From positions 1-40,313 of IMG/VR virus record IMGVR_UViG_3300021082_000063: a stretch of 40,313 nt of DNA; one strand, 5' to 3'. Positions 1 to 40,313 of this stretch are shown piece by piece (position 1 is the first letter of the stretch; each line of letters starts with the position of its first letter). Source of the DNA: a virus. Taxonomy: Duplodnaviria; Caudoviricetes. The notes beneath the pieces are model-generated. The model had not been told where the DNA came from and ran no database searches. It worked only from the letters and a program-made list of their open reading frames with translations. Both the position numbers and the translations under genes were made by a program.

Positions 1-102
1 AGCGGCGCGGCTGGAGCAGCTGCACCGGCTCGATGGCGGAGACAGGAGCCTCGCCTTCGATCTGCTCACCGAAGCGGATTTGGTGGGCAGCGTTGGCGAA
101 GA
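1..102 (+). repeat. Left copy of imperfect 102-bp terminal direct repeat
   Basis: Aligns to 40212-40313 with 8 mismatches, all within positions 14-56; positions 57-102 are identical. Confidence 0.95.
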
Positions 103-655
103 TCATCTGCTCCTCGTTGGCGAGCTGGATCGACGACCACGCCTCCGGTGCAGCCAGCGCCTTGCGGCTCTGGTCGATCACCGAGAACGTGCCCTCGATC
201 ACCTTGGCGGCGACGTCCTTGCCGGAGTGACGGACCTTGAAGCTGGACAGCGTGTTGAGCCACGCCACCATGCTGTTGAGGCAGTTGATGCGGAAGAGAG
301 CCGACATCAGGTCGTAGGCCCCGGTGCCGTCGTTGGCGTTCTTCAGCATCATCTCCGGCACGGTGTCGCCGGTCTTGAACGTCACCGTCTCGTCGAGCTG
401 ACGAATGCGGAGCAGATGTTTGGTGAACAGCTTGCGATCCGGCAAGCGGGTGAGAGACTGCGAAGCGCCGACGACGCTGAAGCCTTCCTTCGCCAAGCCG
501 CGCACGACCTCGATGGTCGGGATCGGCATGAACTTTTCCGAACGCGATTGATGCGCCGTCGTTGCAAACACCGACGGGGCGAGCTGAAACAACTCGTCCT
601 CAGTGAGAGCGCGGGCGGTGCCATCGAAGCGAGCGGTGTTTGTGTAGACGGTCAT
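1..655 (-). CDS. DUF932/DUF945-family protein, N-terminal part (continues at 40313..39991 on circularisation)
   Basis: Not in the ORF track because it runs off the edge. ATG at 655 with an AAGGA RBS. Translates MTVYTNTARFDGTARALTEDELFQLAPSVFATTAHQSRSEKFMPIPTIEVV...KHLLRIR...NANDGTGAY...LFRINCLNSMV...RHSG, which are typical DUF932 motifs. Confidence 0.85.
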   Translation of the reverse strand, partial: MTVYTNTARFDGTARALTEDELFQLAPSVFATTAHQSRSEKFMPIPTIEVVRGLAKEGFSVVGASQSLTRLPDRKLFTKHLLRIRQLDETVTFKTGDTVPEMMLKNANDGTGAYDLMSALFRINCLNSMVAWLNTLSSFKVRHSGKDVAAKVIEGTFSVIDQSRKALAAPEAWSSIQLANEEQMIFANAAHQIRFGEQIEGEAPVSAIEPVQLLQPRR

Positions 656-701
656 CTGTGTAGTCCTTCTGTTGCTGGCCGCCGGTTGGCGACCGTGAGC
701 A

Positions 702-731
702 ATCGTAGTCCATTTTATATGGAGACGTCAA
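702..731 (-). promoter_or_regulatory. Sigma70-like promoter for DUF932 with CCAT-N5-ATGG operator in the spacer
   Basis: Minus strand reads TTGACG-N18-TACGAT; CCATATAAAATGG at 710-722. Confidence 0.7.
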
Positions 732-834
732 GCGCAATAAACACCAGCAAAATCAACGATTTATGGGACTAGGAACTTTCCTGCAGAGAAATGTGCTAGA
801 TAAATCCTACCAAGGGGCAATCGAGGAAACACCC

Positions 835-1038
835 ATGACCGAAGCGGCGCAGCAGTACAGCATCGAGTTCAATCAGGAAGAGATCGACAAGTTGACAAAG
901 GTCGCGGCGGCGCTGAAGGCTGCAGCCGGTCAGAACCCCGAATGGAACGAGCTGGCGGATTGGCTCTCCGGCATCATCGTCGATGACGAAACCGACGAGG
1001 GCGAACCCGACAAGCCGAAGCGGAAGAAAAAGAAATGA
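835..1038 (+). CDS. Hypothetical protein (67 aa)
   Basis: ATG at 835 after a GAGG RBS; overlaps the next gene (ATGA). Confidence 0.7.
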   Translation: MTEAAQQYSIEFNQEEIDKLTKVAAALKAAAGQNPEWNELADWLSGIIVDDETDEGEPDKPKRKKKK

Positions 1039-1343
1039 GTGTGCAGGATTACGATCACGAAGGTCCGTTGCAGACACGCGCAGCCGTCAAGTTCAAGAAT
1101 TGGAGTGACGGCTACGGTCTGGTGATCCGCAAGGAGAAGCTGGCGCAGGACGCCAAGAACTTTCGCGCCATCGCAAAGCTGCTCGGTGCAAACCAAGACC
1201 ATGAACATCAGACGTACTCGCAGATGCTGATGACGATGGCTGACCAGTTCCAGAACGCATCGTGCGGCTACGATCCGCAGGCGGAAGCAAAGCCATACGA
1301 CAAACCACCGGAGATGGCGGAGCCAGAGCCGGTCAAAGCGTAA
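1035..1343 (+). CDS. Hypothetical protein
   Basis: Translationally coupled ORF with coding-like codon usage. Confidence 0.75.
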   Translation: MSVQDYDHEGPLQTRAAVKFKNWSDGYGLVIRKEKLAQDAKNFRAIAKLLGANQDHEHQTYSQMLMTMADQFQNASCGYDPQAEAKPYDKPPEMAEPEPVKA

Positions 1344-1352
1344 GGGGTCACG

Positions 1353-2312
1353 ATGGCTGAAACCGAAGTCCCCGCTGACATCAGCGTCAGCGACAGCGAA
1401 CTATTCTCAAACGCCACCGCGCCGGAGCCGAAGCCGGAAACGCCGCCGCCACATCCGGCGGATGAAAGCCGTGACATCCACGGTCGTTTCCGTCCGCAGG
1501 GCGATCAGGCACCGAAGCCGCCCAGCGAGCCACCGGCACCTCCGCCTCCCGGCCAGCCTGCTCCGCAGCCGCCACCCGGTACACCGCCGCCGTCCGCATT
1601 GGTTCCCCCGCAGGATGACGCCAACGTGCCGTCGTGGCGGTTGCGCGAGGTCAACGAGCAGCGCGAGCGGCTGGCCCGTCAGATCGAGGAGCGCGACCTT
1701 CAGCTGCGCCATATGCAGCAGCGGATGGATCAATTCGAGAAGCAGCAATCGCCGGGGGAGGAGCTGCCCGATCCGCTGATCGACCCGCAGGGCTACCGGC
1801 GGGCGCTGGAGAACAAGTTCACCAGCGAACTCAAGACGCTGCAGCTCGAAAGCAATCTGCAGCTGACGCGGGCGACGACCGGCCCAATGTTCGACGAGGC
1901 CTATCAGGCCTTTATGCAGGCGGCGCAGGGCGATCCCGGCTTCGCCCGGCTGATCGTCAACTCGCCAAATCCCGGCGGCGCGATGGTCAATTGGTATAGG
2001 CGAGCCGTGACGCTGGCGAAGGTCGGCGACGATCCCGAAAAGTACGTCGAGGCCGAGATCGAGCGGCGCTTCGCCGATCCGCAATTCGTGTCCTCGTTGC
2101 TGGAGCGGGCGCGAGCCATCGCATCAGGCCAGCAGCTCGCGCCGCAGGGCAACGGAGCCGCGCCGCCACGGCAGAACAACGTGGTGCAGATACCGCCGTC
2201 GCTGTCGCGCGTCCCGTCCGGTTCGCCGACCGACAATCCGACCGGGGCCTACCACCTCGACGACGAAACTCTGTTCAGGGAAAGCCTTCCGCCCAATCGG
2301 CGGAACCGCTAG
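1353..2312 (+). CDS. Probable capsid scaffolding protein
   Basis: Lies directly upstream of the MCP. Pro-rich N-terminus, 'VPSWRLRE' followed by a coiled coil, and a C-terminal 'PPSLS' motif, as in podophage scaffolds. Confidence 0.7.
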   Translation: MAETEVPADISVSDSELFSNATAPEPKPETPPPHPADESRDIHGRFRPQGDQAPKPPSEPPAPPPPGQPAPQPPPGTPPPSALVPPQDDANVPSWRLREVNEQRERLARQIEERDLQLRHMQQRMDQFEKQQSPGEELPDPLIDPQGYRRALENKFTSELKTLQLESNLQLTRATTGPMFDEAYQAFMQAAQGDPGFARLIVNSPNPGGAMVNWYRRAVTLAKVGDDPEKYVEAEIERRFADPQFVSSLLERARAIASGQQLAPQGNGAAPPRQNNVVQIPPSLSRVPSGSPTDNPTGAYHLDDETLFRESLPPNRRNR

Positions 2313-2320
2313 AGTAGCCA

Positions 2321-2405
2321 CTCGCCTGCCGGGAGCGACATCCCGGCCTCGCCTGCTCGTCGAGCGATATCGACGGCCTCGCTGACGGACCCGCGACAGA
2401 GGTCT
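2321..2405 (+). repeat. Three tandem CTCGC-[stem]-GCGA(C/T)A-[stem] units (putative structured RNA leader)
   Basis: Units start at 2321, 2348 and 2378. The stems differ in sequence but each pairs (GCCGGGA/TCCCGGC; CGTCGA/TCGACG; GGACC/GGTCT). Confidence 0.7.
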
Positions 2406-2472
2406 GATCCGAAGCCTGTATCGCATCAACAGATGCCGCGCATCCGCGTCGGTGTCACAGCAGGAGGCCGAC

Positions 2473-3618
2473 ATGGCCGTTACGTCTATTCAGACGAACA
2501 ACAAGCTGATCCAGTACGTCAAGGACGTGAACCGCGAATACGTTCGCGAGAATGCCTTCAGCCCGTACATGGGCGAGGCGTCCAACAGCATCATCCGTCT
2601 CCGCATGGAGACGAAAAAGGGCGGCGAGCAGATCAACATCCCGCTGCTCGCGCGTCTGGTCGGCGCGGGCCTTTCGACCGGCACACTGGCCGGAGCCGAA
2701 GAGGCGCTCGACGACTACGGCTATCGCGTCTGGGTGGATTTCGCGCGTAACGCCGTTCGCACCAACAAGTACCAGAACCAGATCGACAGCGCCGACATCT
2801 TCGGCGAGGCGAAGCCTTCACTGTCGGATTGGGGCAAGGAGCTGCAGCGCAACGAGATCATCGCTGCATTGATGGCGCTGCCGACGGAAGCCGCGCCTGC
2901 CGGTCTTGCCAGCGCGGCGGGCCAGCGCGTCAACGGCATCCTGTTTCAGGCATCGACGGCTGCGGAGCGCAACGCTTTCAACGCCGCGAACGCCGACCGT
3001 CTGGTGTTCGGTGCGACGACAGCAAACTTCAGCGCCACCTTCCTGACGGCGCTGGACACCATCGACGCCACCGCCGACAAGATGAACGGCGCGGCGTTGT
3101 CGCTGCTCAAGTTCCAAGCGAAACACGCCAACCCGCGCATCCGGCCCTACATGCTGGAGAACGGTCGCGAGTATTTCGTGGCGTTCATGGGCGGCCTGCC
3201 GTTCCGCGATCTGAAGATCGATCTGAAACAGGTGAACGCCGACGCGCGCGAGCGCAACGTGGACACCAACCCCATCTTCCAAGATGGCGACCTGATGTAC
3301 GACGGTGTCGTCGCGCGTGAAATCCCCGAGATCGACGATCTCGTTCGCGTCGGCGGCGCGTGGAACACCATCCTGACCAACACCGGCACCGTGGCATGTC
3401 ACCCGGTGTTCCTGTGCGGCCAGAACGCCGTCTCGATGGCGTGGGGGCAGATGGCGAAGCCGACCTTCCTCAAGGAAGATGACTACCAGTTCAATACGGG
3501 TGCAGGCGTCGAGATGTGCTACGGCGTCGGCAAGACCTTCAAGAAGCATCCGAAGGCGAGCGCCGCCCTCAAGCAGTGGGGCGTGGTGACCGGCTTCTAC
3601 GCGGCATCCGCGACCTAA
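2473..3618 (+). CDS. Major capsid protein (N4-gp56/DUF4043-like)
   Basis: AGGAGG RBS at 2462-2467 before ATG 2473. Motifs SPYMG...GEQINIPLLARL...L.G.EE.L and FLCGQNA...DDYQF; about 380 aa; follows the scaffold. Confidence 0.88.
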   Translation: MAVTSIQTNNKLIQYVKDVNREYVRENAFSPYMGEASNSIIRLRMETKKGGEQINIPLLARLVGAGLSTGTLAGAEEALDDYGYRVWVDFARNAVRTNKYQNQIDSADIFGEAKPSLSDWGKELQRNEIIAALMALPTEAAPAGLASAAGQRVNGILFQASTAAERNAFNAANADRLVFGATTANFSATFLTALDTIDATADKMNGAALSLLKFQAKHANPRIRPYMLENGREYFVAFMGGLPFRDLKIDLKQVNADARERNVDTNPIFQDGDLMYDGVVAREIPEIDDLVRVGGAWNTILTNTGTVACHPVFLCGQNAVSMAWGQMAKPTFLKEDDYQFNTGAGVEMCYGVGKTFKKHPKASAALKQWGVVTGFYAASAT

Positions 3619-3632
3619 CTACACGCCAACTA

Positions 3633-3663
3633 CCCTCCCGGTTCGCGCCGGGAGGGGCCTTTC
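3633..3663 (+). terminator. Hairpin after capsid gene (weak intrinsic terminator)
   Basis: CCCTCCCGG-TTCGCG-CCGGGAGGG followed by GCCTTT (short U tract). Confidence 0.6.
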
Positions 3664-3681
3664 ACAGACGAGGGAAACACG

Positions 3682-3996
3682 ATGTCAAAGATGATGGTGA
3701 CGTGGCTTGGCGAGGACGATCAACATTTTGAAATCCTGTACGACGAGAACGGCAGGGAGCAGGAGCGGCGTCCCGTACCGGGTCCGTCGTTCACCTACAT
3801 GGGGGCCGGGCCGAATGCGATCCGGTTCGACAAGGACAAGCCGGTGCTGATCGACAGCGAGGCGGCGGGACTGAGCGCGGATCGCAAGCTGCTGGTCGAT
3901 AACATCCTCAAGCGAGCGCCCAGCATGAAGGCCCGGTTCAAGGTCGAGCCGGTGCAGGAGAAGGGGAAGCATGGCGACATACGGGACGCGCGATGA
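3682..3996 (+). CDS. Hypothetical virion-module protein
   Basis: GAGGG RBS; lies between the capsid and the head-tail adaptor. Confidence 0.7.
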   Translation: MSKMMVTWLGEDDQHFEILYDENGREQERRPVPGPSFTYMGAGPNAIRFDKDKPVLIDSEAAGLSADRKLLVDNILKRAPSMKARFKVEPVQEKGKHGDIRDAR

Positions 3997-4339
3997 GCTG
4001 ATAAGGGCCACCCTCGACGAGCTGAAGGTGACGTCCTACGGGACGCCAGCGTCAGCCGAGGAGCAGGATGCCGTAAACAAGCAGCTCGACGGCATCCTGA
4101 TGGAGCTGTCGGCGCGGACCATCGTGTCGGTGCCGGACACCGACGCGATACCAAGCGAGATCATGAAGCCGCTCAGTCAGGTGCTGGCGCGGCATCTCGG
4201 CTCGACCTTCAGCGTGATGGCTGACGAGCTGGACAAGATGTTCGGCGCGGAGGCGCATCCGCTGTCGCCGGAGAACCGCCTGCGCTCGATCAACCGGGCG
4301 GCTCCCGTCGGTACTCCAGTGCAGCCGGATTATTTCTGA
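3971..4339 (+). CDS. Head-to-tail adaptor (P22 gp4-like)
   Basis: 122-aa helical protein before the gp10-like gene, with a 'T..ELI..TL.EL' start. Confidence 0.6.
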   Translation: MATYGTRDELIRATLDELKVTSYGTPASAEEQDAVNKQLDGILMELSARTIVSVPDTDAIPSEIMKPLSQVLARHLGSTFSVMADELDKMFGAEAHPLSPENRLRSINRAAPVGTPVQPDYF

Positions 4340-5751
4340 TGAAGATCGAATTTCCGACGTCATCAAATCCCGGCACCGTGCCGCAGGAAGGCGACGGTCG
4401 GCTGATCAATGCAATGGTCGAAAAGACCGGCGACGTCATCAAATGGATCAGGCAGCCCGGCATCACGGAGTGGGCGACGTCGGCGAACGTCACGTTTCGC
4501 GGCCTCGCGATCTCGCGCGATAACGTGGTGTACGCTGCCTACAACGAGACGCTGAACCGGGTGGACACGTCGGCGGGCGGCCCGCAGCTGCTGGTCGGCA
4601 CGTTGCCCGGCGCGAGCAAGGCGCGGTTTGCGTTCAACCAGAACACCACGCCGGATCAGGTGGTGGTGTCGAACGGCGGCGCGTCGGTGTTCACGCCGAC
4701 GTCGGTCAGTCCGTATCCTGACGCCGATCTTCCGGTGGTGGTGGACGTCTGCTTCGGCATCGGGTTCTTCTTCTTCGTCACCAGCGCGGGGCGCTGCTAC
4801 TCGTCCGGCATCAACACCACGACAATCGATCCGGCGCATTTCATCACGGCGGAGGCAAAGCCGGACGGCTTGCTGCGCTGCTTGTATTTCAACGACCAGC
4901 TCTACTTGTTGGGGCCTGACAGCATCGAGGTGTGGGGCAAGCCGGTCAACCCGTCGCTGTTCCCGCTCAACCGGGTGACCGTTATCCCGCGCGGCATCGC
5001 CGGGCCGGACTGCGTGACCGGCACCGAGAACGGCATCGACCTTGGCCTGATCATCATCTCAAAGAACGATCAGGTGATGCGGATCAACGGCTACACGCCG
5101 GAGCGCATCTCGGTGCCGGACGTCGAACGCGCCATCGCCAACGTCGCCGACAAGACCACCATCGAGATGACGTCGTTCGTCAACGACGGCCATATGTACG
5201 TCAAGGTGCGGTCGCTGACGTGGTGTTGGCTGTACGATCTCACCACGCAGTGCTGGATTGAGCGCAAGTCCTACCTGTCGGAAACCTCGCGCACCGCGCA
5301 GGCGCTGTCGGCGCACGGCTTCTGGATCGTCGGCGACAAGAACACCGGCAATCTCGGCAAGGTCAACGCCAAGGATTTCACGGAGTACGGTCAGCCGCTG
5401 ATCTGGGAATGCTGGAGCAGGCGGCCCGAGACGTTTCCGTATCGCACGGTGGTCGGCCCGGCGCATTTCAATTTCGTGCCGGGGCAAGGTCAGGCGCTCG
5501 GCCTCGACCCGATCCAGCGCCGACCTCGCGTCAACATATCGTGGAGTGACGACGGCGGCGTCAGCTTCGTGCCGTTCCGCATTGCGGAGCTGAACCGGCA
5601 GTCGGTCACGCATCCCATGACGGCGAAGGTGCAGCTGACCGGATCGACCGGCGGCTACGGCAGGGTGTGGAAGGTCAGGGTGTCCGACCCGGTCTACGTT
5701 TCGTTCAAGGGCGGCGACATGCCGCGCATCTCGCGCCGGGCGGTGGCGTGA
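4339..5751 (+). CDS. Tail hub / packaged-DNA stabilisation protein (P22 gp10-like)
   Basis: 470 aa, beta-rich. Motifs AEAKPDGL, SIEVW, W.YDLTTQ.W.ER.S, SWSDDGG, R.WKVRVSDP. Confidence 0.85.
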   Translation: MKIEFPTSSNPGTVPQEGDGRLINAMVEKTGDVIKWIRQPGITEWATSANVTFRGLAISRDNVVYAAYNETLNRVDTSAGGPQLLVGTLPGASKARFAFNQNTTPDQVVVSNGGASVFTPTSVSPYPDADLPVVVDVCFGIGFFFFVTSAGRCYSSGINTTTIDPAHFITAEAKPDGLLRCLYFNDQLYLLGPDSIEVWGKPVNPSLFPLNRVTVIPRGIAGPDCVTGTENGIDLGLIIISKNDQVMRINGYTPERISVPDVERAIANVADKTTIEMTSFVNDGHMYVKVRSLTWCWLYDLTTQCWIERKSYLSETSRTAQALSAHGFWIVGDKNTGNLGKVNAKDFTEYGQPLIWECWSRRPETFPYRTVVGPAHFNFVPGQGQALGLDPIQRRPRVNISWSDDGGVSFVPFRIAELNRQSVTHPMTAKVQLTGSTGGYGRVWKVRVSDPVYVSFKGGDMPRISRRAVA

Positions 5752-5900
5752 TGCCGACGACGTCGCCGATCATTCCGCCAATGCCGCCACCGCAAATCCC
5801 GCTGATCGATCCGGTGACGGGCCTGATGGCGAAGCTGTGGTTCGAGTATTTCAGGGCGCTGGATCAGACGATGCGCCGCGTTCGTGCAGAGATACCGTAG
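5751..5900 (+). CDS. Small tail-associated protein (49 aa)
   Basis: TGATG overlap with the gp10-like gene; 'PLIDPVTGLMAKLWFEYF' resembles the small proteins found after gp10 in P22-like phages. Confidence 0.6.
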   Translation: MPTTSPIIPPMPPPQIPLIDPVTGLMAKLWFEYFRALDQTMRRVRAEIP

Positions 5901-5909
5901 AGGTGTGTC

Positions 5910-6695
5910 ATGGGAGTTTTTGGCGATCTGTTCAGCGGCAGCAAGGCCAAGGAGCCGTATTATCAAGCTGCGGCTGGCCGCGCAGCCGGTCTTGAGCAGG
6001 CAACCGGGACGCTGAACACCGGCTACGGTGACGCCTCGAAATATCTCGACACAGCAAGCGCACGGTTCGATCCGCTCGCCAAGACGGCGGGTCAGGGCTA
6101 CGACGCCTACGCGCAACTCTACGGCATCGGCGGCGGCGATCCGACGGCGGCGGTGCGGGCGCAACCCGGCTACCAGTTCTCGCAGGACGAAGGCCGCGAG
6201 CAAGTCATGCGCGCGTCGCTGGGGACCGGCGCAACCGGCCTGCAGTCCGGCAACACGCTGCAGTCGATCTTTGATCGCGGCAGGGACATCGGCGATACCA
6301 AGTGGCAGCAATACGCCGAGGGGCTGAAGCCGTTTCTTGCGCTCGCGCCGCAGATCGCCGGGGCGCAGGGCGGTTACAACGTCGGTCAGGCTGGCATCGA
6401 AACCGATCTCGCCAAGACGTTGTCGGGGTATCAGACCGGCACCGCGAACGCCAATTCGCAAAGCATCATCGACGCGCAGAACGCCAGCAACGCGGCGTCG
6501 AAGAACGTGTTCGATGCCGTGATGGGCGGCGTCAAGCTGGCTGCGTCGGCTGCGACCGGAATGCCAATGGGTGGCGGCGGGGGAGGTTCAGGGTTCGATC
6601 TCTCCCGCTTCCTCAATGGCGGGAACCCATCTTCGGCGGCTTACGGAACAAATCCGTTCACGCCATACGGCACAGTCAACCCGGCCTACGGTTAG
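5910..6695 (+). CDS. DNA ejection protein (P22 gp7-like)
   Basis: Gly/Ala-rich with 'PGYQF...G...V...G.LQSGNTL'; first gene of the ejection trio. Confidence 0.75.
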   Translation: MGVFGDLFSGSKAKEPYYQAAAGRAAGLEQATGTLNTGYGDASKYLDTASARFDPLAKTAGQGYDAYAQLYGIGGGDPTAAVRAQPGYQFSQDEGREQVMRASLGTGATGLQSGNTLQSIFDRGRDIGDTKWQQYAEGLKPFLALAPQIAGAQGGYNVGQAGIETDLAKTLSGYQTGTANANSQSIIDAQNASNAASKNVFDAVMGGVKLAASAATGMPMGGGGGGSGFDLSRFLNGGNPSSAAYGTNPFTPYGTVNPAYG

Positions 6696-6702
6696 GTGAA
6701 GC

Positions 6703-7899
6703 ATGGCTCAGTACGGTCCACCCAGCATTGCCGGGACAATCGACAGCACCGTCGATGCGATTGGCGGCGGCATCCGTGATTACCGCACCGGGCAGGCGCT
6801 GCAGAACCTTCCGCGCACGGCGGATGGCAGCATCGACTATCGCGAGGCTGCGGTGCAGATGGCTCGCGTCAACCCGGCGCTGTCGGCGCAGTTCCTGAAG
6901 ATGGAGGAGCTGCGGGGCCTGCAAGATTATCGCCAGCAGTCTCTCGGCATACAGCAGCAGCACGTCGATATCGCCAAGGACAAGAGCCAGAACATTCAGG
7001 CTGAAGGCAAGATTTTCCACTTTGGGCCGAACGGTCAGCTCAAGGGATATACTGACATCGAGACAGGCGTTCATACGGCTGCGGGAGCGGGTGGCGCACC
7101 GGCACCGCAGCAGCAGCCGCGCCCATCTCCGGTCAATGCGGGTGTCGGCAAGCAGCCGTCGCCTGATCATCTGCAGAAGCTGCAGGCCGATCCAAATCTC
7201 GCGCCCATGTTCGACGAGGTGTACGGACCCGGCTCGGCGCAACGGTATCTCGCTGGCGGAGGCCCCGCTGATCCGCGTCAGACACCGGCTGCTCCGGCAC
7301 AGCCGCCGCCGCAACCGGCTCCGGCTCCGGCTCCAGCGCCACCGCCATCGACGCGACCGACATCGACCGCTGCTCCGATCCTGAAGCCGCCTGCCGACCT
7401 GTCCTATTCGCAGCGTCAGGAGTGGATCAAGAACCGGATCAAGGAGCAGTCGAGTGTCGATAATCCCGAGCTGAAGAAATCAGACGACATTATCGAGAGC
7501 GGCAGAACCAGCTTGGCGAATTTGGCGGAGGTTGTGAAGCTGAACAAGAACGCCAAGGAGGGGCCGTTCGCTGAACAGCGCGCCTATGTTGGCGCACTGA
7601 CGGGGATCGGCGGCAAGCAGTCCGGCGTCGATACGCTTGTGCTGCAGAACAAGCTGACCAGCGGAATGCTGGAGCAGCTCCGCTCGACGTTCGGCGGCAA
7701 CCCGACCGAAGGCGAAAACAAGCTGCTGGCGAAGGTGACGGGTTCTGTCTCTCAACCAGCTGCTGTCAGGGCGGAGATTTTTGAGGATGCGTTGAGGCTG
7801 GTTCGTAGGCGCATCAAGTTCCAGCAGAAATACTCCAACGCGCAACGCATGGGTCAGTACATGGACCCGAACTACACCGACAACACGCCGGTAGATTAA
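6703..7899 (+). CDS. DNA ejection protein (gp20-position)
   Basis: Synteny, a Gln/Pro-rich linker, and the motifs 'FDEVYGPGSA' and 'FGGNPTEGE'. Confidence 0.65.
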   Translation: MAQYGPPSIAGTIDSTVDAIGGGIRDYRTGQALQNLPRTADGSIDYREAAVQMARVNPALSAQFLKMEELRGLQDYRQQSLGIQQQHVDIAKDKSQNIQAEGKIFHFGPNGQLKGYTDIETGVHTAAGAGGAPAPQQQPRPSPVNAGVGKQPSPDHLQKLQADPNLAPMFDEVYGPGSAQRYLAGGGPADPRQTPAAPAQPPPQPAPAPAPAPPPSTRPTSTAAPILKPPADLSYSQRQEWIKNRIKEQSSVDNPELKKSDDIIESGRTSLANLAEVVKLNKNAKEGPFAEQRAYVGALTGIGGKQSGVDTLVLQNKLTSGMLEQLRSTFGGNPTEGENKLLAKVTGSVSQPAAVRAEIFEDALRLVRRRIKFQQKYSNAQRMGQYMDPNYTDNTPVD

Positions 7900-10551
7900 A
7901 TGGCTGAGCCGCTTCGCATCACGGTGCCATCATCGACAGCGTCGGCAAATCCATTCGCCGACGTCGCTGGCGGCAGCGTGTTCGCCGATCCAATCGATCT
8001 CGATCAGCGTGGCCGCGATCTGGTGATCAGGACAATCTTCGGCGAAGCCGGTGACAAGGATGAGGCCGGTCGCGCCGCCGTCGCCGCCGTGATCCGAAAT
8101 CGTGTCGCAGCCGGTGGCCGCTACGGTCAGGGCGCTGAAGGCGTGGTGCTGAAGCCGTGGCAATTCGAGCCGTGGAAGCGACCGGATGCGAGAGCGCGGA
8201 TGCTTGGGCTGCGCGAGGACGATCCGAACTACCAGAACATCGCCAAGGTGGTGGACGACATCTTCAAGGGCGTTGTGCAAGACCCGACGCAGGGCGCGAC
8301 GCATTTCTATTCGCCGACGGCGCAGGCGCAGCTGGCTCGCACCGACCGCCGCAAGCTGGTGCCGGATTGGGCGACGGGGACACCGCTCGCCAACATCGGC
8401 GGTCATCTTTTCTACGCACCGGATGAGCCGGGCCGGGGAACGCCCTCGTCCCCCGCTCCGGTTCGGGGCGGCGCTGCGGCTCCCGTTTCGCCAGCGCCGC
8501 CTTCAATCCAGCCCGACGACAAGGTCATGCTGGCGTCGTTGGCGACCAACAAGTTCACGCCCGGCAATCCGTTCGCCTCCGACGCCTCGCCGCCGCAGAC
8601 CGTCGCGCCGCCGACGGTGACGCCGAAGCAGCCGCTGCCGCCTGCGATGCAGACCGGCGACGTCGGGCAAGGCACTGCGTTCGCGACCGGCGTCGAGCAG
8701 GGCGTGACGTTCGGGTTCGGCGACGAGCTGCGCGGCATCGAGGCTGGCCTTGGCGCGTCGGTGCCGGGCGGCACTGGCGAGCGGCTGATGGCGGCGATCA
8801 ACATCGCGAAGCAGGCTTGGGGCAACTACCAGAACAACCCCAACGACGCCGCGATGGCGGCCTACAAGAAAGCCGTCGAGGACGCCCGGCGGCTCTACGC
8901 GCAGTCCAAGCAGCAGTACCCCGGCACCACTCTGGGCGGCGAGCTGCTCGGTGGTGCTGCAGTACCGTTGCCCGGCGGGCCGCTGACCAGCGCCGGACGC
9001 AGCGTGGCGGCCCGTACCGGCAGCGCCGTGTTGCAGGGCGGCCTCTCCGGCGGCCTGACGGGCGTGGGTTCGGCGGAGGGCGACATCTCGCAGCGGGCCA
9101 GCTCTGGGGCTATCGGCGCTGTGGGTGGGGCCGGGATTGGTGCGGTGGTGGCGCGAGCCGCCCCGACGGTCGCCAACTACATCGGCGGCGCGATCATGGA
9201 CGCCGCGCGACCGGCGGCACGGGCCGTCAGGAAGGTCGCCAACCTTGCCATCGATGCCGGGCGCACGGCACCGGGCGGGCGCGTTCTGCCGCATCAGATG
9301 ACGCCGGAGACGATGGTCGCCGATCTGCTCGGCGAGCCGGGGCGCGGCGCGGCGCGGGCCGTCCACAATTTGTCGGACGTCGCCTCCAGCACCATCAAGG
9401 ACGCCACCGAGGTCAGGGCGAGCGGCCAGTACCGTCGGCTGCTCGATTGGCTCGAAAGCAAGTTCGGGCCACTCGGCGACAACGAGATGGCGAAGCTGGC
9501 TGTTCGCGCGGAGCAGGCGCAAGTCACGTCGCCAATGTATCAGGGCGTGATGCAACAATTTCCAAGCGGCGTGATGCCGCCGCGACTGATCGGCTTGATC
9601 GACCAGCATCCGACGTTGAGGAGCGCGGCGGAGGATGCGCTGCGGACCATTCGGGAGAATGCAGCCGTCGCGCAACGTCCCGCGCCGGGCGTGGACAGTC
9701 TTGAGTTCTGGGATCAGGTCAAGCGCAACATCCAAGGCAAGATCGATTTTGCCGTGACGACGCCGGGGACGGGATCGTCCGGCGAGCAGCGTTCGCTGAA
9801 GGAGCTGCAGCGCGTCATCATCAACGAGCTGGACGGTGCGACCGGAGGCCCGCAGGGGCCATACGCGCAGGCGCGGGCGGCGTCGGAGGCGTATTTCAAT
9901 ATCGGAGGGGCGATCAAGGAAGGCCAGCGGTTCATCAAGAGCAACCAGTTCACGACGGCGCAGGCGGAGAACGCCATGCGCGGCATGTCGCCGGACGCGC
10001 AGGAGGCGTTCCGCAAGGCGGCGCTGAGCCAGCTGCTGGACAAGTTCGGCGCGGTGAAGGACAGCCACAATCTTTGGAAGGGCATCAATCACAGTCCCGA
10101 CGCGCAAGCCAAGATGAAGTTCCTGTTCAACAACGATCCGAAAGCGATCCAAGAATTTGAGGCGCTGCAGCACGTCGAAAACCTTCACGAACGTCTGCGC
10201 GAGGCGGTGCGCGGCAACAGCACGACGGTGAAGCAGTATCTCACTGCGGCGGCGCTGGGCGGCACGGGCGTCCCAATCGGATACCTGACCGGCAATATGT
10301 CTCTCGACCCGACCACCGGCAGCGGGGCTGCGGCGTGGAGTGGCGCGGCGCTCGGCGCTCGCCGGTTCGCCAATCAGCGGATGGCTGAACACCTTGCCAC
10401 GCTGCTGGTGTCACGCGATCCAGATATGATCCAGCAGGCGGTGAAGGCGGCGTCGGGGGACGTCAGGATGATGAACCTCCTGCGAACGATGGTGGAGAAC
10501 GCCACAGCAAGAACCGGCGGCGCTCAGCTCGGCAGAAGCATTGGGGACTGA
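7900..10551 (+). CDS. Large ejection protein with N-terminal SleB/Hydrolase_2 cell-wall hydrolase domain
   Basis: RTIFGEA...AVAAVIRNR...QFEPW...DPTQGATHFY...IGGHLFY, then 'TFGFGDEL' and Gly/Ala-rich hydrophobic segments. Confidence 0.85.
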   Translation: MAEPLRITVPSSTASANPFADVAGGSVFADPIDLDQRGRDLVIRTIFGEAGDKDEAGRAAVAAVIRNRVAAGGRYGQGAEGVVLKPWQFEPWKRPDARARMLGLREDDPNYQNIAKVVDDIFKGVVQDPTQGATHFYSPTAQAQLARTDRRKLVPDWATGTPLANIGGHLFYAPDEPGRGTPSSPAPVRGGAAAPVSPAPPSIQPDDKVMLASLATNKFTPGNPFASDASPPQTVAPPTVTPKQPLPPAMQTGDVGQGTAFATGVEQGVTFGFGDELRGIEAGLGASVPGGTGERLMAAINIAKQAWGNYQNNPNDAAMAAYKKAVEDARRLYAQSKQQYPGTTLGGELLGGAAVPLPGGPLTSAGRSVAARTGSAVLQGGLSGGLTGVGSAEGDISQRASSGAIGAVGGAGIGAVVARAAPTVANYIGGAIMDAARPAARAVRKVANLAIDAGRTAPGGRVLPHQMTPETMVADLLGEPGRGAARAVHNLSDVASSTIKDATEVRASGQYRRLLDWLESKFGPLGDNEMAKLAVRAEQAQVTSPMYQGVMQQFPSGVMPPRLIGLIDQHPTLRSAAEDALRTIRENAAVAQRPAPGVDSLEFWDQVKRNIQGKIDFAVTTPGTGSSGEQRSLKELQRVIINELDGATGGPQGPYAQARAASEAYFNIGGAIKEGQRFIKSNQFTTAQAENAMRGMSPDAQEAFRKAALSQLLDKFGAVKDSHNLWKGINHSPDAQAKMKFLFNNDPKAIQEFEALQHVENLHERLREAVRGNSTTVKQYLTAAALGGTGVPIGYLTGNMSLDPTTGSGAAAWSGAALGARRFANQRMAEHLATLLVSRDPDMIQQAVKAASGDVRMMNLLRTMVENATARTGGAQLGRSIGD

Positions 10552-10553
10552 TC

Positions 10554-11519
10554 ATGTCTGGAACGACATCACTCTGCCTGCAGCAACAGTGGCACAACAT
10601 CACGCACGAACCATTGGTCGGCGGGCTGCTCTATTCGTTTCAGGCCGGGACGCTGAACCCGCAGAACGCATTTCGCACGGCTGCGCTGTCAGCCGGATCG
10701 GAATATCCCAACCCGCTGACACTGGATGCGTCTGGCCGCGTCCCGCAGATGTTCTATGCCGACGGCGTGGTGCGTCTGCTGCTGACCGACAAGAGTGGCG
10801 TGGCGCAATTCGACTACGACAACGTCCCGGTGATCGGCAGCAGCGGCGGCGGCGGCTCGGTCGATACCACAGACGTCACCCGGCTGTTCGGCACCGGGGA
10901 CATGAAGATCAGCTACGGCACCGGAGCGATGAGCGGTTTCGTTCGCGGCAACAAGCGCACGGTCGGCAGCGCGACGTCGGGAGCGACGGAGCTGGCCGAC
11001 GCCACCGCGCAGGCGCTGTTCCAGTGGTTCTGGAACCGTGATGCGGCGCTGCCGGTGCTGCCGTCTCGCGGCGCGACGGCTATCGCGGATTGGACAGCCA
11101 ACAAGCAGATCGAGACGCCGGATTTCCGTGGCTACATCATCGGCGGCTTGGACGGCATGGGCAACACGCGAGCCAATCGGCTGGCTGCTGCGGGGTGGGA
11201 CGTTCTTGGTACTGCCCTTGGCGGCATCGAGGCCGCGCCGATCCCGGTCAGCTCGATGCCAAGCCACAACCACGACGTGGAAATCCCAGCCGGTCAGGGG
11301 TCGCACGGGCATCCCGGCAGCACGGGTCCGGTGGTTGCCAACGGTGCGCTGCCAGCCGGTAGCTTCAACCTCGTCGGCCCGGCTCCCGGCAGTGGCCCGC
11401 TGAATATCGCGCAATCCGCGCTCCCGCTGATGACCGGCGTTGCGAAACCCATCGGCGGCAGTCAGCCGTTCAACATCACGCAGCCGACCCGGCTGGTGAC
11501 CGTGTATTTCAGACTGTAG
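10554..11519 (+). CDS. Tail fibre/spike base protein with tail-collar-like domain
   Basis: N-terminal GG.LY...AGT..P...NPLTLDASGR (head-binding-like); collar-type PDFRG...G.D.MG and MPSHNH motifs. Confidence 0.75.
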   Translation: MSGTTSLCLQQQWHNITHEPLVGGLLYSFQAGTLNPQNAFRTAALSAGSEYPNPLTLDASGRVPQMFYADGVVRLLLTDKSGVAQFDYDNVPVIGSSGGGGSVDTTDVTRLFGTGDMKISYGTGAMSGFVRGNKRTVGSATSGATELADATAQALFQWFWNRDAALPVLPSRGATAIADWTANKQIETPDFRGYIIGGLDGMGNTRANRLAAAGWDVLGTALGGIEAAPIPVSSMPSHNHDVEIPAGQGSHGHPGSTGPVVANGALPAGSFNLVGPAPGSGPLNIAQSALPLMTGVAKPIGGSQPFNITQPTRLVTVYFRL

Positions 11520-11527
11520 GGGCGGTC

Positions 11528-11908
11528 ATGTACGACGGCACATTGTCAACACGGAGCAACCGGGCGTCTTGGCAGGACAGCGTGATTGTTCTCGACAACG
11601 ACACCAGCGAGCCGGTCGATATCAGCGCGGCGACCGAAATCACGGTACAGGTCGCGCCGCAGCAACCGGCTGACTACGGCGGCTACGGCAACCAATCGTT
11701 CAGCTCTCCGCTGCTGACTGCGACACTGTCGAACGGTAAGGTGCAGCATATCCAGCTCGGCGTGTTTGCATTTGAGTTTACCAAAGGTGAGATGCGCGGC
11801 GTAGTCGGCGGCATCTACAACGTCGAGATCACGATTGATAAGGACGGCGAGACTGAAAGCCTGATCTTGGGGACGGTCCCGATCAGGGAAGGGGTGGTGA
11901 CGACATGA
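11528..11908 (+). CDS. Tail-associated adaptor-like protein
   Basis: Beta-rich 126 aa with 'PVDISAA' and 'G.YNVEI'; lies between tail genes. Confidence 0.6.
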   Translation: MYDGTLSTRSNRASWQDSVIVLDNDTSEPVDISAATEITVQVAPQQPADYGGYGNQSFSSPLLTATLSNGKVQHIQLGVFAFEFTKGEMRGVVGGIYNVEITIDKDGETESLILGTVPIREGVVTT

Positions 11909-14907
11909 CTGCAATCTTCCCCTCCAGCCGACCTAATATCGGCGTTCGCGTCATCCCCAAAATTCCGGCGACGATGACCGGCGTCGGCGGCATCGGCATC
12001 AGCAAGGAGAACGGCGTCTGGACAATCGAGCCAGCGTGGGACGATCTGCAGCTGATCGCGCCCGGCATCCTGCTCGATCCGACCAGCAAGGAATTGTGGG
12101 TTCGCGATCCGTTGACCGACACCTACTACCGCATGACGCTGGCCGGTCTTGGTCAGGCGATCTTCTGGGGGACGTCAGACACGCCGACGCTGATCGCGGC
12201 TGGGCCAAAGACGATGGTCACGCAGACCGGCAAGGATTGGTTGCCGGGCATGTTCGTGCAGGCGTTCAGCCGTCTGGCCCCGACCAATTTCATGATCGGT
12301 CAGGTGACGGCGTATTCCGGCGGCTCGCTGACCTTCAACGTGCTGGCGGTTGGCGGTGCGGGGACGTTCTCTGATTGGACGATTGTGCAATCGACGCTGC
12401 CCGGCTCCGGTCCTCCCGGCGCGACCGGCGCGGCTGGCGGGCTTGGCTACAATTTTGTGGCGGCGACGTCCGGCGACCCGACCACTGGTCAGATCGGCTT
12501 TAACAACGTGTCGATCCCGGCGATCACCGAGATCAGGATCAGCCACCTCGACAGGATGGGTGTGAACATCCTGCAGGAGATTATGACGTGGGATGACAGC
12601 ACCACCGCATGGGCGCGGGCGAGGATCAAGGTTTCGAGCAGCAGCAACCCCAACAAGTTCGTGATCGCGACGATCACTGGCCCGGTGGTGAACGGTGCGG
12701 CGCACAGCACCTTCCCGGTCGCCTCTCCGAGCGGCGCTACGCTGCCGGACGTCGGCAACTGTCAGGTTGAAGTGTATCGCACTGGCGACGTCGGCGGCCC
12801 CGGCGCTGACGGCTCCGGCTCCGGCGCACGGTACGTCTGGAGCACCTTGCTGACGGCAACCGATCCGACCTTCGGCACGGTCAAGGTGAACAACGCCGCG
12901 CCGCAGCTCGCCACCGAAATCTACATGCACCACATGACCGCAAGCGGTCAGGACGTTGCGCCGATCATTGCGACTTGGGATGACAGCACCCTGTCTCTCA
13001 ATCGCGGGACGATCACCTTCCTGTCGATCACCAATCCGCTGAACTTTCTGGTGATGCAAGTTCGCGGCGGCATCACCAACAATGGCAGCTGGAGTACGAT
13101 CCCGGTTACGAACGTCGCGGGGTTCGGAAACTACGTCGCTGGCGAGGCGTTTCAGGTGACGTTCTCGCGCTCCGGCGACGTCGGTGTCGGCGGCTTCTAC
13201 GTCAGCGACACGCCGCCGGTCGCACCGTCGCAAGGTCAGGCTTGGTTTGAGAGTGACACTGCGAAGGTCTACGTCTGGTACGACGACGGTTCGTCCGGCC
13301 AGTGGGTCGAGGTCGGCAGCACCACGGGCGCTGGCGGCGCTGGCGGCACGGCAACCGACATCATCTTCACGCCGGTCGGCGACATCGCTGCGAACAACGT
13401 GCAGGCGGCTCTCGCCGAGCTGAGCAGCGAGAAGGTCAAGAAATCCGGCGACAGCATGACCGGCTTCCTGACGTTGCACAGCGCACCGGCTCTCGATCTT
13501 CACGCGGCGACCAAGCTGTACGTTGACACCGCCGTCGTCGGTGGAGGTGGTGGCGGCGGCACTGCGCTCGGCACTACGTTCACCCCGGCTGGCAACATCG
13601 CAGCGACCAACGTGCAGGCCGCGCTGGTCGAGGTCGATGCCGAGAAGGTCAAGAAATCCGGCGACACCATGACCGGCGGGTTGATGCTTGACAGCGAAGG
13701 CTGGATTGGTTTCGGCGGCACTACCGGCGACGTCGGGTTCTGGAGCTACGCAGGGGCGGCGGGCGGCGCTGCAATCCGCTGGGGCATCCAGCTTGGCACG
13801 GACCCTGCGTATTCAACCTTCAACATTCAGGCCTTTGACGATGCTGGTGTTGGTGTCACCACTCCCATCAGCATCAATCGTACTAACGGCAGGGTCACGC
13901 TGCTTGGTGCGCCAACTGCACCGCTCCATGCCGCGACCAAGGATTACGTCGATACAAGGCCAATCACTGACACGACGAAGGTGCTGAAGGCCGGAGACAC
14001 CATGTCCGGTCACTTGTTTCTGCCGACCGGCCCGGCTGCGGCCAATGCGGTGCGGAAGGATTACGTTGACGCCGCAGACACCGCGCTGGGTACGGTCGCG
14101 GATGGCAAGGTCGCAAAGACCGGCGGCGTCAACGCCGTCATGTCCGGCGATCTGACGGTGACACGGTCGGGGGCGGCAGCGCCGACGACTGGCACGATCC
14201 TGTTCGGCAACGCCGGAAACAAAACGCTGTCGTTTGACGGCACGACGTTCAGCTTTGTCGGTGGCCCGCTTGCCGCGCCAAGTCTGGCGCTGACCGGCGC
14301 GTTGAGCGCCAGCGGTGCCGCGACGTTCACCGGCACCACCTTCATGGGCAACAACGCCACCGTCCAGAATAGTGCGTCGCCGACGACAGGCAACCTGTAC
14401 TTTGGCAACAGCGGCGGCAAGTACATCTATCTGGACGCCACCTATTTCCAGTTTATAGGCGTCGCCGCAATTATCGCACCGGAGGGCTACAAGCCGGGCG
14501 GCGGTGCTTGGCTCGCCAGCTCTGATGCGCGGATCAAGAACATCGTCAAGGACTACGGGTACGGCCTTGCCGCCGTGGTTGCGCTGCATCCCGTTGTCTA
14601 CACCTACAAGGGCAACGACACGTCGCAACCTCCGGTCACGAGGGAGACTGCGCCGTTCGATGAAAGCATGCATCACGACACTGCGTTGAGCGGCAGGGAA
14701 TTTGCCGGGTTGATCGCGCAGGAGGTTGAGGTCGTGATCCCTGAGATGGTGACGAAGCGCAGCGGCTTCATCGATGGCGAGGCCGTCACCGACATGCGCG
14801 ACCTCGACACCGGCCCGTTGATTTTCGCGCTGATCAATGCGGTGAAGGAGCTGAAGGCCGAGATCGATCTGCTGAAATCTGCCGCCCCCGCCGCAAGGAA
14901 GAGGTGA
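11905..14907 (+). CDS. Tail fibre 1 with C-terminal Peptidase_S74 intramolecular chaperone
   Basis: Repeats K.GD.MTG and HAATK.YVD; C-terminal SDARIKN...L.PV.YTY...GLIAQEVE...LINAVKEL. Confidence 0.88.
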   Translation: MTAIFPSSRPNIGVRVIPKIPATMTGVGGIGISKENGVWTIEPAWDDLQLIAPGILLDPTSKELWVRDPLTDTYYRMTLAGLGQAIFWGTSDTPTLIAAGPKTMVTQTGKDWLPGMFVQAFSRLAPTNFMIGQVTAYSGGSLTFNVLAVGGAGTFSDWTIVQSTLPGSGPPGATGAAGGLGYNFVAATSGDPTTGQIGFNNVSIPAITEIRISHLDRMGVNILQEIMTWDDSTTAWARARIKVSSSSNPNKFVIATITGPVVNGAAHSTFPVASPSGATLPDVGNCQVEVYRTGDVGGPGADGSGSGARYVWSTLLTATDPTFGTVKVNNAAPQLATEIYMHHMTASGQDVAPIIATWDDSTLSLNRGTITFLSITNPLNFLVMQVRGGITNNGSWSTIPVTNVAGFGNYVAGEAFQVTFSRSGDVGVGGFYVSDTPPVAPSQGQAWFESDTAKVYVWYDDGSSGQWVEVGSTTGAGGAGGTATDIIFTPVGDIAANNVQAALAELSSEKVKKSGDSMTGFLTLHSAPALDLHAATKLYVDTAVVGGGGGGGTALGTTFTPAGNIAATNVQAALVEVDAEKVKKSGDTMTGGLMLDSEGWIGFGGTTGDVGFWSYAGAAGGAAIRWGIQLGTDPAYSTFNIQAFDDAGVGVTTPISINRTNGRVTLLGAPTAPLHAATKDYVDTRPITDTTKVLKAGDTMSGHLFLPTGPAAANAVRKDYVDAADTALGTVADGKVAKTGGVNAVMSGDLTVTRSGAAAPTTGTILFGNAGNKTLSFDGTTFSFVGGPLAAPSLALTGALSASGAATFTGTTFMGNNATVQNSASPTTGNLYFGNSGGKYIYLDATYFQFIGVAAIIAPEGYKPGGGAWLASSDARIKNIVKDYGYGLAAVVALHPVVYTYKGNDTSQPPVTRETAPFDESMHHDTALSGREFAGLIAQEVEVVIPEMVTKRSGFIDGEAVTDMRDLDTGPLIFALINAVKELKAEIDLLKSAAPAARKR

Positions 14908-14911
14908 TGCG

Positions 14912-17131
14912 ATGTCTTTGAATTTTCCCGGCCCGCCGCTGACGGTCGGTCAGGTTTTCGATGATTTCCTCTGGGACGGCGAGAAGTGGGTCAGGATCGC
15001 CGACAGCGGTGCTTCCAGCGCCGCCGGAGACATCATCTTTGCGCCAGCCGGTGACATCTCTGGGACGAATGTGCAGGCCGCGCTGGAGGAGCTGGACAAC
15101 GAGAAGGTCGATCTCGACGGCGACGCCATGACAGGCCTGCTGACGTTGTCGGGCGCACCGACCGCTAATCTGCATGCCGCAACCAAAAAGTACGTTGACG
15201 ATCAGATCGCCGCAGCTCTGGCCGGGATGCCGACGGCGACCGGCGTCAGTGGCGGGCCGATCCCGTACAGCTCGGCGCATGCGACGGAGCAGGGATCGGG
15301 GTTCGATCAGATCACGTTCGCAATCGGCACCCTCGCCTTCGGGCAGTGGTACACGCAGTATTCGGTGTTCGTCGATAACGTGAAGGCTGGCGATAATTTC
15401 TTGGTGTTCGCCGCCTGCGAGAACCGCAACGACAGCCCGTGGAACGTCGAGTTCGCGCAGATGCTGACGGCGACGCCCGGTGCCTCCGTGCCCGATCCGC
15501 TGCGCGTCACGGAGGCTGACGGCATCAGGCCCGGTCTAAGTCCAAACCATGCCGTCAGCCCGGTCTATGGCTGGGGTGTCGGTAATTCGACCATCATGCA
15601 TTACGGCGTCGGTGCGCGAACCGAATGGTGGAAGGCCCCGGCGGATTATGCCCGCGTGTATTTCCAGCTGCGGGTCCGCTTCAAGTCGTCGTCTGCGGTG
15701 ACCGGCAACGAGCACTTTTTCACCAACATGGACTTGGCTACCACCGGCTCGCCGCAGGGCGGCATCAAGGTGTTCCATTGGCCGAACGCCAGCTCGATCC
15801 GGCAGGCGTCGTTCGACGCCATCGGCACGATGGCTGGCCGCGCCGCCCACGACGCCAAGCCGTCCGGCTTCCGCTATCTGGTCAACGATGTGGTGCCGAA
15901 TGAGATGTACGAGCGCACCACGGTGACGGCTGGGGTGTGGAGCGGTCCCGTGCTGGTGCTGCCGGGCATCTCAGGCCAGCCCTGCATCGACTATGTGATC
16001 GACAAGACGGGGACCACCAACGTCGATCCCGGCCCCGGCGGGCTGCGCTTCAACGCCGCCAACGCCAATGAGGCGACGCAGCTCTACCTCGACGAGCTGG
16101 ATCGGTACGGCACCAACATCGCTGCCTACCTCGACACCTTCGACGACAGCAACAACACGGTGAAGGGCGTCATCAGCATCAGGCAGGCGAGCTATCCTGA
16201 GAAGCTGCTGGAGTATTCGGTGACCGGGCCAATGAGCGGCACCGGCTATCGCGCGCTCACCGTCCAGCCGCTGGTGTCGAGCGGAGCCAATCCGTTCGTC
16301 AACGGGGATCGCGTCACGCTGGGGTTCCTGCGAACCGGGGATCGCGGCATCGACGGTGTCGGGGCCGACATCACCACCAAGGTCAGCAAGAGCGGAGACA
16401 CCATGTCTGGTGCGCTCCGCATGTCCGATCTTACTGAGCCGACCAAGGGGACGATCCTGTTCGGCAACACGGCTGGCAAATATCTGCACATGGACGGCAC
16501 CGATCTGCATTTTGTCGGCGGTGCCGTGAGGATGGCGAGCGCCTTCGTGCAGGGCGTTGCCGTCACGCCGGGCGACTACCTGAAGCTGTCAACCGGCGGC
16601 TTGGTGCAGGGCGACGTCACGGTGCTGAAGAGCGCAGCGCCCACGACGGGTCAGCTGTTCTTCGGCAACTCCGGCAACAAGTCCATCTTCATGGACGCGA
16701 CGTATTTTCAGTTCCTTGGCATCACGGGCGGCATCATCGCACCGGAGGGCTACAAGAACGTCGGCGGGCCTTGGCTCGGCGTGTCGGACGCGCGCATCAA
16801 GAACGTGGTCGGCGACTACAAGAGCGGCCTCGATGCGGTGACGTCGCTGCGTCCGGTCATCTACACCTACAAAGGCAACGATGCATTTTTTGCCGGAGCC
16901 GCCGCCAGCCCGCACAAGGAGGCGGCGGATGGCGGGAAGAAATACGCCGGGCTGATCGCGCAAGAGATCGAGAAGGTCATGCCGGAGCTGGTGCTGCAGC
17001 GAGACGGCTTCATTGACGGCAAGCCGGTGGCCGACATGCGGGTTCTCGACACCGGCCCGCTGATCTACGCACTGGTCAACGCGATCAAGGAGCTGAAGGA
17101 ACGGGTTGAAGCACTGGAGGACGCGACGTGA
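14912..17131 (+). CDS. Tail fibre 2 with C-terminal Peptidase_S74 chaperone
   Basis: Same NVQAAL/GD.MTG/HAATK modules; C-terminal SDARIKN...GLIAQEIE...LVNAIKEL. Confidence 0.88.
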   Translation: MSLNFPGPPLTVGQVFDDFLWDGEKWVRIADSGASSAAGDIIFAPAGDISGTNVQAALEELDNEKVDLDGDAMTGLLTLSGAPTANLHAATKKYVDDQIAAALAGMPTATGVSGGPIPYSSAHATEQGSGFDQITFAIGTLAFGQWYTQYSVFVDNVKAGDNFLVFAACENRNDSPWNVEFAQMLTATPGASVPDPLRVTEADGIRPGLSPNHAVSPVYGWGVGNSTIMHYGVGARTEWWKAPADYARVYFQLRVRFKSSSAVTGNEHFFTNMDLATTGSPQGGIKVFHWPNASSIRQASFDAIGTMAGRAAHDAKPSGFRYLVNDVVPNEMYERTTVTAGVWSGPVLVLPGISGQPCIDYVIDKTGTTNVDPGPGGLRFNAANANEATQLYLDELDRYGTNIAAYLDTFDDSNNTVKGVISIRQASYPEKLLEYSVTGPMSGTGYRALTVQPLVSSGANPFVNGDRVTLGFLRTGDRGIDGVGADITTKVSKSGDTMSGALRMSDLTEPTKGTILFGNTAGKYLHMDGTDLHFVGGAVRMASAFVQGVAVTPGDYLKLSTGGLVQGDVTVLKSAAPTTGQLFFGNSGNKSIFMDATYFQFLGITGGIIAPEGYKNVGGPWLGVSDARIKNVVGDYKSGLDAVTSLRPVIYTYKGNDAFFAGAAASPHKEAADGGKKYAGLIAQEIEKVMPELVLQRDGFIDGKPVADMRVLDTGPLIYALVNAIKELKERVEALEDAT

Positions 17132-17334
17132 GCGAGTTCACATACAAGTACCACTACGGCACCGAGGATGGCAGCGTCATCCAAGTCCACACCTCCGAGA
17201 AGGTCGCCGCCGGATACCTGTCGCGCGGCCTGCAGGCTGTCAGCCGTGACAAGGACGCCACCAAGTTCAACGAGCTGATGGCGAAGGCCAGCGCGGGCGA
17301 GATCGAGATCGAGAAATACACCAAGCAGCAATGA
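17128..17334 (+). CDS. Hypothetical protein
   Basis: GTG start after GGAGG, coupled to both neighbours. Confidence 0.65.
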   Translation: MSEFTYKYHYGTEDGSVIQVHTSEKVAAGYLSRGLQAVSRDKDATKFNELMAKASAGEIEIEKYTKQQ

Positions 17335-17537
17335 TGATCCAAGCCACGGGCAAGGTCGCTGGCAGCATCGTCGACGGACTGAAGGCGCAGCCGTTAGGCT
17401 TGGCGGTGGTGGTGATCAACGTGGTGGCGCTCTGCCTTGTCGGCTACGCGCTGCACGAGATCAGCGAGCGCACCGAGGCGCGTGACGCGCTGATCACCAA
17501 GCTGGCGCAGGAATGCAAGATGGAGGTGCCAAGATGA
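17331..17537 (+). CDS. Putative holin-like membrane protein
   Basis: 68 aa with one hydrophobic helix (PLGLAVVVINVVALCLVGY), directly before the endolysin. Confidence 0.5.
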   Translation: MMIQATGKVAGSIVDGLKAQPLGLAVVVINVVALCLVGYALHEISERTEARDALITKLAQECKMEVPR

Positions 17538-17986
17538 TGATCCCGGCATGGCTGGAGGTGGCGCGGCGCTGCATCGGCGTCCACGAGGAGCCGGGCGCAG
17601 CCAACAATCCGCAGATCATGCGAGCGCCGGAGATCATCGCCGCGACGTATCCAGAGATGGAGGGCTATTGCGCCTGCTACACTGGCGACGACATTGCGTG
17701 GTGCGGATTGGCGACTGCGTTCTTCGTGACGATGGCTGGCTATCGTCCGGTGTTCGGCAGCGACGACACGCATCGCTTCCTGTGGGCGGCTGCGTGGAGT
17801 GGTTGGGGTGATCAACTGACGACACCGAAGCCGGGCGCGATCATCGTACTCGATCATCACGTCGCGCTGTACGAGCGCACCGAAGGCCTCAACGTCATCC
17901 TGCTCGGCGGCAATCAGTCCGACCAAGTCAAGGAGAGCGCATTTGCCTCGTCCGGCATCAAGGCGATCCGCTGGCCGACAGGCTAA
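17534..17986 (+). CDS. Endolysin, TIGR02594/CHAP-NlpC-like
   Basis: PAWL..A...IGVHEEPG..NNPQI...DD.AWCG...HVALY...LGGNQSDQV; GGAGG RBS before 17534. Confidence 0.85.
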   Translation: MMIPAWLEVARRCIGVHEEPGAANNPQIMRAPEIIAATYPEMEGYCACYTGDDIAWCGLATAFFVTMAGYRPVFGSDDTHRFLWAAAWSGWGDQLTTPKPGAIIVLDHHVALYERTEGLNVILLGGNQSDQVKESAFASSGIKAIRWPTG

Positions 17987-18345
17987 CGCTGGCGCGGCTT
18001 GACGACGATGGTGCCGTCGAATTTTCTCCACCGTGTTATGGTGCGCGGCTTCGCTCCGGCGATTGCACGTCGGCGCTTTTTGTAGACCTTGGCCTTATAG
18101 GAGACGTCCTGCCGGGTCTTGGCTTGGTGGCACCAGACATGCGTCGGCTGCAGATTACTTTCCCGGTTCTCGCCGCCATTGATCAGCGCCACCCGGTGAT
18201 CCGCAGCGTAGTCTTTTGTCTGCATGATCGCGCCGCCGCAGAGCTGACACCATCCGTCATACAGTTCAAACACGCGCACCCTGACGCGATCTGGTATTTT
18301 TGTATCGGGTGTCTTGCCGCGCCACTCAGGGACAGACCTAGCCAC
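17983..18345 (-). CDS. HNH endonuclease
   Basis: CQLCG...DHRVALINGGENRESNLQPTHVWCH. Likely GTG start at 18345 (M-ARSVPEW). Confidence 0.88.
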   Translation of the reverse strand: MARSVPEWRGKTPDTKIPDRVRVRVFELYDGWCQLCGGAIMQTKDYAADHRVALINGGENRESNLQPTHVWCHQAKTRQDVSYKAKVYKKRRRAIAGAKPRTITRWRKFDGTIVVKPRQR

Positions 18346-18544
18346 GGTTTTTTCTCGCCCGGTACAGCCGCTTGCGTTCCGCAACATAGGCCCGGTTATC
18401 GATCTGCCACTGCTTGTCGTAGTCGGGGTTCTTCTTCTGCCAACGCTTTCTGATCTTGCGCTTGAGCGCCCGGTATTTCTCTGGATATTTGGCGCGCCAC
18501 GCCAGTGCGGCCCGGCGCGCCTTCTGTGCTTTGGTCAGGATCAC
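18338..18544 (-). CDS. Small basic hypothetical protein
   Basis: K/R-rich 68 aa, coupled to both neighbours. Confidence 0.6.
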   Translation of the reverse strand: MILTKAQKARRAALAWRAKYPEKYRALKRKIRKRWQKKNPDYDKQWQIDNRAYVAERKRLYRARKNRG

Positions 18545-19095
18545 GCAACGAGGCGGCGGCGGCGCAGCCGCTGCAGCCCAAACAGTCCCATCACACCAGC
18601 GAGCAGCGCAGGCAGACCCGCGCCAGCCGCTGGACCGGGAACAGCGAACGTCGAGATGTTGCCGGAGTAACCGGAGGTGCCGCTGCCGGTGCCGGTGAAC
18701 TCGGCGTAAAAGATGCCGGTGCCGTTAATGATGCCGCTGCCGCCGACCCCTTGGCAATTCGACACAAGCGGGCAAGCCGTTGCCGCCTGTGGTCCGAACA
18801 ACAAGACGTCGTCGCCATTGTTGACGACTTGGTCAACGCCAGCGGAATAAATCGACGCCACCCAATTGACGATCTGGTCGGCAGGAGAGGCGAACGTGTT
18901 GGTCGCGTTTGCGATTGTCAGATACGAAGGTCCGGTCAGACCGAACGTCACCTGATCCTCGAATGGTCCCACGGCGGGGGCGAGCTGAAAGTTGCCCGTC
19001 GCTGACGTCGGGTTGGCTACAAGGTTGACTTGGACAGCCTGTGCGCCGCTGGCGAGCGCAAGCAGCATCGTAGATGCCAGCAACAGCTTCTTCAT
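18541..19095 (-). CDS. Secreted PEP-CTERM-like protein (VPGP variant, FxDxxxF-type)
   Basis: Signal peptide MKKLLLASTMLLALASGAQA; C-terminal VPGPAAGAGLP, transmembrane segment and RLRRRR. Confidence 0.85.
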   Translation of the reverse strand: MKKLLLASTMLLALASGAQAVQVNLVANPTSATGNFQLAPAVGPFEDQVTFGLTGPSYLTIANATNTFASPADQIVNWVASIYSAGVDQVVNNGDDVLLFGPQAATACPLVSNCQGVGGSGIINGTGIFYAEFTGTGSGTSGYSGNISTFAVPGPAAGAGLPALLAGVMGLFGLQRLRRRRLVA

Positions 19096-19111
19096 TGGAT
19101 CGTCCTCTGGT

Positions 19112-19546
19112 TTAGAGCGCACCTTGCTCTTGATTGACCTCGTCCATCAGCAGATCGGGATCGATGCCAAGATTAAGATGGATTTCATCGAGGCACCGGG
19201 CGACGAACGTCTTGAACGCCAGCTCGCCCATGCTGGCAAAGGAGATTGATTTCGGAAACAGCACCACCTCTCCGGTCAGCGCGGGCGACGGCTCACAGTG
19301 GCCGGTCGCCATCTTTAATGCAAACAGCAACTCCTCCTCGTTTTTCCAGCGCCCGTCTGTGTTGTCGATCACCTTTCGGAGCAATGCAAAAAACCATCGA
19401 TGGTGCTTGGGGTTACGGGGTTGCCGGATGCCGACCAGCACCTCCGCGCCCTCTGGAATGCCGTGGATGGTGTCGTCGGCATTGAAATCGGCGGGGACCA
19501 ATGCCCCGCCGACCCGCTTCATGCAGCAACCGTCAAGGTCGGACAT
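19112..19546 (-). CDS. DUF1367-family protein
   Basis: PRN.KHHR.FFALL...PKSISFASM...F motifs. Confidence 0.8.
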   Translation of the reverse strand: MSDLDGCCMKRVGGALVPADFNADDTIHGIPEGAEVLVGIRQPRNPKHHRWFFALLRKVIDNTDGRWKNEEELLFALKMATGHCEPSPALTGEVVLFPKSISFASMGELAFKTFVARCLDEIHLNLGIDPDLLMDEVNQEQGAL

Positions 19547-20285
19547 CTTCAGCCGTCGCCGCCCGCTCGGTGGTTTCGTCCCAGATTACCAGACCCTGTT
19601 CGTCGGTCTTGATCTCCCGGTTGGCTTCCTTCGCCTTGGCGATGGCGGCCTCCAGCGGCGTCATCCTGTCCTCCGGCGGCGGTGGTGGCGGCGGCACCAG
19701 ATCGGGGACGACGTCGATGTCCTCCAGCTCCTCGCGGATACCCAGCCCCTTCAGCACGTCGGCAAAGGCGTCACGCAGCGCGAAGGCCCGCGCCCGCATC
19801 TGCAGCATCCGGTTCGGGTACTGCTGCCACGTCCCCGGCTTGCTCCACAGGCCAGCCTTCTCGGCGTCCACTTTGGAGAACGCGCGGGTCAGCGAGGCTT
19901 CGCCGCGCCGCTTCACGGTGCAGAACGCAGCCAGAGGGGCATCCTCACTGTTGGTCAGCCGCTCACTGAATTTCTCCAGCAAGCCTGATGCACGAACGAC
20001 GGCCAGCGAGCCGTCGCCATACAGGCCCGGCTTGCCGTTGATGACGGAGATCGATTGCAGCGCAGCCATCGGCGCGAGGCCGACCTCAAGGCCGTGCATG
20101 ATGATCACGGTGGCCTGCTCCGGTGTGTTGATGCCTTTCGGTGCGAGGCCAGCCGTCACCACTGCGTTGGCGATGCGGAATACCTCGTCGATGCTGGTCG
20201 GGATGATCGGCGTCACGGTCGCGCCGAGCCTCGCGATCAGTTGTGGCTTGGGTCGAAGGATAACGTCGCTTTTCTCTTCGCTCAC
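19533..20285 (-). CDS. RecT/Red-beta-like single-strand annealing protein
   Basis: GLEVGLAPM.ALQ.I.VINGKP.LYGD...W..YP.RML..RA...ALRDAFADVL.G...EE. Confidence 0.8.
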   Translation of the reverse strand: MSEEKSDVILRPKPQLIARLGATVTPIIPTSIDEVFRIANAVVTAGLAPKGINTPEQATVIIMHGLEVGLAPMAALQSISVINGKPGLYGDGSLAVVRASGLLEKFSERLTNSEDAPLAAFCTVKRRGEASLTRAFSKVDAEKAGLWSKPGTWQQYPNRMLQMRARAFALRDAFADVLKGLGIREELEDIDVVPDLVPPPPPPPEDRMTPLEAAIAKAKEANREIKTDEQGLVIWDETTERAATAEDVRP

Positions 20286-20294
20286 TGCACTCTC

Positions 20295-21185
20295 CTATGT
20301 TGCTTGTTCGGTTTCGATCTTGACCGTGCCGGGGAGGGGGTTGCCTCCCCGGCAGGCCGCATCCGCGAGACGCTGCACCAGCTCACGAACCTCTGCATTG
20401 TTTTTGATGGCGTTGATCGCAGTGTCGTAGTCCACGATCTTGGCCGACACCTTGACGCGCAACGCGACGGTGCGCTTGATCGAGCCAGCGCCGATCTTGG
20501 GCTGCTCAAGAAACTCCTCGACGCCCAGCTCACGCGCACGTTCGGCTTCCGCCTCCGCATCACGACGCAGCCGCACGAGGAACGGCGTCACGACCTTGAC
20601 CTTGATCTCCTGCTTGAGGGCGGCGGCGCTGTCGCGAACCGGAAACCATTTCTTGTCCACCAAGCGACCGGCGATCAGCGACGGTTCTTTTTCAACCTTA
20701 TGGAGAGCCGTTGCTGATTTCTCAATCTCCGCAAGGCTATTCGCGACATCCGACGCGCGATCCGCCGCTGCTTGGTCAGCGGCGGGGCCGGAGACAATAA
20801 GCCTTTTTGCCTCGGCCCCAAATTCATCCAGCCGGGATAGAACGGCCTCAATGCTGCTAGCATCTGGTGCGCGGTTTGATTTCGCCACGATCTCTGCGTC
20901 ATTCGGCCAGCGCCCTTCCTTGATGCGGTACAGATAATCTTCGTGCGTCACGGCTGCGTTGCCGCAGCTGTTCCAGACCTCTATCGGGTACTGATCTTTC
21001 TTGCCGTTGACGATGCAGACCAGATCGGAGCCGTGCCAGAAGAACGACACGGCGTCGTCGATGCCTTTGCGGCTGCGGCGATAGAACCCCGGCTGCATGT
21101 CGTTCATAAACAGCGTCGGCTTGTAGCCGCTCAACAGCTGCTGCCAGTAGCCGTAATCGCCGGTCCCGTATTTCAGTGCGGTCAC
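20295..21185 (-). CDS. Coiled-coil recombination-module protein (Gam/Gp157-like, tentative)
   Basis: GTG at 21185 after GGAGG. Helical C-terminal half with KEP.L..GR.VD..W and a terminal 'LPG.VKIE'; adjacent to the annealing protein. Confidence 0.6.
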   Translation of the reverse strand: MTALKYGTGDYGYWQQLLSGYKPTLFMNDMQPGFYRRSRKGIDDAVSFFWHGSDLVCIVNGKKDQYPIEVWNSCGNAAVTHEDYLYRIKEGRWPNDAEIVAKSNRAPDASSIEAVLSRLDEFGAEAKRLIVSGPAADQAAADRASDVANSLAEIEKSATALHKVEKEPSLIAGRLVDKKWFPVRDSAAALKQEIKVKVVTPFLVRLRRDAEAEAERARELGVEEFLEQPKIGAGSIKRTVALRVKVSAKIVDYDTAINAIKNNAEVRELVQRLADAACRGGNPLPGTVKIETEQAT

Positions 21186-21186
21186 G

Positions 21187-21270
21187 TCAGCCTCCCACGA
21201 CAATGGCGAACACTGCCACGGCTGCGACGAAGGCGCTGATCGATACCAGCTCGAAAAGTGTGTGGAACAT
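21187..21270 (-). CDS. 27-aa single-TM peptide (MFHTLFELVSISAFVAAVAVFAIVVGG)
   Basis: Below the ORF-track cutoff; GGGGA RBS; first gene of the leftward operon. Confidence 0.55.
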   Translation of the reverse strand: MFHTLFELVSISAFVAAVAVFAIVVGG

Positions 21271-21354
21271 GGGTAATCCCCCGTTTATTGACTTGATGGG
21301 CGTCATATAATATGAAACCACCTGTCATAGCAAATGGAAATGTGGACATCTCAG
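21271..21354. promoter_or_regulatory. Divergent promoter region with variant operator TCATATAATATGA
   Basis: AT-rich gap between divergent operons; TTGACT at 21288-21293; palindrome at 21303-21315. Confidence 0.6.
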
Positions 21355-21579
21355 ATGATGCCTAACAAAAAGCTGAAGCGGCTCGACAGTGTCGAAGCCG
21401 TGTTCAACGCGCTGGGCGACACCCATGACGTCGCCGCCGTTGCGGAGGTGCCGTACCGCACCGCGCTGAATTGGAAGAACCTCTACGACCGGCTCCCGGC
21501 CAGAACGTACAAGCGCATACAGGAGCGGCTGGCGGAGAAGGGCTACGTCGGCGACGACGATCTGTGGGGCATGATCTGA
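21355..21579 (+). CDS. Cro/YdaS-like HTH regulator
   Basis: VFNALG.T..VA....VPYRTALNWK...RLPA pattern; first gene of the rightward operon. Confidence 0.7.
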   Translation: MMPNKKLKRLDSVEAVFNALGDTHDVAAVAEVPYRTALNWKNLYDRLPARTYKRIQERLAEKGYVGDDDLWGMI

Positions 21580-22049
21580 TGCCCGTGAAGATCAACATCA
21601 ATCCAGATTGGACACCGGAGCGCGTTCAGTATCTGCGCGACAACTACAGAACGATGTTGGCTGCAGACATTGCCAAGACGTTTGGCGTGTTCACGCGCAA
21701 CGCAGTGATCGGAAAGGCGCGGCGTCTCGGCCTGCAATCCGATCACCGCATGCGACCGGCGAGGCGCGGGCCGAAACGTGTCCTGACAACAACCAAAGCG
21801 AAGATCAGTCCGAGGGGGATCATTGTGAAGCGGGAGAAGGTAATGGACGAGATCAAGCTGAAGGTGCTGCGCGGCCCGATCACCTTCATCGACCTTGAGC
21901 CGTGGCACTGCCGCGAGATCGTGCGCGACAAGCCGGTGATGTACTGCGGTCATCACAAGATGCAGGGCAGCTCGTACTGCCTTGAACACCACAGCAAGAA
22001 CCATGTCCGAATGGCAAACAGCAGAGTGGAGAAATACTATGGCCTCTGA
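21579..22049 (+). CDS. gcrA: GcrA-family transcription regulator
   Basis: WTPERV..L...TRNAVIGKARRLGL, plus C-terminal DL...CR.....YCG.....SSYC..H. Confidence 0.9.
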   Translation: MPVKININPDWTPERVQYLRDNYRTMLAADIAKTFGVFTRNAVIGKARRLGLQSDHRMRPARRGPKRVLTTTKAKISPRGIIVKREKVMDEIKLKVLRGPITFIDLEPWHCREIVRDKPVMYCGHHKMQGSSYCLEHHSKNHVRMANSRVEKYYGL

Positions 22050-22434
22050 CGTCACATCGACCAACGGCGAACTGCCTCCGGCCCGCGAAGCAATCGTCGA
22101 GCAGGGGCTTCGCATTTCGCAAGAGGTCGCCGCCGAACGTGACAGCCTCCGGCTGCTACTCTCGGAGCGCGACACCACCATCGCCGGGCTGAAGGCGCAG
22201 CTGGAGATCGCGGAGCTAGCGATGAGCCAGATGGGCAACCGCACTGCCGACATGATGGCGGCGCGAGATGAAGCCGTCGCCCGTCGTGCCGAGGTCGAGA
22301 CGGTGCTGGGGTCGATGATGGCGATTGGCCGCGCGTTCCGCATCGCCAATGAGCCGCTGATTAAGGAGGTGGAAGATGCAGAGGTTGCTTCCCCTTCTAT
22401 TCCTGCTGCTCGCAATCCTTCCGACGTTGGCTGA
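22039..22434 (+). CDS. Coiled-coil hypothetical protein
   Basis: GGAG RBS, ATG at 22039, heptad pattern. Confidence 0.7.
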   Translation: MASDVTSTNGELPPAREAIVEQGLRISQEVAAERDSLRLLLSERDTTIAGLKAQLEIAELAMSQMGNRTADMMAARDEAVARRAEVETVLGSMMAIGRAFRIANEPLIKEVEDAEVASPSIPAARNPSDVG

Positions 22435-22696
22435 CGGAGCTGATGTGCAGAGGCCGACGTGCATGAACCGCAGCGAGGCTCGCAAGGCGTGGCCCCGCGC
22501 CTACCTGTACTGGTCCGGTGGTCCGCGCGGACAGCGGTGCTGGAGCAATCGACGGCACAACCGGCGCATCGTGTTCGTGCCGGTCAAGGCAATGGCGGCT
22601 GAGCCGCCAGAGCCGCTGGAGATTTTACCGGAGGCGGTGAGGCTGTTCATGCCGCCGCTGCAGATATCGCCAATCGAATGGAGGTGGCCGAGATGA
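22376..22696 (+). CDS. Secreted hypothetical protein
   Basis: AAGGAGGT RBS; signal-peptide-like N-terminus; C...EAR..WP...LYW...CW motif. Confidence 0.65.
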   Translation: MQRLLPLLFLLLAILPTLADGADVQRPTCMNRSEARKAWPRAYLYWSGGPRGQRCWSNRRHNRRIVFVPVKAMAAEPPEPLEILPEAVRLFMPPLQISPIEWRWPR

Positions 22697-22908
22697 GTGA
22701 GTTCAAACAATACCAACGCAAGCAGATCGCGGAGCTGCGTCCGTATGTCAAAGGCGAGGACACCAGCAACATCAGCATCAGCGACGCGGACATCCTCGCT
22801 GGTTCACCAAAGACCGGCGACATGATCGCGAGGAACCCCAAGAACCACAACGACAAGTGGCTGGTGGCGGAGAAGTATTTCGCCGACAACTTTGAGCCGG
22901 TGACATGA
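22693..22908 (+). CDS. Conserved-looking small phage protein (GDMIARNPKNH..W motif)
   Basis: GGAGGT RBS, coupled ATGA start. Confidence 0.75.
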   Translation: MSEFKQYQRKQIAELRPYVKGEDTSNISISDADILAGSPKTGDMIARNPKNHNDKWLVAEKYFADNFEPVT

Positions 22909-23081
22909 CCGATCAAAAAAAACTCAACGCTGTGCGCGATGTGTACAAATTCTTCAGACAGCAACAGCCATCGTCGCCTGCATGGTTTCAGGTGGTGGAT
23001 AGTTGCATTGACATACTGATGCAGAGCCACATTGCAGACTTAGAGAGCCGTGCGCCAATGGTTGGGCATGAGGACGATTGA
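22905..23081 (+). CDS. Hypothetical protein (58 aa)
   Basis: Fills the gap exactly, with ATGA and TGATG overlaps (MTDQKKLNAVRDVY...); lower GC. Confidence 0.55.
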   Translation: MTDQKKLNAVRDVYKFFRQQQPSSPAWFQVVDSCIDILMQSHIADLESRAPMVGHEDD

Positions 23082-24586
23082 TGATCACTGAGCTGCGCGA
23101 CTATCAGGTCGAGGCGATCGACGAGCTGCGTGATGCGGTTCGCGACGGGCACCAGCGCGTCGTGATGCAGGCCCCGACCGGCGCAGGCAAGACGCTGGTG
23201 GGAGCCGCGATCATCGACAGCGCAGTCCGCAAGGGCAAGCGGGTGTTGTTCGTGGTCCCGGCGTTGTCACTGATCGACCAGACGGTCGGCGTGTTGCAGG
23301 GCGAGGGCGTCGATGACGTCGGCGTGATGCAGGCGATGCACGAGATGACGGACGGACGTTGCAAGGTTCAGGTCGCGTCGGTGCAGACCTTGAGCAAGCG
23401 GCAGTTCCCCGAGGCCGACATCATCATCATCGACGAGGTGCATCGCTGGTTTAAGTTCTACGGCAAGATGGTTCTGGACCCGGCGCACAAGGGCAAGCCG
23501 ATCATTGGATTGTCGGCCACGCCTTGGACGCGCGGGCTGGGATCGTATTTTACGAAGCTGCTGCAGCCGGTGACGACGCAGCAGCTGATCGACGACGGCT
23601 GGCTGTCGGATTTCAAGGTGTATGCACCCAGCTCGCCCGATCTCACAAACGTCCGCACGGTGGCTGGCGACTACCACGAAGGCGATCTCGGCGTGGTGAT
23701 GAACGATGGCAAGCTGGTCGCCGACGTGGTGCAGACGTGGCTGGAGAAGGCGCAGGGGAGGCCGACGCTATGCTTTGCGGTGGACTGCGCCCATGCGCGG
23801 GCTTTGCAGGAGCAGTTCGTCAGGGCTGGGGTGGCTGCGGACTATCAGGACGCCTACACCAAATCGGAGGCGCGGCACCATATACGGCATCGTTTCCACA
23901 ATGGGGACATCAAGGTTGTCTGCAACGTCGGGACGCTGACCACTGGTGTGGATTGGGATGTCCGCTGCATCGTGGTGGCGCGACCGACCAAAAGCGAGAT
24001 GCTGCACGTTCAGATTATCGGGCGTGGTTTGAGGACGGCTGAAGGTAAGGATCACTGTCTGATCCTCGACCACAGCGACAACCATATCCGCTTGGGGTTC
24101 GTCACCGACATCAATCATCCAGAGCTGGACAGCGGGCGCGAGCCGCGAGCCAAGACCAAGACCGAGGACGCCATCGCGCTGCCGCGACCGTGCGTCGGCT
24201 GCAAGGCGCTGCTGCCGCCCAAGACCAAGGTGTGTCCGGCCTGCGGGTTTGAACACCAGCCGCGCAACGGTGCCATCGTCTGCGCCGACGGCGAGCTGCT
24301 GGAGATGGACCGGGTCACCAAGAAGCAGAAGCCATCGCTGGGTGTTCGCGAGCAGCTGGTTCTGATGGGGCGACAATCGATCTACTCACAGCTGCTGCAC
24401 ATTCAGGAAGAGAAGGGCTACAAGCCGGGCTGGGCGTCGATGCAGTTCCGTGACGTGTTCGGATCACCACCCGCCGGGATTGTCTGGGCAACGCAAACTC
24501 CGACACCACAGCTGCGGTCGTGGATCAAGTCGCGGCAGATCGCCTATTTCAAGGCCCGTGAAAAAACACTGGAGACGGCACGATGA
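23081..24586 (+). CDS. SF2 DEAD/DEAH-box helicase (RadD/YejH-like) with C-terminal zinc ribbon
   Basis: QAPTGAGKT, DEVH, GLSATP, QIIGRGLR and CxxC...CxxC. Confidence 0.92.
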   Translation: MITELRDYQVEAIDELRDAVRDGHQRVVMQAPTGAGKTLVGAAIIDSAVRKGKRVLFVVPALSLIDQTVGVLQGEGVDDVGVMQAMHEMTDGRCKVQVASVQTLSKRQFPEADIIIIDEVHRWFKFYGKMVLDPAHKGKPIIGLSATPWTRGLGSYFTKLLQPVTTQQLIDDGWLSDFKVYAPSSPDLTNVRTVAGDYHEGDLGVVMNDGKLVADVVQTWLEKAQGRPTLCFAVDCAHARALQEQFVRAGVAADYQDAYTKSEARHHIRHRFHNGDIKVVCNVGTLTTGVDWDVRCIVVARPTKSEMLHVQIIGRGLRTAEGKDHCLILDHSDNHIRLGFVTDINHPELDSGREPRAKTKTEDAIALPRPCVGCKALLPPKTKVCPACGFEHQPRNGAIVCADGELLEMDRVTKKQKPSLGVREQLVLMGRQSIYSQLLHIQEEKGYKPGWASMQFRDVFGSPPAGIVWATQTPTPQLRSWIKSRQIAYFKAREKTLETAR

Positions 24587-24861
24587 ACGCCGGGCGCAAG
24601 GCGTTCCTGCTGGCCGGGCTGCGAGCGGCAGTGCTGAAGGTGAAGCTGATGGAGAACGAGCTGCTTGCAATCGGCGTGTCGGTGAAGCACGGCGTGATCA
24701 ACGAGGAGGGGGCAATGCAATGGCTGCACAGCGAAGGACTGCTGCATCTGATGCCGGAGGCATTTCAGATCGACGACGGCTCAACCGATACGTCTGTGAC
24801 AAGTGCCTCTCCGAAGCCGTCACCATCGAACCCGGCGTCGGACGTGTCCCCTACGAGCTGA
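24583..24861 (+). CDS. Hypothetical protein
   Basis: GGAG RBS and ATGA coupling to the helicase. Confidence 0.65.
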   Translation: MNAGRKAFLLAGLRAAVLKVKLMENELLAIGVSVKHGVINEEGAMQWLHSEGLLHLMPEAFQIDDGSTDTSVTSASPKPSPSNPASDVSPTS

Positions 24862-25064
24862 AATGCCGATCCGTGCTGTCGGTGGCGGGAGGGCGCGAGC
24901 GGTTGTGCGACGGCTTCGCGCGTTCGCAATTCTACGACGTCCCGAAGGGTGCGGTGCCGACGTGGGAGTTCTACTCGCCACAGGTCAGCGACATCCATTC
25001 GTGGTTCGACAGGTGGAAATTCACCAACAACATTCTCTTCATCAGGAAGATCGACAATGGGTGA
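24720..25064 (+). CDS. Cys-rich (zinc-binding-like) hypothetical protein overlapping the previous gene
   Basis: NRYVCDKC...C...C...SQFY...WEFY; ATG at 24720 after GAGGAGGGGG; its stop overlaps the next start. Confidence 0.5.
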   Translation: MAAQRRTAASDAGGISDRRRLNRYVCDKCLSEAVTIEPGVGRVPYELKCRSVLSVAGGRERLCDGFARSQFYDVPKGAVPTWEFYSPQVSDIHSWFDRWKFTNNILFIRKIDNG

Positions 25065-25545
25065 GATCGTGACGCTGACGCCGGGCGAGATGCTGATGGG
25101 GGCGAACGTCGGCGTGATGCGAAACCTCAACGCCATCGTGAAGGGCTACGAGGACAAGCACGGTTTTGAGGAGGAGGAGCAGTGGGAGGTCAACATCGTC
25201 GCGGCGCAGGCCGAGGTGGCGGTGGCAAAGTATCTCAATCTGTACTGGAGCGGCGCGACGTCGTTCGCCGCTGACGTCGGCGGTTTGGTCGAGGTGAGAT
25301 CGGTGGCGGCGGAATACAAGCGGCTGCTCGTCTACAAGACCAGCGCCGACGAGAAGCCGTTCGTCAGCGTGTGGCGCATCGACAAAAAGAAAATGGATTT
25401 CGATCTGCGCGGCTGGATGTACGGCAAGGACGCCAAGGTCGATAAGTATTGGTGCGATCCGAAGGGCAGCGGGCGCTTCAACTTTTTCGTCGAGACGCGC
25501 GATCTGCACCCCATGAACCGGCTCAAGGCTTCGCTGCCAAAGTAA
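25057..25545 (+). CDS. PD-(D/E)XK-like nuclease-fold phage protein
   Basis: AE.AVAKYL..YW...DVG..VEVRS pattern; AGGA RBS. Confidence 0.55.
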   Translation: MGEIVTLTPGEMLMGANVGVMRNLNAIVKGYEDKHGFEEEEQWEVNIVAAQAEVAVAKYLNLYWSGATSFAADVGGLVEVRSVAAEYKRLLVYKTSADEKPFVSVWRIDKKKMDFDLRGWMYGKDAKVDKYWCDPKGSGRFNFFVETRDLHPMNRLKASLPK

Positions 25546-25575
25546 GTCATTGATATTGCATAAGAATAATAGCTG

Positions 25576-25604
25576 TTGACCCGATCCATATAAAATGGGA
25601 TGAT
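25576..25604 (+). promoter_or_regulatory. Promoter with CCATATAAAATGG operator
   Basis: TTGACC at 25576-25581; operator at 25586-25598, identical to the one at 710-722. Confidence 0.65.
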
Positions 25605-25642
25605 GATGATGCGTTGAAACACAAACGCTTAAAGGAAACCAG

Positions 25643-25813
25643 ATGATCTCCATCCGCTTCTGCAATAGCTCTGGCTGCGAGCTGGTCAGCTATCCGGTGC
25701 CGACGCAAGACGGCGTCGATCAGGACGAGCTGATCTCCAAGACGCTGCGCGAGGCCGTCAGCAACGGCATCTTCTGCGTCGGCGACACCATCCGCATTGT
25801 CGAGGAGGCGTGA
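25643..25813 (+). CDS. Hypothetical protein (56 aa, MISIRFCNSSG...)
   Basis: AAGGA RBS, immediately downstream of the promoter; below the ORF-track cutoff. Confidence 0.65.
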   Translation: MISIRFCNSSGCELVSYPVPTQDGVDQDELISKTLREAVSNGIFCVGDTIRIVEEA

Positions 25814-25814
25814 C

Positions 25815-26030
25815 ATGAAAGGCCTCAAGACTTACGCCGACCAAGTCAACGCATGGGCCTCGCGCCGCGTGTTGAGCGGCAAGCCGCTGCCGAACAAGGA
25901 CAGCCTGCGCGACATGGCTGATCAGGTATCGCAGGGCGATCTCGACACCATGCAGCTCGACATCGTCTGCGACATGATTGATCGCAAGATCGCGACGTGG
26001 CTCAAGCGAGACACGCCGATCCTCCGCTAA
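25815..26030 (+). CDS. Hypothetical protein
   Basis: GAGGAGG RBS, ATG at 25815. Confidence 0.7.
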   Translation: MKGLKTYADQVNAWASRRVLSGKPLPNKDSLRDMADQVSQGDLDTMQLDIVCDMIDRKIATWLKRDTPILR

Positions 26031-26037
26031 ACCGAAA

Positions 26038-26067
26038 CCCCGCCCCGGTGTCGCAGCCGGGGCGGGG
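26038..26067. terminator. GC-rich 11-bp hairpin
   Basis: CCCCGCCCCGG-N8-CCGGGGCGGGG; U-rich tail only on the minus strand. Confidence 0.45.
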
Positions 26068-26100
26068 CCTAGTGCAACTAGCAACAGAGGAGAAGCACAG

Positions 26101-26547
26101 ATGACGACACTGCGAGAGAAGCGGCACCGTCAGTGCCTGAATACCATTGGACGGCTGACCGAGCAACGCGAGGTGACATTCCGTCGGCTCGCGATCATCC
26201 AGAACAAGCTGCATTTTGAGAGGACGCGCCTGCGCCGCCTGCAGAAGGAGCTGGGCAAGGCCCCGGTGTTCACGCCACTGCCCAAAGCACCGGAGTGGAT
26301 ACCGAAGGGCGAGCCAGAGCCATCTGGCCCGCTGCCGACGCTGTACCCCGACCCGATCCCCGATTTCCTGAAGCGGGACAAGGCCGACGCCAAGGCCCGC
26401 GCCGAGATCGCCGCCGAGAAGGAGGCCCGCGCCAAGGCCAAGCGGGACGGCAAGGGCGTGGTTCGACCCAGCAAGAAGATAGGCCCAGACGCCCAGCGGA
26501 TGCCGCTGATGGGCCGGGACGCCCTGAAGGCTATCCGAGGCAAGTAG
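26101..26547 (+). CDS. Basic hypothetical protein with IPDFLKR motif
   Basis: GAGGAG RBS, ATG at 26101. Confidence 0.75.
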   Translation: MTTLREKRHRQCLNTIGRLTEQREVTFRRLAIIQNKLHFERTRLRRLQKELGKAPVFTPLPKAPEWIPKGEPEPSGPLPTLYPDPIPDFLKRDKADAKARAEIAAEKEARAKAKRDGKGVVRPSKKIGPDAQRMPLMGRDALKAIRGK

Positions 26548-26670
26548 GAACCACAGCCAGCCGGTTGTTCGATGGGTCCGGCTGGACGTCCACTCGACAG
26601 GTGACGGTCAACAACAGTCGAGAGCCGGTGGCGGGGGCTATCCTTTTCCTCCGCGCGACCGGCAGTTCCT
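26546..26670 (+). ncRNA. Candidate four-way-junction structured RNA
   Basis: Closing stem AGGAAC/GTTCCT encloses three hairpins (26557-26585, 26593-26622, 26624-26663). Confidence 0.4.
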
Positions 26671-26688
26671 CCATGAAACATTTCGTGA

Positions 26689-26718
26689 TTGGCACCGATC
26701 CATATAATATGGGAGAAC
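26689..26718 (+). promoter_or_regulatory. Promoter with CCATATAATATGG operator
   Basis: TTGGCA at 26689-26694; operator at 26700-26712. Shares CCGATCCATATAA-ATGGGA and a downstream CGTTGAA with the 25581 site. Confidence 0.6.
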
Positions 26719-26762
26719 CATTCCGTTGAACCCGTTCACGCAAACCCAAAAGGACTAAGACC

Positions 26763-27557
26763 ATGAACCGCTTCAAGAAAATCAACGACGTGTGGTGCAT
26801 CGAGATCGGCGGCGAGCCGACCGTCGGCACCCTTGTCGGCCAGACCGTCACGGTGACGCTGGCCTCCGGCGCAACCAAGCAAGTCACGCTGGGCGCGTAT
26901 CTCGGCAACGGCATCTACGCCAACGCGCCGCTCGCCTCCGCCCCCAAGGTGGAGATCGGCTCGCTCGACGGCATCATCGCGCTGTTCGACAAGGCCGCCG
27001 CCCGGCTCAAGTTCCCGGCGGTGGTGCTGGACGTGCCCGGCTACGAGGACGGCGTCCGCATCTCACGCGCTGGCGCTCGCGCCAAGTTCCCCGGCACCCT
27101 GAACGTCACCAACGGCGCGAAGGATGACAGCGAGTACGGGCGCACATGGTTCGGGCGCGTCGGCCTCGACGGCAAGTACGCGCCGAGCCGTGACGCCACC
27201 CCCGAGATCGCTGCGGCGCTCAAGGCGTTTGCTGCCGATCCGGTCAAGGTCGCCACCGCCTATGGCCGCGTCAAGCGCAGCCAGATCGAGGTGCGGAACG
27301 CCGACGGCACGGTCGGCTTCAAGCTGGTCGGCCAGTGCTGCTTCTGCCGCAAGGCGCTGACCGACGAGCGCAGCACCGACGTCGGCTACGGCAAAATCTG
27401 CGCCGGTCACTACGGCCTGCCGTGGGGAGCCACGGCGGTGGAGGCCGCCGACGACGGCGCGTTCCATCAGGAGCAGGCCTTCAGCGAAGAGCAGCGGCTG
27501 GAGGACGAGGCGGATCGCCGCCTCGATTGGGAAGCAATGGCGCAGCAGCACGGCTGA
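26763..27557 (+). CDS. DUF6011-domain protein
   Basis: C-terminal CCFCRKALTDERS...GYGKICA; AAGGA RBS. Confidence 0.85.
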   Translation: MNRFKKINDVWCIEIGGEPTVGTLVGQTVTVTLASGATKQVTLGAYLGNGIYANAPLASAPKVEIGSLDGIIALFDKAAARLKFPAVVLDVPGYEDGVRISRAGARAKFPGTLNVTNGAKDDSEYGRTWFGRVGLDGKYAPSRDATPEIAAALKAFAADPVKVATAYGRVKRSQIEVRNADGTVGFKLVGQCCFCRKALTDERSTDVGYGKICAGHYGLPWGATAVEAADDGAFHQEQAFSEEQRLEDEADRRLDWEAMAQQHG

Positions 27558-27561
27558 ACCG

Positions 27562-27603
27562 GGTACGGACCCACGCCAAAATCGGTGGTGGGTCAGTACC
27601 TTT
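27562..27603 (+). terminator. Hairpin/terminator after the DUF6011 gene
   Basis: GGTAC.GACCCAC...GTGGGTC.GTACC followed by TTT. Confidence 0.45.
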
Positions 27604-27641
27604 GATCTAGATCAACCCAAAGCACAGAGAGAGAACGTAAG

Positions 27642-27899
27642 ATGATCACACCGACGATCCACCTGAACGGCACCTCCAAGGCCGCGCTGCTGGAAGGCTA
27701 CCTCGATGTCCTCGCCGCTGGCCGCGATCTGCGCGAGGCCCTTTGCAAAGCCGCTCCCCACGGGCGCGACTACTACCCGCAGGGGTCGCAGGCCTACACC
27801 GACGCCGCCACGGATCACACCGCCCGGCTGCGGAAGCTGAACGAGATCATCAAGGAGATCGAGGTGATCGCCACGGCGGTCAGCGGTCAAGGCCGATAG
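27642..27899 (+). CDS. Hypothetical phage protein (PT.HLNGT...PHGRDYYPQG)
   Basis: Clean ORF with coding-like codon usage. Confidence 0.8.
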   Translation: MITPTIHLNGTSKAALLEGYLDVLAAGRDLREALCKAAPHGRDYYPQGSQAYTDAATDHTARLRKLNEIIKEIEVIATAVSGQGR

Positions 27900-27923
27900 A
27901 CGTTTCACATGACACACCTATGG

Positions 27924-27951
27924 AAGGGGCTGGGGAAACCCGGCCCCTTTC
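27924..27951 (+). terminator. Intrinsic terminator
   Basis: AAGGGGCTGGG-GAAA-CCCGGCCCCTT-T, with a GNRA loop. Confidence 0.7.
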
Positions 27952-28141
27952 GCATGCAGAGATCGATCTGCCTGTCACATGCAGGAAATTGTTTTTTATC
28001 GGGGTATTTCCTCCACCCCCAAAAGGTTTGCCAAACCCCTTTAAACGAACCGTGAGTAATGCATGGGGGCACCTATTCCGCTCACATGGCACGACATTTT
28101 CAGGGGGTAATTTGTCGGGTCACCATCGCCGCCCACAGAGC

Positions 28142-28276
28142 GGTTCATTTAACCCGATTAAATGAACCCGCCCCCAACTTGGTTTTCTGTGGCATAATCA
28201 AACTGAAACCAAGAAACCAAGATTAAACCAAGATCGTCCGGTCAAACCGTTGGAAACCCAAGAGAATAAACCAAAG
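28142..28276. repeat. Palindrome plus AAACCAAG iterons at the terS start (candidate pac region)
   Basis: Perfect 11-bp inverted repeat at 28142-28168; AAACCAAG at 28206, 28214 and 28225; inverted copy at 28178-28185; variants at 28254 and 28268. Confidence 0.65.
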
Positions 28277-28765
28277 CATGGCGGCTGGAGGCCCGGCGGG
28301 GGCAGGCCGCCCGGCAGCACCGCCCGAAAGCGCGAGGTGAAAGTGCGCCTTGAGCCGGTCGCCTTCGACGGCGGCGACATCCGGCCCCTTGGCCTCCGCG
28401 CCCGCGACTACACCGGCCTGTCGCTGAAGGCCTACGTTGATGTCCTGAAGAACCCGAAGGCGCAGGACGGCGACAAGATCAGAGCCGCCACCGAAATCCT
28501 AAATCGCGGTTGGGGAAAGGCCGTCGAGAATGTCAACGTCTCCACCATCAACAGCTTCGCCGGACTTAGCGACGGAGACATCGCCGCCACCCTCGCTCAC
28601 ATTCGAGCAGCTCTCACAGTGGGAGCGCGATCTGATGCAGCTACAGACGTCACGCGAGGTACGACGATCATTGACGGCGTGGGCGGAGAGGTTGGGGTAC
28701 AAGCTGGCGAAGCATCACCGGCTGATGCTGCGGAAGCTGCAGGCGGTGGCGAACAACGAGATTGA
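28250..28765 (+). CDS. terS: Terminase small subunit
   Basis: HGGWRPGGGRPPGS...IRAATEILNRGWGK, immediately before TerL; TTG start is uncertain. Confidence 0.75.
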   Translation: METQENKPKHGGWRPGGGRPPGSTARKREVKVRLEPVAFDGGDIRPLGLRARDYTGLSLKAYVDVLKNPKAQDGDKIRAATEILNRGWGKAVENVNVSTINSFAGLSDGDIAATLAHIRAALTVGARSDAATDVTRGTTIIDGVGGEVGVQAGEASPADAAEAAGGGEQRD

Positions 28766-30059
28766 TCGGCTGGCGATCTTCCTGCCGCCCGGTTCAGCGA
28801 AATCAACGTATGGCTCAATCGTTTTTCCTGCGTGGTTCCTGCAGCGCGTTAGAGGCAGCAAGATCATCGCTGCCTCACATACGACTGAGCTGGCGGAACG
28901 CTTCGGTCGGCGGGTGCGAAACCTTGTTGCAGAACATGGAGAGCTGCTCAATCTCAAGGTCAGCGGGGATAGTTCGGCGGCTGGTCGCTGGTCTACTGAG
29001 ACGGACAACGAATACTACGCAGCCGGTGTTGACACTGGTATCGCTGGCTTCCGCGCAGACCTCGCAATTATTGACGATCCGGTCAGAAGCCGGGCGGATG
29101 CCGACAGTCAGCTGCTCAGAGATCGGCATTGGGATTGGTTCAAATCAGATTTGATGCCACGCATGCGGCCCGGCGGGCGCATCGTGCTGATCATGACGCG
29201 ATGGCATGAGGACGATCTCGCCGCGCGCATCCTCGCCGAGAAGAGCAGCCGCTGGGAGGTGATCTCGATCCCGGCTGAAGCGGAGGAGAACGATCCGCTG
29301 GGTCGCAAGCCGGGCGAGATGCTGTGGGACGATGACGACTACGGCTACGCCGACGTGATGCGAACCGCGAAGCTGCAGCAGCCGCCGCGCAACTGGAGCG
29401 CCCTGTACCAGCAGCATCCGACGCCGGACGAGGGCAATTTCTTCAACCGTAATTGGCTGAAACCCTACGACACGCATCCGCATGTGGATCGCATGCGCGT
29501 CTACATGGGCAGCGACTACGCAGTGACCGACGACGGTGGCGACTACACTTGCCACATCGTGGTCGGCCTCGATCCGACGGGCGAGATGTATCTGCTCGAC
29601 CTGTGGCGCGGGCAGACGACGTCCGACGTCTGGGTCGAGCGGTTCTGCGACCTTGTGAAACGCTGGAAGCCGCTCTACGCGGCGGAGGAGCAGGGTCAGA
29701 TCAAGGCCGGTGTCGGGCCGTTCCTCGACAGCCGGATGCGGCTGCGGCAGGCGTTCGTGGTGCGCGAGCCGTTCCCGACGCGCGGCGACAAGGCGACGAG
29801 GGCGCGGTCGATCCAAGGCCGGATGGCGTTGAACAAGCTGCACGTCCCGGTGCATGCGCCGTGGTATTCCGCCTTCGAGAACGAGCTGCTGTCGTTTCCC
29901 GCTGGCAAGCACGACGATCAGGTTGATGCTATCGGGTTGGTCGGCCAGCTGCTCGACAAGGTGGTGTTTGGCCTAGCCGCGCCGCCGAAAGACAAAGGCG
30001 CTCAGACCGGCTACACTGTCGTTACCGAATTTGAGCAGCGGTTCGACAAGGCGTTGTGA
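28530..30059 (+). CDS. terL: Terminase large subunit
   Basis: Walker A PPGSAKST, Walker B IIDDP, MTRWHEDDL, nuclease motifs GSDYA and HDDQVDA. The start could alternatively be 28635. Confidence 0.95.
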   Translation: MSTSPPSTASPDLATETSPPPSLTFEQLSQWERDLMQLQTSREVRRSLTAWAERLGYKLAKHHRLMLRKLQAVANNEIDRLAIFLPPGSAKSTYGSIVFPAWFLQRVRGSKIIAASHTTELAERFGRRVRNLVAEHGELLNLKVSGDSSAAGRWSTETDNEYYAAGVDTGIAGFRADLAIIDDPVRSRADADSQLLRDRHWDWFKSDLMPRMRPGGRIVLIMTRWHEDDLAARILAEKSSRWEVISIPAEAEENDPLGRKPGEMLWDDDDYGYADVMRTAKLQQPPRNWSALYQQHPTPDEGNFFNRNWLKPYDTHPHVDRMRVYMGSDYAVTDDGGDYTCHIVVGLDPTGEMYLLDLWRGQTTSDVWVERFCDLVKRWKPLYAAEEQGQIKAGVGPFLDSRMRLRQAFVVREPFPTRGDKATRARSIQGRMALNKLHVPVHAPWYSAFENELLSFPAGKHDDQVDAIGLVGQLLDKVVFGLAAPPKDKGAQTGYTVVTEFEQRFDKAL

Positions 30060-30074
30060 TCCAAGGGGCCAGCG

Positions 30075-32045
30075 ATGTCAGACGTGTATCAATCTTCCGT
30101 GGTGGAGGAAACCAGAGCCACGCCGAAGGAAGAGGATACCGCGCAATACCTGACCGTCGATGAGCTGACCAAGCAGCACGAGAACTACTACAACACCAAG
30201 AACAGCGAGATCGAGGAGAAGGGTACGGCTCGCGCCTACTACTCCGGCTCGCAGTGGACATCCGACGAGCTGAAGAAGCTGAAGCTACGCAATCAGCCGC
30301 CGATCACCCGCAACCGCATCAAGCGCAAGATCAACGGCGTGGTCGGCCTCGTCGAGCGGATGCGGCAAGACCCCAAGTGCTACCCGCGCAATCCGAAGGA
30401 TGATGGCAGCGCAGACATTGCAACAGCCGTCATCCGCTATTGCCTCGACAACAACCGCTGGGAAAGCCTGTCGAGCAAGATCGCCTCCGACGTGGCGAAG
30501 GAGGGATTGGGCGGATTGGAGCTGGGCCTGATCGCCGCCAAGCAGGGCGACTACGACGTCACGACGGCTCGCGTCCCGACCGACAGCTATTTCTACGACC
30601 CGGTTTCATTCGAGGCGGATTTCACCGACGTGCTGTTCAACGGGACGGCAAAGTGGGTGGACATGGAGATCGCCAAGACGTTCTGCCCGACCGACAAGTG
30701 GGACGAGATCGCATCCACCACCGACAGCGAGGGAACGCGCGACGACGAGAAGCGCACCGTGCGGTGGTACGACAGCAAGCGCAAGCGGGTTCGCCTCGTC
30801 GATCACTGGTACTACCGCAACGGCCAGTGGTGCTGGGCGCTGCACACCAAGACGCTGGTGCTGATGGAGGGGCTGTCGCCGTTCGTCGATCCAGACGGCA
30901 AGCCGATGAACAAGTTCATCATGTTCTCGGCGAACGTCGATCAGGACGGCGACCGCTACGGGTTCTTTAGAGACATGAAGGACACCCAAGACGAAACCAA
31001 TCACCGCTACAGCAAGGCGCTGCATCTGCTGAACACGCGGCGCATGATTGTCCGGCGCGGCACCGTTGACGTCAACAAGACGCGCATCGAGGCGCACAAA
31101 ACAGACGGCGTCATCGAGTACGACGCCGAGAAGCCGGAGTTCGACGACGCCAAGTCGCTGGCCGACATGCAGGGCCAGCTCGCGTTCCTTGAGGACGCCA
31201 AGGCCGAGATGGAGAATTTCGGACCCAACCCGGCGCTGATGGGGATGGCGGAGGGTGCGAAGAGCGGGCGAGCGATTGCGCTGCTGCAGCAGGCCGGGAT
31301 CGCGGAGCTGGGGACGTACATCATCGAGTACAAGGATTGGAAGCTGCGGGTTTACCGTGGCGTGTTCTGCGCCGTGAAGAAGCACTGGACGATGGAGCGG
31401 TGGATACGAGTGGTCGATCCCGAGGACGAGATGCAGATGCTGCAGATCAACGGCATCCGCTCCGACCCGGTGTACGGCACACCGCAATCGATCAACAGCA
31501 TGGGTGCCATCGACGTTGACGTGATCATCGACGAGGGCAGCGACACCGTGAACCAGATGCAGGATGCGTTCGACACGCTGGGCGTTCTGGCTTCGCGCGG
31601 TGCCGAGGTGCCGCCGGGCCTGCTGATCGAGCTGGCCCCGATCAATTCGCGCATCAAGAAGAAATGGCTGAAGCAGATGGAGGACGCGCAGCAGGGCGAT
31701 CCGATGAAGGAGAAGGCCAAGGAGATCGCGCTGGAGCAGGAAGAGGCCAAGACGATGAAGGAGAAGAGTATCGCGATCAAGAACATGACGGATGCGATGC
31801 TGAACGTCAGCCAAGGTGCCTACTCGCCCGCGACGTTGCCGTATGAGCCGCATCTTCTGGGATTGGCCGACCTTCTCGACAGCGACGAGGGCAACGACCA
31901 AGGGGTTCCGGTGCCGGACGGCGGGATGAGAGGCCCGTCGCCCGGCGCTGGTGCATTGGCACCGCAGCAGCCGCCCAATCCTGCGGAGCAGCTGGCTGGC
32001 GGGCAATTCCCTGCGGCACCGCAAGGTCAACCACCGGGGCTGTAG
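30075..32045 (+). CDS. Portal protein (P22-like)
   Basis: YY.G.QW.....L..R.QP....N.I...I..V.G; SGRAI...QQ.G; D.DV.IDEG; follows TerL. Confidence 0.9.
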   Translation: MSDVYQSSVVEETRATPKEEDTAQYLTVDELTKQHENYYNTKNSEIEEKGTARAYYSGSQWTSDELKKLKLRNQPPITRNRIKRKINGVVGLVERMRQDPKCYPRNPKDDGSADIATAVIRYCLDNNRWESLSSKIASDVAKEGLGGLELGLIAAKQGDYDVTTARVPTDSYFYDPVSFEADFTDVLFNGTAKWVDMEIAKTFCPTDKWDEIASTTDSEGTRDDEKRTVRWYDSKRKRVRLVDHWYYRNGQWCWALHTKTLVLMEGLSPFVDPDGKPMNKFIMFSANVDQDGDRYGFFRDMKDTQDETNHRYSKALHLLNTRRMIVRRGTVDVNKTRIEAHKTDGVIEYDAEKPEFDDAKSLADMQGQLAFLEDAKAEMENFGPNPALMGMAEGAKSGRAIALLQQAGIAELGTYIIEYKDWKLRVYRGVFCAVKKHWTMERWIRVVDPEDEMQMLQINGIRSDPVYGTPQSINSMGAIDVDVIIDEGSDTVNQMQDAFDTLGVLASRGAEVPPGLLIELAPINSRIKKKWLKQMEDAQQGDPMKEKAKEIALEQEEAKTMKEKSIAIKNMTDAMLNVSQGAYSPATLPYEPHLLGLADLLDSDEGNDQGVPVPDGGMRGPSPGAGALAPQQPPNPAEQLAGGQFPAAPQGQPPGL

Positions 32046-32510
32046 ATGGCTGGGGTGAAGCCATTGCTGGAGACGCTGGGCGCGTTGATGCCGCTGGCGA
32101 AGGTGCGACGCGGGCCGGGCGAGCTGATGGGCGTCTACGACAGGCACATTGACGACGTCCCTATCGATTGGCTGAAGCGGATGCCCGGCAACAACATCAG
32201 AAGCGAAGAGAACGTCAGGCTGCTGATGAAGCAGATCGAGGAGCAAGGCCTGCTCGATCCCGGCATCATCCATGCCGGGGGCCAGAGCAAGACGGCGATG
32301 CTGGGCGAGGGCAACCACCGGCTGGAGGCGCTGCGGCGCATGGGCTACCAATCGATGCCGATCCGGTCGTGGGTCGGCAGGGAATACGGCAGCGGCAAGC
32401 CGGGCAGTGATTTCAGCAGCGATTGGATTTTGCCGCCCGGCAAGACGGGTGACGCGCGACCGTCCGACATCTTCCGCAGCCTGTCCGATCTGCTGAAGGG
32501 GCAACGCTGA
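32046..32510 (+). CDS. ParB/Srx-N-like domain protein with shared N-terminal leader
   Basis: I.E.GL.DP.I...GEGNHRLEALRRMG...MP; begins MAGVKPLLETLGAL. Confidence 0.75.
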   Translation: MAGVKPLLETLGALMPLAKVRRGPGELMGVYDRHIDDVPIDWLKRMPGNNIRSEENVRLLMKQIEEQGLLDPGIIHAGGQSKTAMLGEGNHRLEALRRMGYQSMPIRSWVGREYGSGKPGSDFSSDWILPPGKTGDARPSDIFRSLSDLLKGQR

Positions 32511-33493
32511 TGGCTGGCGTCAAGCCTCTGCTCGAAACCATTGGGGCGCTGCTGCCGAAGGGCATCAAGGCGTGGCATGCCTCGCCGCACGATTTCGACA
32601 AGGTGGACCTGAGCAAGATCGGCACCGGGCAGGGGGCGCAGTCATACGGGCCGGGGTTCTACGCGGCGGAAAGTCCTGCGGTGTCAGGACGTGGCGGCGA
32701 GTATTGGCAGGAGTTCTCGCGGCATCCAAAGTTTCAAGAGGACGTCGCGCAGCGCGGTGCCATTGGTTTTTTGGAGGGGGAAGGCTTTGATCGCGCCAAG
32801 GCTATCGAGGCTTCTGCAAAAAACCTAGAGAGCAACGAGCGGTGGCTGGCGAGCCATCCGGTGTCCACCGAGGAACAAGAATATCTCGCAAAGCTGACAG
32901 CCGAGCGGCGAGCGGCGCACGATCTTCTGGTGAGCGACAAACAGGTCGGCCCCCGCGTCTACGAGCTGAACCTCAAGGCCGACCCGAGATCGTTCCTGCA
33001 GTGGGATGAGCCGCTGTCGCAGCAGAACCCTGCCGTTCGCGGCGTGGTGGATAAGTTTGAGCTGGGCCGAGACACCGGGCGCACCAGCATCGTCCACGAT
33101 GAAAGCACTGGCGAGAACATCTATCGGATACTCGGCCAGCGATTGGGGAATGATGGCGACAGGCTTGCGATGAAGCAGCTGTCGCGCGAGGGCATCCCCG
33201 GCGTCCGCTATCTCGATCAGCAATCACGCGCCTTTGGCAACCTCGACTTGGTGCGGAAAAACATTGCCGACACAGAAGCCTTGATCGCCGAGTTTCGCGC
33301 CAGCGGCAACAATCTCCGCGCTGCCGAGCTGGATCAAACCAGAGCGAGGCTGCAGCGCGGGTTGGACACGCCCCGCACCTACAACTACGTCGTCAACAAC
33401 CCTGACATCATCGAGATCATGCGGAAGCTGGCGATCCCCGGCATGGTCGGCGGCGGTGCATACACGGCGTATCAGCCGGGGCAGCAGCAATGA
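32510..33493 (+). CDS. ADP-ribosyltransferase-like protein (polyvalent-protein ART type) with shared leader
   Basis: WHASPHDFDK.DLSKIGTG.GAQ.YG.GFY.AE...VYE..L...GIPGVRYLD...NYVV; begins MAGVKPLLETIGAL. Confidence 0.75.
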   Translation: MAGVKPLLETIGALLPKGIKAWHASPHDFDKVDLSKIGTGQGAQSYGPGFYAAESPAVSGRGGEYWQEFSRHPKFQEDVAQRGAIGFLEGEGFDRAKAIEASAKNLESNERWLASHPVSTEEQEYLAKLTAERRAAHDLLVSDKQVGPRVYELNLKADPRSFLQWDEPLSQQNPAVRGVVDKFELGRDTGRTSIVHDESTGENIYRILGQRLGNDGDRLAMKQLSREGIPGVRYLDQQSRAFGNLDLVRKNIADTEALIAEFRASGNNLRAAELDQTRARLQRGLDTPRTYNYVVNNPDIIEIMRKLAIPGMVGGGAYTAYQPGQQQ

Positions 33494-34518
33494 GCAAGCT
33501 GAGCAAGCTGCTCGAAACCATTGCCGCGCTGCGCGACATCCGTCCGGCAGCTGAGAGCCTGCACGACGTTGCGAGATCGAATTTCAAGTACGGCATGGTC
33601 GGCAAAAACGAGATGGTGCCGATTGATAAGTTGACCGGCGGCGTGTCCACCGCAGCCGACGATGCGCGGCGCGTCGATGAACTGTTTCAGCAGATGTCGG
33701 GACCGCAGGGCTACGTCGAGCGGCTGATCGCCGACGACGCAGGCAACGTGGTCGAGGGGCAGCACCGGCTCGACGCGCTGCGCCGCCTGCAGGCGCGGGA
33801 GGTGCCGGTGTCGCGGCTGCACGACCTGTCGAGGCCATATGACGTGCAGCGGGTTGAGCGAGCGATTGCCGAAGGCGGCGTCAAGCATCCAGACCAGATC
33901 ACGCAGCTGGCTCGCGAGGCTTTCGAGAGCGCGTTCCGGCACGGCGGCCCCGCCAAGGTTCTGGCCGAGCGGGAGATGCCAGCGCCGTACACTGCGGCCT
34001 ACGAGGCCGCGCTGAAGCAGATGCTGCCGATCAACACCTTCCACGGCTCGACCGAGCGCAACCTGAAGCGCATCGATCCGCGCCACGCCATCGAAACACG
34101 CGGCGCGACATTCCATGCGACCAATCCTGACGTCGCGGAGACGTTCACGTTCCCGCGCGAGTACGGCGAGATGCTGACCTACGATCCGGCGACCGGGCGA
34201 GAGCTGAAGCGTGGCCGGGTCTACGAGACACAGCTGACGCCAAAGAAGCTGCATGAGGTGCCAGCCACCGACGCGCAGCGGTTCATCGACGACAGCGGCA
34301 TGCAGGCCGAGGTGGTGAAGGAGGCTCGCGGCACCGGCCACGACGCCATCGTCGCGCGTGACGTCAAGGAGGGGATCGGCGAGCGGTACAAGGGCGACGT
34401 CTACGGCACGTTCACCAGTGACATCGTCAAGATACTCCGCAAGTACGGCGTTGCAGCGCCGCTGGCTTACCCGCTGGCCGGGCCTGCGATTGATGCGGCG
34501 AGGGGCAGTGATGGCTGA
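33490..34518 (+). CDS. ParB-like plus ART-like two-domain protein with leader variant
   Basis: EGQHRLDALRRL...VPV, then FHGS...GATFHATNPDVA...GRVYETQL...GHDAIV; begins MSKLSKLLETIAAL. Confidence 0.7.
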   Translation: MSKLSKLLETIAALRDIRPAAESLHDVARSNFKYGMVGKNEMVPIDKLTGGVSTAADDARRVDELFQQMSGPQGYVERLIADDAGNVVEGQHRLDALRRLQAREVPVSRLHDLSRPYDVQRVERAIAEGGVKHPDQITQLAREAFESAFRHGGPAKVLAEREMPAPYTAAYEAALKQMLPINTFHGSTERNLKRIDPRHAIETRGATFHATNPDVAETFTFPREYGEMLTYDPATGRELKRGRVYETQLTPKKLHEVPATDAQRFIDDSGMQAEVVKEARGTGHDAIVARDVKEGIGERYKGDVYGTFTSDIVKILRKYGVAAPLAYPLAGPAIDAARGSDG

Positions 34519-36046
34519 CCGATACGAAACCGACGTGGCGTGGCCGCTGCCGCAGGAGCCGACCGCAGCCGAACGCGCTGCCTTCCTGCAATCCCGCAAG
34601 TACCGCAACGTCGGGCCGGGCAACAACAGGCTGGAGGATGTCGCCGACGCGCTGGTGCCGAAGGAGCCGTGGGAATATGGGCTGATGGCGCTGGGGCCGG
34701 GCGCAGGCCTCGCCGGTCGGGCGCTGGCGCAGCTGCCGAAGGCTGCGCGGGTGGCGCTGGGGGCTGCTGGGATCACGGCGACGGCGAGCGAGGCCGAGGC
34801 AGGCAACAAGTGGAGCAAGGCCGGTGGCGCGTCCGTCGATGCCGTCAAGTCATGGCTGCAGAAGCTGGGCTACAACCCCAGCGACGTTCCGGCCAATTGG
34901 GTGGTCCGTCACACGCCGCAGGGTCCGGTGCTGGCCGACGCTTCCGACAAAGGCGCTGGCGGCTATCACAATCTGTCCGCGCTGCGAACCGGCCTGCCGC
35001 TCGACGAGATGGGCTACAAGATCAAGGGCGCACCGGATTTCCAGCGCAACGTCAAGGACATCGCCGACTACGAGGGCGGCTACCTGATCCCGACCGGCGT
35101 GGATCGCATGCGAGCTGGCGGCAAGCTGACGCAGATCGGCGAGACGAAGCTGCCGAAGGCGGTGCAGATGGAGGGCGGCATCGACTATCCGTGGCTGCAG
35201 ATGGGCAAGAAGGTGCCGGGGCAGGCCGACGACGTGACGCGCATCTGGGCGAACCAGCAAGGCCCGGCAACCGGGATCAACCGCAAGGCGGAAGAGGTGC
35301 TGGAGAAGGGCGGGACGCCATACCTGATGCCGGTGACCGGCGCGAAGGGCATGGGCGACAGTTCGCAGCAGCTCACATCGTCGGCGCTGCAGGCGGCGCG
35401 GCAAGCCGACCTGACACCGGCTGCGATCAAAGCCATCGACGAGGCGCTGCCGGTCAAGGGCGCGAAGATCAAGGGCGATCCGGTGCGGCCCTATCCCGGC
35501 TTCGCCAGCGACGAGCTGCCGGATTGGCTGCGCGACGTCTCAGGACCGTGGCGCAGCGCGTTCGTGAAATCATTGGACATGAAGCCGGTGATGAAGGGCG
35601 GCGGGCCGGATATCGGTCAGGTGCGCTACGCCAACACCGATCCGCGATTGGTCAACACGCCGACCGCTGCGGGTGGCCGCATGATCGCGCAGATGGACCC
35701 GACGCTGGGGACAGCGCCGTCGCTGCATTCCACCTATCCGGCGGCGATGCTGGGACCGCAGGGCGGCGTCGGCGGCCTGCAGGGTTCGGTGCCGTTCCAC
35801 CTGATCAACCCCGACATCCACCGTGCGCTGCTGAAGGCCGGGCCTGCCGAGAAGTTCGCCAACAAGGCCGACTACTACTCGATGCTGCACATGCCGACCG
35901 GCGTTCCGAAATATCAGAAGGTGACGCCAGAGGTGGTCGATCTGGTTTCGGAGTTTTTCCGTAAATACCCGCAGGGTTGGGCAGTCGGTGGAGCTGTTCC
36001 GCTGGCCGGTCGCGCAGCCTACGAACAAAGTGTAGGATCACAGTAA
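34511..36046 (+). CDS. Large hypothetical (probable virion cargo/ejection-type) protein
   Basis: ATG at 34511 after AGGGG. Gly/Ala hydrophobic segment ending SEAEAG; C-terminal RKY plus a hydrophobic tail like the two preceding genes. Confidence 0.8.
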   Translation: MADRYETDVAWPLPQEPTAAERAAFLQSRKYRNVGPGNNRLEDVADALVPKEPWEYGLMALGPGAGLAGRALAQLPKAARVALGAAGITATASEAEAGNKWSKAGGASVDAVKSWLQKLGYNPSDVPANWVVRHTPQGPVLADASDKGAGGYHNLSALRTGLPLDEMGYKIKGAPDFQRNVKDIADYEGGYLIPTGVDRMRAGGKLTQIGETKLPKAVQMEGGIDYPWLQMGKKVPGQADDVTRIWANQQGPATGINRKAEEVLEKGGTPYLMPVTGAKGMGDSSQQLTSSALQAARQADLTPAAIKAIDEALPVKGAKIKGDPVRPYPGFASDELPDWLRDVSGPWRSAFVKSLDMKPVMKGGGPDIGQVRYANTDPRLVNTPTAAGGRMIAQMDPTLGTAPSLHSTYPAAMLGPQGGVGGLQGSVPFHLINPDIHRALLKAGPAEKFANKADYYSMLHMPTGVPKYQKVTPEVVDLVSEFFRKYPQGWAVGGAVPLAGRAAYEQSVGSQ

Positions 36047-36061
36047 CCAAGGGGCGATCTC

Positions 36062-36442
36062 ATGCAAGATTTCAGCACGATGGCGCAGCAGATGCAGAAC
36101 ATCGCCGCGCCCGGCAAGATGCCGATGGCGACGATGCAGGGTCGCGGCCCGATTGTCGCGCCACCCGGCGGCGCTGGCGTTGCGCCTCCAATGGCACCGG
36201 CAGGGCCTGCGGGACCGGGGCAGGACGGCGGCCAGCTGATGGCGATGATCCAGATGATCGCGCAGCAGATCGAGGAGGTCACCGGCATCCCGGCGACGCC
36301 GGAGCAAATTCAGGCAGCACTGTCACAGGTGATGCCCGGCGTGGGAGCTGGCGCTGGCGCAATGCCTCCCGGTGGCGCAGCACCGGCTCCCGGCGGCGGG
36401 GCGCAGCCGATGGTTCCTCCGCAGCTTGGCATGAAGAGGTGA
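36062..36442 (+). CDS. Pro/Gly/Met/Gln-rich hypothetical protein
   Basis: AAGGGG RBS; low-complexity ends flanking a short helical core. Confidence 0.7.
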   Translation: MQDFSTMAQQMQNIAAPGKMPMATMQGRGPIVAPPGGAGVAPPMAPAGPAGPGQDGGQLMAMIQMIAQQIEEVTGIPATPEQIQAALSQVMPGVGAGAGAMPPGGAAPAPGGGAQPMVPPQLGMKR

Positions 36443-36446
36443 GACG

Positions 36447-37046
36447 ATGCGCCGTTTACTTTCCGCACTGGTTCTGCTGCTCGCCGGTTTGTCTCCGGCG
36501 ATGGCACAGCCGTTCCCGGCGACCGGAGTGCCGACCTACTACGGATCGGTTCTCGATTACTCGGTGCCAGCCAACGCCACCGACATCGCCTGTCTGGAGG
36601 GTGCTGCTGGCAAGGTGGTCAAACTCAACGGCGCGTTTATTTCCGGCACCGCGCTGACGGCGGCGTCGATCAACGTCACGACGATGCGGCGGATTTCGTT
36701 GAACGTCGGCGGCACCAGCAACGAGATCAACCCGACATCCGGCAACCCGACGCACGGCGCGGCGTTGGCGAAGCTGAAATTCTGGACTGTCAGCCCGGCC
36801 ACGCTTGGCAACACCGATGTGCCTCCGAAGGGCATCGTGTTCAGGCGGCTGCGCTGGGACATTGGCGCTGCGCTCAGCTCGCCGGACGCCAGCTTGGCGA
36901 TGATCGCATCGCAGGCGAACAATCCGTACACCTCGCAGCCTGAAATCCGCAGCGCCACCAACGCGATCTGCATTGGGTTTGGCGGCACCGGATCGCCAGC
37001 GGCGCTGATCAACATCAACGTGGTTTGGACGGAGACTGACAGCTAA
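36447..37046 (+). CDS. Secreted beta-rich hypothetical protein
   Basis: Signal peptide MRRLLSALVLLLAGLSPAMA; GAGGT RBS. Confidence 0.8.
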   Translation: MRRLLSALVLLLAGLSPAMAQPFPATGVPTYYGSVLDYSVPANATDIACLEGAAGKVVKLNGAFISGTALTAASINVTTMRRISLNVGGTSNEINPTSGNPTHGAALAKLKFWTVSPATLGNTDVPPKGIVFRRLRWDIGAALSSPDASLAMIASQANNPYTSQPEIRSATNAICIGFGGTGSPAALININVVWTETDS

Positions 37047-37057
37047 CGGAGGCGGCT

Positions 37058-37267
37058 ATGATCGGCTCACTGGTTTCTCTGGTCGTCTACCTATTGGTGG
37101 TCGGCCTGATCGTCTGGCTGCTGCTCTGGCTGATCGACTACATCCCGGTGCCGGAGCCGTTCGCTCGCGTCGCCAAGATCATCATCATGGTGGTGGCTGT
37201 GCTGATCGTCATCTTCGTGCTGCTCGGCCTGATCGGCGAGGCACCGTCACTCAGGCTACCGCGCTAG
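37058..37267 (+). CDS. Two-TM small membrane protein (Thivi_2564-like)
   Basis: Two hydrophobic helices joined by 'IDYIPVPEPF'; GGAGG RBS. Confidence 0.75.
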   Translation: MIGSLVSLVVYLLVVGLIVWLLLWLIDYIPVPEPFARVAKIIIMVVAVLIVIFVLLGLIGEAPSLRLPR

Positions 37268-37554
37268 CGTTTTCCTCTGAGGATTTCGGAGACGCGCCCA
37301 CCGTTGCGGAGGCCGACCTGTTCGGCGATCTGATGCATGGTCATCTCGGTTTCCGCGAGATCGATCACCGCCTCCCGCATGTCGGAGCTGATGAACTCCA
37401 TCTCCATTGGGGCGCGGCGAACCGGCGAGGCCCGCACCGTCAGTGCCTCCGCCTTGCGGCTGAGATCGTGCGCCTCGTCGATCAGCGCCATCGCCTCCAG
37501 CATCTTGCTGCGTGATCGCGCCATCAACACTCTTGCCCTCGCCATGTCACTCAT
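37264..37554 (-). CDS. Small HTH DNA-binding protein
   Basis: C-terminal MTMHQIAEQVGLRNGGRVSEILRGKR; AGGAGG RBS. Confidence 0.75.
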   Translation of the reverse strand: MSDMARARVLMARSRSKMLEAMALIDEAHDLSRKAEALTVRASPVRRAPMEMEFISSDMREAVIDLAETEMTMHQIAEQVGLRNGGRVSEILRGKR

Positions 37555-37637
37555 GTGTATCCTCCTGTTTGGCGCGTCGCGGCTGTCGGGACATTAACTA
37601 GACCTCGTATCCCCATGTACTTGTCGGTCGCGGCGCG

Positions 37638-37760
37638 CTACTGCCGTCGTCTGCAGCCACCTATAAAGCAGGCCAGCCAGCGCCAGCGGTACGGTCCGTG
37701 CCAGACGTGGGGTTCGTAGGACACCCACCAGCCCAGCTCGTTCTGCATCACCAGCCGCAT
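37638..37760 (-). CDS. 40-aa Trp-rich peptide (MRLVMQNELGWWVSY...)
   Basis: Its ATG overlaps the TGA of the upstream gene; below the ORF-track cutoff. Confidence 0.35.
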   Translation of the reverse strand: MRLVMQNELGWWVSYEPHVWHGPYRWRWLACFIGGCRRRQ

Positions 37761-37999
37761 CACTGGCTCTCCAGCCGCTGGATTTCCTTGCGGACGGCGA
37801 TCCACGCCTCGCGCAGCTCGTCGTTTCGCCAGCCGGTTTCGTTGGCATGCAAGCCGCCGTCGCGAAAATAGATCGCATCAGCGGCGATCTCAAGCACGGC
37901 GAGCCACGGCTCGCGATCCATCTGCCTTGGGATGATCTCGCGGATTTCAGCGTTGATGCGCTTCAGCTTCGCGCTTCTGATGCCGGTGCGTAGTATCAT
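37760..37999 (-). CDS. Hypothetical protein
   Basis: Coupled ORF in the leftward cluster. Confidence 0.65.
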   Translation of the reverse strand: MILRTGIRSAKLKRINAEIREIIPRQMDREPWLAVLEIAADAIYFRDGGLHANETGWRNDELREAWIAVRKEIQRLESQ

Positions 38000-38220
38000 G
38001 GCCGTTGTCCCCTAATGGCGCGGCGCACCTGTGCGATCATGTTCTTGTGAGCGGTGTTTAGGTTGTTTCGTCGCGAACGTCCTTTTGGCAGGACGCCTGC
38101 GAGCTGGTTGCCGACGTAGATTTTGTGGTGGCGCGTCCCATCTTCTATCCGCCACGGCAGGCCGCAGCCGTTTAGTAGTTCTTCTAGGTCGCCGGGCAGG
38201 AACCTCACGACGACACCCAC
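37996..38220 (-). CDS. Small protein, possibly HicA-like fold
   Basis: Helix, W.IEDG.RHHKI, strand, C-terminal helix (KN..AQVRR); 74 aa. Confidence 0.5.
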   Translation of the reverse strand: MGVVVRFLPGDLEELLNGCGLPWRIEDGTRHHKIYVGNQLAGVLPKGRSRRNNLNTAHKNMIAQVRRAIRGQRP

Positions 38221-38414
38221 TGGCAGTCGTCGAGCAGCACCTTGATGGTCTTGCCGGATTTATCCAGCTTGACGTGGGCGATCTGCGCTTCAGCGACGGT
38301 GGCGAGGCCGCGCTGTTTACCGGCTGGCCGCTTGGTCGTCTTGATCAAGACGCCGTAGCGGTCGCCCATCATCCACCTGTCGGTGTAGACGGGGATTTGA
38401 ACGCGGATCGTCAT
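38205..38414 (-). CDS. Hypothetical protein (69 aa)
   Basis: AAGGAGG RBS before ATG 38414; 'DRWMMGDRYG...VKLDKSGK'. Confidence 0.7.
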   Translation of the reverse strand: MTIRVQIPVYTDRWMMGDRYGVLIKTTKRPAGKQRGLATVAEAQIAHVKLDKSGKTIKVLLDDCQWVSS

Positions 38415-38650
38415 TGCTGCTCCTCCTTCTGCGGCGTCGGCCAAGTCACGCCAAGTTCCTTTTTCCACTCGAAACAGATGCAATCGCCGCCGTCGGTGAT
38501 GATGACGCGATCCACGAACCCAAGCACTGAGTGAGGACCGCAGGCGAGACGGTGCGATGCCTTGACGGCATCCAGCTCGCCGACGAAGCGCAGCTCCTCG
38601 TGCTGGCCGCCGTCGCGATCCCACCAGTAGACTGAAAATTCGTCGGTCAT
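38411..38650 (-). CDS. Hypothetical protein (79 aa)
   Basis: ATG at 38650; 'EFSVYWW...RVIITDGGDCICFEWK'. Confidence 0.75.
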   Translation of the reverse strand: MTDEFSVYWWDRDGGQHEELRFVGELDAVKASHRLACGPHSVLGFVDRVIITDGGDCICFEWKKELGVTWPTPQKEEQQ

Positions 38651-38712
38651 GTTTCCGCCCATGCAATCACCAAGAGGCACCACAAGATCAGGATGAAGCC
38701 GATCAATTCCAT
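38647..38712 (-). CDS. 21-aa hydrophobic peptide (MELIGFILILWCLLVIAWAET)
   Basis: Bridges its neighbours exactly with TGATG and ATGA overlaps; GGAG RBS. Confidence 0.5.
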   Translation of the reverse strand: MELIGFILILWCLLVIAWAET

Positions 38713-39092
38713 CACGTTCCACTCCGCGTGATGCCCGATCCAGCCAGCTCCATGAAGCCGGGCGGGATGGCTGCAGCCTCGACAGCGACCAGTGCGTCAA
38801 ACACCGCCTTGGTGCGCCGCTCGACTAGGTTGCGATCAGCGTTGGGGGATATTTCAGCGACGATGTTTTCTAGGATGTTGGTTTTTGTCTCCCAGCCATC
38901 ACCCCAATCCCCACTGTGGGAAACCGTTTCCTCAGTGAACACCTTGCCGACAAACTTGCCGGTGGATGTTGACACCCACTCAACCTGTTTGCGTCGGCCC
39001 ATGATGCCGGTAGACATTTTGTAGCCTCGGCTTTTTCTGCTGACGGTCGTGCTTACAACCTCAGTCACCGAGAATTTTAGCTGCGTATTCAT
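38712..39092 (-). CDS. Hypothetical protein
   Basis: GAGGG RBS before ATG 39092. Confidence 0.65.
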   Translation of the reverse strand: MNTQLKFSVTEVVSTTVSRKSRGYKMSTGIMGRRKQVEWVSTSTGKFVGKVFTEETVSHSGDWGDGWETKTNILENIVAEISPNADRNLVERRTKAVFDALVAVEAAAIPPGFMELAGSGITRSGT

Positions 39093-39102
39093 GGCCGTTC
39101 CC

Positions 39103-39285
39103 TCACAAATCCCATGCTTCGATATCGTTGATCCGCCAATCGATTGCCTCTTCAGCGACGTCGATCTTGCGGCAGGCGGCGCGGAATGCGCCGATGTCCC
39201 TAGTTGCGGTGAAATCATCGACGATATGAGCGGGGATACTCATCGCCTCGACCTCAACTCCGACTTGGTGCCAGTTCGTTTTCAT
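39103..39285 (-). CDS. Hypothetical protein (60 aa)
   Basis: GAGGG RBS, ATG at 39285; first gene after the promoter. Confidence 0.65.
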   Translation of the reverse strand: MKTNWHQVGVEVEAMSIPAHIVDDFTATRDIGAFRAACRKIDVAEEAIDWRINDIEAWDL

Positions 39286-39296
39286 ACCCTCTTCTC

Positions 39297-39332
39297 CCAT
39301 ATCGCATGGAAGCCGTCAACCATTAAATATGG
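39297..39332 (-). promoter_or_regulatory. Promoter flanked by two CCAT-N5-ATGG operators
   Basis: TTGACG on the minus strand at 39314-39319; operators at 39297-39309 and 39320-39332. Confidence 0.65.
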
Positions 39333-39607
39333 GGCCGCCGTTTCCCTCTCTCAACATACTCAGTCCCTTCTGGTTGACTGTTCTAAGAGGCTAGTCGGCG
39401 TGGTGGGCGAGGGTTCAAGAGGCCACACCCCCCTTACCCCCATTCAGGAAAATGTTCCTGACTGGAAGGTAGGGAGATGGGCCTGACGGTCGTCGCGGAG
39501 CCGCGATGGGACTGTCGGCCTGACCGGCGTTTTGCTGCCACGGCATCCGGTCGGGAGAACTAAATCCCCTACACCTGACGTGTAATCCGGTCGCTGGCGG
39601 CTGGGGA

Positions 39608-39636
39608 TTGATGCGGAGGCCTGCGGTTGCTATTTT
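39608..39636 (+). promoter_or_regulatory. Sigma70-like promoter for a short antisense RNA
   Basis: TTGATG-N17-TATTTT with an extended -10 TG at 39628-39629. Confidence 0.55.
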
Positions 39637-39642
39637 GGCCTC

Positions 39643-39712
39643 AACATCCTCGCCTTCCCGCCGGAGGGTCTGGATCAGAAGGGCGGCCTCTTTCGAACAG
39701 GGGCCGCCTTTC
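39643..39712 (+). ncRNA. Candidate ~70-nt counter-transcript
   Basis: Lies between the promoter and a terminator-like hairpin at 39679-39711 whose G-U pairs work only on the + strand. Confidence 0.4.
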
Positions 39713-39720
39713 GCACGTCA

Positions 39721-39750
39721 AAGCTATGTCAGCTCGATGACATCTGTCCA
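39721..39750 (-). promoter_or_regulatory. Promoter reading into the non-coding region
   Basis: TGGACA-N18-TAGCTT; overlapped by an ATGTCA-N6-TGACAT palindrome at 39726-39743. Confidence 0.45.
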
Positions 39751-39751
39751 G

Positions 39752-39799
39752 CCACAAGATGTAGTGGGTGTGGATGCACCGACCTACCAGATGTAGTAG
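39752..39799. promoter_or_regulatory. Tandem NrdR-box-like sites
   Basis: CCACAAGATGTAGTGG (39752-39767) and CTACCAGATGTAGTAG (39784-39799), 32 bp apart; compare the consensus acaCwAtATaTwGtgt. Confidence 0.6.
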
Positions 39800-39932
39800 G
39801 TCGGTCACCGAACATAGAAACCAAACGGAACCCGGTGCGTTCTGATTGTGGCTGGGCGGCTCTATCACCCCTTGGGCGGCTTCAGCTAAGTCGTGGCCGG
39901 GCGGCCTGCGCTGCTCCGGCCACGCACGAATA

Positions 39933-39960
39933 AACCCGCCGGGATCGCGCCCGGCGGGTT
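39933..39960. terminator. Intrinsic terminator after DUF932 (possibly bidirectional)
   Basis: AACCCGCCGGG-ATCGCG-CCCGGCGGGTT with T-rich flanks on both strands. Confidence 0.7.
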
Positions 39961-39990
39961 CTCTTTGGTATCGGAAACCTATCCGAAGGT

Positions 39991-40313
39991 TTAGGCGGCG
40001 ATCTTCACCCCCCGCAGCTCCGCCATCGCGTTCGTCAGCGTGAACAGCGCCTTGTTCAGGTTGACGTTGCTATCCACGCCCTTGATCTGGCGAGTGGTCG
40101 AACGGCGGATCACGCCGTTGTCGTTGGTGCGGCGACCCTGCAGGCCACCCTTGATCGCGTTTTCCTGAACGCGATTGAAGGTCGTCCAGAGATCGTTGGA
40201 ACGATCCTCCCAGCGGCGCGGCTGCAGCAGCTGCTCCGGCGCGATGGCAGACACCGGGGCCTCGCCCTCGATCTGCTCACCGAAGCGGATTTGGTGGGCA
40301 GCGTTGGCGAAGA
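39991..40313 (-). CDS. DUF932-family protein, C-terminal part
   Basis: LLQPRR.ED...DLWTTFNRVQEN.IKGG...TR.IKG.D..V.LNKALF; in frame with 655..1 through the overlap. Confidence 0.85.
   Translation of the reverse strand, partial: FANAAHQIRFGEQIEGEAPVSAIAPEQLLQPRRWEDRSNDLWTTFNRVQENAIKGGLQGRRTNDNGVIRRSTTRQIKGVDSNVNLNKALFTLTNAMAELRGVKIAA
40212..40313 (+). repeat. Right copy of imperfect 102-bp terminal direct repeat
   Basis: 94 of 102 bases identical to 1-102. Confidence 0.95.

Follow-up and report, generated by a model that had tools for sequence, protein, structure and literature searches.

How a phage starts the replication of its DNA when no primase, initiator or polymerase can be recognized among its genes is the question raised by the genome considered here. 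The window (the whole stretch of DNA analysed, 40,313 nt) is a complete 40.3-kb phage record with a completeness rating of 100%. The contig ends (1–102 and 40212–40313) overlap by 102 nt and are 92% identical, representing two alleles inside the DUF932 gene; this overlap indicates an assembly join in a genome that is probably circular or permuted. Matches were found for the capsid, portal, terminase, head-closure and fibre genes; tail-tube and tape-measure proteins had no match among the window ORFs scanned. No cultured phage matched the window at the DNA level, and the nearest cultured-phage capsid proteins are only 31–37% identical to its own. A homologue of the GcrA cell-cycle regulator at 21471–22049 (E = 4e-18), also present in G152, G154 and G157, makes an alphaproteobacterial host probable.

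The first-pass annotation had listed an SF2 helicase and a RecT-like protein as the only DNA-metabolism functions of this genome. Both are present, but the list was too short, as a RecE-like exonuclease, a NinB-like protein and an HNH protein were matched as well. The reported lack of a primase, an initiator and an integrase held up. Toprim domains and tyrosine integrases gave no match in either of the two complete genomes that carry the element described below (the window and G152), and primase, DnaB, initiator, polymerase, ParA and S24-repressor gave none among the ORFs scanned in the two (sets of 66, 44 and 30 from the window; 28 of G152, from rough gene calls). A search for an initiator among the hypothetical ORFs produced no initiator-like match for the candidates tested; one of the many small ORFs without a family match could be an initiator. 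The genes that matter for what follows are these:

23078 to 24586, plus strand: SF2 (RadD-like) helicase, followed by a primase in its nearest outside relatives
24583 to 24861, plus strand: 92-aa ORF of no known family, occupying the primase position
39991 to 40313, minus strand: 3' part of the DUF932 gene, which continues across the contig join at 1–655 and serves as the synteny anchor

Helicases 49% identical to that of the window are directly followed by a Zn-ribbon/DUF7146/Toprim primase, and the primase overlaps the helicase match in 2 of 15 cultured phages among the matches listed. The 92-aa ORF stands in place of the primase both in the window and in L296–L299, and the window contained no primase remnant (best tblastn E = 0.15). 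Atlas searches returned DUF6011 for 26763–27557 and leads under 0.9 for the 92-aa ORF.

The element is absent from all four near-complete capsid relatives examined (49–55% identity), three of which have integrases. Their replication genes include a primase-helicase (G158), a DUF1376 protein (G154), a DnaB-like helicase with a beta clamp (G157) and a replication initiator (G155). The element is also missing from two partial records, G174 and G168, and from the corresponding site in L085 (70% capsid identity), a contig too short to show replication genes. With two genomes against four, and one clade against outgroups, this contrast in gene content amounts to a single evolutionary event.

The element itself is located in the interval from DUF932 to a group of small ORFs on the minus strand, in about 600 bp previously noted to contain no convincing ORF and proposed to be a ColE1-like, RNA-primed origin with an antisense RNA. 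The element is real, conserved and uncatalogued. That it is an RNA-primed, antisense-controlled origin of replication of this phage family is our preferred prediction of its function, favoured by a slight balance of probability. Its core consists of two facing promoters and the two overlapping RNAs that they are predicted to produce:

39721 to 39750, minus strand: predicted long-RNA promoter (-35 TGGACA at 39750–39745, 18-nt spacer, -10 TAGCTT at 39726–39721)
39333 to 39714, minus strand: predicted long RNA, a candidate pre-primer; the operator of the next promoter lies 382 nt from its start
39608 to 39636, plus strand: predicted antisense-RNA promoter (TTGATG at 39608–39613, 17-nt spacer, extended -10 TGC-TATTTT at 39628–39636)
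39643 to 39716, plus strand: predicted antisense RNA of about 72–77 nt, whose sequence complements the long RNA at its 5' end
39646 to 39675, plus strand: antisense hairpin 1, with a mostly sequence-conserved stem and a variable loop
39679 to 39711, plus strand: antisense hairpin 2, terminator-like with a short T-run, showing covariation and called as a terminator in L165

Relatives were collected by capsid and DUF932 searches and are uncultured phages from soil and sediment. Seven distinct sequences cover the region: the window (L163), L164, L165, L166, L167, L168 and L169. BLAST found mere scraps of similarity among them, and the pairwise identity in the antisense region is mostly 0.53–0.73, with one pair at 0.91. 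Despite this divergence, the layout of the element behind DUF932 is constant in all seven. Both promoters are kept throughout, the distance between the two -10 boxes is always 82–87 bp and the spacer of the long-RNA promoter is 18 nt in every case. A generic sigma-70 scan of the window called neither promoter, and hairpin 39679–39711 was not called as a terminator. Thus, the consensus alone gives the promoters no support; their conservation does. When a promoter matrix was trained on five relatives, leaving out the window and its near-twin L167, the window site ranked first in the 40-kb genome, with 34.8 bits compared to 14.0 for the next site. Every motif that the first-pass annotation had named, including both promoters, hairpin 39679–39711 and the G-tract at 39441–39428, is present where it had been placed.

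The predicted antisense RNA, about 70 nt long, ending at a plus-strand-specific hairpin and covering the 5' end of the long RNA as previously proposed, is likewise a constant part of this layout: it measures 70–80 nt and has two hairpins in 7/7 elements, with a folding z-score of -4.9 in the window and -4.0 to -6.3 across the seven, and the antisense strand always folds more stably than the sense strand. Alignment of the relatives, which had been suggested as a check, revealed compensatory changes on both sides of the stem in 7 of the 13 pairs of hairpin 2, with 98.9% of cells paired. None of 500 shuffles reached this score or this fraction of cells paired, and slid controls dropped to 36–57% paired. 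Hairpin 1 had no compensatory double change in the seven-sequence alignment. Since the structure guided the alignment, the sequences share ancestry and any terminator would covary, these results indicate that the structured strand is real; its function is not thereby demonstrated. The hairpin loops differ among the seven elements, which would fit incompatibility specificity. A second terminator-like hairpin with a T-run was observed on the antisense strand upstream of the antisense promoter (39513–39529, plus strand, in the window; 717–703 in L165).

The long RNA is less uniform. The distance from its start to the next operator is 365–382 nt in five of the seven elements; it is 540 in L167, in which an ORF is inserted, and an HNH gene is inserted in L164. 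No ORF is common to the seven long RNAs, and the ORFs differ even between the window and L169. A 164-nt contig from an RNA library (RNA run X10) matches 39416–39579 with no mismatches, but is a hint only, as there was no silent-stretch control and DNA carry-over is possible. Two further RNA-library records contained short partial pieces matching the searched span (36500–40313). In its 3' part, the long RNA is mosaic and falls into at least three types, with identities of approximately 0.5–0.6 between types and of 0.75 and 0.89 within two pairs, and in the window this part holds the G-rich features on which the comparison with ColE1 had been based:

39421 to 39483, minus strand: long hairpin whose 3' arm is the G-tract; between the window and L169, the pyrimidine arm varies between C and U and the G arm is unchanged
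39428 to 39441, minus strand: split G-tract, G5-TAA-G6, the highest-scoring G4Hunter 25-mer in the genome, with the same tract only in L169
39346 to 39370, minus strand: remnant of the start of an HNH gene (ribosome-binding site and first codons); L164 has this gene intact

In ColE1, a conserved, unpaired stretch of Gs acts as a hook, with its exposure governed by the antisense RNA. In the window, the split G-tract is in place within a hairpin-rich tract as originally described, and its G4Hunter score is 1.92, a small margin over the next best site in the genome (1.88). However, it is found in only two of the seven elements (the window and L169), and an exact search for the G-tract region in viral contigs gave no matches. 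The other elements have a four-run G-tract (L165 and L168), a G/A tract (L167) or weaker tracts (L164 and L166), and five of the seven reach a G4Hunter score of at least 1.5 at +268 to +296. Furthermore, equilibrium folding predicts that the G arm is about 90% paired (0.87–0.93), and this value was unchanged when the first 78 nt were blocked. Such a 5' block altered the pairing of 0–135 downstream positions, with no pattern common to the elements. A G-tract that occurs in two of seven elements and is predicted to be paired regardless of the 5' block leaves the ColE1-like hook unsupported as drawn. An excess of G over C at +241 to +370 is significant in only two of the seven elements, and not in the window (309 of 1000 shuffles). 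In five elements, all but the window and L169, the long-RNA strand gives the better fold of the 3' domain.

Two features upstream of the long-RNA promoter had been missed by the first-pass annotation. One is a pair of NrdR-type boxes; the other is a nearly invariant module, described further below. The boxes are as follows:

39754 to 39765, no strand assigned: proximal NrdR-type box, a 12-bp palindrome 3 bp from the -35 of the long-RNA promoter
39786 to 39797, no strand assigned: distal NrdR-type box, a 12-bp palindrome 32 bp from the proximal one (30–32 bp in relatives)

The pair is clear in five of the seven elements and degenerate in L164; in L166 it is replaced by the phage's own palindrome, CCAT-N5-ATGG. 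The proximal box is 3 bp from the -35 in six. As far as the cited parts of PMC2892513 and PMC9110341 describe them, the NrdR operators of reductase promoters share with these boxes a palindromic pair 30–32 bp apart (tandem boxes at 31–32 bp in PMC2892513), a conserved C and G nine bases from each other and a location beside the RNA polymerase site; in contrast to those operators, the phage boxes precede a non-coding RNA and no reductase gene. Among 151 alphaproteobacterial genomes, the paired motif was found in three, each time directly before the gene for the ribonucleotide reductase large subunit (3/3), and the reversed control gave 0. A relaxed scan for pairs across 280 loci (3.4 Mb) found only three others. 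Neither the window nor G152, both complete genomes, contains an NrdR-like Zn-ribbon, which makes host NrdR the likely binder. According to the portion of PMC9110341 cited here, the NrdR tetramer that carries dATP/ATP binds its boxes and represses. To judge from the sequence, host NrdR would likely repress the predicted primer promoter when dATP levels are high, and a replication role for the element agrees with the link of NrdR to DNA synthesis (PMC9110341, same portion). High dNTP levels delay S phase in Caulobacter, as stated in the cited part of PMC12186491.

The element is delimited by a promoter on one side and a terminator-like hairpin on the other, with the invariant module next to the latter:

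39297 to 39332, minus strand: early-operon promoter flanked by two CCAT-N5-ATGG palindromes, with its -35 at 39319–39314; left border of the element
39851 to 39927, no strand assigned: nearly invariant module behind the long-RNA promoter, with a GC-rich hairpin and two 9-bp direct repeats 20 bp apart
39933 to 39960, no strand assigned: terminator-like hairpin after DUF932; right border of the element

The module includes a nearly invariant stretch of 47 nt and a covarying hairpin, and is more conserved than the RNA. Its core is present in six of the seven elements and in no other of 339 loci; it could be a protein-bound origin or a primosome site. CCAT-N5-ATGG occurs at five sites in the window genome (0.61 expected), at 710, 25586, 26700, 39297 and 39320, in AT-rich gaps before early genes. 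Shorter CAT-N5-ATG forms lie at 21304, 21326 and 21347, about 22 bp apart, at the start of an 81-aa ORF (21334–21579) whose product is likely to bind the CCAT-N5-ATGG sites. By resemblance, this protein may be Cro-like; a single-sequence structure model (pLDDT 63) had no fold match. HNH endonuclease-like genes are found on both sides of the element in L164 (851–1384 and 1820–2314) and on one side in L166/L003 (L003:6500–6991), and may drive its mosaic structure.

A model (R1) was built from the seven elements, so that its matches to these seven follow from how it was made. The search with R1 covered 59 of the 80 capsid loci and 28 of the 75 DUF932 loci from viruses, as well as all 80 metagenome DUF932 loci and seven records in full. 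Pattern scans for more distant members returned, besides the known elements, only hits that R1 rejected, including 47 in bacterial genomes. R1 matched none of the 151 alphaproteobacterial genomes, a set with no positive control. Rfam gave nothing at the gathering score in the window, only four chance-level hits (E = 1.4–9.8), and the plasmid collection had no match beyond pieces of 29–41 nt.

These searches do not bear out a ColE1-like identity as such: there is no similarity to Rfam families or plasmid sequences, and the G-tract occurs in two of seven elements. What the element shares with ColE1/pMB1 is the arrangement, namely facing promoters (predicted here), an antisense RNA over the 5' end and no initiator protein (as outlined in the cited part of PMC3167613), together with a G-rich stretch approximately 270–290 nt into the long RNA. 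ColE1 RNA I is about 110 nt long with three stem-loops (PMC3035462, in part), compared to 70–80 nt and two stem-loops in all seven elements here. The G-tract of the phage element is predicted to be paired and is not conserved, with no antisense-dependent refolding predicted at the G arm, and there is no sequence or structure match to RNA I or RNA II (Rfam, E up to 1).

The MRB (marine RNA-based) origins of Vibrionaceae plasmids, type pB1067, are closer in layout. The cited sections of PMC3035462 describe a proven origin of about 500 bp without an ORF, a 68-nt RNA I with two stem-loops, the second of which is the terminator, and a longer RNA II overlapping it at the 5' end. The phage element has the same general features, and just as one MRB member keeps only the antisense core (PMC3035462, same sections), the 3' parts differ here. 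In contrast to MRB, the phage element belongs to a probable alphaproteobacterial phage rather than a Vibrio plasmid, has a clear promoter with NrdR-type boxes, and probably makes a shorter long RNA, about 380 nt against 465 or more (PMC3035462, same sections). No MRB match, and so no homologue of the 110-bp RNA I core, was found in the plasmid collection, which does not include the pB1067 record. In layout, the element is closer to the Vibrio MRB plasmids than to ColE1, but it departs from both systems in the sequence and structure tests.

Among phages, parABS mycobacteriophages such as Alma and LadyBird also lack repA, and according to the cited part of PMC7157519 their origin is a non-coding transcribed region of 400–500 bp, comparable to the candidate here. 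Their origin, however, serves a plasmid prophage and not lytic growth, whereas the present phage has no match to ParA, integrase or CI-type proteins, and no antisense partner is described in that part of the source. The R-loop origins oriF and oriG of T4, acting with UvsW, provide a lytic example in which early, transcript-primed replication gives way to recombination-dependent replication, and an SF2 helicase is common to both phages. T4 encodes its own replisome, however, with no antisense control described in the cited part of PMC3016281, and the helicase of the window matches RadD-type models and is at most a putative UvsW orthologue.

The case for an RNA-primed, antisense-controlled origin is carried by the layout shared by all seven elements, the covarying antisense fold, the lack of a conserved ORF, the NrdR-type boxes, the likeness in anatomy to MRB and the gene content. 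Two expectations that came with the original proposal, a G-tract of the ColE1 or mitochondrial CSB2 kind and a switch in GC skew, were not borne out. No skew switch occurs at the element; the skew at four-fold sites instead tracks gene class, with early genes at -0.19 on both strands. Middle genes are G-richer on the plus strand (0.16 vs. -0.03), which is, if anything, opposite to what a leftward one-way fork would give. The suggestion that the phage may persist as a plasmid also found no backing: neither ParA nor a CI/S24 repressor was matched in the window, where ParB-like domains occur only in ORFs of the virion region, and dif-like sites were found at the chance level (three against 3.3 expected).

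If the element is an origin, host RNA polymerase would make a structured RNA of 350–400 nt that primes DNA synthesis, and the 70–80-nt antisense RNA would inhibit it, presumably by loop–loop pairing as in ColE1 and MRB. By the same analogies, the G- or purine-rich 3' part would form an RNA–DNA hybrid, for which the G arm would have to leave its hairpin; host Pol I would then extend the primer, and a PriA-type mechanism would load the host replisome. By analogy with ColE1 (PMC3167613, in part), RNA polymerase, RNase H, Pol I and PriA would all come from the host, which would explain the genes missing from the phage. The RecE/RecT-like proteins and the helicase might take over later, as in the T4 scheme of PMC3016281 (cited part). 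High dATP would lead NrdR to close the primer promoter, which would open once DNA synthesis depletes the pool, so that initiation would be tied to falling dATP, either during host S phase or as positive feedback from the phage's own DNA synthesis. Rising phage copy number might also titrate NrdR and derepress the host reductase. The replacement of the boxes in L166 by the early-promoter palindrome suggests early lytic use rather than a prophage role. A stronger version of this scheme, which we put forward tentatively and consider doubtful, is that the lineage has lost its primase and starts all replication from a new family of RNA-primed origins, switched by NrdR, with the antisense RNA setting specificity and rate and with no means of integration or partition. 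It would give Alphaproteobacteria their first RNA-based replicon.

The repression of a primer when dATP is high follows no obvious logic and speaks against the origin. So do two observations that keep alive a different explanation, in which the long RNA is an antisense-controlled leader or attenuator of the early operon (37264–39300) or of an inserted gene, and the small RNA causes early termination. In the window, no minus-strand terminator was called between the long RNA and the early operon into which it points, and an ORF follows the long RNA in two of the seven elements (in L164 the HNH gene, of which the window keeps the start, and in L167 a 64-aa ORF that has a ribosome-binding site). 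Early termination caused by a small RNA has models in the sar RNA of P22 and in the immunity of P4 and N15, which is RNA-based; variable loops would also suit immunity specificity, and no protein repressor of the CI/S24 type was found. Nevertheless, the early operon has its own operator-flanked promoter, which is also present in L085, a contig without the element. The downstream genes differ among the relatives, and five of the seven have no sizeable ORF before the early promoter. The 300 nt of structured RNA past the antisense target exceeds what an attenuator needs, and the missing primase and initiator are left unexplained. We regard control of downstream genes, the main rival to the origin, as unlikely, albeit with a real chance of being correct.

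It is more improbable still that the element is a stand-alone non-coding RNA with an antisense regulator and NrdR decoys, and that the phage uses its RecE/RecT-like proteins and SF2 helicase to replicate by recombination, or else starts from a protein-bound origin, for example the module at 39851–39927 with an unrecognized initiator. The recombination genes are indeed present, and both the mosaic 3' part of the long RNA and the greater conservation of the module, with its two direct repeats, would be accommodated. However, recombination-dependent replication requires a first round from an origin, at least in T4 as covered by the cited part of PMC3016281, the candidates tested gave no initiator-like match, and a proximal box at a fixed 3 bp from the -35 in six elements is operator-like rather than a decoy. 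A type I toxin–antitoxin pair of the hok/sok kind, with a small toxic peptide encoded by the long RNA and silenced by the antisense RNA, is very improbable: a folded RNA whose G-rich tracts sit in stems and whose 5' end is covered by an antisense RNA would suit it, but the seven elements have no ORF in common, no listed short ORF resembles a shared hydrophobic peptide, and the ORFs of the window and L169 differ in spite of their identical G-tract.

If the RNA-primed origin is correct, it would answer how a 40-kb phage replicates without a primase, initiator or polymerase. ColE1 and MRB are the only replicons named as RNA-started without an initiator in the cited part of PMC3035462 (from 2010), and PMC7157519, in the part cited, adds mycobacterial prophages; the present element would represent a further, unrelated family of RNA origins, in a phage that shows no sign of existing as a plasmid, probably in an alphaproteobacterial host. 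Control of the primer promoter by NrdR would link nucleotide supply directly to initiation. In the open-access literature (subscription journals being outside the scope), we found neither NrdR control of a primer promoter nor an RNA-based, antisense-controlled origin in an alphaproteobacterial or non-partitioning phage. A protein-free origin of 670 bp, with seven natural variants that have different loops, would also provide a set of possibly compatible vectors. Even if a rival explanation holds, the locus has a conserved pair of sense and antisense RNAs, so far uncatalogued, under NrdR-type boxes.

Several other features of these genomes were observed in passing. In the early region of the window, 18541–19122 (minus strand) encodes a secreted-looking protein with a weak match to a PEP-CTERM family (E = 3e-4). 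G152 has an anti-defence gene of the Acb2/Tad1 family near the scaffold gene (L318:1517–1744), with no counterpart among the window ORFs scanned. In G157, one of the capsid relatives that lack the element, a protein of 88 aa with an NrdR-type Zn-ribbon is encoded beside GcrA (L325:2032–2298) and is possibly a phage mimic of the NrdR DNA-binding domain. Finally, the region after the portal gene in the window (32046–36046) contains ORFs with similar N-termini, two of which carry ParB-like domains, and their number and order differ in G152. Two ORFs of this region have motifs that we take to be reminiscent of the ADP-ribosyltransferase domains of injected polyvalent proteins.
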